Shown: in pieces, positions 1 to 64,000 of the stretch | Numbering within the stretch: position 1 is the first letter of the stretch | Layout: every line of letters begins with the position of its first letter | Assembly: GCA_964481235.1 (NCBI GenBank) | Contig: CAYZYH010000003.1 | Span: forward strand, 12,341-76,340 | Direction of reading: 5' to 3' | Origin: an uncultured Candidatus Saccharibacteria bacterium | Lineage (GTDB): Bacteria > Patescibacteriota > Saccharimonadia > CAILAD01 > BJGX01 | Length of the DNA stretch: 64,000 nt | Position numbers and translations under genes: made by a program | Notes under the pieces: generated by a model | What the model saw: the letters and a program-made list of their open reading frames with translations, nothing else | What the model was told of the DNA's origin: nothing | The model's database searches: none

Positions 1-51
1 AAGGTTGAGATAGAAAAACTTGAGGTTTGGAATAATAAAAAAAACCAGGCA

Positions 52-240
52 GTGATGAAGAAATATGAAGACATCATATCTAGAGCCTGCGGAGGCTTTG
101 CTGCAGTACCAAGTTTTGTAAACACCAAAACCAACCAAGCACTTTGTGGAGCCCACGACGAGCCCGAAATAGTCGCACTGCTAAACGGCGAAGATTGTAC
201 CGATAACGTGTGTATGCCTCATAGTAAAATGAAAAAATAG
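52..240 (+). CDS. hypothetical small Cys-rich protein (62 aa)
   Basis: ORF only; 5 Cys; no recognisable motif; the window edge may truncate upstream context. Confidence 0.25.
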   Translation: MMKKYEDIISRACGGFAAVPSFVNTKTNQALCGAHDEPEIVALLNGEDCTDNVCMPHSKMKK

Positions 241-326
241 AGTACCATATTCAGCTTGTTTTTACCTTGAAGCCTATGATTGTATCAGATACAATATATA
301 CATAAGCATTTTAAGGAGAAGCATAG

Positions 327-1340
327 ATGAGTCGTAAAACCCGAGTAGCAATTAACGGTTTTGGTAGAATTGGCCGAAATGCGTTCAAAATTGCATTTAC
401 CAAACAAGATATCGATATTGTTGCTATCAATGATTTAACCGATAACGCTACCTTGGCTCATTTACTGCGCCATGATAGCAGTTATGGTCATTATCATAAG
501 AAAGTTACGAGCACTGACACACATTTGGTAGTGGATGGTAAAAAAATACTAGTTACAGCCGAACCAGAACCCAGCAAGCTCCCCTGGAAAGAACTAAAAA
601 TAGATGTAGTAATAGAATGTACCGGCCGATTTACTGATCGACCAAGCTTAGAAATGCATTTAAAAGCCGGAGCCAAAAAAATTGTATTAAGTGCTCCAGA
701 AAAAGGCGAAAATAGTGACACTTTTGTGTTTGGCGCCAACGATAATAATTTAGAATCTACTCAAACAGTAGTTTCTAATGCCTCGTGCACTACAAATTGT
801 ATAGCCCCAATTATGGCAGTTTTGTCTAAAGAGATTGGCATAGAAAAGTCTCTAATGACCACCGTACATAGCTATACACAGTCACAACAGCTTCAAGATG
901 GACCAGCCAAAGATTTACGTGAAGCTAGAGCTGCAGCTGAGAATATTGTACCCACCACAACTGGTGCTGCTACCGCCGCAGCGCTTACCGTTCCCGAACT
1001 AAAAGATAAATTTGATGGTTTAAGTATAAGAGTACCAACTCCTGTAGTTTCGCTTAGCGACATTACTTTTTTAGCAAAGCGCAATACGTCAGCAGAAGAA
1101 ATTAATAAAATCATTAAAAAAGCTTGCCAGAGCAGTCATAAAGGAATTATCGATTTTACTGAAGAAGAATTGGTGAGTAGAGATTTTATTGGTGATCCTC
1201 ATAGTTGCATAGTAGATATAAAACTAACCAATGTAGTCGATGGTAATCTGTGTAAAGTAGTGGCTTGGTATGATAACGAATGGGGATACTCTAATCGTTT
1301 AGTAGAGATGGTACAAAAAGTTGGAAAATTATTAAAATGA
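327..1340 (+). CDS. gap: glyceraldehyde-3-phosphate dehydrogenase
   Basis: N-terminal NGFGRIGR Rossmann motif; ASCTTNC active-site signature; 337 aa; AGGAG RBS upstream. Confidence 0.9.
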   Translation: MSRKTRVAINGFGRIGRNAFKIAFTKQDIDIVAINDLTDNATLAHLLRHDSSYGHYHKKVTSTDTHLVVDGKKILVTAEPEPSKLPWKELKIDVVIECTGRFTDRPSLEMHLKAGAKKIVLSAPEKGENSDTFVFGANDNNLESTQTVVSNASCTTNCIAPIMAVLSKEIGIEKSLMTTVHSYTQSQQLQDGPAKDLREARAAAENIVPTTTGAATAAALTVPELKDKFDGLSIRVPTPVVSLSDITFLAKRNTSAEEINKIIKKACQSSHKGIIDFTEEELVSRDFIGDPHSCIVDIKLTNVVDGNLCKVVAWYDNEWGYSNRLVEMVQKVGKLLK

Positions 1341-1783
1341 AAGTTTATGTAGCTTCTGACCACGCAGGGTTTATAAAAAAAAATCTATTGGTAGAGCGCC
1401 TTAGTAAAAAATATGAGGTAGTAGATATGGGTCCTACTCAACTCGATCCTACCGATGATTACCCTTTATTTGCAGAACAAGTTGCCGATTCGGTAGTAGA
1501 TGACAAGGGTAGTTTTGGAGTGTTGGTTTGTAAAAGTGGCGAAGGTATGGAGATAGCAGCCAATAAAGTAGACGGTGTACGGGCAGCATTGGTTTGGAAC
1601 AAGCATTTGGCATACGAAACTCGCAACGACAATAATAGTAATGTGTTAAGTTTGCCGGCAGGAGAGCTTAGTGTTGATGAAATGTATGAAATTACTAAAG
1701 AATTTTTACAAACACCTTTTTCGGCCTTACCTAGACACAAACGTAGACTAAAAGAAATTGAAAACATCGAAGATCAGCAATGA
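1337..1783 (+). CDS. rpiB: ribose-5-phosphate isomerase B (RpiB/LacA family)
   Basis: MKVYVASDHAGF... start typical of RpiB; 148 aa; ATGA overlap with gap. Confidence 0.8.
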   Translation: MKVYVASDHAGFIKKNLLVERLSKKYEVVDMGPTQLDPTDDYPLFAEQVADSVVDDKGSFGVLVCKSGEGMEIAANKVDGVRAALVWNKHLAYETRNDNNSNVLSLPAGELSVDEMYEITKEFLQTPFSALPRHKRRLKEIENIEDQQ

Positions 1784-2412
1784 AAATAATCCCCGACATT
1801 TTAGCAAAGACCACCGATGAATATCGCAAAAATTTAAGAGCTGCTCGACAGCTAACCGACAGGTTTCATATAGATATTATTGATGGCAAATATGTAGACA
1901 ATATTACTATTCAACCTCGCGACATTCAAAAACAAATCGACAACAAGATGGATATGCATCTTATGGTTGAAGATCCTGTTTGGTATGCGCGCGAATGTGT
2001 TAAATTAAATCCTCATATTATTATTGTTCAGTTTGAGTCGCCAGGAGATGTTATGGCTGCCCTTGAGCTAACAATGAAAAACGGTTTTAGAGCTGGTTTA
2101 TCTATTAATCCTAGCACTTCAATTGAAGATATAAAAAAATATCTAGACGTAATAAGTCACCTACAAATAATGGGCTACCAAGCTGGTTTTGCTGGCACCA
2201 AGCTAGACAAATCAGTTTTAAGTAAGCCTAAAGAAGTGAGAGAAATTAGGCCAGATCTAGAGATAGGCTTAGATGGTGGAGTGAGTGACAAAACAATCTC
2301 GGCAATAGTAAAAGCACAGTTTGATACTATAGACGTAAACTCATTCTTGTTTAACAACCCAGAGCTAGATTCTTTAAGTGCCTACTCGTTTTTGATGGAA
2401 AAAACATTATGA
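1780..2412 (+). CDS. rpe: ribulose-phosphate 3-epimerase-like TIM-barrel protein
   Basis: Size and N-terminal pattern (ILAKTTDEY..IDIIDGKYV) consistent with Rpe; located in the PPP operon; overlaps rpiB stop. Confidence 0.65.
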   Translation: MKIIPDILAKTTDEYRKNLRAARQLTDRFHIDIIDGKYVDNITIQPRDIQKQIDNKMDMHLMVEDPVWYARECVKLNPHIIIVQFESPGDVMAALELTMKNGFRAGLSINPSTSIEDIKKYLDVISHLQIMGYQAGFAGTKLDKSVLSKPKEVREIRPDLEIGLDGGVSDKTISAIVKAQFDTIDVNSFLFNNPELDSLSAYSFLMEKTL

Positions 2413-3299
2413 AAAAAAGGCTTACCCAATTAGAACTAGCATTGAAAGCCGACGATATTCGTAAAGATATATTAATTATGCTAGAACATGCTGGAAGCGG
2501 GCACACTGCAGGGCCACTAGGTATGGCCGATATATTCACAGCGTTATATTTTGGCGATCTACTACAATACAACCCTAAAAAACCTGATTGGTCAGAAAGA
2601 GATAGACTAGTCTTAAGTAATGGGCACATTAATCCAGTGCTATATGTCACTATGGCTCATGCCGGTTTCTTTGATAAAAGTGAACTTAAAACTTTACGAC
2701 AATTTGGCACAAGGTTACAGGGTCACCCAGAAAGAACTCGTCTGCCGGGCATAGAAACTACTAGTGGTCCGCTTGGTTCGGGTGTTAGCCAAGCTGCCGG
2801 CATGGCTTATGGCTTGCGCATAGATCATCATAAGAAACCACATGTGTATTGCCTTACTTCAGACGGCGAACATCAAGAGGGCAACACTTGGGAAGCGATA
2901 ATGTTTGCAGGAAACAACCGATTAAGAAATCTTACAGTTATTATTGATAGAAACAACATACAAATCGATGGCTTTACTGAAGATGTTATGCCACTCGAAC
3001 CACTTGCGGCAAAATACCAGGCTTTTAATTGGCACGTTATAGAGATAGATGGGCACAATTTTGAAGAAATAACAGGCGCTATTAACCAAGCTAAAGCAAT
3101 TTTTGAGAGACCAACTTGTATTATTGCGCACACTATTGCTGGCAAAGGTGTAGACTTTATGGAAGATGACTTTCGTTGGCACGGTATACCACCAGGTAAG
3201 CAAGAGATAAGTGGCGATCCTGCCCCCAAAGAGCAATTAAAAGTTGCCTTAAAAGAACTTAGGACTCTGCGAGGTAAAATAAGGAGTGAGCATGAGTAA
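2409..3299 (+). CDS. transketolase, N-terminal (TPP-binding) subunit
   Basis: GSGHTAGPLGMADI and SDGEHQEGNTWEA thiamine-diphosphate binding motifs; 296 aa split form. Confidence 0.85.
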   Translation: MKKRLTQLELALKADDIRKDILIMLEHAGSGHTAGPLGMADIFTALYFGDLLQYNPKKPDWSERDRLVLSNGHINPVLYVTMAHAGFFDKSELKTLRQFGTRLQGHPERTRLPGIETTSGPLGSGVSQAAGMAYGLRIDHHKKPHVYCLTSDGEHQEGNTWEAIMFAGNNRLRNLTVIIDRNNIQIDGFTEDVMPLEPLAAKYQAFNWHVIEIDGHNFEEITGAINQAKAIFERPTCIIAHTIAGKGVDFMEDDFRWHGIPPGKQEISGDPAPKEQLKVALKELRTLRGKIRSEHE

Positions 3300-4275
3300 C
3301 TCACAAAAGCTTAGCCCTAAGCTTTTCACAAAAAATATAGAGCTTGTGCCCAATCGCAAGGGGTTTGGTGAAGGCTTATTAGAGGCTGGCAAAAAAGATA
3401 AAGATGTTGTAGCACTCTGCGCTGATCTAACTGAGTCAACTCAGATGGAAGCGTTTAAGCAAGCTTATCCCGAAAGATTTGTAGAGATTGGTGTAGCCGA
3501 ACAAAATCTAGTAACAGTCGCATCTGGCCTGGCGGCAGTGGGAAAAAAACCCTTCGTTACTAGCTATGCAGGTTTTTCACCCGGAAGAAACTGGGAACAA
3601 ATAAGAACTACAATCTGTCTAAACGACCGCAATGTAAAAGTAATAGGAAGTCACTCTGGAGTTTCGGTTGGTCCAGATGGAGCAACCCATCAGATGCTAG
3701 AAGATATTGCACTTATGCGAGTTTTGCCCAACATGACGGTAGTTGTTCCTGCTGACAGTATAGAAGCTAAGAAGGCTACAATTGCACTTTCTAAAACCAC
3801 TTCGCCAGCTTACTTGAGATTGGCTCGCGAAAAAACGGCGGTAATAACAACCGATAACTCACCTTTTGAAATAGGAAAAGCGCAGATTTTGCAAAATGGA
3901 AAAGATCTCACCATAATTGCTTGTGGACCAGTTCTGTATGAGGCTTTGAAGTCCGCAAACGAACTTGCAAAAAACGCCATTTCTGTAGAAGTAATTAATT
4001 GTTCAACTATTAAGCCGTTAGACACCAAAACAATTGTGACTAGTGCAAAAAAGACACGTAGAGTAATTACCTTAGAAGAAGCTCAAGTGGTAGGCGGAAT
4101 GGGTGGTGTAGTGGCCGAAACCATTGCCGCACAATATCCTGTGCCAGTCATGAGACTGGGTATACAAGATCGTTTTGGTCAATCTGGTACAATAGACCAA
4201 CTTTGGAGAGAATATGGTATAGATACTCCTACTATAGTAAAATTAGCAAAAAAATTCGTTAGAAAGGTAAAGTAA
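3286..4275 (+). CDS. transketolase, C-terminal (pyrimidine-binding) subunit
   Basis: 329 aa; typical split-tkt C-terminal subunit (..GVAEQNLV..GPDGATHQ..); overlaps N-terminal subunit gene. Confidence 0.85.
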   Translation: MSMSNSQKLSPKLFTKNIELVPNRKGFGEGLLEAGKKDKDVVALCADLTESTQMEAFKQAYPERFVEIGVAEQNLVTVASGLAAVGKKPFVTSYAGFSPGRNWEQIRTTICLNDRNVKVIGSHSGVSVGPDGATHQMLEDIALMRVLPNMTVVVPADSIEAKKATIALSKTTSPAYLRLAREKTAVITTDNSPFEIGKAQILQNGKDLTIIACGPVLYEALKSANELAKNAISVEVINCSTIKPLDTKTIVTSAKKTRRVITLEEAQVVGGMGGVVAETIAAQYPVPVMRLGIQDRFGQSGTIDQLWREYGIDTPTIVKLAKKFVRKVK

Positions 4276-5279
4276 TGAAAGATAAACTACAAGTCATGTC
4301 TATAGGTGATGTCGTTACGGACGCTTTTATAGAGTTGCTACCAACTGAGGCCGAAATAGACCAAGATAATAAAAAACATCCATTATTATGCATGACATAT
4401 GGTACTAAAATACCTTTTAAAGACGCAATAATAATAAATGGAGTTGGTAACGCTGCCAACGCTGCCGTAGCCTTTGCTCGCCTCGATATTCGATCGGCTT
4501 TAAGAAGTGACATTGGTGACGATTTGGTAGGGCGCGACATTTTACATGCACTATCTCAAGAAGGTGTTTCTACAGAGTTTATCCAAACCAACAAAGGGTT
4601 TAAGAGTAATTATCATTATGTCCTATGGTATAAAGACGATAGAACAATTTTAATAAAACACGAAGATTATAATTACGAATGGCCTGAGATTAGACCTTAT
4701 CAAAAACCTGAGTGGATATATTTAAGTTCTATTGGTGAAAAGGGCGACGTCGTTCATAGAGGCCTAAGCGACTATTTATTTACTAATCCAGATGTTAAGC
4801 TGGCTTTTCAGCCTGGTACTTTTCAAATTCGTGAAGGGGTAAAAAAACTACACAAGCTATATAGCAAAACGGAGATATTTGCAGCAAACAAAGAAGAGTA
4901 CCAACAAATTCTAGAAAGCGACATTAAAGATGAAAAAATCTTAATAAGTAAGATGCATACTCTAGGCCCTAAGACACTACTACTAACTGACGGACCAAAC
5001 GGGGCCTTTGCATCAGATGGACAAAAAATAGTATTTATGCCTCCCTATCCCGACCCCAAACCACCGGTTGATAGAACTGGCGCCGGCGACTCTTATGCAA
5101 GTACTTTTACGGCAGCAATAATAGAAGGTAAAGATATGGGTGACGCTCTGGCTTGGGCAGGAATCAACTCTTGTAGTGTGGTACAAAAAGTTGGTGCACA
5201 AGCCGGCCTACTAAGCCAAGAAGAAATTCAATCAGAATTGAAAAAAGCTCCCAAAAACTATATAGCAAAAGTGTTTTAG
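4275..5279 (+). CDS. PfkB-family carbohydrate/ribokinase-like kinase
   Basis: C-terminal DRTGAGDSYAS PfkB signature; 334 aa; overlaps tkt stop. Confidence 0.7.
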   Translation: MKDKLQVMSIGDVVTDAFIELLPTEAEIDQDNKKHPLLCMTYGTKIPFKDAIIINGVGNAANAAVAFARLDIRSALRSDIGDDLVGRDILHALSQEGVSTEFIQTNKGFKSNYHYVLWYKDDRTILIKHEDYNYEWPEIRPYQKPEWIYLSSIGEKGDVVHRGLSDYLFTNPDVKLAFQPGTFQIREGVKKLHKLYSKTEIFAANKEEYQQILESDIKDEKILISKMHTLGPKTLLLTDGPNGAFASDGQKIVFMPPYPDPKPPVDRTGAGDSYASTFTAAIIEGKDMGDALAWAGINSCSVVQKVGAQAGLLSQEEIQSELKKAPKNYIAKVF

Positions 5280-5322
5280 GTAAAATGTCTATGGTCAAGT
5301 TGGCTAGCTATAGACTATAATA

Positions 5323-6258
5323 ATGCTTATGTATGACTTAATTATTATAGGTGGTGGTCCGGCTGGTATGACAGCGGGTATTTATGCAGCCCGCAAAAAA
5401 CTCAAAACACTTATACTGACGCGCGATATTGGTGGGCAAGCAGCGTGGAGTAGCGATGTGGAGAACTACTTGGGTTTTACTATGATAACTGGTGCTCACT
5501 TGGTAGAAAAGTTTGAGAATCATGTAGAAAAGTTTAAAGACGTGCTTGAGCTCAGGTTAACTACTAAAGGGGTTAGTGCTGTCAAAAAAAATAAAAACTA
5601 CTTTTCAGTAACAACAGGCGATGGTCATAGCGAACACGCCCGTTCAGTTATTATAGCTGGAGGAAAACTACCAAGACCACTTGGAGTACCTGGTGAACAA
5701 GAATTTCTAAATAGAGGCGTAACCTATTGTGCCTGGTGTGATGGTCCTCTCTTTGCCGACAAAGATGTGGCTATAATTGGCGGTGGTAACTCTGCCCTAG
5801 ATGCTGCTTTAAACATTGGTCGTAGCGTAAAATCTATTGTAATAATTAATATCACACCAGAACTTACTGGCGACCCAATTATGATAGAAAAAGTTACTGA
5901 CTCACCCCATATTCGCATACTAAATAATACTGAAGTTGTTAAAATTAACGGCGAAAAATTCGTGAGTTCTATTACTATAAGGACTCACGGTGACAAATCT
6001 TCTACTGACATACCATTACAGGGCGTTTTTATTGAAGCTGGTAGCTTACCTGCTACAGACTACTTAAAGGGTTTAGTTAAGCTCAATAAGGCTGGTGAAA
6101 TAATCATATACAAAGATAACCAAACCTCGATAGCTGGTTTATTTGCAGCAGGCGATATTACCGATATTAATGAAAAACAAATTATTACTGCTGCCGGTGA
6201 AGGAGCAAAGGCCGCAATTGAAGCCGCACGTTATATAGCAAAGCAAAATGAGATTTAG
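5323..6258 (+). CDS. trxB: thioredoxin-disulfide reductase-like FAD/NAD(P) oxidoreductase
   Basis: IIGGGPAG FAD motif, redox CAWC dithiol, second GGGNSA NAD(P) motif; 311 aa. Confidence 0.7.
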   Translation: MLMYDLIIIGGGPAGMTAGIYAARKKLKTLILTRDIGGQAAWSSDVENYLGFTMITGAHLVEKFENHVEKFKDVLELRLTTKGVSAVKKNKNYFSVTTGDGHSEHARSVIIAGGKLPRPLGVPGEQEFLNRGVTYCAWCDGPLFADKDVAIIGGGNSALDAALNIGRSVKSIVIINITPELTGDPIMIEKVTDSPHIRILNNTEVVKINGEKFVSSITIRTHGDKSSTDIPLQGVFIEAGSLPATDYLKGLVKLNKAGEIIIYKDNQTSIAGLFAAGDITDINEKQIITAAGEGAKAAIEAARYIAKQNEI

Positions 6259-6349
6259 CTAAATTGACTGTATTGTATGTATCATTTACAATATAAAGCT
6301 ATAGCATAACAACTATTAAATTGACCATTGCTTTTTAAGGGAGAACACA

Positions 6350-6916
6350 TTGCAGAACGACAACAAAACTAAAAGCACAGATTTTTTGCCAGGCAAACCT
6401 AGTATGGATAGCATGAGTCGTACTAATAACACCGTTACAGCTGTTTCTTCGGGGTCTGGCTCGAGTTCAACAAAAACACCCGAGAATGCCAGCGCACACG
6501 TAATAGATTTAAAGAATGCCCCTACAACCTTTGCAGATTCGCCACTTCTTAACGAAGATACTCAACCAGAACCTGCCGATAAAGCTCCAAAAGTTGCACC
6601 CATAGTAAACGAAATATCTATAAAAGACACCAAGCAAGAAGATGCCTCACCATTGACTACCAATACAACAGAATTAGACCCCAAAGCGTCTAGTGGTCAG
6701 TCTGCTAGTTCACAAGATAGTATGGCGTCAGAAAAAGGCGTAGACGATATTAACCTTTCAGAAACCTCTCCAAACAATGAAGAAGAACATGTAGAACAAC
6801 CTAAAAAAGGCAATAAGCTGAAGTGGGTACTAATTATATTTGGAATAGTTGTGGTTTTAGCAATTGTCGCTGGGGCTGTATACTATATTACTAAGACTAC
6901 CGGAAATCCATTTTAA
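6350..6916 (+). CDS. hypothetical Ser/Thr/Pro-rich protein with C-terminal transmembrane anchor
   Basis: Low-complexity S/T/P/D-rich body; single hydrophobic helix at the C-terminus; non-ATG (TTG) start in the ORF track. Confidence 0.5.
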   Translation: MQNDNKTKSTDFLPGKPSMDSMSRTNNTVTAVSSGSGSSSTKTPENASAHVIDLKNAPTTFADSPLLNEDTQPEPADKAPKVAPIVNEISIKDTKQEDASPLTTNTTELDPKASSGQSASSQDSMASEKGVDDINLSETSPNNEEEHVEQPKKGNKLKWVLIIFGIVVVLAIVAGAVYYITKTTGNPF

Positions 6917-6940
6917 CGATACCTAAGAAAGGGACTATAA

Positions 6941-7207
6941 ATGAGTGATAATAAATCAGACAAGGAAAAATCTGACATAGCAATAATTTACACCACACCA
7001 TGGTGTCAATTCTGTAAACATGTAGAAGCCTATCTAGACGAAAAAGGCGTAGCTTATGAGAAAATAGACGTGCAGGCCGATCAAGCTAAAGCCAAAGAGA
7101 TGATTGAAAAATCTGGTCAAATGGGTGTGCCTGTTACAGAAATAAAAGGTGAAATAATCGTTGGTTGGGACAAACCCAAGTTTGAAGCCCTGTTTGCTTC
7201 TCAATAA
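6941..7207 (+). CDS. glutaredoxin/NrdH-like small redox protein
   Basis: 88 aa; CQFC dithiol after a beta strand (IIYTTPWCQFCKHV); thioredoxin-fold layout. Confidence 0.7.
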   Translation: MSDNKSDKEKSDIAIIYTTPWCQFCKHVEAYLDEKGVAYEKIDVQADQAKAKEMIEKSGQMGVPVTEIKGEIIVGWDKPKFEALFASQ

Positions 7208-7251
7208 TACCATTACATTAAAATTATAAAACAATCCGAATTGATGTAGGA

Positions 7252-9258
7252 TTGTTTTATAATAAGTGTATGAGTATATTTACACTCAACTCCAAATACA
7301 AGCCATCCGGTGATCAGCCAACTGCCATCGCAAAGCTTAGTGGTGGGTTACAAAAAGATCTCAAAGAGCAAACTCTTCTCGGAATAACCGGTAGTGGCAA
7401 GACTTTTACTATGGCTAATGTGATAGCAAACTACAATAAGCCGACTCTCATACTTAGCCATAACAAAACCCTAGCAGCTCAACTGTATGGAGAATTTAAA
7501 GAGTTCTTCCCTACTAACGAAGTACATTATTTTGTAAGCTATTTTGATTACTATCAACCTGAAGCCTATATTGCTAGATCAGATACCTATATAGAAAAAG
7601 ATAGCGCCATAAATGAAGAAATAGACAGATTACGCCACGCCGCAACAGCCGCCTTACTTAGTCACAAAGATGTCATAATTATTGCTTCAGTGAGTTGTAT
7701 CTATGGTATTGGTAATATTACCGACTATACCAATATGACAATTAAGCTAATTGTGGGCGAGAGACGAGTGCGCGACAAATTGCTTCGTCAACTAAATGAT
7801 ATTCAGTACAGTCGTAACGACACTGCTTTTGAACGTGGTAGCTTTAGAATACGTGGCGAGAACCTAGACATTTTTCCAGTAGGCGAGGAAGTTGCGTACA
7901 GAGTAGAGTTTTTCGGTGATGAAATAACAGCTATTAAGCAAATAAGTTATTTAACTGGCGAGGTTATAAAAAACTTAGATAATCTTTCGATATTCCCCGC
8001 CAAGCACTATGTGACACCGCGCGAACAACTCCAGCAAGCAATGGTGAATATTCAAGAAGAATCTGAGCAGCGGGTTAAGTGGTTTAAAGACAACGACTTA
8101 CTTTTAGAAGCCCAACGTTTAGAAAACCGTGTTAAGTACGATTTAGAAATTTTAGAGCAAACAGGCTACGTAAAAGGCATAGAAAATTACGCACGCTACC
8201 TTACTAATAGAGAGTCTGGGTCACAACCCGCTACGCTCATGGATTATTTTCCAGATGACTTTTTGATGTTTATAGATGAGAGCCATATGACTATCCCGCA
8301 AGTTGGAGGTATGTACAATGGCGATAGGGCGCGTAAACTAACCCTTATTGAGCATGGCTTTAGATTGCCCAGCGCCCTAGACAACAGACCACTTAACTTT
8401 ACTGAGTTTGAGCGACATATTAATAAAGTAATATATGTTTCAGCTACTCCAGGAGAATACGAGCTATCACGAAGTAATCAAGTAGTGGAGCAAATTGTGA
8501 GACCAACTGGTTTACTAGATCCAATTATTGAAGTTAGACCTAGCGAAAACCAAGTAGATGATTTACTAGCCGAAATAAGAGATCGTATAAAAAATGGTCA
8601 ACGCACGTTAGTGACCACCCTTACTAAAAGAATCGCTGAAGACCTGAGCGACTACTTACAAGACTTAGGAATAAAGGTGCAGTACTTACATAGCGACGTT
8701 GATACCCTAGAGCGTACAGATATTCTTAGAGATCTTAGACTAGGTGTTTACGACGTATTAATAGGTATAAACTTACTTCGTGAAGGCTTAGATTTACCCG
8801 AAGTAAGCTTAGTGGCTATAATAGATGCCGACAAAGAAGGCTTTTTGCGATCAGAGACTAGTCTTATACAGACTATTGGCCGTGCTGCTCGGCATCAAGA
8901 TGGTAAAGTCATAATGTATGCCGACAAAATCACCGGTTCTATGGAGCGGGCAATAAAAATCACCACAGATCGAAGAACTCGACAAGAAGTTTATAATAAA
9001 AAGCATGGCATTACACCCAAAACCGTTAAGAAAGCTTTGGCCGAAAGTATGCAGGCTGAGATAGAAGCTGAGAAATCTGACTTGCAATCAATTGATTTCA
9101 AAAAAGTGCCAAAAGACGAGTTGCAGTTCATGACCAAGCAACTTACCGAACAAATGGAGCTTGCAGCTGCAAATCTACAATTTGAGCGTGCCGCCGAGCT
9201 GCGTGATCAACTTGAAGAGATCAAAGACGTACTCAATAGTAAGAGGATGAGTAAATGA
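7252..9258 (+). CDS. uvrB: excinuclease ABC subunit B
   Basis: 668 aa; helicase motifs GITGSGKT, DESH; C-terminal UVR domain (..QMELAAANLQFERAAELRDQL..). Confidence 0.95.
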   Translation: MFYNKCMSIFTLNSKYKPSGDQPTAIAKLSGGLQKDLKEQTLLGITGSGKTFTMANVIANYNKPTLILSHNKTLAAQLYGEFKEFFPTNEVHYFVSYFDYYQPEAYIARSDTYIEKDSAINEEIDRLRHAATAALLSHKDVIIIASVSCIYGIGNITDYTNMTIKLIVGERRVRDKLLRQLNDIQYSRNDTAFERGSFRIRGENLDIFPVGEEVAYRVEFFGDEITAIKQISYLTGEVIKNLDNLSIFPAKHYVTPREQLQQAMVNIQEESEQRVKWFKDNDLLLEAQRLENRVKYDLEILEQTGYVKGIENYARYLTNRESGSQPATLMDYFPDDFLMFIDESHMTIPQVGGMYNGDRARKLTLIEHGFRLPSALDNRPLNFTEFERHINKVIYVSATPGEYELSRSNQVVEQIVRPTGLLDPIIEVRPSENQVDDLLAEIRDRIKNGQRTLVTTLTKRIAEDLSDYLQDLGIKVQYLHSDVDTLERTDILRDLRLGVYDVLIGINLLREGLDLPEVSLVAIIDADKEGFLRSETSLIQTIGRAARHQDGKVIMYADKITGSMERAIKITTDRRTRQEVYNKKHGITPKTVKKALAESMQAEIEAEKSDLQSIDFKKVPKDELQFMTKQLTEQMELAAANLQFERAAELRDQLEEIKDVLNSKRMSK

Positions 9259-10058
9259 GTGAACCAACTCCACAAAATAATGAAGAAAAATCTATACCAG
9301 CTTTTAGATTACACACAAAAAAATCACATCTTCATCCCAAAAAACTACTTGAATTTGAGGGTGACTTAGCGCAAAATTATCAAATTCGGTGTGTGGCGCA
9401 GTATAGCGAGCATGCATTAAAAGACATGTCACGCGCAGATGCATATAGACTACTCGAAACCAAAGGTGAAATGCTCTCGCACCTTGCCGACGAAATACGA
9501 CGTTACAAGATTGCAATAGCGCCTACATACCACGTAGTTGGGGATAGCGAAGAGAATGGCCTACCGTCTTTGTTTGTTGCTACTGCTGAAGTTAATGGTG
9601 TAACAGCAAGAGACTTGCTTTTACCCACCAACCGCGATAGCAAAGAATTACAAAACGCTCTACCGCTTATTATTGAGCTTGTAGACAATCTAGTCGATTA
9701 TTTACACACAAAAGTTGCTAATGGAGAAGATTTTTATAGAGACATATTTAAAACAGACCAGTATGTTTTTGGTACTATCAAAGGTCTATCTCGGCCAGAT
9801 CTATACTTTATAGATACAGATAGCTTTGAGTTGTCTTCGCCATTGCATCAGTATCAATGCCTTATTAGGCCCTTGGGTGCTCTCTTACCGTTAATTGAAA
9901 AGATCGAACAACTGGTAGGGACTGAAGTTATGCTAAGCGCTAGAAATAAATTATTAGATACAATTAATAATCTCAAACTTTCTGAACACGACAGAACCGA
10001 AACCTACGAACATATTAAAAGAAGACTTATGCCGAGAAGTGACAAGGTGTCGGCATGA
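9255..10058 (+). CDS. hypothetical protein (267 aa), translationally coupled to uvrB
   Basis: ATGA overlap with uvrB stop; no recognisable domain; weak kinase-like segments (YRDIFKTDQYVF ... LYFIDTDSF). Confidence 0.6.
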   Translation: MSEPTPQNNEEKSIPAFRLHTKKSHLHPKKLLEFEGDLAQNYQIRCVAQYSEHALKDMSRADAYRLLETKGEMLSHLADEIRRYKIAIAPTYHVVGDSEENGLPSLFVATAEVNGVTARDLLLPTNRDSKELQNALPLIIELVDNLVDYLHTKVANGEDFYRDIFKTDQYVFGTIKGLSRPDLYFIDTDSFELSSPLHQYQCLIRPLGALLPLIEKIEQLVGTEVMLSARNKLLDTINNLKLSEHDRTETYEHIKRRLMPRSDKVSA

Positions 10059-19838: not shown

Positions 19839-21473
19839 ATGTCGTCCCCCATACGCGAGCTCTCAAAAATACTACACGGCGAAGTTTCAACTTCCGAAAG
19901 ATCAAGATCGTTTTTCTCTACCGATGGTAGTATTTTTAAGGTTATTCCAAAATCGGTTATTTACCCAAAAAACGATGAAGATGTAATAAATACTATCAAA
20001 GTATTAAATTGGAGCGCGCAAGAAAATAATAAGGTGTCTCTAACGGCGCGCGGTAAAGGTACCGATCAGGGTGGAGGAGCTCTCGGTAACGGTGCTATAT
20101 TGGTGTTTCCAGTACATATGAAGGGTCTGGTAGATATGACCAAAACGACCGTTACGGTACAGCCTGGTATGATCTACTCTCATTTACAAGGAATACTACA
20201 GAGTCACTGGAGGTTTTTACCACCCTATCCCGCAAGTATAGACTTCTGTACATTAGGTGGTGCGGTCGCCAATAATGCAGCGGGTGAAAAAACTATTAAG
20301 TATGGCGCTACCCGTCATTGGGTAAAAAGTCTTAAGGTAGTTCTGAGTAATGGTGACGTTATTGTTACTGAAAGGCTCAATAAAAAACAACTCCGTAAGA
20401 AGAAAGAGCAACCCGATTTTGAAGGACATATATATAGAGAGATAGATAGGCTGTTAATTGAAAACCACGCCTTACTACAAAAAACAAGACCCAAAGTTAG
20501 TAAGAACTCTACTGGCTATGATTTGTGGGATATTAAAGGTAAAGACGGTTCTTTTGATTTGAGCCAATTATTTGTTGGTTCACAAGGCACTCTTGGTGTA
20601 GTGACAGAAATCACCTTTTATACCGCACCTTTTAATCCTCAAACAACTCTGTTGGTTGGTTATTTTGATGATCTAGAAAAAGCCGAAGAAGCAGTAAGAA
20701 AAATACTACCTCTTAAGCCCAGCGCAGCCGAAATGGTAGATATTCATACCCTAGAGTTTATGCGTGATCACAAACCCGAAATGCTACATGGTCTAGATAT
20801 GAACAACCTACCCAAATTGATAGTACTTATTGAATTTGACGACATTAAGCCACGTGATCGTAATAAAAAAAGTAAGCTTTGCTGGAAAATTCTTAATAAA
20901 CATTCATTAATGACTAGAAAATCGGAAAAACCTGCTGAGCAAGACAAGCTTTGGCGCATTAGAAGAGGCGCTGCTGCTGTAATATGGACACACCCAGGCT
21001 CTAAAAAAGCACTACCTATTATAGAAGACGGTATAGTACCAATTGAGAAAATGTCACAGTATTTACAGGGCGCATACGCATTGTTTAAAAAGTACAATAT
21101 AAAAATTGCAACATGGGGACATGCTGGTAACGCCAACATGCATATGCAGCCTTTTTTAGATCTTGCCAATATGCGCGATAGAGCGAAAATTTTCAACCTA
21201 ACTGATGATTATTATAAAATGGTTATAAAACTGGGCGGTAGCACCAGCGCCGAGCACAACGACGGTATAATGCGTGGACCCTACCTAAAAGATTTATTTG
21301 GTGCTAAAGTCTATAACCTTTTTAAAGAAGTCAAAGACATTTTTGATCCACTCAACTTTTTAAATCCAGATGTAAAAATAAATGTTACCAAACAAGACGC
21401 CATGATAAAAATGCGTAAAGAGTACTCAATGCGACAACTCTACGAACATTTACCATCAACTTATAATCATTAA
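19839..21473 (+). CDS. FAD-linked oxidase (GlcD / D-lactate dehydrogenase family)
   Basis: 544 aa; N-terminal FAD-binding PCMH pattern and C-terminal FAD-oxidase_C region. Confidence 0.7.
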   Translation: MSSPIRELSKILHGEVSTSERSRSFFSTDGSIFKVIPKSVIYPKNDEDVINTIKVLNWSAQENNKVSLTARGKGTDQGGGALGNGAILVFPVHMKGLVDMTKTTVTVQPGMIYSHLQGILQSHWRFLPPYPASIDFCTLGGAVANNAAGEKTIKYGATRHWVKSLKVVLSNGDVIVTERLNKKQLRKKKEQPDFEGHIYREIDRLLIENHALLQKTRPKVSKNSTGYDLWDIKGKDGSFDLSQLFVGSQGTLGVVTEITFYTAPFNPQTTLLVGYFDDLEKAEEAVRKILPLKPSAAEMVDIHTLEFMRDHKPEMLHGLDMNNLPKLIVLIEFDDIKPRDRNKKSKLCWKILNKHSLMTRKSEKPAEQDKLWRIRRGAAAVIWTHPGSKKALPIIEDGIVPIEKMSQYLQGAYALFKKYNIKIATWGHAGNANMHMQPFLDLANMRDRAKIFNLTDDYYKMVIKLGGSTSAEHNDGIMRGPYLKDLFGAKVYNLFKEVKDIFDPLNFLNPDVKINVTKQDAMIKMRKEYSMRQLYEHLPSTYNH

Positions 21474-21477
21474 ATAG

Positions 21478-21801
21478 ATGTTTATGAAATATATAAAAAC
21501 AATATATAAAATACTAGTAGCAGTGTTGCTTGTTTGGTTTGGCGGCTTGGCCGTGCTGGGCTACAGTCTGGGTTTATTGGGCCTTGGTATCTTACTAATC
21601 ATATGCGGTGGTTGGTGGCTTATTACGGCACCAGTGATATGGAGTGACTACCTAAAATATTACAAAAGATTGCCCAAGAAAAAGCGCACTCTTTGGAATG
21701 AGCCCAAAAAAGCATACTATAATTTGAGTGTATATATATTTATACCTGCGAGCATTGCTATGGGAGTATTATTTATATACCTTGCTTGGTTGCAAAAGTG
21801 A
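21478..21801 (+). CDS. hypothetical membrane protein (107 aa)
   Basis: Three predicted hydrophobic helices; no motif. Confidence 0.45.
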   Translation: MFMKYIKTIYKILVAVLLVWFGGLAVLGYSLGLLGLGILLIICGGWWLITAPVIWSDYLKYYKRLPKKKRTLWNEPKKAYYNLSVYIFIPASIAMGVLFIYLAWLQK

Positions 21802-21841
21802 TAAAATAGGTTATACTAAACACTATTGTTTTGACCTATAT

Positions 21842-21887
21842 GCGGACTTGGTGGAACTGGTAGACATGCAAGCTGTTGAGCGGTAGC
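21842..21887 (+). pseudogene. decayed 5' fragment of a tRNA-Leu gene
   Basis: First ~38 nt (GCGGACTTGGTGGAACTGGTAGACATGCAAGCT) match the intact tRNA-Leu 114 nt downstream with 2 mismatches, then diverge; no T-arm. Confidence 0.55.
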
Positions 21888-21955
21888 GAGCCAATAACAA
21901 TAGGCTTGTTTTTTAAAGCCCCTTCATCTAAAAAATAGATTATAATAATATACAT

Positions 21956-22042
21956 GCGGACGTGGTGGAACTGGTAGACACGCAAGCTTGAGGGGCTTGT
22001 GGCCGAAAGGCTGTGGAGGTTCGAGTCCTCTCGTCCGCACCA
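21956..22042 (+). tRNA. tRNA-Leu(GAG)
   Basis: Cloverleaf with long variable arm; anticodon loop TTGAGGG; GGTTCGAGTCC T-arm; CCA encoded. Confidence 0.85.
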
Positions 22043-22047
22043 TATTT

Positions 22048-22449
22048 ATGGATATTTTTAGTGAGATAAAAAAGCTACATCTTAACCCAAACGAATTTAT
22101 TGTTGTAGGTGGTGGTATTTTGTGTGCACTAGGCATAAGAGACACAAACGACATAGATCTGATTGTTGACAAGAAAATTTACAATAAATTTAGAGAACAG
22201 GGTGACTGGATAGAGAAGAAATGGCCGAAGGGCCAACCAACCCTTAGTAAGGGTATTTATGATGTTGGTATAGATTGGAGTGATGATCAAAAAGTCTATA
22301 CTTTTAATGGATTGCGAAATAACTCAGTTATTATTCAAGGTATAAGCTTTGTATCTTTAGAGACACTAAAAGAATGGAAGCTTAACAAAGGCAGAGAAAA
22401 AGATAAAAGAGATGTTGAGCTTATTAATAAGTTCATTGATGATTTATAG
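22048..22449 (+). CDS. pol-beta-superfamily nucleotidyltransferase domain protein (133 aa)
   Basis: GGGILCALGIRDTNDIDLIV fits the G[GS]x9-13DxD NTase motif; starts 6 nt after the tRNA-Leu. Confidence 0.55.
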   Translation: MDIFSEIKKLHLNPNEFIVVGGGILCALGIRDTNDIDLIVDKKIYNKFREQGDWIEKKWPKGQPTLSKGIYDVGIDWSDDQKVYTFNGLRNNSVIIQGISFVSLETLKEWKLNKGREKDKRDVELINKFIDDL

Positions 22450-23269
22450 AATCTATAACATTATTTAAAAGCATCACCACAGTAAGTGGCCCCACGCCAC
22501 CAGGTACTGGCGTAATAATGCTAGCTTTTTTGGCAACATCGTCAAAATCAATATCACCCCGCAATTTGCCGTCTACATTATTTATACCTACATCTATAAC
22601 CACGACATTATCTTTAACCATATCGCCGGTTATTAGCCTCGGTGATCCAGCAGCACTTACTACAATATCTGATTTTGAGGTAAGGGCTTTTAAGTCTTTA
22701 GTCTGCCTATGTGCTACTAGTACTTTGGCGCCTGCATTTTCTAGAAGGTATCTAAGTGGCGCACCCACTAAGTGACTTCTACCAACAACCGTTACTATTT
22801 TATCTTTTAACTCAACGTTGTATGTGTTGAGTATGTTCATTACTGCAAGTGGGGTGGCTGGTCTCAGGCCTGGGCGACCATTCTCGAGGGCGTCTTGGCT
22901 AGTACTAGTAAGCCCATCTACATCTTTGGCTGGGTCTATATAATCAATAAGGTCTTGTGGATCATACCATCCAGACAGTGGCAACTGAATTACAATTCCA
23001 TGTATTTTAGGGTTTTTACTAAGTTCAGTAACTTTTGCAATACACTCAGATCTACTATCACCAGACAGGTCTATGAATTCGGCTTGTATACCAACTTCTT
23101 TAGCTCGCTTAAGCTTCATATTTATATAAACCAAAGATCTAGTGTCGGGTCCTATACCAACAATAGCTAGTTTGGGATTGATTTTATGTTGTTTTAACAC
23201 ATCAACTCGGCTTTTAAGCTGATTTGTAATTTTTTGTGCCAACAACTTGCCATCCACAATTTTAGTCAT
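22433..23269 (-). CDS. folD: bifunctional methylene-THF dehydrogenase / methenyl-THF cyclohydrolase
   Basis: 278 aa; typical FolD N-terminus MTKIVDGKLLAQKI and Rossmann GRSHLVGAP. Confidence 0.9.
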   Translation of the reverse strand: MTKIVDGKLLAQKITNQLKSRVDVLKQHKINPKLAIVGIGPDTRSLVYINMKLKRAKEVGIQAEFIDLSGDSRSECIAKVTELSKNPKIHGIVIQLPLSGWYDPQDLIDYIDPAKDVDGLTSTSQDALENGRPGLRPATPLAVMNILNTYNVELKDKIVTVVGRSHLVGAPLRYLLENAGAKVLVAHRQTKDLKALTSKSDIVVSAAGSPRLITGDMVKDNVVVIDVGINNVDGKLRGDIDFDDVAKKASIITPVPGGVGPLTVVMLLNNVIDSINHQ

Positions 23270-23290
23270 ATGGTTAATTGTAACAAAAAA

Positions 23291-23315
23291 AGACCTTTAA
23301 GAAAGGTCTTTTTTT
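23291..23315. terminator. rho-independent terminator hairpin (bidirectional form)
   Basis: agaccttt-aaga-aaggtct flanked by an A-run and a T-run; lies just 3' of the - strand tRNA cluster. Confidence 0.5.
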
Positions 23316-23391
23316 GGTGGGTGATGAGGGACTCGAACCCCCGACATCCTCGGTGTAAACGAGACGCTCTAGCCAACTGAGCTAATCACCC
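23315..23391 (-). tRNA. tRNA-Val(TAC)
   Basis: Reverse-complement cloverleaf GGGTGATTAGCTCAGTTGG..; anticodon loop TTTACAC; CCA encoded. Confidence 0.85.
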
Positions 23392-23398
23392 ATGTATT

Positions 23399-23475
23399 TG
23401 GTGCGGGTAGGGAGACTCTAACTCCCGGCCTCATCCTTGGCAAGGATGCGCTCTAAACAACTGAGCTATACCCGC
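23399..23475 (-). tRNA. tRNA-Gly(GCC)
   Basis: Reverse complement GCGGGTATAGCTCAG..; anticodon loop TTGCCAA; CCA encoded. Confidence 0.85.
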
Positions 23476-23676
23476 GCGTCAAAATATTGTTTTAGTTTCT
23501 CGTAAATATAGGTATATTTACTGTCAACCATCACAACTACTTTTCCTTTCAATTCTAATGATTACATTTGAATTGTACCGAACTGAATTGTATTTCGTTC
23601 GTAAAGGAGATTGACTTGCGAAAACCGTAGCATGATATTGGCAATATGATGCGTAGATTGTAGTAATCAATGGACG

Positions 23677-23752
23677 TGGTGGCGAGACTCGGAATCGAAC
23701 CGAGGACACGAGGCTCTTCAAGCCACTGCTCTACCAACTGAGCTATCTCGCC
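23677..23752 (-). tRNA. tRNA-Phe(GAA)
   Basis: Reverse complement GGCGAGATAGCTCAGTTGGTAGAGC..; anticodon loop TTGAAGA; one U-U mismatch in the anticodon stem; CCA encoded. Confidence 0.8.
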
Positions 23753-23973
23753 TCGTCAAAGATATGCTTTTTATTTAACATATAATTAACATGTTAATTA
23801 TCGCACATCTTCTCCTCTCAAAATAGTAAATCTTATTTACTATTTTGGGTTAGGATAAAACAGCTAAAAATGAAATAACGAGAATAATCATAACAGAATC
23901 AACACTAGATTTCCAGCCCTTTCGGGTACTCTAAAAAACAGGTATAATGTGTGAGTTATTTAAGAAATCTTAA

Positions 23974-24047
23974 GGCGCGTTGGCCGAGTGGTTAGGCAAG
24001 GGTCTGCAAAACCCTGTACACCGGTTCAAATCCGGTACGCGCCTCCA
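23974..24047 (+). tRNA. tRNA-Cys(GCA)
   Basis: GGCGCGTTGGCCGAGTGG..; anticodon loop CTGCAAA; CCA encoded. Confidence 0.85.
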
Positions 24048-24061
24048 GTACTTTTATAAAA

Positions 24062-24310
24062 TTAGTTATTAGCTGCCTGATTGCGCCTAACTATCTCTTG
24101 TTCCTTTGCCTCTATAACTGCTGAGTCAGAAATAGTGTGAACACCACTATCGGCAAGTTCTTGGAGTGCTTGGGCTCGCAAAGAATGCTTGGCGTCATTT
24201 TTAGCACGCATCTTATGAAGTTGACCCACAAGTTCTTCATGTTCTGCACTTCTATTAAGTGTGTCTGAACCTTGTGTAATGTGGTCGCCATTGTTGGTTG
24301 GTTCGGTCAT
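24062..24310 (-). CDS. hypothetical small protein (82 aa)
   Basis: AAGGAAAG RBS before the ATG on the - strand; sits between tRNA-Cys and tRNA-Leu. Confidence 0.5.
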   Translation of the reverse strand: MTEPTNNGDHITQGSDTLNRSAEHEELVGQLHKMRAKNDAKHSLRAQALQELADSGVHTISDSAVIEAKEQEIVRRNQAANN

Positions 24311-24376
24311 GGTTTTTGCTTTCCTTGTTTATTGGTTTATTATAAACTAATAAACAAATACTGACAATTTACATAA

Positions 24377-24462
24377 GCGCGGGTGGTGGAATTGGTATAC
24401 ACGACAGACTTAAAATCTGTTGCCCCTAGGGCTTGCGGGTTCGAGTCCCGCCCCGCGCACCA
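24377..24462 (+). tRNA. tRNA-Leu(TAA)
   Basis: Long variable arm; anticodon loop CTTAAAA; GGTTCGAGTCC T-arm; CCA encoded. Confidence 0.85.
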
Positions 24463-24463
24463 A

Positions 24464-25159
24464 ATGTGGTACAATTATTTAATGGAAAATTCAAAACCAA
24501 CGATATCACAGGCAATCTCAGAGGGTTGGCAACTTACAAAATCTAACTACCCAATACTCTTGGGGTCTTTTGCGATACTTATAGGCATTAGTATTGCTTT
24601 TTCTATTGTCGACAATATCACTACTGTGTCTAAAAATAACAATCCTAGTACTACCGTAATGCTATCTCTTGCTTTGGCATCGCTAGTTGCTGCAATTCTA
24701 AGAATAGGCATACAAAATCTTACCTCTATTGGCTTTACACAAATACAACTAAATATTTTAGATAAAAAACCTACAGGTATTGGTTTGCTTTTTAACTCCG
24801 AAAATGTTTTCTGGAGATATTTAGGCACCTCAATTGTTTATGGCTTAATTATTCTAGGTGGTTTGATATTACTTATAGTACCAGGAATAATTTGGGCTCT
24901 TAAGTATCAGTTTGCTCTGCCGCTAGTAATCGATAAAAAAATGACTCTTTCAGAATCGATAAGTAAAAGTGGTCAAATTACCAAAGGCTATAAAGGCTGG
25001 TTGCTTGGTTTTGCATTAGTTCTTGGACTTATAAATATTGCCGGGTTTTTAGCCCTAGGAGTGGGTCTACTCTTTACCATTCCACTTACGGCAATGAGTC
25101 AGATTTGGGTTTATCGCAAACTACTCGGTGTTAGTAATTCAGTAACTACCCCAAATTAG
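24464..25159 (+). CDS. hypothetical polytopic membrane protein
   Basis: ORF-track start (24383) lies inside the tRNA; trimmed to the first ATG after the tRNA. Multiple hydrophobic helices. Confidence 0.5.
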   Translation: MWYNYLMENSKPTISQAISEGWQLTKSNYPILLGSFAILIGISIAFSIVDNITTVSKNNNPSTTVMLSLALASLVAAILRIGIQNLTSIGFTQIQLNILDKKPTGIGLLFNSENVFWRYLGTSIVYGLIILGGLILLIVPGIIWALKYQFALPLVIDKKMTLSESISKSGQITKGYKGWLLGFALVLGLINIAGFLALGVGLLFTIPLTAMSQIWVYRKLLGVSNSVTTPN

Positions 25160-25217
25160 GCTACATTATAGGTTGATTGTGCTATAATTTAAAACAATAT
25201 AAACGGAGAATAAGAAA

Positions 25218-25784
25218 ATGATTTTATGGATTGTCCTGGCTCTAGTAGCAGTAGTACTAATATGGTTATGGTTTACATACAACGGACTAATAAAGGCTCG
25301 TTTGCGTGCCGACGAGGCGTTAAGCGATATTACGGTTCAAGAAAAACGTCGACTCGATCTTATTCCTAATCTTATAGAAACCGTTAAAGGCTATGCCAAG
25401 CACGAGAAAAGTACGTTTGAAGAAGTAACCAAAGCACGTACAGCAGTAATGAAGGCACCTGAAGGTGATCTTAGTAAAAGGGCAGAGAGCGAAAACATGC
25501 TCTCAGGAGCTCTAAAAAGCTTGTTTGCGGTGAGCGAAAACTATCCAGACCTAAAGGCTAATGAAAACTTCCTGAGTTTACAGAGTGAACTTACCGATAC
25601 CGAAGACAAAATTCAAGCAGCCCGCCGATTCTACAATGGCAATATACGTGATTTCAATATGAAGCTACAGGTTTTTCCAACTAGTGTAATTGGCGGTATG
25701 CTTGGTTTTAAATCTCGCGATTTCTACGACGTAGCCGAAGGCGAAAAAGAAGCCGTCAAAAAAGCTCCAGAAGTTAAGTTTTAA
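25218..25784 (+). CDS. lemA: LemA family protein
   Basis: N-terminal TM then YNGLIKARLRADEALSDITVQEKRRLDLIPNL, typical of LemA; 188 aa. Confidence 0.8.
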   Translation: MILWIVLALVAVVLIWLWFTYNGLIKARLRADEALSDITVQEKRRLDLIPNLIETVKGYAKHEKSTFEEVTKARTAVMKAPEGDLSKRAESENMLSGALKSLFAVSENYPDLKANENFLSLQSELTDTEDKIQAARRFYNGNIRDFNMKLQVFPTSVIGGMLGFKSRDFYDVAEGEKEAVKKAPEVKF

Positions 25785-25818
25785 TATTCTAAAAATAAGT
25801 AAGTAAAAACTCGCTGTA

Positions 25819-26340
25819 TTAGACAGCGAGTTTGTTTATATCTCTGGCAAAATAAAGTTTAACTGTATCTTTACTAAGCCAACCTTTTAAATAAAGATTT
25901 AGGAGAACAAGCCCAGAGATAACAAATATATCTCTACGATCGAAACCGTAACCCTGAGCATCTGCCCACATACTTATATTGTCGTCAATCTGTCCGATTG
26001 ATTCAAAAGCACCGCGTTTATCCACCACACCACTCGAAACAGATGTTTCACAATCATGTGCAAAATTGATTATTTCTAACCTTTTGTCGCTATGATAGTA
26101 GACATCCCTTAACTTCGTTGGCAAAACAAGATCCCAGACCTCACGAATTTCGGCGGCTTTACGAGGCTTAAGCTTTGTTACTGCACAATGCATTATTGAG
26201 CAGCTTCTTGGCCTAGAGGCATCGATAAGTGATATACCAGCTACGTCGTCACCAAGCGACTCAGTGCAAAAGACAGGATGGTTGTCGCAATCTAAGTAAA
26301 TGTCGCCAACCCTGATTTTATTTTTATGCCGGCGTACCAT
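25819..26340 (-). CDS. hypothetical protein (173 aa), member of a local paralogous small-protein family
   Basis: Shares LxDGDIxIxIID-type and CX6C motifs with ORFs at 39248-, 40676-, 41613- and 42672-. Confidence 0.5.
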   Translation of the reverse strand: MVRRHKNKIRVGDIYLDCDNHPVFCTESLGDDVAGISLIDASRPRSCSIMHCAVTKLKPRKAAEIREVWDLVLPTKLRDVYYHSDKRLEIINFAHDCETSVSSGVVDKRGAFESIGQIDDNISMWADAQGYGFDRRDIFVISGLVLLNLYLKGWLSKDTVKLYFARDINKLAV

Positions 26341-26438
26341 TGCATTTCCTTTTTATTGACATACAATCAATGAAATTCTACCTTTAAAAACTGTTTTTGT
26401 CAATATAACTCGACCCCCAAATAAGGTATAATATAGCT

Positions 26439-27344
26439 ATGTATTCTGAGATAGCCAAAAACAAACGTAATAGTGTTTTTTTAATTTTTTGTTTTTTACT
26501 GGTGATAATAGGATTTTGCTGGGTAATTTCGCTCGCCTACAACGAACCGACAATTTTATACTTTGGCGTAGGATTCTCTACTATATATGCACTAATAAGT
26601 TATTTTACCGCGAGTAGTACAGTGCTAGCTATTTCAAAAGCAAAACAAGTTGAAAAAAAAGACAACCCCAAACTGTACAGAATAGTAGAAAATCTTTGTA
26701 TTACGGCCGGTCTACCTACGCCCAAGATATATATTATTCAAGACTCCGCGCCCAATGCTTTTGCAACTGGTCGAGACCCTGAGCACGCCGCAATATGTGT
26801 TACCTCTGGTCTTATAGATATTATGGACAAGACAGAGCTTGAAGGTGTAATTGCACATGAGCTTAGCCATGTCGGCAACTATGATGTGCGATTTATGACC
26901 CTAGTAGTGGTACTAGTAGGGGTCTTGGTTTTATTGTCTGACTGGTTTATACGCATAACAATATTTTCTGATGATAGAGATAGTGGCGGTAGTAGTATGC
27001 AGGGCATAATGATGTTGGTGAGCTTGGTATTGGCAATACTAGTACCTATTATTGGTATGCTTATGCAACTAGCTTTTTCACGAAAACGTGAATATTTGGC
27101 AGATAGCTCGGCTGCTCTTCTTACTCGCTATCCAGAGGGTTTAGCTAGTGCCTTAGAAAAGATAGAGAGTAGTACTGAACCACTAGAGGCAGCCAATAGA
27201 GCAACATCCAATCTTTACATAGTTAATCCTATTCGGGCAAATGTAAGGGGTAGCACTAAGAGTTGGTTTTCGGGCCTATTTAGTACTCATCCACCGACTG
27301 CTGAGCGCATTAAACGTTTACGCAAAATGGGTACCCATGCTTAA
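26439..27344 (+). CDS. htpX: M48 zinc metalloprotease HtpX homolog
   Basis: HELSHVGNYD HExxH motif between TM helices; 301 aa. Confidence 0.85.
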   Translation: MYSEIAKNKRNSVFLIFCFLLVIIGFCWVISLAYNEPTILYFGVGFSTIYALISYFTASSTVLAISKAKQVEKKDNPKLYRIVENLCITAGLPTPKIYIIQDSAPNAFATGRDPEHAAICVTSGLIDIMDKTELEGVIAHELSHVGNYDVRFMTLVVVLVGVLVLLSDWFIRITIFSDDRDSGGSSMQGIMMLVSLVLAILVPIIGMLMQLAFSRKREYLADSSAALLTRYPEGLASALEKIESSTEPLEAANRATSNLYIVNPIRANVRGSTKSWFSGLFSTHPPTAERIKRLRKMGTHA

Positions 27345-27376
27345 ATGTAATATAATAAGCAAAAGGAGTAATTATT

Positions 27377-30099
<2,723 letters not shown>

Positions 30100-30154
30100 T
30101 ACTTCATGCTTGCAGAATACACCTACCATTGCGCTATAATAGATAACTGCAAAA

Positions 30155-30179
30155 AGGCGCACGGGGGAGCGCCTTTTTG
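30155..30179 (+). terminator. rho-independent terminator after ligA
   Basis: aggcgc-acggggga-gcgcct followed by TTTTT. Confidence 0.6.
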
Positions 30180-30233
30180 CATGTCGGTGCGGTAGGCATC
30201 GAATCAAGAAAGAATTTCGGGTATAATAAAACT

Positions 30234-30524
30234 ATGGGTAAACTTACAAAAGATGAGATAGAATACGTAGCCTCTTTGGCGCGCATAGAGGTTGGTGGCG
30301 ACCAAACAGAGTCTACAGCCTCAGATATAAGTGCGATACTTGGTTTTGTTGACAGTTTACAAGCCATAGATACAGAGGGCGTAGTACCAATTTCTCAAGT
30401 TACTGGCTTGAGCGATGTTTGGCGAGAAGATAAAGTTGTAGACTGCAAAATCAGTAGAGATGATTTACTATCAAACGCTCCTAGGTCTCAAGACGGTTAC
30501 GTAGTTGTAAAGAAAGTTTTGTAA
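30234..30524 (+). CDS. gatC: aspartyl/glutamyl-tRNA amidotransferase subunit C
   Basis: 96 aa from the internal ATG (MGKLTKDEIEYVASLARIE..); position immediately upstream of gatA. Confidence 0.75.
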   Translation: MGKLTKDEIEYVASLARIEVGGDQTESTASDISAILGFVDSLQAIDTEGVVPISQVTGLSDVWREDKVVDCKISRDDLLSNAPRSQDGYVVVKKVL

Positions 30525-31954
30525 TGACCAATTTATCACTTTTAACAATTAGGCAAGCTCACGAGCTTATAGTAAGTAAAAAAGTAAGCGTTATAGATCT
30601 TGTCGAATACTATTTAGATGTTATAAAAAAACGCGAACCACAGGTGCGTGCTGTAATTACCCTATGTGCAGAAGATGCAATCAATAAAGCCAAACTTGTG
30701 GATACTAAAGTTGCTACCGGTAAAAAAATTGGATTACTAGAAGGTATACCATATACGGCTAAAGATATGTTCTCAACTGATGGGGTGCAGACTACAGCCG
30801 CGAGCCAGATATTGAAAGACTATCGCCCACCATACTCTGCAACGGTTATTAACAAACTAGATGAAGCAGGGGCAATTCTAATTGGTAAAACCAATCAAGA
30901 TGAATTTGCCCACGGCGGTAGCACCGAGAACTCTAGTTTTGCCAAGACCACCAACCCCTGGGATACTAAGAAAGTACCAGGGGGCAGTAGTGGAGGTAGT
31001 GCTGCGGCAGTTGCAGCAGACTACTGTGTGTTTAGCTTAGGAACCGACACCGGAGGTTCTATTCGAGAGCCTGCAGCTTTTTGCGGGGTTACAGGCTTAA
31101 AGCCCACATACGGTTTAGTTAGTAGATACGGTGTTATTTCAATGGCTAGTAGCTTTGATTGTATTGGACCAATTACTAGATCTGCCGACGATGCTGAGAT
31201 TGTACTAGAAGCTATTGCTGGTCAAGACCCAATGGACGCCACTACACTAAGCGATTCAGAGAAGTCAGAAGACCCTACAGTAATAAGTAATATAAGAGTT
31301 GGCATTTCAAAAGAATATATCAACCAAGTCGTTGTTAAAGAATTTACTAAGACTCTAGATGTTGAAACAAGTGAGATAAATATGGTAGACAGTGTAATGG
31401 CCTTAAGTGCCTACTATATACTCGTGCCTTCAGAAATCAGCTCTAACCTAGAACGCTACGATGGTATTCGTTATGGACAAGTAGCCAAAGATGCCCTAAA
31501 TATTACCGAGCTTTATTCTAAAACTCGCGCAGAATTTCTGGGCGAAGAGGCTAAACGCCGTATTTATACTGGTACATACGCACTCTCCTCTGGATACTAC
31601 GATGCATATTACAAAAAAGCTATGCAGGTTCGTCGATTAATTTGCAATCAGTTTGATAAGATATTTAGCAACTGCGAGCTTATAGTTCTACCTACTACAT
31701 TGCAACCAGCATTTGAGTTTGGGGCCAAAAGTGATCCAATAGAAATGTACAAGACTGATCTACTGACCGTAACCGCAAATCTTGCTGGCCTACCTGCTAT
31801 TAGTATACCAGCTGGTATTGACGGTGATACTAATATGCCCCTTGGTATCCAGATAATCGGCCGACAGAAGGCCGATAAAACGGTCTTGGCTTTAGCCAAA
31901 GAGTTTCAATCTAAGACGAATTGGCATTTAAAATTGGAGGAGATTAAGTTATGA
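30524..31954 (+). CDS. gatA: glutamyl-tRNA(Gln) amidotransferase subunit A
   Basis: 476 aa; amidase signature GGSSGGSAAAVAA with Ser-cisSer-Lys triad context. Confidence 0.9.
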   Translation: MTNLSLLTIRQAHELIVSKKVSVIDLVEYYLDVIKKREPQVRAVITLCAEDAINKAKLVDTKVATGKKIGLLEGIPYTAKDMFSTDGVQTTAASQILKDYRPPYSATVINKLDEAGAILIGKTNQDEFAHGGSTENSSFAKTTNPWDTKKVPGGSSGGSAAAVAADYCVFSLGTDTGGSIREPAAFCGVTGLKPTYGLVSRYGVISMASSFDCIGPITRSADDAEIVLEAIAGQDPMDATTLSDSEKSEDPTVISNIRVGISKEYINQVVVKEFTKTLDVETSEINMVDSVMALSAYYILVPSEISSNLERYDGIRYGQVAKDALNITELYSKTRAEFLGEEAKRRIYTGTYALSSGYYDAYYKKAMQVRRLICNQFDKIFSNCELIVLPTTLQPAFEFGAKSDPIEMYKTDLLTVTANLAGLPAISIPAGIDGDTNMPLGIQIIGRQKADKTVLALAKEFQSKTNWHLKLEEIKL

Positions 31955-32439
31955 GCTCATCGTTAGTTTCGGTTATTGTGGCGATTATAGTTTTTACCGC
32001 CATTGGTTATTATTTTCTAAAAACTCGCGCCAATAAAACACCCAATAAAAATCGTGATTTTGACGCTCAACAAATAGACCGCTCAGGATCAGAAGACTCA
32101 AGTACTGCAAGTGTCAATAAAGATTTAGTTAAAACAAAATGGGCCGAAATAACTGCTATGCAAAATAATGGAGCAAGCGGGCTGAAAAATGCGCTTTATG
32201 AGGCTGATAAATTATTAGATTACGTGATGATTTCACAGGGCTTTTCTGGAGAAACTATGGGCGACAGACTAAAAAGTGGTGGTGGAGCTTTTACAAATAT
32301 TAATGCTATTTGGGGTGCTCACAAATTGCGCAATCAGTTAGCACACGAGGTTGAGCACGATATCGTACCCAACCAAGTAAAAAATGCCATAGAAACTCTT
32401 GGCAAGGCTATTGAAGAGCTAGGGGTATCTATAGGTTAA
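31951..32439 (+). CDS. hypothetical membrane-anchored protein inserted between gatA and gatB
   Basis: ATGA overlap with gatA stop; ends 4 nt before gatB; N-terminal TM helix; soluble domain with an Rx4H segment (RNQLAH). Confidence 0.6.
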   Translation: MSSSLVSVIVAIIVFTAIGYYFLKTRANKTPNKNRDFDAQQIDRSGSEDSSTASVNKDLVKTKWAEITAMQNNGASGLKNALYEADKLLDYVMISQGFSGETMGDRLKSGGGAFTNINAIWGAHKLRNQLAHEVEHDIVPNQVKNAIETLGKAIEELGVSIG

Positions 32440-32443
32440 CTAC

Positions 32444-33889
32444 ATGGCAAAATATACTCCAACCATTGGTATAGAAATCCACACCCAGCTTGCTACAAAA
32501 AGTAAGATGTTTTGTGCCTGCGACAATCATAGCGTAGAGGCAGAGCCTAACACCAACATTTGTCCAGTTTGCTTGGCACTACCTGGTGTCTTGCCTGTAC
32601 CCAATAAGGGAGCGGTAGAGCTAGCTATTAAGCTATGCAAGGGCCTAAATGCAAAAATTGCCGAAAATACAAGCTTTGATAGAAAAAACTATTTTTATCC
32701 TGACTCGCCCAAGGGTTATCAAATAACCCAAATGGATGAGCCAATTATTCAAAAAGGTTACGTAGAGATTTTGGTGGATGGTGAGTTTAAAAAAATTGGC
32801 ATTCATCGTGCGCATTTAGAGGAAGATGCGGGAAAACTAACACACCCTATAGGCAAAGATTACAGCTTGGTTGATTTTAATAGAGCCGGTACGCCACTTA
32901 TTGAGATAGTTAGTGAACCAGAAATGCATTCGCCAATTGAAGCCAAAAGATACCTTCAAGAGGTTTACGCAATTGCCACTACTCTAGGAGTTACTCATGG
33001 TGACTTACAGCACGGCAATTTTAAGTTTGATTTGAATATTTCAGTAAGTGATAATAATGAGCTGGGCACACGAACTGAACTAAAGAACCTTAATTCTTTT
33101 AGAAATGCTGAGCGCGCTCTGACCTATGAAATCAAGCGACAAATTGAGGTGATAGAATCAGGTGGAAAAGTTGACCAAGAAACACGTGGCTGGGATGACG
33201 GCAAAGGCAAGACCTTTAGCCAACGTGGCAAAGAACACGCACACGATTATCGCTATTTTCCCGAGCCTGATATTCCACCACTTATGCTAAAACCAGAATT
33301 TGTAAGCGAGGTACAGTCGCAAATTAATGACGTAGTTATGCCTATTCAAGTACGCAAAAATCTAGTTAAGCTCAATATTAGTATTGATTCGCAAGATATT
33401 TTTGTAAGTCAAAATACAACCGGCAAAATATTTTTTGAGGCTAGTAAGCTACTAGGCAATAAGCCTGAGATAGACAAAAAAATTATCAATTGGCTTACAG
33501 GTGACTACCAAGCTTGGTTATCTGAAAATAGCGAAGATAACTCAAGGCTTACCGGTGAGAATCTGGCTGAGCTTATTGAGGTGGTCCAAAAAGGCGATAT
33601 ATCATCAAAGACTGCCAAGAGTATTTTTGCAGAAGTAATTACCGGCTCCAGGCCCAAGCAAATCGTAGAGCAACAAGGGCTAGTACAGATTTCCAACAAC
33701 AAAGAGCTAGAAGACATTGTGCGTGATTTGATTTCGAAAAACCCAAATGCCGTATCCGACTACAAAAACGGCAATACAAAGGCGGCTGGCTTCTTTGTGG
33801 GGCAAGTAATGCAGGCTACAAAAGGACAAGCAAACCCTGGCAAAGCTAATGAGCTTGTGCTTAAATTATTAGAAGAGCAATCTGTCTAA
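32444..33889 (+). CDS. gatB: aspartyl/glutamyl-tRNA amidotransferase subunit B
   Basis: 481 aa; typical GatB N-terminus (..IGIEIHTQL..KMFC.C) and C-terminal YqeY-like tail. Confidence 0.9.
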   Translation: MAKYTPTIGIEIHTQLATKSKMFCACDNHSVEAEPNTNICPVCLALPGVLPVPNKGAVELAIKLCKGLNAKIAENTSFDRKNYFYPDSPKGYQITQMDEPIIQKGYVEILVDGEFKKIGIHRAHLEEDAGKLTHPIGKDYSLVDFNRAGTPLIEIVSEPEMHSPIEAKRYLQEVYAIATTLGVTHGDLQHGNFKFDLNISVSDNNELGTRTELKNLNSFRNAERALTYEIKRQIEVIESGGKVDQETRGWDDGKGKTFSQRGKEHAHDYRYFPEPDIPPLMLKPEFVSEVQSQINDVVMPIQVRKNLVKLNISIDSQDIFVSQNTTGKIFFEASKLLGNKPEIDKKIINWLTGDYQAWLSENSEDNSRLTGENLAELIEVVQKGDISSKTAKSIFAEVITGSRPKQIVEQQGLVQISNNKELEDIVRDLISKNPNAVSDYKNGNTKAAGFFVGQVMQATKGQANPGKANELVLKLLEEQSV

Positions 33890-33921
33890 ATTAGTAATCT
33901 TAACCAAGAAAGTCATAAGTA

Positions 33922-34545
33922 ATGTTGTTCGAGTCTGATTTGTTAAGTAGCTTCAATGAAATGTGGCAATCTATTGTGCAGGCTTTGCCACGGATTGGCC
34001 GAGGCGTTGTTTTTGTAATTATTGGTATTTTGGTGGTTAGACTATTAATGAGGTTGTTGTCTAGATTCATTGATTACTTCCATATTTCACTAGGGCTAAA
34101 AGAAATTTTAATAATTTTAGCACGTGGCGGATTGTGGGCTCTACTTGCAATTGGAATATTACAAATACTTGGTCTCACTAATATTGCCTTTGCACTTACT
34201 GGTTTTATTGCCGCGCTTTCTATAGGTATATCCCAGGGATTTACGCAGACAGTTTCAGATTTGGTATCTGGTATTCAACTAGCTAATGATCACGATTTTA
34301 GGGTGGGTGATAAAGTAATTGTGGGTGATAGCGATATGCGTCAAGAAGGCTATATTGTAGAGATGGACACCAAGAAAACTCGACTTATAGACAATAAGGG
34401 CGACCTACATATACTACCCAACTCACTAGTTGACAGAAACGAGTGGACGCTTTTAGAGCGCGATGAAATAACTATCGCACATCTTAAAAGAAGTGATATA
34501 ATAAAGGTAATAAAGCATAAACTTACGAAAGGCAAAAAATCATGA
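33922..34545 (+). CDS. small-conductance mechanosensitive channel (MscS-like) family protein
   Basis: TM helices followed by DFRVGDKVIVGDSDMRQEGYIVEMDTKKTRL, the MscS beta domain. Confidence 0.65.
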   Translation: MLFESDLLSSFNEMWQSIVQALPRIGRGVVFVIIGILVVRLLMRLLSRFIDYFHISLGLKEILIILARGGLWALLAIGILQILGLTNIAFALTGFIAALSIGISQGFTQTVSDLVSGIQLANDHDFRVGDKVIVGDSDMRQEGYIVEMDTKKTRLIDNKGDLHILPNSLVDRNEWTLLERDEITIAHLKRSDIIKVIKHKLTKGKKS

Positions 34546-34811
34546 ATGGCGTAGAAATAGCTCTATTAATTGTTACATCGATTGCACTAATTATCTTAAT
34601 TATATATACAGTAGTATTTCTAGTAATAATGGTTAAAGCCCTCAAACAGATTCAGCTGGCTGCCGAAAAGGTTCAAGAAAGTGCTGACTCAGCTACTGAA
34701 CTTGTAGATGAAGTAAGGCGTACCGTAGTTAATCCGGGTATTATTGCTATGATGATAGAAAAGTACTTACATGGGCGCAGTAAAGCCAAGAAAGCCAAAA
34801 GTGATGAATAG
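34542..34811 (+). CDS. small membrane protein (DUF948-like: TM plus coiled coil)
   Basis: 89 aa; N-terminal TM helix then a charged helix. Confidence 0.45.
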   Translation: MNGVEIALLIVTSIALIILIIYTVVFLVIMVKALKQIQLAAEKVQESADSATELVDEVRRTVVNPGIIAMMIEKYLHGRSKAKKAKSDE

Positions 34812-35277
34812 CGAAGACAACAAAAAAGGTTTTTTTAAAGGCGTAATTATTGGCGGTATAATAGGTGGTGCTACTGCATTGCTATATGCTCCTAAGTCGG
34901 GCAAAGAAACAAGAGAAGATATTAAGCGCAAGCTAGACGATGCCTATACCGAACTTAATCACAAAGCGCAAGAAGCCCAAAAATCTGGAAGTGATCATAC
35001 TAAAGAACTCTTAAAAAAAGCCGAAGATATTAAACGTCAACTAGAACGCCAAAGTAACGAGATAGCTAAAAGTGGTAAAAAAGTAGGTAAAGTAACCGCT
35101 GAAGAAGCCAAGGCCTTAGCCAAAAAAGCTGCAGAACTAACATCTGAACTTGCCAATAGTACAAAAAAAGTTGTTAAACAGAGCCAAAAAGAAGTAAACA
35201 GACTACAAACCAAGGCGGCCAAAGAACGAGCCAAAAAAGACTATTCTAACAATAAGAAACCTGCCGATAAAAAATAG
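34804..35277 (+). CDS. YtxH-like protein
   Basis: GFFKGVIIGGIIGGATALLYAPKSGKETREDIK matches the YtxH glycine-zipper start; start trimmed to the ATG at 34804. Confidence 0.5.
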   Translation: MNSEDNKKGFFKGVIIGGIIGGATALLYAPKSGKETREDIKRKLDDAYTELNHKAQEAQKSGSDHTKELLKKAEDIKRQLERQSNEIAKSGKKVGKVTAEEAKALAKKAAELTSELANSTKKVVKQSQKEVNRLQTKAAKERAKKDYSNNKKPADKK

Positions 35278-35526
35278 ATGTCCAAAACTCCCAAATCACA
35301 CAAGATTGCTAACACGATCGGGCTAGATCACATAAATGAATTGCTGTCCAACCAAAGAAAGCTAACTTGGCTTAACATTAAGGTTGGGATGTTAAGAGGG
35401 TTTGGTGGTGTAATAGGTGCAGCCATTGCAATTTTACTAATTGGTTTTTTGGTTTCAAGGCTCGGTGGGCTACCATTAATTGGTGATTTTATTAGAAGTA
35501 TTGGTGAAGCCGCCAATCTTCAGTAG
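35278..35526 (+). CDS. hypothetical small membrane protein (82 aa)
   Basis: ORF with a C-terminal TM segment. Confidence 0.4.
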   Translation: MSKTPKSHKIANTIGLDHINELLSNQRKLTWLNIKVGMLRGFGGVIGAAIAILLIGFLVSRLGGLPLIGDFIRSIGEAANLQ

Positions 35527-35591
35527 TTAAAACGCAAGTAGTTTAAAACTGATATAATACAACTTAGAAGAATAAGAGGTGAGTTAAAGTT

Positions 35592-38500
35592 GTGAGTGTA
35601 AATGTAGACAATCTTAATCCGGTAATAACCAAAGCCCGTAATTCTAAGGGCTTTGTTGATTTTGTGCATTTACACAATCACACCCACTATAGTTTACTAG
35701 ACGGACTACAAAAAGTTCCTACTCTACTTAACTATGTACAAGAACTAGGCCAGACGGCTTGCGCAATTACTGACCATGGTAGCTTGTCTGGTGCGATAGA
35801 ATTTTATAAGTCGTGCAAAGAAAGAGATATTAAGCCTATAATTGGTATTGAAGCATACATAGCACCTAGAACCTATCTAGATAAAAATAGCGCCGAAGAC
35901 CGCAATCCATTTCACCTCATTTTGTTAGCCCAAAATATTACTGGCTATAAAAACCTTATGAAGCTTAGTACTATAGCAAACCTCGAAGGCTTTTATTACA
36001 AACCTCGTATAGATCACGATCTATTAAAAAAACACAATGAAGGTATAATTTGTCTTTCTGGATGTATTGGTGGCGAGGTAGGGTCCCACCTTAACAACGA
36101 CAACTACAAAGAAGCTAAAAAAGTTGCTCAGATCTATAAAGATATATTTGGTCGCGAAAGATATTATTTAGAAATGCAACCCCACCTAGACTGGGAGCCT
36201 CAAGTGAAGGTTAATAATGGCTTAAAAAAGCTCAGTAAAGAACTCGATTTGCAGCTGGTTGTAACTGGTGATGCTCACTATACCAAGCCCGAAGATCACT
36301 ATCCGCACGATATTTTACTTTGCGTACAAACCGGCAGCACCATTGAAGATCCTAATAGATTTAAACTAGACCAAGACCTCAGTATTCATTCTGGTGCCGA
36401 CATGCTAGAAAAATTTAGTGATCATCCAGAAGCAATCGCTAATACTGTTAAAATTGCACAAATGTGTGATTTAGAAATTGAACTAGGTCGCATACTTATA
36501 CCGCGATTTCCAGATTTGCCCGAAGGTGAAACTGAAAGAAGCTACCTCCGTAAATTGGTATTTAGTGGCGCCGCCAATCGATATACTGATATTCCAAGAG
36601 AGGATTTATTAGAAATTACCGAAGACAAGGTGGTGGAGAAATTGCCAAGCAACGTGTTGGAGCGAATTGAGTATGAGCTAGAGGTGATCGCCGATATGGG
36701 TTATGAGGGTTACATGCTTATAGTTGCAGATCTTATTAACTGGAGTAAAAGCCAAGGTATTATTTGTGGACCAGGACGCGGTAGTGCAGCCGGCAGTATC
36801 ATTGCTTATGCTACCAATATTACCGAGATAGATCCATTAAAATACGATTTGCTATTTGAGAGGTTTCTAAACCCAGACCGTATTAGTATGCCAGATATCG
36901 ATATGGATTACGCTGATGACCGTAGAGAAGAAGTAATAAATTATGCTACACAAAAATACGGACAAGATAGGGTAGCGCAAATTATTACTTTCGGCACAAT
37001 GGCAGCTCGCAACGCCGTAAGAGACACTGGTCGAGTATTAGACATGCCTTATGGCGAGGTAGATGCTATCGCTAAGCTCATACCAGCGCCCGTACAAGGT
37101 CGACATATACCACTCGAAAAATCAATCGTTGATAATCCAGAGCTTAAGGCCGAATATCAAACCAACCCCAAAGCCAAACAAGTTATTGATATTGCCACAA
37201 AACTAGAAGGCACTATTAGAAACGCTGGCACACATGCTGCCGGAGTAGTAATTGCTCCAGAAAACTTGGTAGAATACGTACCTTTGGTGCGGGCTAGTAA
37301 GGGTGGTATAGCAACACAATACTCGATGAATCCGGTTGAAGATTTAGGCTTGCTCAAATTCGACTTTCTTGGTCTATCTAACCTTACTATTATAAAAAAC
37401 ACTCTTAGAATTTTAAAAAAAGTATATGACATCGATCTAAAAGTTACCGATATTCCAATTGACGACACTAAGACTTATGAGCTAATGAGTAGAGGAGATA
37501 CGACCGGAGTTTTTCAGCTAGAATCTGCGGGGATGAAACGTTATTTACGCGAGCTCAAGCCTGACAAATTTGAAGACATTGTAGCTATGGGTGCGCTATA
37601 TAGACCCGGTCCTATGCAATGGATAGAAGACTTTATTAATCGTAAGCACAACCCAGATCTTATTGCTTATGGTCATCCCAAAATGCAGGCTGCTCTGCAA
37701 GAGACTTACGGTATAATTGTTTATCAAGAACAGGTAATGCAAATTGCCAAAGATCTTTGTGGTTTTACAGGGGGTCAAGCCGATACTCTAAGAAAAGGTA
37801 TAGGTAAAAAAATACCAGAAGTCTTGGCCAAAATGAAGCAAGAATTTATAGAGGGAGCTATTGAAACTTCTCAAGTAGATCAAAAATTTGTAGAAGATCT
37901 TTGGAAAAGTTTAGAAGATTTTGCTGCGTATAGTTTTAATAAAAGTCATGCTGCTTGTTATGGGCTTATTGCTGTCCAAACAGCCTACCTCAAAGCTCAT
38001 TATCCGGCCGCATTTATGGCTGCCCTTATGACTAGTGATCATGAAAATTTAGACAGAATCGCTATTGAGGTGTCTGAGTGTCGCAAGATGGGGCTCGAGC
38101 TACTCCCCCCAGATATTAACGAAAGTTTTGCAGAATTTGCGGTTGTTCCGGATACCCAAAATATTAGGTTTGGATTGGGGGCGGTAAAAAATGTTGGCCT
38201 TGGCCCAATAGAGAAAATTTTAGAGGCCAGAAGCGAGGGAGGAAAATTCAAAAACTTAGAAGATTTTTGTAGCAGAGTAGAAGCTACCGTAGTGAATAAA
38301 AAGGTCATGGAATCCCTTATAAAGTGTGGTGCTTTTGATGGTCTTGGTGATAGAGATGTACTTTTAAATAATGTAGAAATTATTACGAGTTATGCATCGC
38401 GAGTGCAGAAAAATGCCTTGAGTGGTCAGGTAGATATTTTTGGTAGTATTGGAATGGATCAAGAAAGTCCACCATTAGCACTTGTATCACCAAAAGACAA

Positions 38501-39239
38501 AACCGACCCTCGCACACACCTTATGTGGGAAAGAGAGTTACTCGGGCTGTTTATTAGCTCTCATCCCCTAGATGACTTTAATAATTATCTCACTTCTAAA
38601 ACTCAAAATATAAAAAACTTTAATAAAAGTGACGACTCCAAACCAATTACCGTAGGGGGTATAGTAATAGGTTTACGACAAATATATACTCGTAATAACG
38701 ACCCTATGGCTTTTGTGCAATTAGAGACAATATATGGCGATGTAGAAGTAATAGTATTTCCGAGAGTTTTTGAAAAAGACAAAGCTATTTGGGCACTAGA
38801 CAATGTTTTGGAGGTCAAAGGCAAGATAAATGCACGCGACAGAGATGGTAACCCCACCGACGACTTAAAGGTTATCGCCAACCAAGCTAAATTAATAAAC
38901 CACCAAACCGCCATGCACTTTCCACCACCCAACCAGACAGTTATGGGAGGCATAGAATCTCAAGTAAAAGCAGTAAATAGTGACAAGACTACAGGTATAA
39001 CCCAGATCATCATTACTCTACAATCAGCTACAGAGAGTGAAAAACTTTTGGCTATTAAGAAAACACTACAAGCCCACCCCGGCTCTACTAGTGTGTTGCT
39101 GCATTTTAGTGGCCAAAATCAAAAACTCAAAATACCTACTGGTGTGAAATGTAATGATGATTTCTTGAATAATCTAAACAATATAGTTGGAAAAGATAGT
39201 ATTAAAATTAAAAGAGCCCCAACAAAAGTTGAGGCTTAG
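35592..39239 (+). CDS. dnaE: DNA polymerase III alpha subunit
   Basis: 1215 aa; N-terminal PHP domain (HLHNHTHYSLLDG), polymerase core, OB fold; GTG start. Confidence 0.95.
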   Translation: MSVNVDNLNPVITKARNSKGFVDFVHLHNHTHYSLLDGLQKVPTLLNYVQELGQTACAITDHGSLSGAIEFYKSCKERDIKPIIGIEAYIAPRTYLDKNSAEDRNPFHLILLAQNITGYKNLMKLSTIANLEGFYYKPRIDHDLLKKHNEGIICLSGCIGGEVGSHLNNDNYKEAKKVAQIYKDIFGRERYYLEMQPHLDWEPQVKVNNGLKKLSKELDLQLVVTGDAHYTKPEDHYPHDILLCVQTGSTIEDPNRFKLDQDLSIHSGADMLEKFSDHPEAIANTVKIAQMCDLEIELGRILIPRFPDLPEGETERSYLRKLVFSGAANRYTDIPREDLLEITEDKVVEKLPSNVLERIEYELEVIADMGYEGYMLIVADLINWSKSQGIICGPGRGSAAGSIIAYATNITEIDPLKYDLLFERFLNPDRISMPDIDMDYADDRREEVINYATQKYGQDRVAQIITFGTMAARNAVRDTGRVLDMPYGEVDAIAKLIPAPVQGRHIPLEKSIVDNPELKAEYQTNPKAKQVIDIATKLEGTIRNAGTHAAGVVIAPENLVEYVPLVRASKGGIATQYSMNPVEDLGLLKFDFLGLSNLTIIKNTLRILKKVYDIDLKVTDIPIDDTKTYELMSRGDTTGVFQLESAGMKRYLRELKPDKFEDIVAMGALYRPGPMQWIEDFINRKHNPDLIAYGHPKMQAALQETYGIIVYQEQVMQIAKDLCGFTGGQADTLRKGIGKKIPEVLAKMKQEFIEGAIETSQVDQKFVEDLWKSLEDFAAYSFNKSHAACYGLIAVQTAYLKAHYPAAFMAALMTSDHENLDRIAIEVSECRKMGLELLPPDINESFAEFAVVPDTQNIRFGLGAVKNVGLGPIEKILEARSEGGKFKNLEDFCSRVEATVVNKKVMESLIKCGAFDGLGDRDVLLNNVEIITSYASRVQKNALSGQVDIFGSIGMDQESPPLALVSPKDKTDPRTHLMWERELLGLFISSHPLDDFNNYLTSKTQNIKNFNKSDDSKPITVGGIVIGLRQIYTRNNDPMAFVQLETIYGDVEVIVFPRVFEKDKAIWALDNVLEVKGKINARDRDGNPTDDLKVIANQAKLINHQTAMHFPPPNQTVMGGIESQVKAVNSDKTTGITQIIITLQSATESEKLLAIKKTLQAHPGSTSVLLHFSGQNQKLKIPTGVKCNDDFLNNLNNIVGKDSIKIKRAPTKVEA

Positions 39240-39247
39240 TTATGTGT

Positions 39248-39709
39248 TTAGCAGTTTACAATTCTATATGCTCTCAGCATTTTTAATATTTCATCCGGAT
39301 CAACCACTTCGGTCTCACCGAATCCTTCAATTTCTACACTCTGACGATTAGGAATCAAAGCACTATTCGTGAAGATTTTTTCAAACGCGACTAGATATTG
39401 TACGGTTTGAGAAATGAGTTTAATGTCTATATCTTTGCCTACAGGAAGGTTATATCTTCTAAGCCTTTCCTCCGCAATAACTACAAAAAGCTCACTTACA
39501 ATAATTTGCTTACTTACTACTACCAGATCGTAAGCGGCTATATCACCAGAACCTAGCCAAAAACCATTCGCATTGTACCAATGTGCCTGGGTGATAATGC
39601 GGTTACTTTGTGATCGCCACTGATCTTGTTGAAGGCCAAATGGCGGGGCTACATATAGTTTTCTCTTGGCATCAGCATAAATGCCTTTTACTAATTGTGC
39701 CACTATCAA
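39248..39709 (-). CDS. hypothetical protein (153 aa), local paralog family
   Basis: No overlapping + strand ORF; motifs LGSGDIAAYDLVVV and VGKDIDIKLIS resemble the other - strand small ORFs. Confidence 0.5.
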   Translation of the reverse strand: MIVAQLVKGIYADAKRKLYVAPPFGLQQDQWRSQSNRIITQAHWYNANGFWLGSGDIAAYDLVVVSKQIIVSELFVVIAEERLRRYNLPVGKDIDIKLISQTVQYLVAFEKIFTNSALIPNRQSVEIEGFGETEVVDPDEILKMLRAYRIVNC

Positions 39710-39921
39710 CCTTTCTAAGTAGGTTCCTTCTCTTTTTTAGAGAGCTTCTAAAAACATTAACAAACTTAGTAATATTATTCAAGTGATAATTAGTATTTAT
39801 TGGTACAAATATGTGAAATATCAGTGTATATTGCCTATGTTTCACAGATTAGTACAGATGTGCCCGCTAGGGTGGTTAAACTCTTGCAGTAGTAAATGGT
39901 TTGTGGTACACTGGCTTGGTT

Positions 39922-40605
39922 ATGAATGCAATCGCTACTCTAGAAGCCAACCAAAAAAAGACCAAGTTACCCGAAATTCGTGTAGGGGATACTGTTCGTA
40001 TTCACCAACGTATTAGTGAAGGTAAAAAAAGCCGTATTCAGGTTTTTGAAGGTTTGGTTATTCGCTACCGTAAGACCGGCAGTGTACAGGCTTTTATTAC
40101 AGTTCGTAAAATCGCCTCTGGCGTAGGTGTAGAGAAAAGTTGGTTAGTACATAGCCCAAGCATAGAAAAAATTGTGGTAGTTAAACGTAGCAAGGTGCGT
40201 AGAGCTTTCTTGAGCTACATGCGCGACCGTAGCGGTAAATCTGCTCGCCTTGCTGAGATGGGCTTTGACAAAGAGATCACCAACGAGGCCGACAGCCGTA
40301 CCAAGACTCAAATAGAGGCCGAAGACAAGGCCTCCAAAGAAGAAGCTGAGCAAGCTAAGATAAAAAAAGCAGTAGATGAGTCTGGTGATGCCAGTGCCAA
40401 AGACGATGCTCTAAACGATACAGATACCGAAAGCACTGAAGATATTGCCAAAGAAGAAGACAAACGAGCTGCCAAAGAAGACCCCAACCCAGCCGAAGAC
40501 AATGTGCCAGCAACTGCACCACAAGACGAAAAGATAAACTCTGACGGTAACGATGAACAACGCGAAGCAGCCGAAGAAGCTCAAGAGGGTGTAGACAAGG
40601 AGTAA
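39922..40605 (+). CDS. rplS: 50S ribosomal protein L19 with ~110-aa acidic C-terminal extension
   Basis: The L19 core (..IRVGDTVRIHQRISEGKKSRIQVFEGLVI..) spans ~115 aa, followed by a D/E/K/A-rich low-complexity tail. Confidence 0.85.
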   Translation: MNAIATLEANQKKTKLPEIRVGDTVRIHQRISEGKKSRIQVFEGLVIRYRKTGSVQAFITVRKIASGVGVEKSWLVHSPSIEKIVVVKRSKVRRAFLSYMRDRSGKSARLAEMGFDKEITNEADSRTKTQIEAEDKASKEEAEQAKIKKAVDESGDASAKDDALNDTDTESTEDIAKEEDKRAAKEDPNPAEDNVPATAPQDEKINSDGNDEQREAAEEAQEGVDKE

Positions 40606-40622
40606 ATATCAATAGATAGTTT

Positions 40623-40648
40623 AAAACCCCCGATATCTCGGGGGTTTT
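40623..40648. terminator. bidirectional rho-independent terminator between convergent genes
   Basis: aaaa-cccccga-tatc-tcggggg-tttt. Confidence 0.7.
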
Positions 40649-40675
40649 GTTATTGATTACTTTTACCAAGCCTGC

Positions 40676-41095
40676 TCAATATTTTGGAGTGAATGCCCTG
40701 GCAAGACTAGGGTCAATAATGGTGATTTGAATATCACCATCAGACAGAGCCCACTGCACTCTACTAGCTCTTTCAACACTAGCTCGCGACATGTTCTTGT
40801 ACCCAACGGCGTCAATACATGCCAAACCGCCTCGCAACTCGTCTTCAATTGCCTCGGTAGCGGCATCAGCCTCGGCAAATCGTTTGCCACAGAACGGACA
40901 GTACTGAATGCCTGTGAGCAAAGTTGGGAAATTCTGTCTGCCTTCGGCATTGCTGTTCTGAAATAACTTGCCACCCTCGTGACCATCGACATAGGTGATT
41001 GCGCAATCTTCTGGTTGCGCTAAGCACTCATGAATATGAAGTGACGTATCTTTTTCTGCTAACGATCGCAAAAAACTCATACCTCTAAATTTCAT
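40676..41095 (-). CDS. hypothetical Cys-containing protein (139 aa; may start at the ATG at 41080)
   Basis: CX6C and CPFC pairs (possible Zn ribbon); C-terminal LSDGDIQITIIDPSLAR motif shared with 25819-; visibly higher GC than neighbours. Confidence 0.45.
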   Translation of the reverse strand: MKFRGMSFLRSLAEKDTSLHIHECLAQPEDCAITYVDGHEGGKLFQNSNAEGRQNFPTLLTGIQYCPFCGKRFAEADAATEAIEDELRGGLACIDAVGYKNMSRASVERASRVQWALSDGDIQITIIDPSLARAFTPKY

Positions 41096-41177
41096 TGGTT
41101 TCTCATTTCATCTATGAAGGTGCTATTTACTACTAATTTATAATAACACAAAAACCACTATTAATCAATCCAGACTA

Positions 41178-41205
41178 TTGTCATAATTTGATATAGTGGT
41201 ATAAT
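41178..41205 (+). promoter_or_regulatory. sigma70-like promoter (TTGTCA-N16-TATAAT) upstream of 41243
   Basis: Match to the consensus hexamers with 16-nt spacing, ~40 nt before the RBS. Confidence 0.45.
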
Positions 41206-41242
41206 AAGTTCAAATCTGTTGAAGTTTAGTAAAGGAGCTACA

Positions 41243-41536
41243 ATGGACGCACCAGAAAAGATTAGTACCGATCCAACCGGGGTACCAATTAGACCTAGTA
41301 TAGAAGGATGGTTATTCTCATCACTATGGGGGTCAGTATTTAGCTGTTATTACCTAGAAGGCAGTAATGTATATCATTTGGTATATGTAGATGAAGAACT
41401 AATGAGTCAAAAACCAATTGGTAAAGCCAAAGATATACCAGAAGCCAGAGAAGTGGCTATGGCTTATGCAGAAACTTTTTGGCAATCTGGCGCTACTGCA
41501 CTACACCAAAAGAAATGGTGTACACCCAAACCATGA
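41243..41536 (+). CDS. hypothetical protein (97 aa)
   Basis: AGGAG RBS 8 nt upstream of the ATG at 41243 (ORF-track start 41219 trimmed). Confidence 0.5.
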   Translation: MDAPEKISTDPTGVPIRPSIEGWLFSSLWGSVFSCYYLEGSNVYHLVYVDEELMSQKPIGKAKDIPEAREVAMAYAETFWQSGATALHQKKWCTPKP

Positions 41537-41561
41537 CACCACATGCAAAGATAAATTAAAT

Positions 41562-41590
41562 CCCCCGCCAATTTGGCGGGGGATAATTTT
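41562..41590. terminator. hairpin terminator between convergent genes
   Basis: cccccgcc-aattt-ggcggggg followed by an AT/T-rich tract. Confidence 0.55.
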
Positions 41591-41612
41591 GTCAATTAAA
41601 AGCAGATTTTAG

Positions 41613-41939
41613 CTACTGTGTATTATTAAAACCCTCAGTCTCTAACATATTAAGAAGAAACTGTATATCCGTGTTTCCTCCAGCAAAAACTAGCCTAGAT
41701 ATATTATTATCACCCTGACTAAAAGCTACTACTATCTTGGAATGATCAGCGCTTTCTAAGTGGTAAATACCAGACTCCAAAGCTGTTCTCAAGATCTCAT
41801 GGGCGGAATGGATTGGTAACAACTCATTTGAAGTTCTTAAACTCCTCTGCGGCCTATTGGCTTCTATTCTAGTAAATTCAATAAGCCTGAACTGAATAAC
41901 GTCACTCGGTTTTACCACAAAATGTGTGTTACTTGCCAT
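41613..41939 (-). CDS. hypothetical protein (108 aa), paralog of 42672-
   Basis: Shares ..SDV.., ..LES..KVVV.F.. and C-terminal G.xDIxxLL motifs with the ORF at 42672..43043. Confidence 0.5.
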   Translation of the reverse strand: MASNTHFVVKPSDVIQFRLIEFTRIEANRPQRSLRTSNELLPIHSAHEILRTALESGIYHLESADHSKIVVAFSQGDNNISRLVFAGGNTDIQFLLNMLETEGFNNTQ

Positions 41940-42024
41940 AGCTATCCTCCTATAGGTGCTGTCGGCTAGTATAAACTAAAATTTGTTGTTTGACAATATC
42001 TAGTTGCAGTATAATAGAGCGGTA

Positions 42025-42636
42025 ATGAAAAAATCCCTGGCCAGCTATAAATATGAAACTAATTTGCATAAGCAAGGTTGTCTATTTGTGGCTGGTATAG
42101 ATGAAGTGGGACGAGGTTGTTTGGCAGGGCCACTTGTTGCTGCGGCAGTTGTATTACCAAGCGACCAGACCCTTGAGTTATTCGATTCTAAGTCTATTAG
42201 TAAAACCAAACGAGAAAACATTGCCAAACAAGTTAAAGAAGTCTCATTGGGCTATGGGCTAGGCTGGGTAACGAATAATGAAATAGACAAGTATGGGTTG
42301 GCCTGGTCTCTACAAGAATCATATATAAGAGCACTAGTAGACTTAAACCTAGAGGTTAGCAAGGTTATATTAGACGGTAATGTGAATTATTTAGAGGAAT
42401 TTAATATTTGTGAAACGTGTATAAAGGGCGATAAAAAAGTTGCTTGTGTGGCAGCCGCATCAGTGCTTGCCAAGGTAACGCGAGATAACCATATGGCAAG
42501 TGTATCTGGTAAATATCCAGAATATAGATATGAAACAAATGCGGGCTATGGTACTGTTTCACACCGAGAAGCTATCTATAAACATGGTATGAGTGATCTG
42601 CATCGCAAAAGTTTTTGTAGAAACATCGTGCAATAA
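42025..42636 (+). CDS. rnhB: ribonuclease HII
   Basis: AGIDEVGRGCLAGPLV catalytic DE.GRG motif; ~204 aa. Confidence 0.85.
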   Translation: MKKSLASYKYETNLHKQGCLFVAGIDEVGRGCLAGPLVAAAVVLPSDQTLELFDSKSISKTKRENIAKQVKEVSLGYGLGWVTNNEIDKYGLAWSLQESYIRALVDLNLEVSKVILDGNVNYLEEFNICETCIKGDKKVACVAAASVLAKVTRDNHMASVSGKYPEYRYETNAGYGTVSHREAIYKHGMSDLHRKSFCRNIVQ

Positions 42637-42671
42637 AAAATCCTGTCCGCTTAAACTAACGGACAGGATGC

Positions 42672-43043
42672 TTATCTACCCACTATTACCCTATTAAGTA
42701 TTATCTCAATAAGTTCGTTGCCAGGTACTGGTGCACTATTAACAGAGTCTAGAACTCTATCTAGATCAACACCCATTTGGTGTAGCTCTACGATATTGCG
42801 TAAGTAAGCCATATCTTCTATGTAGCCCTCAAAGGTAGTTGTAGCTTTGGCGCCACAAGGCAAAACAAAACAAACCACTACTTTTTCCAGGCTCGACTCT
42901 AGAGATACGGCGCCCTCTTTGAGTAACGTAATCATTAACAGATGAGACTCATATGGGTTGAGGTATTCAAATTCTTCTAAAAATACCCCGGTAATCTGTC
43001 TAGTCACATATACATCACTATGAGTACAAAGTATTGTATCCAC
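42672..43043 (-). CDS. hypothetical protein (123 aa), paralog of 41613-
   Basis: See 41613..41939. Confidence 0.5.
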   Translation of the reverse strand: MDTILCTHSDVYVTRQITGVFLEEFEYLNPYESHLLMITLLKEGAVSLESSLEKVVVCFVLPCGAKATTTFEGYIEDMAYLRNIVELHQMGVDLDRVLDSVNSAPVPGNELIEIILNRVIVGR

Positions 43044-43156
43044 TTCTTTACCCCCTGTTGTAGGTGCAATTTATAAATTTAACTATACTCTTAAGATTTT
43101 ATCAATGCAAAATATTTAAGCTTGCAATACTTAGGGTAAAATTTCAGTATGGATAT

Positions 43157-43519
43157 ATGAAGAACACCACAGCGATTGGTAATAGCGCTGAAACACTAGC
43201 CTCTGAATACTTGGAGGGTAAAGGTTATAAGATAGTAGAACGCAATTACAAAGATAAGTTTTGCGAGATAGATATTGTCTGTACTCACCAAGAATTTATA
43301 GTTTTTGTAGAAGTTAAGTATCGATCTAGAGCCGACTACGGCGGAGCAGTAGGAGCAATTACGCCAAATAAGTTTAGACGCATACAAAAAGCTGCCGAAT
43401 ATTACTTGAGCCAACATGAGGTATGCAGTAGTTTACAGCCTAGGCTCGATGTAATAACGGTAGTAGGAGATATGAACAAACCAGCCATTACACACATAGA
43501 AGATTGCGAACTATATTGA
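43157..43519 (+). CDS. yraN: YraN-family (UPF0102) endonuclease
   Basis: GE..A..YL...GY.I..RN......EIDIV pattern; ~120 aa; downstream of rnhB as in many bacteria. Confidence 0.7.
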   Translation: MKNTTAIGNSAETLASEYLEGKGYKIVERNYKDKFCEIDIVCTHQEFIVFVEVKYRSRADYGGAVGAITPNKFRRIQKAAEYYLSQHEVCSSLQPRLDVITVVGDMNKPAITHIEDCELY

Positions 43520-43579
43520 CAAAATATACAAGAATCATTAAACTGTAGCAGTTATTGTACCTTTTAGAAAAGAGCTGAA

Positions 43580-44059
43580 GTGTCGCTCAAAACTCCCGCT
43601 AAAGATGCCTACCTACAAATTAGCGCCAAAACTCCCTTAGCTCAAAAAAAGTCTGTACTTTGGTTTATGAAGTCACTTGTTACACTTGCAATAGTTGCAT
43701 TGATTCTAGGTGTATTTCGGGTTTACGACATGCAGTCGGATAATTTTATGACTGTATTTAGTGTGGTCGTTTTTGTGATAATGCCACCGCTTTTTATCAT
43801 ATTGTTTGCTGAACTAAGCTATATGAAAAAGGTTAGAAAAGCTGAGTATGCCTATTGTAAAGAATATGCAGAGAATCTATTGGGTCGCGAAGTAACGGTT
43901 GGCTACAAACAAGATGGTAGAGTGACTTTTAAAGTTAATGGAGTGGTATTGTGTTTCTACCCCGAGACCGAAGAGATTACTTTCTTTGATGGTAGAAAAA
44001 TGAATGAAGAAACACTTGCTCTTTACTATGAGTTGAGTAATCAACAAGACCAGCAGTAA
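43580..44059 (+). CDS. hypothetical membrane protein (159 aa)
   Basis: Two TM helices; GTG start. Confidence 0.45.
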   Translation: MSLKTPAKDAYLQISAKTPLAQKKSVLWFMKSLVTLAIVALILGVFRVYDMQSDNFMTVFSVVVFVIMPPLFIILFAELSYMKKVRKAEYAYCKEYAENLLGREVTVGYKQDGRVTFKVNGVVLCFYPETEEITFFDGRKMNEETLALYYELSNQQDQQ

Positions 44060-44091
44060 TACCGGCTTTTATATTTACAAAAAACTTATAT

Positions 44092-44122
44092 TAGCACTCT
44101 TGACACTAGAGTGCTAATTTTT
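44092..44122 (+). terminator. rho-independent terminator (9-bp stem) after 43580..44059
   Basis: tagcactct-tgacact-agagtgcta followed by ATTTTT. Confidence 0.65.
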
Positions 44123-44129
44123 ATATAAT
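44100..44129 (+). promoter_or_regulatory. consensus sigma70 promoter TTGACA-N18-TATAAT for nusA, overlapping the terminator hairpin
   Basis: Perfect -35 and -10 hexamers; 18-nt spacer. Confidence 0.5.
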
Positions 44130-44311
44130 TAATTTAGTAATAACTCTAGCTTTACTCGAGAATATATGATAGAATTAATTGGTAAAGTCGATGGAGTAGT
44201 TTACAAAAACACATTTCCACCGACTTTTTTGTTCAGATAAAACTATATAAGTAAAATCTCAGCAAATATAACATACAATTTAATAAGGGAAAAATAAGGA
44301 AAACTAAATAT

Positions 44312-45517
44312 ATGCAAAACAATTTTACCAGCGCTATAGAACAAATATGTGAAGAAAAAGGTATCTCCAAAGAGTCTGTAATAGAGGCTATTGAGGCTGC
44401 TCTGATTGCTGCATACAAAAAAGACTTTGGTGACAAAGATCAAGAGGTGCGAGTAACTCTAGACGATGATACAGGGGAAGCCCGGATATTTGTAAGTAAA
44501 GAAGTAATTAAGACCGTTCAAGAAGGTTTTGAAATGCTACAAATAAGTTTAGAGGATGCCAAAAAGATTAACCCCAAAGCCAAAGTTGGCGAGATGGTAG
44601 AATACGAAGAAGACAATAAAGAATTTGGTAGAGTAGCAGCTCAAACCGCAAAACAAGTAATAATGCAACGTATACGTGAGGCCGAGCGCGAAGTTGTTTT
44701 TGATGAATTTAGCGAAAAAGAGGGACAGATAATTGCCTCTACAGTGCAACGGGTAGAGCGTGGTAATGCCTATATAGATCTTGGGCATGCTGTCGGCGTA
44801 CTATTTCCGGCAGATCAACTTCCAAACGAGCGCTATTACACAGGCCAAAGATTGAAAGTATACGTAGTGAGAGTAGAACAAACTTTACGTGGCCCTCAGA
44901 TAGTAGTGAGTCGTACACACCCAGAAATGATCCGTAGACTTTTTGATATGGAGGTGCCAGAAATTAGTAATGGTAGCGTAGAGATTGTCGGCATAGCTCG
45001 TGAAGCTGGTATGCGCACCAAGATATCAGTAAAAAGTAACCTAGAAGGTGTAGATCCAGTTGGTACTTTTGTGGGTGGACGAGGCTCTCGCGTGCAGGCA
45101 GTAATGAATGAAATAGGTGAAGAAAAGATAGATATTATTCCTTTTAGCGAAGATCCAGCAGAATATATCTCTTCAGCACTGTCGCCTACCAAGGTTATTA
45201 GTATAAAGCTAGACAATGAAGAAAAAAAAGCTGTAGTAAAAGTTCCCGAAGATCAGCTAAGCTTGGCTATCGGTAAATCGGGCCAAAATGTTCGTCTGGC
45301 CGCTAAACTTACTGGTTGGAATGTAGATATTGATGGTGCAGATGATGCCCATGTAGAGGAAACCGCAGAAGCAGTAGAGGACGAACCAAAAACTATCAAA
45401 ACCAAAGATTTGGAAGAATCTTTGATATCTGAAATTAGCGAAAAAGACAATAAAGAGCCAGAAAAAGAAGCTAACGATAAAGCCGAGCAGCCCAAAGAAG
45501 ATAACGACATGACATAA
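44312..45517 (+). CDS. nusA: transcription termination/antitermination factor NusA
   Basis: 401 aa; N-terminal NusA domain, S1, two KH regions, acidic tail. Confidence 0.9.
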   Translation: MQNNFTSAIEQICEEKGISKESVIEAIEAALIAAYKKDFGDKDQEVRVTLDDDTGEARIFVSKEVIKTVQEGFEMLQISLEDAKKINPKAKVGEMVEYEEDNKEFGRVAAQTAKQVIMQRIREAEREVVFDEFSEKEGQIIASTVQRVERGNAYIDLGHAVGVLFPADQLPNERYYTGQRLKVYVVRVEQTLRGPQIVVSRTHPEMIRRLFDMEVPEISNGSVEIVGIAREAGMRTKISVKSNLEGVDPVGTFVGGRGSRVQAVMNEIGEEKIDIIPFSEDPAEYISSALSPTKVISIKLDNEEKKAVVKVPEDQLSLAIGKSGQNVRLAAKLTGWNVDIDGADDAHVEETAEAVEDEPKTIKTKDLEESLISEISEKDNKEPEKEANDKAEQPKEDNDMT

Positions 45518-45543
45518 GGCTAAAGCCAAAGGAGGAAAAGACT

Positions 45544-48033
45544 ATGCAACCAGAGTTTCCAGATGTATTCGAGAGATTCACGCAAAATGCCAAGAGCACA
45601 CTAGAGTATAGTGGCCAAATCGCTATGCAAATGGGAGCTGTTTATGTAGGTACCGAGCACCTGCTACTTGGTATACTTAAGAGTAATACATCTCTTGGTG
45701 CTAGACTCTTAAGCGAAAGTGGGGTTACGCTAGAAAAAATAAAACCTAGCCTGCTCACTCCTTCGGCTAAGATTAACAATCAGCCATTTAGCCCTAACAT
45801 GATAGATCTTTCTGAAACTGCAAAAAAAACTATCACTTTGGCGTTGAGAGTAGCCCAAGAGTTTGGTCAACCATATGCCGGCACAGAACATCTTTTGTTT
45901 GCAATACTTAGTCAAAAAAATTCCCGTGCTCAAACAATTTTGGCTGAAATAAAAGTAGATCCATCCAAGCTTAGAGCCAATATAGAGACTTTTTTACAAA
46001 ATCAACCTCATAGCTTTGAGGGTCCAACGGAGTCGCGGCTTTCTAGTAAAGGCAATAATTCTAGTAAAACTCCAGCCCTAGAGCATTTCAGTATAGACCT
46101 TACTGAGAAGGCCCGAGAAGGTAAGCTAGACCCTATGGTGGGTCGTGTTGCCCAGTTAGAGAGAATGATATCAATACTGAACCGTCGAACCAAAAACAAC
46201 CCAGTGCTTATTGGTGAGCCTGGTGTTGGCAAGACGGCTATCGTAGAAGGTTTAGCTCAAAGAATAAGTACAGAGGATGTGCCCGATTTACTGGTGGGTA
46301 AAAGAGTAATGATGCTAGATATGGCTTCGGTAATTGCCGGGACCAAATTTCGTGGTGAATTTGAAGAGCGACTCAAGAAGGTACTAGACGAAGCCAAAGA
46401 GTCTGACGATGTTATATTGTTTATTGATGAGCTACATAATGTAGTGGGGGCTGGAAGTGCCGAGGGTGCTATTGATGCTGCCAATATTTTAAAACCTGCT
46501 TTGGCGCGTGGCGAGGTGCAGACTATTGGTGCCACAACACTAGAAGAGTATCGAAAATATATAGAAAAAGATTCGGCTCTAGAGCGGAGATTTCAACCAG
46601 TACAAGTACCCGAAGCCACGGTTGATGAGACTATAGATATATTAAAAGGCCTTAGGGCACACTACGAAAAATTCCACAACGTAGAAATATCTGACGAGGC
46701 TATTGAGCAAGCAGCAAAACTCGCTAAACGTTATGTAAGTGATAGGTTTATGCCCGATAAAGCAATCGATCTTATTGACGAAGCAGCAGCCCAAGCTCGC
46801 ATTAATCGTGGAACCGTTGGCAAAAGACACAAACAACTCGAGAAAAAACTCAATGATCTAAATACCAATATTGATGATGCAGTTTATAATCAAGACTTTG
46901 AGTATGCCGCAAAGCTTAAAGCAGAAGCCTCTGTAATAGAACAGAAGCTCAAGGAAGAACTAAAGAAGAATGAGAAAAAGGCTAGTATCGCTGTTACAGC
47001 AGAAGACATAGCTGTAGTTATTAGCCAAACCACTGGCATACCTATGACCAAACTTATTAAGTTTGAGACTGAGGCACTACGTAATTTAGAGCGCAGCCTA
47101 AAAGCCAAGGTGATAGATCAAGATGAAGCAGTTGAGGCAGTAGCTCAAGCCGTACGCCGTAGCCGAACAGGAATTGCCGACGAAAACCGACCAATAGGCT
47201 CATTCATATTTTTAGGACCAACTGGAGTTGGTAAAACTGAGCTAGCTAGAGTGCTAGCCGAAGAGTTGTTTCAAGACAAAGACGCTATGATAAAAGTAGA
47301 TATGAGTGAGTTTATGGAAAAACATAACACCGCTCGCTTAGTAGGTGCTCCGGCTGGTTATGTCGGATACGACGACGGCGGTCAATTGACCGAAAAAGTA
47401 CGCAGAAGACCATATAGTCTTATTCTATTTGATGAAATAGAAAAAGCCCACCCCGATGTGTTCAATATCTTATTACAAATTTTAGAAGATGGTACTCTCA
47501 CCGATGCCAAAGGACGCAAGGTAGATTTCCGCAATACCATCATAATAATGACTAGCAATGTAGGGGCACGTCAACTGCACGAAGAAGCTGTGATTGGTTT
47601 TGAGACTAGTACTACTGCGCAAGAAGACCAATTAGAAAAACTACACGAAAAAATGCAAGCTACAGTAAAAAAAGAGCTTAAAAAAAGTTTTAGACCAGAG
47701 TTTTTGAACAGAATAGATCATATAGTTGTATTTAAGGCGCTATCAAAAATTAGTATTGCCCATATTGTAAATCTACAACTAGCCGATTTATCGAGAAGAT
47801 TAGAAGCCAAAGAAGTTAGTCTTAAGTTTAATCAGGGGGTCAAAGACTTGCTACTCAAAGAAGGCTACGACCCAGACAACGGTGCAAGACCTATGCGTCG
47901 GGCTATCCAAAAGCTTATTGAGGACCCGCTTGCTACCCAGATGATTGAGGGTACTATAAAATCTGGTGATACTGTGAAGGTTACGGTGAATAAAGCGGGC
48001 AATGTAGAGCTAAAAGTAGCGCTTGGTGTATAA
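45544..48033 (+). CDS. clpC: ATP-dependent Clp protease ATP-binding subunit ClpC
   Basis: 829 aa; two Clp_N repeats and two AAA+ modules ([18 protein letters not shown]); GGAGG RBS. Confidence 0.9.
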
Positions 48034-48844
48034 ATTGACCGCGATACAGCCTATCGGAGAATTAATATATCCAAATAACGTAGGGTACCTGATTAGCTCA
48101 ATCGATCAAAATAGACCACTACAAAAAGAATGGCAACAACCAGTGCAGCTTTGTTTGCAAGAAATACAAAAGCAACTACCGAACCTTATAAGTGGTGTAT
48201 ATGTAAGGGGTAGTGTTGCTCGAGGTACGGCAATAGCCGGTGTATCAGATATAGATCTAGTAATAATAACAAAGAATACTTTAGTATCTTTTAGTAAAGA
48301 TTGGCAAAGAAAATTTGTAAATGTACTAAGAAATAAACACAAACAAGTGGACGATGTAGAGTTTGAGTTGGTTTCTTACTCACAGATCATGAACTTCGAT
48401 AGGCCATCTGGTATAAGGGTGCTACTAACATTGCAGGGCAAATGTATTTTGGGAGAGGATCTTATAAGAAAATTCCCAATACTTAAACCTAATGAAAGTG
48501 CCTTTGTACATATACCGTTCTTTAGTAAATTTCAAAATAACATTACAAAAACTTTAAAAACTAAAGAAATATTTCTTCCAGCCTATATACCTTGGGTTTC
48601 TAAGCGGTACATACGTACTGGATTTGAGCTTTGCATGGAAAGAGAAAAGGTATTTACACGTGATCTTTATTCTTGCTTTGAAATATTCTCGAAATATTAT
48701 CCAGATAAAAAAATTAATATGTACAATACACTTGAGCAAGTAATTAAGCCTTCATGGACAAAGAGCGAGTTATTAGAGTGTATAAACACACTTGGTGATT
48801 GGCTATATCTAGAAATAAAAAGGAAATATCCAAGATTTATCTAA
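48023..48844 (+). CDS. nucleotidyltransferase-domain protein, AadA/ANT(3'')-like architecture (273 aa)
   Basis: GSVARGTAIAGVSDIDLVIITK closely resembles the NTase motif of aminoglycoside adenylyltransferases (GSAVDGGLKPHSDIDLLV); similar overall length; overlaps clpC stop. Confidence 0.55.
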   Translation: MVYKLTAIQPIGELIYPNNVGYLISSIDQNRPLQKEWQQPVQLCLQEIQKQLPNLISGVYVRGSVARGTAIAGVSDIDLVIITKNTLVSFSKDWQRKFVNVLRNKHKQVDDVEFELVSYSQIMNFDRPSGIRVLLTLQGKCILGEDLIRKFPILKPNESAFVHIPFFSKFQNNITKTLKTKEIFLPAYIPWVSKRYIRTGFELCMEREKVFTRDLYSCFEIFSKYYPDKKINMYNTLEQVIKPSWTKSELLECINTLGDWLYLEIKRKYPRFI

Positions 48845-48908
48845 AAATACTTTCGTGTTATGTTCGCAATGTGATAAAATATAGTTATAGGGTAATTTTA
48901 GTAAAAAA

Positions 48909-50255
48909 ATGGCAAAAACTCATAAACAATTCGTGTGTCAAAATTGCGGAGCTACATTTAGTAAGTGGTCTGGTAAATGCATGCAATGTGGGGCATGGGA
49001 TAGCTTAATAGAGTCGGTGGCGGCAACCAAAATGGTTGGCAATAAAGTCGGTGAGCTACCATCGGTTGAAAAAGTACAAAAACTTTCTGGCATAGAACCC
49101 AACAAGACTCCACGTATCTCTACGACAAGTAATGAGGTAGATACTGTTTTGGGCGGAGGGATAGTACCGGGTAGTTTAATACTATTAGCTGGTGATCCAG
49201 GTATTGGCAAAAGCACACTCGTACTGCAATTGGCTAGCAATGTTTCTGCATCGCAAAACAAAAAAGTTTTGTATGTTAGTGGTGAAGAATCGGCTAATCA
49301 AATTAAGTTGCGAGCCCAACGCATTAAGGGGTTAAGTGAAACCTTTGACTTTCTTGCAACTACCAACTTAGACCAAGTGCTGTCACAAACTTTTAACTCA
49401 AATTATAACTTAGTAATAGTAGACTCGATTCAGACCATGGCGAGCACGGGTGTTGCTTCTGCTGCCGGAACAATTAGTCAAATTACCAACGGCGCAAACG
49501 CGCTAATGCAGGCCGCTAAATCAACTAATACTGCCTTTATAATTATTGGGCATGTTACCAAAGAAGGTAGCTTAGCTGGGCCACGTCTTCTAGAGCACCT
49601 AGTAGATACCGTTTTGCATTTAGAAGGCGAAAAGTTTGGTGCGGTTAAATTTTTGCGTTCAGTCAAAAATAGATTTGGTTCTACAAATGAGGTAGGTGTA
49701 CTTGAAATGACTGATGGTGGATTGTTGCCACTAAAGAATCCAAGCGGAATATTGCTAGAAGAGCGTAGTAGTAGCCCGGGTAGTGTAGTGTTTGCAACTA
49801 TGGAGGGTACCAGGCCACTACTTGTAGAGGTGCAGGCATTGGTTAGCCCTAGTGTGTTTGGCTACCCTAAGCGAGCTGCTGTGGGTGTAGATTTAAATAG
49901 ACTAGGCTTGTTGTGTGCAGTCATGACAAAACGTGGTGGAATCAATTTGAGCAGTAGTGATGTGTATGTTAATATTGTAGGTGGATTAAAGATAACAGAG
50001 CCAGCTATAGACCTTGCAATTATTTTGGCAATTGCCTCTGCTCATAAGAATAAAATTATTGATCCATCATATATTGTTTTTGGAGAAACGGGTCTTAGTG
50101 GAGAAGTTCGTTCAGTTAATAGTTCAGAACGCCGTATTAAAGAAGCTCATAAATTAGGCTTCGATAAAGCAATAGCTCCTCCTAGCGTAAAGGGTTCTAG
50201 CATAAAAAATCCAAAAAATATAATTGAAGCTATTGGTATTATTACTAAAAGCTAA
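48909..50255 (+). CDS. radA: DNA repair protein RadA/Sms
   Basis: 448 aa; N-terminal CxxC..CxxC Zn finger, Walker A GDPGIGKST, KNRFG motif, Lon-like C-terminus. Confidence 0.9.
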   Translation: MAKTHKQFVCQNCGATFSKWSGKCMQCGAWDSLIESVAATKMVGNKVGELPSVEKVQKLSGIEPNKTPRISTTSNEVDTVLGGGIVPGSLILLAGDPGIGKSTLVLQLASNVSASQNKKVLYVSGEESANQIKLRAQRIKGLSETFDFLATTNLDQVLSQTFNSNYNLVIVDSIQTMASTGVASAAGTISQITNGANALMQAAKSTNTAFIIIGHVTKEGSLAGPRLLEHLVDTVLHLEGEKFGAVKFLRSVKNRFGSTNEVGVLEMTDGGLLPLKNPSGILLEERSSSPGSVVFATMEGTRPLLVEVQALVSPSVFGYPKRAAVGVDLNRLGLLCAVMTKRGGINLSSSDVYVNIVGGLKITEPAIDLAIILAIASAHKNKIIDPSYIVFGETGLSGEVRSVNSSERRIKEAHKLGFDKAIAPPSVKGSSIKNPKNIIEAIGIITKS

Positions 50256-50270
50256 AACAGAAAGGTAAAA

Positions 50271-51044
50271 ATGTACTTATTTATTATATCTATTTTGGCA
50301 ATGGTCTTGTTGGGCATGGTGTTAGTTATTTATTTACTATTAAACAAGCAAACCCAACAAGGTATTCAGGGTAAGATTGACAAAGCTCACAACCCAAATA
50401 AATCACAAATATTGGTCGACACTTCGGCAATAATTGACGGTAGGATAGCCGATGTAGCCAAAACCGGCTTTGTGCCAGGCAAACTACTAGTGCCAAGATT
50501 TATATTGGCTGAGTTACAAAATATTGCCGATAGCGAAGACCCAATGCGACGAAGTCGTGGTAGACGTGGGCTAGAAATGCTCAACTTACTTCGACAAAAC
50601 CCCGATGTAGAAATAGATATTATTGAAGAAAATCCTAAAGATGTTGCAGAAGTAGATCATAAATTGGTACACCTAGCGCGTGAGTACGGCACAAATATTC
50701 TTACAACTGACTACAATCTAAATAGGGTTGCAACAATAGAAAATGTAATGGTGCTAAATATGAACGAACTGGCCAATGCTATAAAAGCTTTGGTTATTCC
50801 TGGTGAAGAAATGCGAGTAAAAGTAGTACAAAAGGGTAAAGAAAAAAACCAAGGCTTAGCTTATTTGGCGGATGGTACTATGATAGTAGTAGAAAATGGT
50901 GATAAGCTAATAGGTAAAGAAGTAGATGTAGAGGTGACTCGAATATTTCAAACGGTTGCTGGCAAAATGATATTTGCTGCGCAAAAAGGAAAATCAAGAC
51001 GTAATCAGACTACACACGTAAATAAACGTACAAAACAAGCTTAG
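50271..51044 (+). CDS. PIN plus TRAM domain protein (YacL-like), N-terminally membrane anchored
   Basis: ILVDTSAIIDGRI PIN start; C-terminal TRAM-like beta region; follows radA as in Firmicutes. Confidence 0.7.
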   Translation: MYLFIISILAMVLLGMVLVIYLLLNKQTQQGIQGKIDKAHNPNKSQILVDTSAIIDGRIADVAKTGFVPGKLLVPRFILAELQNIADSEDPMRRSRGRRGLEMLNLLRQNPDVEIDIIEENPKDVAEVDHKLVHLAREYGTNILTTDYNLNRVATIENVMVLNMNELANAIKALVIPGEEMRVKVVQKGKEKNQGLAYLADGTMIVVENGDKLIGKEVDVEVTRIFQTVAGKMIFAAQKGKSRRNQTTHVNKRTKQA

Positions 51045-51094
51045 ATTATAAAATTTAACCAGATTACAGAACCTATAAAGGTTTACTAATAAAG

Positions 51095-53977
51095 CTAAGG
51101 ATTTACCTTGGTAGACCCAACCATTGCATAGTCATTTATACCATCGTACGCCGACCCCGCCCAGGCATTCCAAACTATAACGCCACCACTAGAAGCTGTT
51201 GAGCCGGTAACAGGTGAGTTATTCATATATAAAACTGCCGAGAAAGAACCACTACCAGTTAAAGTACAAGATTTTGGTGGTGTACAGCTTAGGTTGTAGC
51301 TTGAGCTACCACCACCAACCGTTACGGCTACAGAATTACTTTGAGCACTATATAGTCCGGCGTCGTATACTTTGGCGTAATAACCATGTGGGCCATTGCC
51401 AGGAGTGTCATTTATGCTTACAGCGCCTCCTGCTCCAACACCTGTTGAGCTTATAAGATTACCATCTCTAAAAATATCTACTCTATTAACTGGGAATTTG
51501 CCACCAACAATATTGGCTGTTACGAGAACAGTAGATCCACTGACAGTGGCTGAGACACTTATAGAAGGCTGAGCGTCGCCACATTGATGAACATCGTCTT
51601 TGTCGGTCGGTACACTACCGCCAGAGCTATATCCCAGACTTCTAGCAAGTGCAGCTACAGGAGGATTCCAGCGGTTGAAAGATGGGTCGGTAGTTGGAAT
51701 TTCGGCATTCATTGTACTACCCGTAACTTCTTGTTTTGCTGCTTCTGGGGTACATTCGGTTGCTAACTTACCACTAACGGTATCTATAACTCCTTTTTGA
51801 TCACCATCAGCTTTGCTCAAGTTGTACCAACTAGAAAAAATATCCGTACGAGTTTTTTTACTCGTGGCTGTTGGCGTTTTACCAGTATTAGCATCTAAAG
51901 TAACCTGTTTTAATCTAGGATCTTGCACGAATTGCTCTACAGGAGTGTTGTCGGTGACGGCACGCATAAACTTATTCCAAATTGGTGCCGAGACTATACT
52001 AGCTGCTTGAGTCATTGGTTTATTATCATTATTTCCTGCCCAAACAGCAGTTACAATAGATGGAGTGTAGCCCATTGTCCAGGCGTCTTTATAGTCTTCA
52101 CTAGTACCAGTTTTGGCAGCTACTGGGCGATTGGGTAGTGTTAAGGGGTTGTTGCAACTAAATGCACCTAAGCTACAACGTGCAGCATTATCAGTCATGA
52201 TACTTGTTATTTCTGAAGTAATTTGGGGGTCTAGAACTTGCTTAGATTTATTGTTGTCGCCCGTATTGTCATCGACAGTCTTACCTGAAGGGTCGGTAAT
52301 TTTTAACCAGTAAATCTGATCATGCTTCTGGCCGTTGTTGGCGAGTACAGAAAATGCGTTTGCCATATCAACCATTTTAACTTCACCAGCACCTAGAGCT
52401 AAACTTAGGCCATACTCATCGGTGTTGCGGTCAAATGTAGTTATACCCATGTCTTTAGCGGTTCCCAGAAATTCGGTTTGACCACCAATGTAAAGAGCCT
52501 TCACTGCCGGAATATTAAGAGAACTAGCTAGAGCAGTTCTAGCGGATTGCACACCATAAAACCGCTTAGTATAGTTCTGGGGCTTATAACCTCCACCAAA
52601 ATCAGTCTGGACATCATAGAAAGTGCTACCTGGCCCCCAGTTTTTCTTAAATAAATTGGAGTAGACTATTGGCTTAATAGACGATCCTGGTTGTCTACGG
52701 GCAACAGCAACATTATAACTACCAAAATCTGGATTGTTGTAATCGTAACTACCAACCATTGCGAGTACCTCACCGTTTTTTGGGTCGGCTGCGGTAAGGG
52801 CAGCATTACTACCGCCGTTCGCCTGAACACTAGCCATATTAGATGCAACTGCATCCTCGGCTTGCTTTTGCTTATCATAATCTAGACTAGTTATCACTTT
52901 CAACCCACCCTCGTTCACTCTTTTTACTCCAAACTGATCTTCTAAAAGCTCACGAACGTATTGCACGAAATGTGGAGCCGTAACATTTGCATAAGGGTTG
53001 TAGGGCTTAAGTTGAGCTAGCACATCTACTTTCTTAGCTTCGTCAGCCTGTGCTTGGGTAATTTTCTTTTGTTCTACCATGAGGTCTAAAACCTTATCTT
53101 TTTTGGCAAGTAATGCTTCTTTATGGTTGCCATAAGGAGAATAGTAAGTGGGTGCTTGTGGCAAACTCGCCAACATAGCACACTGCGAAAGTGTAAGGTC
53201 TTTAGCATCAACCCCAAAAAATTGTTTTGAGCCAGCTTGAACACCATAGGCAGTTGAGCCATAAGGAATCTCGTTGAGATAAAGTTTTAGAATATCATCT
53301 TTCTTGTATAGCTGCTCTATTTCTATAGACAAGATTAATTCTTTGATTTTTCGACTATAGCTACGCTCTCCTGTGAGTAGGGCGTTTTTTACATATTGCT
53401 GGGTGATAGTTGAGCCACCACCCTTGGTAGGGTCTTTGAAAATAACACCGGTAAAAGCCCTGGCGATTCCTTTCGGACTAAACGCACCCTGTGAGTAAAA
53501 ATCCTTATCTTCTAATGACACTGTTGCGTCTTTTATGCATTGGGGCATCTGATTAAATTCAATAAGGCTTCTGTTTTTGTCACCATAAACCTCAACCAAT
53601 AAGTGCTCACCTGTTCTGTCATATAATTTGGTGGTCTGAGCGCTAGCTAAGGCGTTGATTTTATTCGGGCTAGGTAGATCTTTGGCAAACCAAGCAAATA
53701 CCGCTGCTATTAGCAGTAAGCCCGATAGTGCGCCAATAGCATAAAGCTTGAGAGCTTTTTTGCTACTCACTATCTTGAATACATGTTTTGGTTCAAGTTT
53801 TTTTACACCTTTTGCTGGTGGAACGGCTGGAACAAATAGCCAACCAAAAACTCCCCCCTTTTTCTTAGTGGGGGTATTGATGCGATTTGAACGCGAAATA
53901 GGTGTATTGGCGCTAGATTTTGAACCAGTACGTACTACTCGGCGTTTTCTTTTGCGGGGGTAGGGTTTTCTTGCCAT
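51095..53977 (-). CDS. class A penicillin-binding protein (transglycosylase/transpeptidase) with long terminal extensions
   Basis: 960 aa; GT51 motifs (EDKDFYSQGAFS.., GGSTITQQY), transpeptidase SxxK region; K/R-rich N-terminal tail before the TM; G/S/T-rich ~250-aa C-terminal extension. Confidence 0.85.
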   Translation of the reverse strand: MARKPYPRKRKRRVVRTGSKSSANTPISRSNRINTPTKKKGGVFGWLFVPAVPPAKGVKKLEPKHVFKIVSSKKALKLYAIGALSGLLLIAAVFAWFAKDLPSPNKINALASAQTTKLYDRTGEHLLVEVYGDKNRSLIEFNQMPQCIKDATVSLEDKDFYSQGAFSPKGIARAFTGVIFKDPTKGGGSTITQQYVKNALLTGERSYSRKIKELILSIEIEQLYKKDDILKLYLNEIPYGSTAYGVQAGSKQFFGVDAKDLTLSQCAMLASLPQAPTYYSPYGNHKEALLAKKDKVLDLMVEQKKITQAQADEAKKVDVLAQLKPYNPYANVTAPHFVQYVRELLEDQFGVKRVNEGGLKVITSLDYDKQKQAEDAVASNMASVQANGGSNAALTAADPKNGEVLAMVGSYDYNNPDFGSYNVAVARRQPGSSIKPIVYSNLFKKNWGPGSTFYDVQTDFGGGYKPQNYTKRFYGVQSARTALASSLNIPAVKALYIGGQTEFLGTAKDMGITTFDRNTDEYGLSLALGAGEVKMVDMANAFSVLANNGQKHDQIYWLKITDPSGKTVDDNTGDNNKSKQVLDPQITSEITSIMTDNAARCSLGAFSCNNPLTLPNRPVAAKTGTSEDYKDAWTMGYTPSIVTAVWAGNNDNKPMTQAASIVSAPIWNKFMRAVTDNTPVEQFVQDPRLKQVTLDANTGKTPTATSKKTRTDIFSSWYNLSKADGDQKGVIDTVSGKLATECTPEAAKQEVTGSTMNAEIPTTDPSFNRWNPPVAALARSLGYSSGGSVPTDKDDVHQCGDAQPSISVSATVSGSTVLVTANIVGGKFPVNRVDIFRDGNLISSTGVGAGGAVSINDTPGNGPHGYYAKVYDAGLYSAQSNSVAVTVGGGSSSYNLSCTPPKSCTLTGSGSFSAVLYMNNSPVTGSTASSGGVIVWNAWAGSAYDGINDYAMVGSTKVNP

Positions 53978-54070
53978 TTATAGTTTATTCTTTACTTATG
54001 ATTATATACAAAAAACGAGTCTACCGCTATAATGTGACTAGATTACTACTCTAAAATAGTTCAAAAAAAT

Positions 54071-55249
54071 ATGACAAAAAACGATCAAGAAAGAATAGAC
54101 CAGTTGCTTACCCGAAATGTAGAAGATTTAATTGTAAAAGAAGAAATTATTAAAAAACTTCTTTCTGGCAAAAAACTTCGCATAAAGCTCGGTATAGACC
54201 CAACTAACCCACAAATTCATATAGGTAGGGCTACTACTTTATGGAAACTACGTGAGTTTCAAGACCTAGGCCATAAAATAACGCTTGTGATAGGAACATT
54301 TACGGGTGTCATTGGTGATGCAAGCGATAAAGACAGTGAGCGCCCAATGATAGAGAAAAAGGTTATTGAAGAAAACGCTAAATTATACGCCAAGCAGATT
54401 GGCAGAATACTAGACATTAGCAAAGTAGAGTTTTTTTATAATGGTGATTGGTTTAACAAAATGAAGCTGCAAGATTTTTTTAAACTAACTAAGCTTTTTA
54501 CAATCCAACAAATGACCGAGAGAGAGAATTTTGCCAAGCGTATAAAGGCTAATAAACCGGTTGGCATTCAAGAAACCCTTTACCCAATGCTACAGGGTTA
54601 CGACTCGGTAGAAATGAAGACAGACATAGAGGTAGGTGGTACAGACCAGCTATTTAATTTATTGGCAGGGAGAACTGTGCAAAAAGCCTATGGTCAAGAA
54701 CCCCAAAGTGTAATGACATTCCATTTAATGGAAGGTACAGATGGACGTAAGATGAGCTCCAGTTGGGGAAATTGTATATACATAAATGACGAGCCAAGCG
54801 ACATGTATGCCAAAGTAATGACCATACGCGATGAGCTAATACCTAGCTACTTTAGGATGGCTACTGACGTTCCATTAAATATTATTGATCAAATAGAAAA
54901 AGATATGGCTGCCGGTGACAATCCGCGTGATACCAAAGCAAGTTTGGCACGGGCTATTGTGGCCCGCTACAACGGTGAAAAAGCGGCCTTAAACGCCGAA
55001 GCTATCTGGAACAAGCAATTTAGGGAAGGTGAAAAACCAAAAAACATAGATACTATCAAGATTAAGCCCGGTAGACTTGTAGACCTTATAGGTATGCATT
55101 TTGATTTAAGTAAGTCAGAGGTAAAACGCATTATTGAACAGAGTGGTGTGCGGGTAGATGACGAAGTGGTCAAAGATATTGAATTTGTACTAAAAAAATC
55201 TGCTTTGATTCAGGTAGGCAAACGCCGTTTTGTGAAGTTTCGTATTTAA
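54071..55249 (+). CDS. tyrS: tyrosine--tRNA ligase
   Basis: HIGR (HIGH) and KMSSS (KMSKS) class-I motifs; C-terminal S4-like segment; 392 aa. Confidence 0.75.
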   Translation: MTKNDQERIDQLLTRNVEDLIVKEEIIKKLLSGKKLRIKLGIDPTNPQIHIGRATTLWKLREFQDLGHKITLVIGTFTGVIGDASDKDSERPMIEKKVIEENAKLYAKQIGRILDISKVEFFYNGDWFNKMKLQDFFKLTKLFTIQQMTERENFAKRIKANKPVGIQETLYPMLQGYDSVEMKTDIEVGGTDQLFNLLAGRTVQKAYGQEPQSVMTFHLMEGTDGRKMSSSWGNCIYINDEPSDMYAKVMTIRDELIPSYFRMATDVPLNIIDQIEKDMAAGDNPRDTKASLARAIVARYNGEKAALNAEAIWNKQFREGEKPKNIDTIKIKPGRLVDLIGMHFDLSKSEVKRIIEQSGVRVDDEVVKDIEFVLKKSALIQVGKRRFVKFRI

Positions 55250-55325
55250 AATATCTATGAGCCAAGTCTTTTTAGTGAATATCAATAAAGTCGAGTTCGG
55301 CATTTGTTCGTGCTAAAATAAAGTT

Positions 55326-57368
55326 ATGAGTAAACTTAGTTTAGAAAGCCCCGTATCGGTACTGAGTGGGGTTGGTCCGGTTATAGAAAAGGGCTTACAC
55401 CAACTAAATATTAAAACCATTAAGGATTTAATATTGTATTTTCCTAGGCGTTGGGAGGATTTTAGTAAAATAAGTAAACTAAAAAATATAAAACCTGGAC
55501 GAGTAGCGGTGAGTTGCGAAATAGAGCAGATAAACGTACGACGCAGCGCACGCAATAAGCGTTTAACTATTACAGAGGCAATTTTATCTGACGGAACTGG
55601 CACTATTAAAGCGGTGTGGTTTAATCAACCCTATTTAGTAAACACTCTAAAAAAAGACCAAACATATCTATTTTCTGGTCAATTTGAGTTCAAAAATAAC
55701 TACCTCAGTCTAAATAGTCCTACTTTTGAGATAGCTAACCAAAGCAATAATAAAGGCAAGATATATAGCATATATTCAGAGAATAGTATAATTTCGTCAA
55801 AGATTATTCAAAAGCTCATTGGTCAAGTAATACATTTATGTGATGAAATAAACGACGATTTGCCTGTTGAGTTCGAAAAGCGCTACAACCTTATAAACTA
55901 CTCAAAAGCAGTTAAGAATCTACATCAGCCAGACGACATGAATCTGGTAGAGTTGGCAAAAGAACGAATGAGTTTTGTTGAGTTATTTGAGTTGGTGTTG
56001 ACTGGGTTGGTAATAAAAAACGACATAAAAACCGAAGTATCGCCTAAAATCGACTTTAGTCTTGAAGTGGTAGAATCTGTACTAAAACAGCTTAGTTTTA
56101 ATTTAACCGACGCTCAGAGAAAAGTGTCTTGGCAAATATTTAAAGATCTCGAAAAATCCAAACCTATGAATAGAATGCTAGAAGGTGATGTGGGCTCAGG
56201 AAAAACTATGATATCGCTTCTGGCAATCGCTATGACTGTTAACTCTGGTTATCAAACAGCATTAATGGTGCCAACAGAGATTTTGGCGCGCCAACACCTT
56301 GCTACTTTTAAAAATATCTTAAACTCTTTAAATATTAAATGTGAGCTGTTGGTAGCGGCACTCAAACCATCAGAAAAAACCAAGTTGCAAACAAATATCT
56401 TAAACGGTGATATACAAGTTGTTATTGGTACGCACGCACTACTATCTACTGGTGTAGAATTTAACAAATTAGGGCTTATAGTAATAGATGAACAACATAG
56501 ATTTGGGGTAAACCAGCGAAGAGCCCTCAAGACCAAAGCCAGTTTTATGCCACATGTACTCACAATGACGGCAACACCAATACCGCGAAGTTTAGCTTTA
56601 GTAGTCTATGGCGATCTTGATGTATCAATAATTGATGAACTTCCGCCGGGTAGAAAGCCAGTTGAAACTAAGGTGGTTCGCGAGATAGACAGAAGAATGG
56701 TTTATGGTTTTGTTGATCAATTAATTCAACAAGGTCAGCAAGTGTTTATTATTTGCCCAAGTATAGCGCAAAACGACTTAAGTGGTATGAAGTCTTTAGA
56801 GTCAGAATATATAAGACTTCAAAAAACTGTCTTCAATCATCGTAAAATTGCCATGTTACACGGCAAGATGAAACAAAAAGACAAATCCAAAATAATGGAT
56901 GACTTCAGATTAGGTAAATACAATATACTATTAGCAACAACAGTAATTGAGGTGGGTGTAGATGTACCCAATGCCACAGTCTTGATGGTTGAAAATGCTG
57001 AAAGATTTGGCTTGGCTACACTCCATCAGCTGCGTGGTCGAGTTGGAAGGAGCAAGCTCCAGTCGCATTGTTATTTGATGTCTGAAACTGATAACCCACA
57101 GTCTTATAACAGGCTTAAAGCTCTTGAAAAAACTAATGATGGGTTTAGACTAGCACAAATAGACCTAGAGCTTAGAGGACCAGGTGAAATATATGGCCAA
57201 ATGCAGCATGGTGTATTGGATTTACGCTTTGCCAATGTCTTTGACACTACTATGCTGGCAAAAGTTCGTGAAGCAGCTCATTCTATGGTAGCAAGTGAAA
57301 ATATGCTACAATATTCCAACATAGTTAAACGAATTAATGTACTCAAAAAACTAACCTCACTAGACTAA
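55326..57368 (+). CDS. recG: ATP-dependent DNA helicase RecG
   Basis: 680 aa; wedge/OB N-terminus, helicase motifs GDVGSGKT, DEQH, and the TAT/QLRGRVGR region. Confidence 0.9.
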   Translation: MSKLSLESPVSVLSGVGPVIEKGLHQLNIKTIKDLILYFPRRWEDFSKISKLKNIKPGRVAVSCEIEQINVRRSARNKRLTITEAILSDGTGTIKAVWFNQPYLVNTLKKDQTYLFSGQFEFKNNYLSLNSPTFEIANQSNNKGKIYSIYSENSIISSKIIQKLIGQVIHLCDEINDDLPVEFEKRYNLINYSKAVKNLHQPDDMNLVELAKERMSFVELFELVLTGLVIKNDIKTEVSPKIDFSLEVVESVLKQLSFNLTDAQRKVSWQIFKDLEKSKPMNRMLEGDVGSGKTMISLLAIAMTVNSGYQTALMVPTEILARQHLATFKNILNSLNIKCELLVAALKPSEKTKLQTNILNGDIQVVIGTHALLSTGVEFNKLGLIVIDEQHRFGVNQRRALKTKASFMPHVLTMTATPIPRSLALVVYGDLDVSIIDELPPGRKPVETKVVREIDRRMVYGFVDQLIQQGQQVFIICPSIAQNDLSGMKSLESEYIRLQKTVFNHRKIAMLHGKMKQKDKSKIMDDFRLGKYNILLATTVIEVGVDVPNATVLMVENAERFGLATLHQLRGRVGRSKLQSHCYLMSETDNPQSYNRLKALEKTNDGFRLAQIDLELRGPGEIYGQMQHGVLDLRFANVFDTTMLAKVREAAHSMVASENMLQYSNIVKRINVLKKLTSLD

Positions 57369-57373
57369 ATAAT

Positions 57374-58147
57374 ATGAATTCTGGCGTCATCACATACTTC
57401 ACAAAAGGAAAATTATTCAACTCTGTTGGAACACATCAAAAGTTTGATAAAACAGCATATAGAATACTTCTGCCCAACATAGAAAAAGACAAGTTTCCAA
57501 CAAAGTCTCTAATACTAAGTTTTGAGGGAATGGGTGGACCTGATGGTTTAAAATTTAAAGGCAAATACAAATCGGATCACCTATGGGACCCAATTAATCA
57601 AATTGGTTTCTTACCATTATGGATAGAAATACATTTTAAAAACCTTATAATTGCACTTAAGAAAGACGATGTTGTTAAGGCATCTTTTGAGGCTGGATTT
57701 TTAGCACACTATCTTACTGATAGCCTTACACCAGCCCATCACGTGAGTAATAAATTAATAACTGCCGAATACGAAAATTCTAGTAAAGCTCGATTGGGTT
57801 GGCTTTATTTTGGGCGTAAAGGACTAGTGAGCTCACACGTAATGTTTGAAACCGGAGTCTCTACCACAGTGGCTTTAAATAGACTTAGAATAAAGTTTGA
57901 TGAAAATCTATATGAAAGAATTCAAAAAGACGGTATTAAAAAGGTTGTAGAAGAAGAGTCGTTAAGAATAGCAAAACTAGACCTGTATGATCAATTTTTA
58001 AAAAAGGGCTGGTCGGCAAGTTTGGCAAAAACTGTCAAGACAGTGGTAGTAAGAAGAATCCCTCAACTTATTTCGGCAGCTTGGTTGGCTGCATATGTTC
58101 AGGCCGGCTATGATCGGCAACAAGAGACCAAGGCTGTTCAAAAGTAA
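57374..58147 (+). CDS. hypothetical protein (257 aa), possible Zn-dependent phospholipase C / S1-P1 nuclease-like fold
   Basis: H..D..H-rich segments (SDHLWDP, AHYLTDSLTPAHH); 3' end overlaps purF convergently by 80 nt. Confidence 0.4.
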   Translation: MNSGVITYFTKGKLFNSVGTHQKFDKTAYRILLPNIEKDKFPTKSLILSFEGMGGPDGLKFKGKYKSDHLWDPINQIGFLPLWIEIHFKNLIIALKKDDVVKASFEAGFLAHYLTDSLTPAHHVSNKLITAEYENSSKARLGWLYFGRKGLVSSHVMFETGVSTTVALNRLRIKFDENLYERIQKDGIKKVVEEESLRIAKLDLYDQFLKKGWSASLAKTVKTVVVRRIPQLISAAWLAAYVQAGYDRQQETKAVQK

Positions 58148-59519
58148 TCTCCAAGGTTCTTTCGCCTATATCTATAGGGTAAATCCCGGTAAAACATGCA
58201 CAACAGAGCTTATCTTCTTGTACACCAACTGCATCAATCATACCTCTATAAGATAAAAACTCTAGACTATCGGCCTTGGTGTATTTACATATTTCTGCGA
58301 TTGTTTTTCGTGAAGCTATTAGCTTGCTCTGGTCTGGAGTGTCAATTCCGTAAAAGTCGGGAAACCTAATAGGCGGTGAACTAACTCTTACATGTATTTC
58401 TCTTGCTCCGGCTCGACGTAGCATTGCTACAATTTTGTTCATTGTTGTGCCTCGCACAATTGAGTCATCCACCAACACAATTCTTTTTCCGCTCAAATGT
58501 TCTGGCAGAGGGTTGAGTTTCATATGCACGGCTCTTTCTCGTAGATCTTGGGTAGGGGCGATAAATGTCCTATGTATGTATCTATTTTTTATGAGACCAT
58601 GATCAAATTCTATGCCGAGTGTGTTGGCATAACCAAGAGCAGCTGGTATAGCAGAGTCTGGTACTGGTATTACAAGATCAGCATTGGCTGGAAATTCATT
58701 AGCTAACTGTACACCGAGTTTACGACGTACCTCGTTAACCAACTTACCTGCTAGCACACTGTCTGGTCTAGCAAAATATATGAACTCGAAAACCTCTAGT
58801 TTGGGGTCGGGCTGTTGAATCTGCCAACTTCTAATTCCTTTTTTATTTATTCGAATGAGTTCGCCTGGCTTAACATCGCGTAATAGGGTTGCACCAACCA
58901 TATCGAAAGCACAAGTTTCAGAAGCTACAATATATCCGTTTTCTAATTCACCAATACTGAGTGGTCTTACACCACATTTATCTCTAAATGCATAAATAGC
59001 GTTTTTTGTAAGCATTGTACAGCTGAATACTCCGCTGAAAAGAGGCCAGGCTAAACGTATAGCTTGTTCGGCGGTTTTTCCGTGATATATATAGTATCTA
59101 ATAGCATCAGACATCATTTCGCTATCGTTACTACCTCGCTTATAAATTTTCTTAGATTTTAGAAACTCTTTTAGCAACACTGTTGAAGGCAGGTTACCGT
59201 TATGTGCAAGGGCAACAACATCGTCACCTCGTAAGACCGGTTGCATATGGGTATCGTGTTTACCTCCAGAAGTTGCATATCGATTGTGTCCAATTGCTAA
59301 GTTGCCATGAAGTTTTTGAAGATCTTCTTCGCGGTAAACTTGCGCTACCAAGCCTGCACCTCGATGTGAAAAAAACTGTCCATCATCTACCGTAACTATA
59401 CCAGAGCTCTCTTGACCTCGGTGTTGAAGTGCGGATAAAGAAAAATATGCTAATCTAGCTGCAGACTCATTAGTGGTAAAAACAGCCGTAACGGCACATT
59501 TTTCTTTTAGTTTTGACAA
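58068..59519 (-). CDS. purF: amidophosphoribosyltransferase
   Basis: 483 aa; N-terminal Cys (MSKLKEKCAVTAVF) Ntn-glutaminase and C-terminal PRTase motif (VLVDDSIVRGTT). Confidence 0.85.
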   Translation of the reverse strand: MSKLKEKCAVTAVFTTNESAARLAYFSLSALQHRGQESSGIVTVDDGQFFSHRGAGLVAQVYREEDLQKLHGNLAIGHNRYATSGGKHDTHMQPVLRGDDVVALAHNGNLPSTVLLKEFLKSKKIYKRGSNDSEMMSDAIRYYIYHGKTAEQAIRLAWPLFSGVFSCTMLTKNAIYAFRDKCGVRPLSIGELENGYIVASETCAFDMVGATLLRDVKPGELIRINKKGIRSWQIQQPDPKLEVFEFIYFARPDSVLAGKLVNEVRRKLGVQLANEFPANADLVIPVPDSAIPAALGYANTLGIEFDHGLIKNRYIHRTFIAPTQDLRERAVHMKLNPLPEHLSGKRIVLVDDSIVRGTTMNKIVAMLRRAGAREIHVRVSSPPIRFPDFYGIDTPDQSKLIASRKTIAEICKYTKADSLEFLSYRGMIDAVGVQEDKLCCACFTGIYPIDIGERTLEITFEQPWSLVADHSRPEHMQPTKLPK

Positions 59520-59553
59520 AGTTTCCCTCCTTAGTTAAATATATTGTATCATA

Positions 59554-60096
59554 GTGCATATGTTACAAATAATTGGTGGCGAATTTAAATCTCGTAAAAT
59601 CTTGCAGCCCAGCAATACAAAAACTCGTCCAGTGAGTCAAAAAGTGCGAGAGGCAATTTTTAATGTACTAAGCACTAGAGTAGAAGGCGCACAGGTTGCA
59701 GACCTATTTGCTGGTTCAGGAGCACTAGGTATTGAGGCGTTGAGTAGGGGGGCAGATTTCGCTGTATTTGTAGAAAAAGACCCGAGGGCTTTAAGTATGA
59801 TAAAAAACAACATACAAAAACTTGGTTTAACGAGTCGATCAAGTGTAATACACTCAAGCGTTAAAAACTATATTGAGTCGACAAGTGAGTTAAAGGATAT
59901 TATATTATTAGATCCACCATATGTTGACTTTAATATAGAACTAGTCAACATGGTGATTAATCTGTTAAAATCAACTGGTGTGATTGTGGTAAGTTGTTCT
60001 AGAAACGCCAGCTTAACCGAGTTGAGGAAGGAATATAAAATTGCTCAACAAAAAATTTACGGTGATACACAGATTGTTTATATAATAAAACAATAA
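59554..60096 (+). CDS. rsmD: 16S rRNA (guanine966-N2)-methyltransferase
   Basis: 180 aa; SAM motif DLFAGSGALGIEALSRGA and DPPY. Confidence 0.8.
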   Translation: MHMLQIIGGEFKSRKILQPSNTKTRPVSQKVREAIFNVLSTRVEGAQVADLFAGSGALGIEALSRGADFAVFVEKDPRALSMIKNNIQKLGLTSRSSVIHSSVKNYIESTSELKDIILLDPPYVDFNIELVNMVINLLKSTGVIVVSCSRNASLTELRKEYKIAQQKIYGDTQIVYIIKQ

Positions 60097-60101
60097 CTTA
60101 T

Positions 60102-60188
60102 GCGGATGTGGTGGAATTGGTAGACACGCTAGCCTTAGGAGCTAGTGGGGTAAAACCCGTGAAGGTTCAAGTCCTTTCATCCGCACCA
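60102..60188 (+). tRNA. tRNA-Leu(TAG)
   Basis: Long variable arm; anticodon loop CTTAGGA; GGTTCAAGTCC T-arm; CCA encoded. Confidence 0.85.
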
Positions 60189-60307
60189 TGCAATTATAAT
60201 TACAAAACAACAACGTCTTTGTTTGATGTGTATGTACTAAAGGGCTTCGGTATTTTACCGGAGCCTACTTCTTTATTGATTAAACTTCTGATAACATCAA
60301 TACAGTT

Positions 60308-61612
60308 ATGAATTCTAACAAGCTAACAATAGTAGGGGGAAAACCTCTAAAAGGTGAGATATCTTTACGTGGTGCCAAAAATGCGTTGCCTAAAATAATG
60401 GTCGCTGCATTACTAAGCAATGATGAATCAATAATATCAAATGTATCAGATATATCGGATGTTGAAATTGTAACCAATATGATAAATCTTTTAGGTGGAT
60501 CGGTCGAGGAGGTTGTTCCTGGAACCATCAAGATAGTATCAAAAAATCTTAAGCTTGTTTCAGCTAAAGAATTGCACGAAGTTGCTGGTACTAGTAGAAT
60601 ACCAATTCTTTTTGCGGGCCCTCTCTTACATCGTTTGGGTCGAGCTGTGTTACCATCTCTAGGAGGCTGCAAAATTGGTACGAGGCCAGTTGATTTTCAT
60701 CTGTCTGCCCTACAAAAACTTGGTGCCATAGAACATGATATAGTTGGTGGTTTTGAACTTTCAGCCCAAAAGCTGCATGGTACCAAAATTACTCTAGATT
60801 ATCCTAGCGTGATGGCTACCGAACAGATATTAATCAGTGCGTCATTAGCCGAAGGCGTGACCGAGATAAGTAATGCAGCAGTTGAGCCGGAGATAATTGA
60901 TCTTATATGTGTTTTGCAAAAAATGGGTGCCATAATTTCTGTTGATACCGATAGAGTAATCTCAATTAGGGGCGTAAAAAAGCTTCGTGGTTTTAACCAC
61001 AAAGTAATGCCAGACCGTATTGAAGCGGGTAGTTGGGCTTGTGCAGCGGCAGCAACAAATGGAAGAATATTTGTTCGCGAAGCAAGACAAGCGGATATGA
61101 TGGCCTTTTTAAACGCCTTTAGACTGATTGGTGGAGAATATAACGTTACTGATAATGGTATTGAGTTTTGGCGTGGTAGCACTACTAAGCCAATTAGTTT
61201 AGAGACCGATGTTCATCCTGGTTTTATGACCGATTGGCAACAACCTTTTACAGTTTTGCTTACTCAGATAGACGGTCTTTCTACTATTCATGAGACGGTT
61301 TATGAAGATAGGTTTGGATTCACAAATGTACTAAACGATATGGGCGCAAAAATTCAGCTCTACCAAAACTGTTTGGGCAAACTACCATGTCGTTTTGCTC
61401 AATCCAATTACCAACATAGTGCAGTTATTTCTGGCCCTACAAAACTAAAAGGAGGGACTATAAAAGTTCCAGATCTTAGAGCTGGTTTTAGTTATGTTAT
61501 TGCTGCTTTGGTTGCCAAAGGAGAAACCACAATTACAAACATAAATATAATAGAGCGTGGCTATGAGCAGTTTGAAGATAAGTTAAGGGGAATAGGCGCA
61601 GATATAAAGTAA
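60308..61612 (+). CDS. murA: UDP-N-acetylglucosamine 1-carboxyvinyltransferase
   Basis: 434 aa; typical MurA N-terminus (..LTIVGGKPLKGEISLRGAKNA..) and EPSP-synthase fold length. Confidence 0.9.
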   Translation: MNSNKLTIVGGKPLKGEISLRGAKNALPKIMVAALLSNDESIISNVSDISDVEIVTNMINLLGGSVEEVVPGTIKIVSKNLKLVSAKELHEVAGTSRIPILFAGPLLHRLGRAVLPSLGGCKIGTRPVDFHLSALQKLGAIEHDIVGGFELSAQKLHGTKITLDYPSVMATEQILISASLAEGVTEISNAAVEPEIIDLICVLQKMGAIISVDTDRVISIRGVKKLRGFNHKVMPDRIEAGSWACAAAATNGRIFVREARQADMMAFLNAFRLIGGEYNVTDNGIEFWRGSTTKPISLETDVHPGFMTDWQQPFTVLLTQIDGLSTIHETVYEDRFGFTNVLNDMGAKIQLYQNCLGKLPCRFAQSNYQHSAVISGPTKLKGGTIKVPDLRAGFSYVIAALVAKGETTITNINIIERGYEQFEDKLRGIGADIK

Positions 61613-61699
61613 ATTTTCAAATTCTATTGACACGCCCACGTGTAATCTGTTAAACTGGTTTTTATCTTTTGTACCTTGTAATATGCTGTTTTACTTTAA

Positions 61700-64000: not shown

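Follow-up and report, generated by a model that had tools for sequence, protein, structure and literature searches.

Members of the HEPN superfamily are defined by an Rx4-6H motif that closes helix 3 or opens the loop to helix 4 (PMC3710099). Their active sites also contain an acidic residue in helix 2, typically as part of an Ex3[KR] pattern, and a polar residue (N, D or H) after the arginine (PMC3710099). Endoribonucleases of this superfamily work without a metal ion, leave a 2',3'-cyclic phosphate and build a composite active site from two HEPN domains. HEPN domains with an intact Rx4H motif have otherwise been known almost entirely as toxins, defence effectors and eukaryotic RNA-processing enzymes. 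Bacterial HEPN groups associated with the membrane comprise DUF4145-like proteins, whose transmembrane (TM) segment carries a WP signature, Abi2/Swt1-type proteins with one TM segment, and the HEPN-2TM-Zn-ribbon proteins (Anantharaman et al. 2013, PMC3710099). The word "amidotransferase" never occurs in the main text of that survey, where these membrane groups are unreported in gat operons, and a literature search found no paper combining "HEPN" and "gatCAB". Lineage-specific partners of the GatCAB amidotransferase have been described elsewhere. Hp0100 (Hp0100/QueH) stimulates GatCAB in H. pylori and also makes the Asn-transamidosome more stable (PMC8406222), and GatF takes the place of GatC in yeast mitochondria (PMC4027206).

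Here we describe a gene, termed X, embedded in the gatCAB operon of an uncultured Candidatus Saccharibacteria bacterium. The window analysed is a stretch of 64,000 nucleotides from contig CAYZYH010000003.1. The product of X carries an N-terminal membrane anchor and a putative HEPN domain, and we regard X as representing a new HEPN family whose housekeeping context is both unusual and strongly conserved.

The gat operon and gene X

The operon consists of gatC (30231..30524; PF02686, E 4e-19; TIGR00135, 78 bits), gatA (30524..31954; TIGR00132, 535 bits; PF01425), X (31951..32439) and gatB (32444..33889; NF004012, 589 bits; PF02934 and PF02637), all on the + strand. Its 5' boundary is likely marked by a candidate terminator (30148..30181, no strand assigned), a perfect hairpin with a 13-bp stem flanked by T-runs, which a scan for terminator-like sites placed between the ligA stop (30099) and the start of gatC. 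The same scan found no terminator-like site of comparable strength on the + strand from gatC to gatB.

X encodes 162 residues, starting with ATG and ending with TAA. The start codon (31951-31953) overlaps the gatA TGA (31952-31954) in an ATGA junction, and 4 nt separate the X stop, ending at 32439, from the gatB ATG at 32444. A Shine-Dalgarno sequence, GGAGGAG (31936..31942, + strand), lies 8 nt upstream of the X start within the last gatA codons; a similar motif precedes the X homologue in 133 of 160 non-redundant loci. The position, length, overlap and gap given by the initial annotation are thus all confirmed. Its further statement that X must be co-translated with the amidotransferase is too strong: the ATGA overlap, the 4-nt gap and the lack of a strong internal terminator-like site fit co-transcription and translational coupling, and this is the most that can be claimed.

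X is a genuine, strongly constrained gene with native codon usage. It scores a coding log-likelihood of 0.299 per codon, compared with a span of 0.195-0.424 among 21 reference genes, and the other tested frames gave negative values. The dN/dS ratio relative to the closest relative is 0.056 for X, 0.067 for gatA and 0.054 for gatB. Absence from relatives and abnormal codon usage or conservation had been named in advance as evidence against the initial reading of X; the synteny described below, the native codons and the dN/dS ratio are clearly the opposite.

Predicted structure and topology

The AF2 model and the sequence together suggest that X is a small bitopic inner-membrane protein, with few residues outside the cell, a flexible linker of ~30 residues and, in the cytoplasm, a minimal HEPN domain. 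The N-terminal TM helix spans residues 2-27 (31954..32031, + strand) in the model, in agreement with the hydrophobic helix recognized initially; its Kyte-Doolittle maximum of 2.48 is reached over the 19 residues starting at residue 5. No lysine or arginine precedes this hydrophobic segment and five follow it, and most of the 115 family representatives likewise have none before the helix and 3-7 after it. This charge pattern points to an N-out/C-in topology, which would place the HEPN domain in the cytoplasm. In a minority of distant relatives, the N-terminal helix ends with W-P or L-P-F.

The linker (residues 28-56; 32032..32118, + strand) is first basic and then Ser/Asp-rich. It is disordered in the model (pLDDT <50 at residues 31-51), and it varies in length and sequence among relatives, with poorly conserved alignment columns. 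The soluble domain (residues 57-160; 32119..32430, + strand) is modelled with pLDDT >95 over most of its length and consists of four helices (57-70, 74-95, 117-132 and 140-156), with an insert between the second and third (96-116) that includes a short helix (103-109). The Gly-rich loop reported in the initial annotation is present in this insert (KSGGGAF, residues 108-114), although it is kept only in a close Saccharimonadia subgroup and is not a feature of the family as a whole.

Assignment to the HEPN superfamily

The RNQLAH segment singled out initially is R127-N128-Q-L-A-H132 (32329..32346, + strand) at the C-terminal end of helix 3, and in its sequence it corresponds to the catalytic signature of the HEPN superfamily. 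Nearly every cluster representative (148 of 149) contains an Rx4H motif. R127, N128 and H132 are invariant in an alignment of 115 diverse members, as is D86 of helix 2 (32206..32208, + strand; 115/115), located in the block E-A-D-K-L-L-D. H124, within the A123-H124-K125 segment just before R127, is also invariant, while A123 and K125, together with K87 and D90 of helix 2, are conserved in at least 90% of members. Such strict invariance of R127, N128, H132, D86 and H124 is the pattern expected of an active site.

X therefore carries four hallmarks of HEPN domains (PMC3710099): an Rx4H motif at the end of helix 3, a polar residue (N128) right after the motif arginine, an acidic residue in helix 2 (D86), and an insert between helices 2 and 3. 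The helix-2 acid is present, yet its spacing differs from the textbook Ex3[KR] pattern. A Foldseek search with the AF2 model gave HEPN toxins as the best matches. Independently, the gene at the same operon position in Southlakia was placed by DPAM in the ECOD group "Nucleotidyltransferase substrate binding subunit/domain" with a probability of 0.99 (Wang et al. 2023).

Pfam and NCBIfam scans of X and of sets of 36 and 115 relatives gave no family above threshold. The sub-threshold Pfam matches cluster on HEPN families, with HEPN_Swt1 matched by 11 members, Hypoth_Ymh by 9 (best E 1.9e-4), RiboL-PSP by 7 and Cthe2314 by 2. Since no curated HEPN model reaches threshold, the superfamily assignment rests on the fold, the geometry of the motif and these weak profile matches. 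Taken together, they indicate that the soluble domain of X very probably has a HEPN fold with an intact R-N-x3-H catalytic motif. The combination of this fold with Rx4H would imply cleavage or binding of RNA rather than a passive tether.

Several other assignments were rejected. The matches to CD34, ArlX and molybdenum-cofactor families in the curated-family scans are noise from TM or helical segments. Matches to PDB sequences, obtained with the single sequence and with two profiles, are spurious (AcrE1, E 1.5; UDP-galactopyranose mutase, E 0.75; bS20, E 0.02 over helices 1-2). Membership in DUF4145 (PF13643) was discarded, as this model matched neither X at E<=1 nor ten relatives of the WP/LPF type at E<=10, and it is absent from the recurrent weak matches of the family.

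Distribution and linkage to gatA and gatB

The first search detected 163 homologues of X (E<=1e-3), and an exhaustive search yielded 2,638 clusters at 50% identity. The family occurs in at least 583 species genomes, essentially all of them Patescibacteria/CPR. A tblastn search of 72,556 plasmids and 50,697 phages (E<=1) returned no relatives, and the PADLOC defence-system models did not match the window protein. With these results and no adjacent gene for a nucleotidyltransferase antitoxin, an origin from a mobile toxin or defence system was rejected. A single distant relative has a weak match to Csx24 (E 0.0045).

The genomic context was compared across 163 non-redundant loci, which were sampled by similarity to X, so that all counts refer to loci containing X. 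A synteny check in relatives had been proposed by the initial annotation; X is kept between gatA and gatB in most of this sample. gatA is directly upstream of X in 143 of 147 loci and within 1.6 kb in 146 of 147, and gatB is directly downstream in 122 of 138 and within 2 kb in 114 of 117. For comparison, gatC adjoins gatA in 124 of 128 of the X loci, and the other neighbours recur far less often (ligA 32/119, MscS 28/107 and dnaE 59/97). The junction between gatA and X is an overlap of 1-11 nt in 134 of 160 loci. Thus, X appears to be translationally coupled to gatA and gatB, with a persistence equal to that of the gat subunits among themselves, and the view of X as a lineage-specific (Patescibacteria/CPR) gene within the gat operon is borne out. 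The co-directional arrays around gat mix unrelated functions, such as ligA, gatCAB, MscS, YtxH and dnaE. Gene order is conserved in general in reduced genomes, and ligA also adjoins gat genes with no known functional link.

A positional counterpart in Southlakia

The gene SEML1_0535 of Southlakia is taken as the counterpart of X on the grounds of position, size and fold rather than sequence. Its family is listed as both "core" and "Patescibacteria-enriched", and in the published Tn-seq experiment the gene was called GD/GD/ES, a fitness defect (Wang et al. 2023). The Cell 2023 paper mentions SEML1_0535 only in its supplementary tables. Polarity on the essential gatB, which the source paper does not address, may account for this phenotype. 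The protein was named "DUF4145 domain-containing" by ProtNLM, which is not an HMM match (Wang et al. 2023).

The genome annotation of Southlakia lists neither AsnRS nor GlnRS. RNase Y (nearly dispensable), RNase J and RNase III are all encoded, so that the idea of X making up for an absent membrane RNase (Y or E) was rejected; there is no obvious missing decay initiator that X could stand in for.

Possible function

We tentatively favour the reading that X is an RNase or RNA-binding protein of the HEPN type, tethered to the membrane, expressed together with GatCAB and probably acting on tRNA. The HEPN domains of X would pair in the plane of the membrane, as in other HEPN domains bearing the motif, forming a composite, metal-independent endoribonuclease site or an RNA-binding site that acts at the cytoplasmic face of the membrane. 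Production in a fixed proportion with GatCAB would most likely place its function in the tRNA-dependent Asn/Gln pathway, where it could, for example, bind, survey or cleave tRNA(Asn) and tRNA(Gln), possibly docked to GatCAB. Some proteins with a HEPN fold are non-catalytic, and Csx28, with its matching TM-plus-HEPN architecture, is a membrane pore.

X could instead be an independent housekeeping membrane RNase, acting for example on mRNA or rRNA and having no tie to GatCAB, with its position maintained by operon compaction and coupling. We consider this rather doubtful. The long co-directional arrays that ligA, gatCAB, MscS, YtxH and dnaE share are what such a scenario predicts, and one homologue (L068) lacks any gat gene within 4 kb, so that at least one exception to the linkage exists. 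However, in the 163 non-redundant loci X comes after gatA in 97-99% of cases and before gatB in 88-97%, as opposed to 26-61% for ligA, MscS and dnaE, and this linkage persists at gatA identities down to 38%. It also outlasts the break-up of the operon: X is still beside gatA in loci labelled Uhrbacteria with no gatB within 1.5-4 kb downstream, and it stays with gatA where unrelated genes intervene before gatB. The RNases Y, J and III of Southlakia further weaken the case for a general decay enzyme.

The initial annotation had suggested that X may be a subunit of GatCAB or serve as its tether. In its non-catalytic form, X would be a fourth subunit or membrane tether whose HEPN domain serves as a module for binding protein or tRNA, docking GatCAB or the transamidosome with no cleavage. 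The operon position and translational coupling of X equal those of true subunits, lineage-specific accessory proteins have precedents in Hp0100 (PMC8406222) and GatF (PMC4027206), and certain HEPN domains serve solely for binding (PMC3710099). Binding-only HEPN domains typically lack the motif, however (PMC3710099), unlike X, in which the motif residues R, N and H are invariant in 115 of 115 members along with D86 and H124. The L068 homologue, which lacks a nearby gat gene, also fits poorly with a dedicated subunit. On balance, we regard a purely non-catalytic role as unlikely.

A catalytic version of this proposal, in which X as a fourth component of the transamidosome anchors GatCAB to the membrane while its HEPN site binds or cleaves tRNA(Gln) and tRNA(Asn), strikes us as a long shot. 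X might then, for example, destroy mis-acylated Glu-tRNA(Gln) or Asp-tRNA(Asn) that has escaped amidation, or tune the pools of these tRNAs. If so, translational fidelity would be coupled to a membrane RNase in organisms where GatCAB is the only route to Asn-tRNA and Gln-tRNA.

A membrane-permeabilising, toxin-like or defence role, in the style of the Csx28 pore or of HepT/Abi proteins, would have X arrest growth under stress or infection. X does share the architecture of Csx28, prokaryotic HEPN families are mostly toxins or defence components (PMC3710099), and there is the weak Csx24 match (E 0.0045) of one distant member. All the same, such a role seems very improbable for a protein of a core Patescibacteria family that is vertically conserved in an essential operon under strong purifying selection, has no antitoxin, MNT or CRISPR neighbour, is missing from plasmids and phages and, in the window, from PADLOC matches, and whose disruption in SEML1_0535 reduces fitness rather than being neutral. 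That X is non-functional, whether as an ORF arisen by chance or as a remnant in decay, is practically out of the question given its conservation across thousands of clusters, its native codons, a dN/dS of 0.056 and a Shine-Dalgarno sequence that is itself conserved, and nothing was found in favour of this view.

X is a core, vertically inherited and apparently fitness-critical HEPN gene, and throughout a very large bacterial radiation it sits in the operon of an enzyme essential for translation. As Patescibacteria genomes are minimal, an "extra" gene that is conserved within gatCAB probably has a role to play. Should X act on tRNA or dock GatCAB to the membrane, it would add a new layer of quality control or spatial organization to indirect tRNA aminoacylation and provide a function for one unassigned "Patescibacteria-enriched" family. 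Southlakia epibionticum is amenable to genetic manipulation, so these ideas can be tested directly.

Comparison with known systems

Minimal HEPN proteins, such as AF0298 (2hsb), TTHA0636 (1wwp) and HepT (5yep, 8xdj and 7ae6), are built, like X, as a four-helix bundle in which an insert separates helices 2 and 3. These proteins (Pfam clan CL0291/KNTase_C; PMC3710099) also share the Rx4H motif with its asparagine, the helix-2 acid and a length of ~105 residues. X differs from them in its membrane anchor, the additional A-H-K before the arginine and the lack of an MNT or antitoxin partner. Its neighbours are gatA and gatB, and its family is core and vertically conserved, which separates it from the HEPN-MNT (HepT/MntA) toxin-antitoxin systems. 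X is inherited vertically inside an essential housekeeping operon and does not lie on mobile or defence islands, and it is matched by no curated HEPN model above threshold.

The membrane HEPN groups of PMC3710099 are similar to X in combining a single N-terminal TM helix with a HEPN domain that bears the catalytic motif and is predicted to be cytoplasmic. The TM subgroup of DUF4145 has a WP signature, whereas the TM helix of the window protein has none. Csx28, an accessory protein of type VI-B2 CRISPR systems, shares with X a small size, an N-terminal TM helix and a cytoplasmic four-helix HEPN-like domain. However, Csx28 has a divergent motif with the arginine facing away from the interface, forms an octameric "face-to-back" pore and is linked to CRISPR, whereas X has the canonical, invariant R-N-x3-H and is linked to gat. 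No cas genes were found near X, and Csx28 is not among its top structural matches.

Hp0100/QueH and GatF are lineage-specific partners of GatCAB or the transamidosome; X is a lineage-specific gene of the gat operon, and its association is genomic only. No relation in sequence or fold was detected between X and either protein. Hp0100 and GatF are not known to be membrane proteins or to contain a HEPN domain.

The KEN domains of Ire1 and RNase L, together with C6orf70, offer a further, eukaryotic parallel (PMC3710099 and general knowledge). These are large multidomain proteins that include kinase and sensor domains, whereas X has essentially no extracytoplasmic part able to sense. Their activity depends on dimerisation or oligomerisation, and a single TM segment tethers their HEPN RNase domain to the membrane on its cytoplasmic side, the same arrangement as predicted for X.

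Gene structure and operon organization

The ORF located between gatA and gatB (31951–32439, + strand, 162 aa; hereafter X) starts with an ATG that overlaps the gatA stop codon (ATGA) and ends with TAA, leaving a gap of 4 nt to the gatB ATG at 32444; the coordinates, length, overlap and gap are as given in the initial annotation. A Shine-Dalgarno sequence (GGAGGAG, 31936–31942, + strand) lies 8 nt upstream, within the 3' end of gatA. X is a real gene rather than a chance reading frame, as its codon usage is native, its dN/dS is low and its protein identity persists beyond synonymous saturation. The coding log-likelihood is 0.299 per codon, within the 0.195–0.424 spanned by 21 reference genes of the window; the other frames tested score below zero. 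The dN/dS to the closest relative is 0.056 (0.067 for gatA, 0.054 for gatB and 0.077 for gatC), and the protein remains 55–78% identical in more distant pairs despite saturated synonymous sites, diverging at about the rate of GatA and GatC. The ORF thus passed both the codon-usage and the conservation tests.

The flanking genes, all on the + strand, are gatC (TIGR00135), gatA directly upstream of X (TIGR00132, 535 bits) and gatB (NF004012, 589 bits). The mechanical gatC ORF begins at a TTG (30177–30524, 115 aa); GatC homology and gene calls in relatives (96–99 aa) favour the ATG at 30231, downstream of a hairpin with a perfect 13-bp stem (TGCAAAAAGGCGC...GCGCCTTTTTGCA, 30148–30181). This hairpin is located after the ligA stop and before the gatC start, carries T-runs on both strands, and is probably a bidirectional intrinsic terminator that marks the 5' end of the gat operon. 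A scan for terminator-like sites found none of comparable strength on the + strand from gatC to gatB.

The operon is part of a long co-directional block (26439–39239) that is kept in several Saccharimonadia relatives and comprises an M48 peptidase, a 243-aa polytopic membrane protein (27377–28108, no Pfam match), ligA, gatC-gatA-X-gatB, an MscS-like gene, an 89-aa TM protein, YtxH, DUF5665 and dnaE. The ORF of the 89-aa protein (34542–34811) and the YtxH ORF as listed (34771–35277) overlap by 41 nt. Elsewhere, this 64-kb window of what seems to be a small, reduced genome contains a cluster of five tRNA genes (23.3–24.5 kb), two copies of tRNA-Phe(GAA) (23677–23752, − strand; 62160–62233, + strand) and four tRNA-Leu genes.

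Sequence conservation and predicted structure

The N-terminus and linker of X are variable, while the C-terminal domain is very strongly conserved. Among 115 diverse members, D86, W121, H124, R127, N128 and H132 are invariant, and conservation reaches 90% or more at W64, A81, K87, L88, D90, G100, R106, A123, K125 and L157. The block [A/G]-H-K-[LIV]-R-N-x3-H-[E/D] is present in 148 of 149 cluster representatives, the sole exception being a fragment.

A model calculated by AlphaFold2 with the family alignment contains the single N-terminal TM helix anticipated from the sequence (residues 2–27), a disordered linker (pLDDT<50 at residues 31–51), and a bundle of helices 57–70, 74–95, 117–132 and 140–156, with a short helix (103–109) in a long connection. 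Ten-residue block means of pLDDT reach 95–98 across most of the bundle. Four features define HEPN domains (Anantharaman et al. 2013, PMC3710099): helix 3 ends in an Rx4-6H motif, the arginine is followed by a polar residue (N, D or H), helix 2 carries a conserved acidic residue, and a variable insert separates helices 2 and 3. All four are found in X. No Pfam or NCBIfam model matches the family above threshold; sub-threshold Pfam matches of its members favour HEPN families (HEPN_Swt1, Hypoth_Ymh, HEPN_RiboL-PSP and HEPN_Cthe2314), the best being Hypoth_Ymh (E = 1.9e-4).

In Southlakia epibionticum, SEML1_0535 occupies the corresponding place in the operon; it was equated with X by position, size and fold rather than by sequence comparison. 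DPAM assigns its residues 26–135 to the ECOD group 'Nucleotidyltransferase substrate binding subunit/domain' with a probability of 0.99 (Wang et al. 2023, PMC10633639), and the Pfam clan to which PF05168 (HEPN) belongs bears this name. The predicted fold of X is therefore that of a HEPN domain, with all active-site hallmarks invariant. ProtNLM names SEML1_0535 'DUF4145 domain-containing' (PMC10633639); an identity with DUF4145 was rejected, as the PF13643 model itself matched neither the window protein (E≤1) nor 10 relatives of the W-P/L-P-F type (E≤10).

In most of the 115 representatives, the extreme N-terminus forms a strongly hydrophobic stretch of 19 residues, with no K/R before it and 3–7 in the next 15 residues. 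This charge pattern indicates an N-out/C-in anchor rather than a cleavable signal peptide, which places the HEPN domain in the cytoplasm. A minority, mainly one subgroup, have in its place an amphipathic, basic helix that frequently terminates in W-P or L-P-F, a feature that resembles the 'TM with WP signature' of a DUF4145-like membrane HEPN group (Anantharaman et al., PMC3710099).

Family distribution and linkage to the gat genes

A word-indexed search returned 163 homologues, all of ~150–170 aa; few of them bear a name, which then reads 'hypothetical protein' and comes from Saccharibacteria or Patescibacteria. When 1.84 billion cluster representatives were searched exhaustively with a profile, 2,638 clusters matched at E≤1e-3 (1,553 at E≤1e-10); the best 150 of the 2,638 are all small proteins (83–228 aa). 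The family occurs in at least 583 species (scan of one genome per species), and depositors' labels among the genomes listed include Saccharibacteria, Saccharimonadia, Nanosyncoccus, Uhrbacteria and Parcubacteria. Wang et al. (2023, PMC10633639) assign SEML1_0535 to one of Meheust et al.'s 'core' and 'Patescibacteria-enriched' families. X thus represents a large, Patescibacteria-centred family. In two cluster representatives (P0125 and P0137), the C-terminal half of the HEPN domain follows an unrelated N-terminal segment; both are probably chimeras produced by assembly or gene calling, and not genuine fusions.

We mapped GatC, GatA, GatB, LigA, MscS and DnaE onto all fetched loci, which came from 5 exact look-ups, a genome scan (80), 3 distant representatives, and a metagenome scan (80) seeded with the most distant large subgroup (~30–35% identical to the window protein). 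Counts refer to 163 non-redundant loci, found via similarity to X. The end of gatA lies within 250 nt upstream of X in 143/147 loci (within 1.6 kb in 146/147), and the start of gatB within 250 nt downstream in 122/138 (within 2 kb in 114/117). For comparison, gatC is directly upstream of gatA in 124/128, while ligA is near gatC in 32/119, an MscS-like gene near gatB in 28/107, and dnaE downstream of gatB in 59/97. X is therefore tied to the gat genes as tightly as these are to each other. The conserved synteny around them is far looser, and this holds for GatA identities as low as 38%. Among 160 non-redundant loci, gatA and X overlap by 4 nt (65 loci), 1 nt (44), 8 nt (16) or 11 nt (9), X and gatB overlap by 1 or 4 nt in 100, and an SD-like motif precedes X in 133, an arrangement that points to coupling of X to the gat operon.

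The exceptions to this arrangement are instructive. Five loci whose X-gatB gap was inspected (L031, L044, L045, L051 and L054) have one to three small genes between X and gatB (~4300–5600 of each locus) and none between gatA and X; insertions seem to be tolerated at the X-gatB junction. Judged by N-terminal sequences only, the inserts are Nudix-, PNP-oxidase-, HAD-, histidine-phosphatase- and DHFR-like, apparently unrelated to gat. Three loci labelled Candidatus Uhrbacteria (L057, L059 and L064) and one labelled Gammaproteobacteria by its depositor (L070) have the order gatC-gatA-X, with no gatB detected within the 0.65–4 kb fetched downstream; X is followed by an Lgt-like and then a thioredoxin-reductase-like gene in L059, and a thioredoxin-reductase-like gene lies downstream in L064. 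One distant lineage (L087, 4294–5001; also L088) has a cyclophilin-type peptidyl-prolyl isomerase (PF00160) between gatA and X, in the order gatC-gatA-PPIase-X-gatB; genes for a STAS-domain protein and a pilin-like protein are close by. A single homologue among the fetched loci (L068, 3935–4357, on the complete 1.14-Mb chromosome OY969472.1) has no gat gene within 4 kb, and its neighbours resemble SSB, a SpoU-type methyltransferase and a PLP-dependent synthase.

Functional implications

Transposon data are available for SEML1_0535 (420 nt, overlapping gatA by 4 nt and gatB by 1 nt). Its insertions fall from 8 in input DNA to 5, 3 and 1 at T0, T1 and T2, with normalised reads of 127, 5.9 and 2.8 and HMM calls of GD/GD/ES (PMC10633639). 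The paper discusses neither this gene nor polarity, and the phenotype may be a polar effect on the essential gatB. In the Southlakia annotation table, 'asparagine' occurs in no entry and 'glutamine' only in PrmC; none of AsnRS, GlnRS, Asn synthetase and Gln synthetase is thus annotated, and GatCAB is apparently the only source of both amide aminoacyl-tRNAs. Southlakia encodes RNase Y (NE/NE/GD), RNase J, RNase III and RNase P (PMC10633639); thus, X fills no obvious RNase gap.

PMC3710099 and the Csx28 preprint describe motif-bearing HEPN domains as metal-independent endoRNases, whose active site is normally built by two facing HEPN domains. By analogy, X, single-domain and held in the plane of the membrane, would dimerise readily. 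Our best, still tentative, reading is that X is a putative membrane-tethered HEPN RNase or RNA-binding module, produced in fixed proportion with GatCAB, which would most probably act on the tRNA substrates of GatCAB, with or without docking directly to it. The alternatives are each compatible with the observations. X could be a housekeeping membrane RNase unrelated to GatCAB that hitch-hikes in the operon, which we consider doubtful, as its linkage to gat is far more persistent than that of other neighbours. A purely structural subunit or tether of GatCAB, the role proposed in the initial annotation, has a precedent in Hp0100 of H. pylori, but is unlikely, since catalytic residues this strictly conserved do not sit well with a passive role. 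A pore or toxin resembling Csx28 is highly improbable in view of the core vertical inheritance of X, the lack of partner genes beside it and its absence from plasmids and phages.

Our literature search found no publication linking 'HEPN' with 'gatCAB', nor a description of the combination seen here: a distinct HEPN family whose catalytic motif is invariant, an N-out/C-in membrane anchor, a place between gatA and gatB that hundreds of species keep as faithfully as that of a subunit gene, and a fitness phenotype. On record already are an unnamed 'Patescibacteria-enriched' cluster and an auto-annotated row of a supplementary table. The role of X is directly testable in a tractable Saccharibacterium. 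Neither the fold nor the general concept of bacterial HEPN RNases associated with membranes is new. X belongs to the HEPN superfamily, and the housekeeping context in which it occurs is unusual and unexplained; a toxin-type RNase domain wired into the transamidosome operon would come as a surprise to specialists.

What the first reader, a model, noticed from the sequence alone, without database searches (positions are those of the whole stretch)
39248..43043. Family of small, mutually similar hypothetical proteins on the - strand scattered among + strand housekeeping genes
The ORFs at 39248..39709, 40676..41095, 41613..41939 and 42672..43043 (all - strand), plus 25819..26340 (- strand, 13 kb away), share short motifs. 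One is an L-[GS]-D-G-D-I-x-I-x-I-I-D-x-S-x-x-R-like beta-strand motif (LGDDVAGISLIDASRPR, LSDGDIQITIIDPSLAR, LGSGDIAAYDLVVV, VGKDIDIKLISQ, MGVDLDRVLDSV, GNTDIQFLLNM). Two of them share CX6C...VDG segments. 41613 and 42672 are clearly related over most of their length. They interrupt conserved neighbourhoods (rplS..rnhB-yraN) in antisense orientation, and at least 40676..41095 has visibly higher GC. This looks like an expanding lineage-specific gene family or cassette system rather than random ORFs.
Basis: partly seen in the sequence, partly recalled or inferred. Interest (0 to 1): 0.55.

Follow-up and report, generated by a model that had tools for sequence, protein, structure and literature searches.

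The report
Unrelated small accessory genes, not one family
The small opposite-strand ORFs are real, selected protein genes, but they belong to at least five unrelated, lineage-restricted families that were slipped as stand-alone units between housekeeping genes of a Saccharibacteria-like genome; this is ordinary accessory-gene turnover, not one expanding family.

Summary
All five ORFs exist as described. The claimed shared motif is no better than chance. Only 41613 (C) and 42672 (D) are related, and weakly. Profile comparisons give under 2% probability for every other pair.

The ORFs are nevertheless real genes. In a sister genome, A, B, D and an unlisted + strand ORF, F (41219..41536), have gap-free orthologues with dN/dS of 0.11-0.15, like rnhB. 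E has six homologues, and in the five relatives' contigs examined it lies between LemA and an M48 peptidase.

Each has promoter-like and ribosome-binding sequences and shares a two-way terminator hairpin with the facing gene. The region reads dnaE> <A rplS> <B F> <C rnhB> <D yraN>. One distant relative has a compact rplS-rnhB-yraN cluster. The two sister genomes differ by clean presence or absence of whole gene units, including C.

B has foreign base composition. A belongs to an undescribed ~150-residue family found in scattered metagenome contigs and one tailed-phage contig. E's N-terminal domain also occurs in a 330-kb contig of the viral collection. B, C/D and F have no homologues among billions of proteins.

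Biochemical function is unknown. The pattern is known; interest is low to moderate.

The parts
39248..39709 (-). Gene A (151-153 aa). Divergent member of an undescribed ~150-residue family with the motif FGLRCGQM...GWYN..GEKLGWGDL. Faces dnaE tail to tail.
   Evidence: Sister orthologue is 83% identical, dN/dS 0.13, substitutions by codon position 18/8/53, no gaps. Related to a phage ORF at 30% identity, E 3e-9. The family profile finds 15 metagenome loci. No Pfam or PHROG match.
39215..39236 (-). Terminator-like hairpin downstream of A, lying inside the 3' end of dnaE
   Evidence: The region holds 14 terminator-like sites against 3.6 +/- 1.9 in shuffles.
40622..40649 (.). Terminator-like hairpin between rplS and B, scored on the + strand; a palindromic stem lying where both genes end
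40676..41095 (-). Gene B (134-139 aa; start at 41095 or 41080). Conserved cysteines in CX6C and CPFC arrangements. Foreign base composition.
   Evidence: Only one other cluster in 5.8 billion proteins, the sister orthologue at 78%. dN/dS 0.11. GC 0.47 and GC3 0.43, more than 5 SD above the window's genes. No family or PDB match.
41096..41218 (.). Region between B and F, which are transcribed away from each other, with promoter-like sites on both strands
   Evidence: + strand 41178-41205 (TTGTCA-16-TATAAT with TG); - strand 41184-41157 and 41168-41140
41219..41536 (+). Gene F (97-105 aa). A lineage-restricted orphan on the + strand, not listed in the finding but part of the same inserted set.
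   Evidence: Sister orthologue 87% identical, dN/dS 0.15. No family, PDB or viral match.
41560..41584 (.). Two-way terminator hairpin shared by F and C; conserved in the sister genome
41599..41995 (.). 397-nt segment carrying gene C with its own promoter-like site and ribosome-binding site. The sister genome has 6 nt here.
   Evidence: blastn blocks and junction alignment. No relic of C in the sister.
41613..41939 (-). Gene C (108 aa), a distant paralogue of D
   Evidence: Promoter-like site TTGTCA-17-TATACT at 41996-41968. GGAGG lies upstream of the ATG. Identical ORF in metagenome contigs from five sequencing runs. No homologue other than D among 1.84 billion representatives.
42640..42669 (-). 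Terminator-like hairpin between rnhB and D, scored on the - strand; a palindromic stem lying where both genes end
42672..43043 (-). Gene D (123 aa)
43076..43111 (-). Promoter-like sites upstream of D
   Evidence: 9 of 12 matches; weak
25819..26340 (-). Gene E (173 aa), unrelated to A-D. N-terminal SH3/Tudor-like barrel with invariant C18, H21, C25, C47 and C52, followed by a helical C-terminal half.
35592..39239 (+). Backbone gene dnaE
   Evidence: Pfam families listed; 96% identical to the sister genome
39922..40605 (+). Backbone gene rplS (L19), with a long acidic C-terminal tail
42004..42636 (+). Backbone gene rnhB
43157..43519 (+). Backbone gene yraN (UPF0102). The start at 43157 matches the sister genome.

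Best explanation
The ORFs are genuine, independently transcribed protein-coding accessory genes of at least five unrelated, narrowly distributed families: A, B, C/D, E and the unlisted F. Each sits as a self-contained unit (promoter, ribosome-binding site, ORF) in a gap between housekeeping genes of a Saccharibacteria-like genome. Each is oriented tail to tail with the upstream housekeeping gene, and the two share a two-way terminator hairpin, so the essential genes are not disturbed. The cluster arose by repeated single-gene insertion into what was probably a compact rplS-rnhB-yraN neighbourhood. It keeps turning over: whole units are present or absent between sister species.

At least some units came in horizontally. 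B has foreign composition. The A and E families have members in contigs of the viral collection, and the extra A-family copy in the sister genome is foreign in composition and closer to the phage and metagenome homologues than to A.

Shown: coding status and purifying selection; non-homology between families; indel structure; phage and metagenome relatives of A and E; B's composition.

Inferred: insertion rather than ancestral presence; horizontal or phage origin as the general source; working promoters and terminators.

The products have no strongly hydrophobic segment typical of a membrane helix (maximum 19-residue hydropathy 1.84 or less), so they are probably soluble. No catalytic family matches. 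My guess, at low confidence, is that they act by binding partners in conflict with phages or host bacteria, or in regulation.
For: Real genes. dN/dS is 0.11-0.15 for A, B, D and F, against 0.14 for rnhB. Substitutions concentrate at third codon positions. The annotated frame is the only open one in both species, and the orthologues align without gaps. E has pN 0.18 against pS 0.64 and a conserved position.

Unrelated families..

Narrow distribution. A and B each have only themselves and the sister orthologue in 5.8 billion proteins. The C/D profile finds only C and D among 1.84 billion representatives. Distant Saccharibacteria rnhB loci have no homologues. One of them (L011) has a compact rplS-rnhB-yraN cluster.

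Turnover. blastn blocks break exactly at the gaps between genes. C is present only in the window. Genes of 116, 83, 152 and 69 aa are present only in the sister, with no relics in the window.

Stand-alone units. Terminator-like hairpins are enriched (14 against 3.6 +/- 1.9) and lie between each tail-to-tail pair. Promoter-like sites lie upstream of C, F, B and D.

Horizontal or phage link. B has GC3 0.43 and the sister's extra A-family copy 0.425, against a background of 0.312 +/- 0.022. A myovirus contig (tail sheath, tail tube and baseplate hub) carries an A-family gene that is 42% identical to the sister's extra copy, E 5e-29. Fifteen metagenome loci carry the family in unrelated contexts with no conserved partner gene. 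E's N-terminal domain occurs in a 330-kb contig of the viral collection.

Literature. Gain and loss of single genes on a syntenic backbone is described for Saccharibacteria (PMC7427843). Single-gene transfer and genomic islands are described for Patescibacteria (PMC12455944).
Against: No biochemical function could be assigned. There are no Pfam, NCBIfam, PHROG, PADLOC or PDB sequence matches, and fold searches were uninformative.

A, C, D, E and F have native base composition, so horizontal origin is not shown for them. B, C/D and F have no viral relatives, and GenBank phages hold no relative of the sister's A-family copy, B or E.

Whether the indels between the sister species are gains or losses cannot be decided without a closer outgroup. 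The outgroups used are distant (rnhB 34-44% identical).

Promoter-like sites are not enriched over shuffles (18 against 14.9 +/- 3.9).

C has no orthologue, so its coding status rests on its weak paralogy to D, its intact ORF and its signals.
Confidence: 0.75

Rival explanations
1. One reading: the five ORFs are members of one expanding, lineage-specific protein family or cassette system sharing an L-[GS]-D-G-D-I...I-I-D-x-S-like motif.
For: The quoted strings exist. C and D are paralogues. B and E both have a CX6C pair.
Against: Every pair except C-D scores within shuffled expectation. The B-E stretch with 7 of 17 identities occurs in 13% of shuffles, and it sits at opposite ends of the two proteins. 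Profile-profile probabilities are at most 1.6%. Family profiles find no further copies in the window. No flanking repeats or recombination sites were found.
Confidence: 0.04
2. The ORFs are chance open frames on the strand opposite to, or between, real genes, and encode nothing.
For: They are short, have no database families, and the ORF list is purely mechanical. C lacks an orthologue.
Against: dN/dS is 0.11-0.15 only in the annotated frame, third-position substitutions dominate, and the orthologues align without gaps or stops over 105-153 codons at dS 0.5-1.4. E is conserved in six clusters down to 34% identity. A has homologues in 15 metagenome loci.
Confidence: 0.03
3. The orphans without any homologue (C/D, F and perhaps B) arose de novo from non-coding sequence between genes, or from antisense transcripts, within this lineage, rather than by horizontal transfer.
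For: There are no homologues among 1.84 to 5.8 billion proteins. C, D and F have native GC and GC3. They lie in gaps between genes, next to existing terminators.
Against: They are already 105-139 aa long, and D gives a partly ordered model. They are under purifying selection as strong as on rnhB. B has foreign composition. A and E, in identical settings, demonstrably have outside homologues, including in the viral collection. The unit present in only one species leaves no non-coding precursor in the other: 6 nt against 397 nt.
Confidence: 0.15
4. They form a defence, anti-defence or toxin-antitoxin islet whose members work together, for example B with F, which are transcribed away from each other.
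For: The genes are small, clustered and turn over quickly. The A and E families have relatives in the viral collection. The position between core genes resembles known integration hotspots.
Against: There are no credible PADLOC hits (one weak match for C, E 0.017) and no toxin or antitoxin domains. The genes are separate single-gene units with their own terminators rather than operons. Gene content differs one gene at a time between sister genomes. A-family genes have no conserved partner elsewhere.
Confidence: 0.1

Closest known systems
Accessory-gene islets at integration hotspots between core genes, including phage 'moron'-type units (a single gene with its own promoter and terminator). This comparison rests on my general knowledge.
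   Same: These are small genes with their own signals, placed between conserved core genes and variable between close relatives. Some have atypical composition (B and the sister's extra A-family copy). Some have relatives in the viral collection (A and E families).
   Different: No prophage, integrase, tRNA target or flanking repeats were found. The islets are single genes spread over four consecutive gaps in a strictly alternating tail-to-tail pattern. Most members have native composition and no detectable donor.
Single-gene gain and loss on a syntenic backbone in Saccharibacteria (McLean et al. 2020, PMC7427843), and horizontally transferred single genes and islands in Patescibacteria (PMC12455944)
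   Same: The same phylum-level setting and the same pattern: conserved gene order with individual genes gained or lost, many of them hypothetical.
   Different: Those studies do not, in the passages I read, describe these particular families or this rplS-rnhB-yraN locus.
RecA C-terminal domain, hairpin 'GAWYSYKGEKIGQGKAN' (PDB 1aa3, 3cmu)
   Same: The most conserved motif of the A family, 'GWYN..GEKLGWGDLS', aligns to this hairpin over 24-25 residues.
   Different: The single-domain E-value is 0.26. The low E-values for 3cmu, 3cmt and 3cmv arise only because those chains are artificial fusions of 4-6 RecA copies. Nothing outside the motif is similar. This is a lead, not homology.
Tudor / KOW / SH3-like small beta-barrels (for example the TDRD3 Tudor domain, Spt5 KOW domains and the UvrD/PcrA C-terminal Tudor domain)
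   Different: Sequence identity is about 8-15%. E carries four invariant cysteines and a histidine that were not examined in the matched domains, plus a helical C-terminal half with no clear match. The fold class is generic.

Membership tests
   Only C-D exceeds the shuffles. Profile-profile probability is at most 1.6% for all family pairs.
   The B-E match of 7 in 17 residues occurs in 13% of shuffles. It lies at residues 117-133 of B but 29-45 of E.
C/D paralogue pair | Significant sequence similarity between C and D | tested here: met
   BLASTP E 2e-5; 0 of 5000 shuffles reach the score; reciprocal best hits. Caveat: a profile built from D alone gives C an E-value of 1.3.
Protein-coding genes under selection | dN/dS well below 1 in the annotated frame only, with the frame preserved in a relative | tested here: met
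   A 0.13, B 0.11, D 0.11, F 0.15. E has pN 0.18 against pS 0.64. C could not be tested because it has no orthologue.
Moron-like / hotspot accessory gene unit | Own promoter and terminator flanking a single ORF | tested here: inconclusive
   Terminator-like hairpins are enriched and correctly placed. Promoter-like sites are present but not enriched over shuffles. No expression data.
Moron-like / hotspot accessory gene unit | Presence or absence varies between close relatives, with clean junctions between core genes | tested here: met
Moron-like / hotspot accessory gene unit | Homologues in phage genomes, or foreign composition | tested here: inconclusive
   Met for A, for E's N-terminal domain and for B's composition. 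Not met for C/D and F. GenBank phages gave no hits.
Integron or other site-specific cassette array | Recombination sites or repeats flanking each cassette, and a nearby integrase | tested here: not met
   No flanking direct or inverted repeats in 39000-43700. No integrase among the neighbouring proteins scanned with Pfam; the remaining neighbours carry housekeeping Pfam families in the precomputed lists.
Toxin-antitoxin or known anti-phage defence system | Match to known toxin, antitoxin or defence protein models; a two-gene operon | tested here: not met
   PADLOC, Pfam and NCBIfam give nothing credible. The genes are separate single-gene units.
RecA C-terminal domain (for the A family) | Significant sequence or profile similarity across the domain | tested here: inconclusive
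   Only a 24-25-residue motif matches, with single-domain E 0.26.
Tudor/SH3-like barrel (E, N-terminal domain) | Five-stranded small barrel that superposes on known members | tested here: inconclusive

The most novel reading that the evidence does not exclude
The rplS-rnhB-yraN neighbourhood of this Saccharibacteria lineage is a dedicated landing zone. Small phage-derived genes are repeatedly captured there behind two-way terminators and kept because they act in phage-host or epibiont-host conflict. Within it, the undescribed A family, shared with a myovirus and scattered bacteria, would mimic the RecA C-terminal hairpin to modulate recombination or the SOS-like response.
Probability: 0.08. 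Interest if true: 0.6.

Novelty: new member of a known kind. Interest (0 to 1): 0.3.

Why it matters
It corrects a plausible but wrong 'gene family' call. It also shows, with selection tests, that the small hypothetical ORFs in this reduced-genome bacterium are real, maintained genes.

It documents a compact example of accessory-gene turnover among essential genes in an ultra-small genome. Two uncharacterised families now have members in the viral collection: the A family, and the four-cysteine SH3-like domain of E. Both are tractable targets for anyone studying phage-host conflict in Saccharibacteria. None of this changes current understanding: single-gene gain and loss on a syntenic backbone is already described for this phylum.

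Tried and rejected
- Common family or motif: rejected by shuffle tests and profile-profile comparison.
- Spurious ORFs: rejected by dN/dS and frame controls.
- Known domains: Pfam, PHROGs, PADLOC and NCBIfam gave nothing credible for A-F or for the sister's extra genes. PDB sequence searches gave nothing except the RecA motif lead.
- Fold assignment of E: only a generic SH3/Tudor barrel; nothing significant against viral structures.
- P0007, a 1958-aa repeat protein hit by the C/D profile: rejected as summed weak matches to nine repeats.
- Mobile-element signatures (target duplications, inverted repeats): none.
- RNA families: only tRNAs in the window.
- Conserved partner gene for the A family: none.
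- GenBank phages: no hits for the sister's A-family copy, B or E. The viral collection gave no hits for B, C/D, F or the sister's 83-aa and 116-aa genes.
The afdb50 library was unavailable.


Full report
**What is in the sequence**

The window is about 39% GC. Nearly all its genes are housekeeping genes on the + strand. Relatives of its RNase HII come mostly from Saccharibacteria genomes assembled from metagenomes. I label the five ORFs of the finding A (39248..39709), B (40676..41095), C (41613..41939), D (42672..43043) and E (25819..26340). All exist on the - strand, and the quoted peptide strings are present. A sixth small ORF, F (41219..41536, + strand), lies among them and belongs to the same story.

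**Are they one family? No.**

- Smith-Waterman scores against 300 shuffles put every pair within chance (z from -1.4 to 2.5), except C-D at z 7.5.
- For C-D, BLASTP gives 31% identity over 62 residues, E 2e-5. None of 5000 shuffles reaches the score, and the two are reciprocal best hits among 87 window segments of similar length.
- The C-D relation is nevertheless weak. A profile built from D and its orthologue alone finds C only at E 1.3 among 3620 segments.
A match that good occurs in 13% of shuffled pairs, and it lies at opposite ends of the two proteins.
- Profile-profile comparison of the A, B, C/D, E and F families, and of the extra genes in the sister genome, gives at most 1.6% probability for every pair.
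- Family profiles find no further copies in six-frame translations of the window.

**Are they genes? Yes.**

B's only homologue in 5.8 billion proteins is 78% identical. It led to a sister genome, GCA_964552475.1, fetched as locus L012. That genome shares the backbone: DnaE 96%, L19 92%, RNase HII 77% and YraN 67% identical.

| Gene | Identity to sister orthologue | dN/dS |
|---|---|---|
| A | 83% | 0.13 |
| B | 78% | 0.11 |
| D | 85% | 0.11 |
| F | 87% | 0.15 |
| rnhB (for comparison) | 77% | 0.14 |
| dnaE (for comparison) | 96% | 0.03 |

The orthologues align without gaps. Substitutions pile up at third codon positions (for A: 18, 8 and 53 at positions 1, 2 and 3). The annotated frame is the only one without internal stops (5-23 stop-containing codon columns in each of the other five frames). 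It also has the lowest dN/dS; four of the other frames give 0.7-3.1, and the codon-aligned antisense frame about 0.2.

E has six homologues at 34-72% identity. In the five relatives' contigs examined, as in the window, it lies between LemA and an M48 peptidase on the opposite strand. Its pN is 0.18 against pS 0.64.

C has no orthologue. Its case rests on the paralogy with D, an intact and identical ORF in contigs from five sequencing runs, a GGAGG ribosome-binding site, and a promoter-like site (TTGTCA-17-TATACT).

**Anatomy**

The region reads dnaE> <A rplS> <B F> <C rnhB> <D yraN>. That is four consecutive tail-to-tail pairs. A GC-rich hairpin lies between the two stop codons of each pair: 39215-39236, 40622-40649, 41560-41584 and 42640-42669. 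Terminator-like sites number 14, against 3.6 +/- 1.9 in shuffles. Promoter-like sites precede C, F, B and D, although such sites are not enriched overall. No direct or inverted repeats flank the units. None of the products has a strongly hydrophobic segment: the maximum 19-residue hydropathy is 1.84 or less, against 2.28 for the sister's 116-aa protein, which looks membrane-bound.

**Evolution**

Distant Saccharibacteria have no homologues of A-F around rnhB. One of them (L011) has a compact rplS-rnhB-yraN cluster, with rnhB and yraN overlapping; a second (L008) has the same order but carries its own antisense ORF between rplS and rnhB. The small genes are therefore best read as insertions in the lineage of the window and its sister.

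Between the two sister genomes, the aligned DNA blocks break exactly at the gaps between genes:

- C, with its promoter (397 nt), is replaced by 6 nt in the sister.
- The sister has an extra 116-aa gene, probably a membrane protein, between yraN and D.
- It has an extra 83-aa gene between rplS and B.
- It has a 152-aa and a 69-aa gene between rplS and A.
- None of these leaves a relic in the window.

C and D are far more diverged (31% identical) than D is from its orthologue (85%). C is therefore old, or was imported. It is not a recent local duplicate.

**Origins**

B's GC is 0.47 and its third-position GC 0.43. That is more than 5 SD above 31 long genes of the window (0.312 +/- 0.022, maximum 0.361). 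Its orthologue, and the sister's 152-aa and 116-aa genes, are similar. A, C, D, E and F look native.

The sister's 152-aa gene is a paralogue of A: 26% identity, E 5e-9. A profile of the A family found one contig in the viral collection. It is a myovirus fragment with tail sheath, tail tube and baseplate hub genes. Its A-family ORF is 42% identical to the sister's paralogue (E 5e-29) and 30% identical to A (E 3e-9).

The same profile found 15 metagenome loci. Their GC ranges from 41 to 62%. Their neighbours are unrelated: alanine racemase and FtsQ, a P-type ATPase, an IS30-type transposase, glycosyltransferases. No partner gene is conserved among them. The family start, MAQLTKGMYG, matches A's MIVAQLVKGIY. 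The 196-aa version called in the sister genome is therefore probably over-extended.

The family has no Pfam or PHROG model. Its only PDB resemblance is a 24-25-residue match of its core motif to the RecA C-terminal hairpin, GaWYSYKGEKIGQG. The single-domain E-value is 0.26. The low E-values on 3cmu, 3cmt and 3cmv arise because those chains are fusions of several RecA copies.

E's N-terminal domain is 56% identical to a 94-aa ORF in a 330-kb contig of the viral collection. B, C/D and F have no relatives in the viral collection. GenBank phages hold none for the sister's A-family copy, B or E.

**Structure**

**Interpretation**

The interpretation as one expanding family or cassette system is wrong.

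The best explanation is ordinary accessory-gene turnover. Independent single-gene units from at least five unrelated families were inserted into terminator-bearing gaps between essential genes. They are kept by selection and are exchanged or lost one unit at a time. Some are demonstrably linked to phages or foreign in composition.

The pattern fits published descriptions of Saccharibacteria and Patescibacteria genome dynamics (PMC7427843, PMC12455944). Biochemical functions remain unknown. A role in conflict with phages or host bacteria, or in regulation through partner binding, is a low-confidence inference.

Noticed in passing
It is under purifying selection (dN/dS 0.15) and has no homologues outside the sister genome.
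   Followed up: yes
window 40271-40605 (3' part of rplS): Ribosomal protein L19 carries a C-terminal extension of about 115 residues, very acidic and rich in Lys, Glu and Ala. It is conserved in the sister genome (92% overall). Distant Saccharibacteria L19 ORFs are also long (176-181 aa), whereas the Pfam L19 domain is about 111 residues.
   Followed up: partly
window 43580-44059 (+): A 159-aa protein with hydrophobic stretches that look membrane-spanning on reading the sequence (not scanned) lies downstream of yraN. It has no credible Pfam match, is 82% identical in the sister genome (dN/dS 0.18), and is absent from the distant Saccharibacteria loci examined. It is another lineage-restricted gene, this time on the + strand.
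   Followed up: partly
L012 4898-5356, 5466-5675, 3663-3914 and 1128-1478 (sister genome GCA_964552475.1): Four extra small genes occupy the same gaps in the sister genome. The 152-aa one is an A-family member with foreign GC3 (0.425). It is closer to the phage and metagenome homologues (42-50%) than to the resident A gene (26%), which suggests a separate acquisition next to an older, diverged copy.
   Followed up: yes
L021/L022 4911-5492 (IMGVR_UViG_3300033144_003933): In the myovirus contig, the A-family gene and a metallophosphoesterase gene lie on the strand opposite to the tail sheath and tail tube genes. This placement among structural genes is typical of a phage accessory gene.
   Followed up: partly
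window 39560-39600 (A residues ~40-56) and the A8 alignment: The A-family core motif, GWYN..GEKLGWGDLS, resembles the conserved RecA C-terminal hairpin GAWYSYKGEKIGQGKAN. It is not significant on its own (E 0.26).
   Followed up: partly
L023 4977-5261 (IMGVR_UViG_3300028840_008160, 330 kb): A 94-aa ORF carries only the four-cysteine SH3-like N-terminal domain of E (56% identical). It lies in a long run of same-strand small genes of unknown function; two of five neighbouring ORFs scanned matched phage protein families, consistent with a jumbo phage. P0013 likewise shares only this domain, so it behaves as a mobile module.
   Followed up: partly
L008 9505-9915 (-): A distant Saccharibacteria genome has its own unrelated 136-aa antisense ORF, with no Pfam match, in the gap between rplS and rnhB. 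The same gap may have been colonised independently. I did not test whether this ORF is a real gene.
   Followed up: no
window 41990-42030: A TTGACA-14 nt-TATAAT arrangement overlaps the TTG start listed for rnhB (42004). The true start may be the ATG at 42026 (MKKSLASY...). In the sister genome, the gene caller extends rnhB upstream through the terminator hairpin (233 aa), which is probably an over-call.
   Followed up: no
window 23315-24462: A cluster of five tRNA genes (Val, Gly and Phe on the - strand; Cys and Leu on the + strand). The tRNA-Leu at 24377-24462 overlaps the listed GTG start of the ORF 24383..25159, so that ORF's real start must lie further downstream.
   Followed up: no
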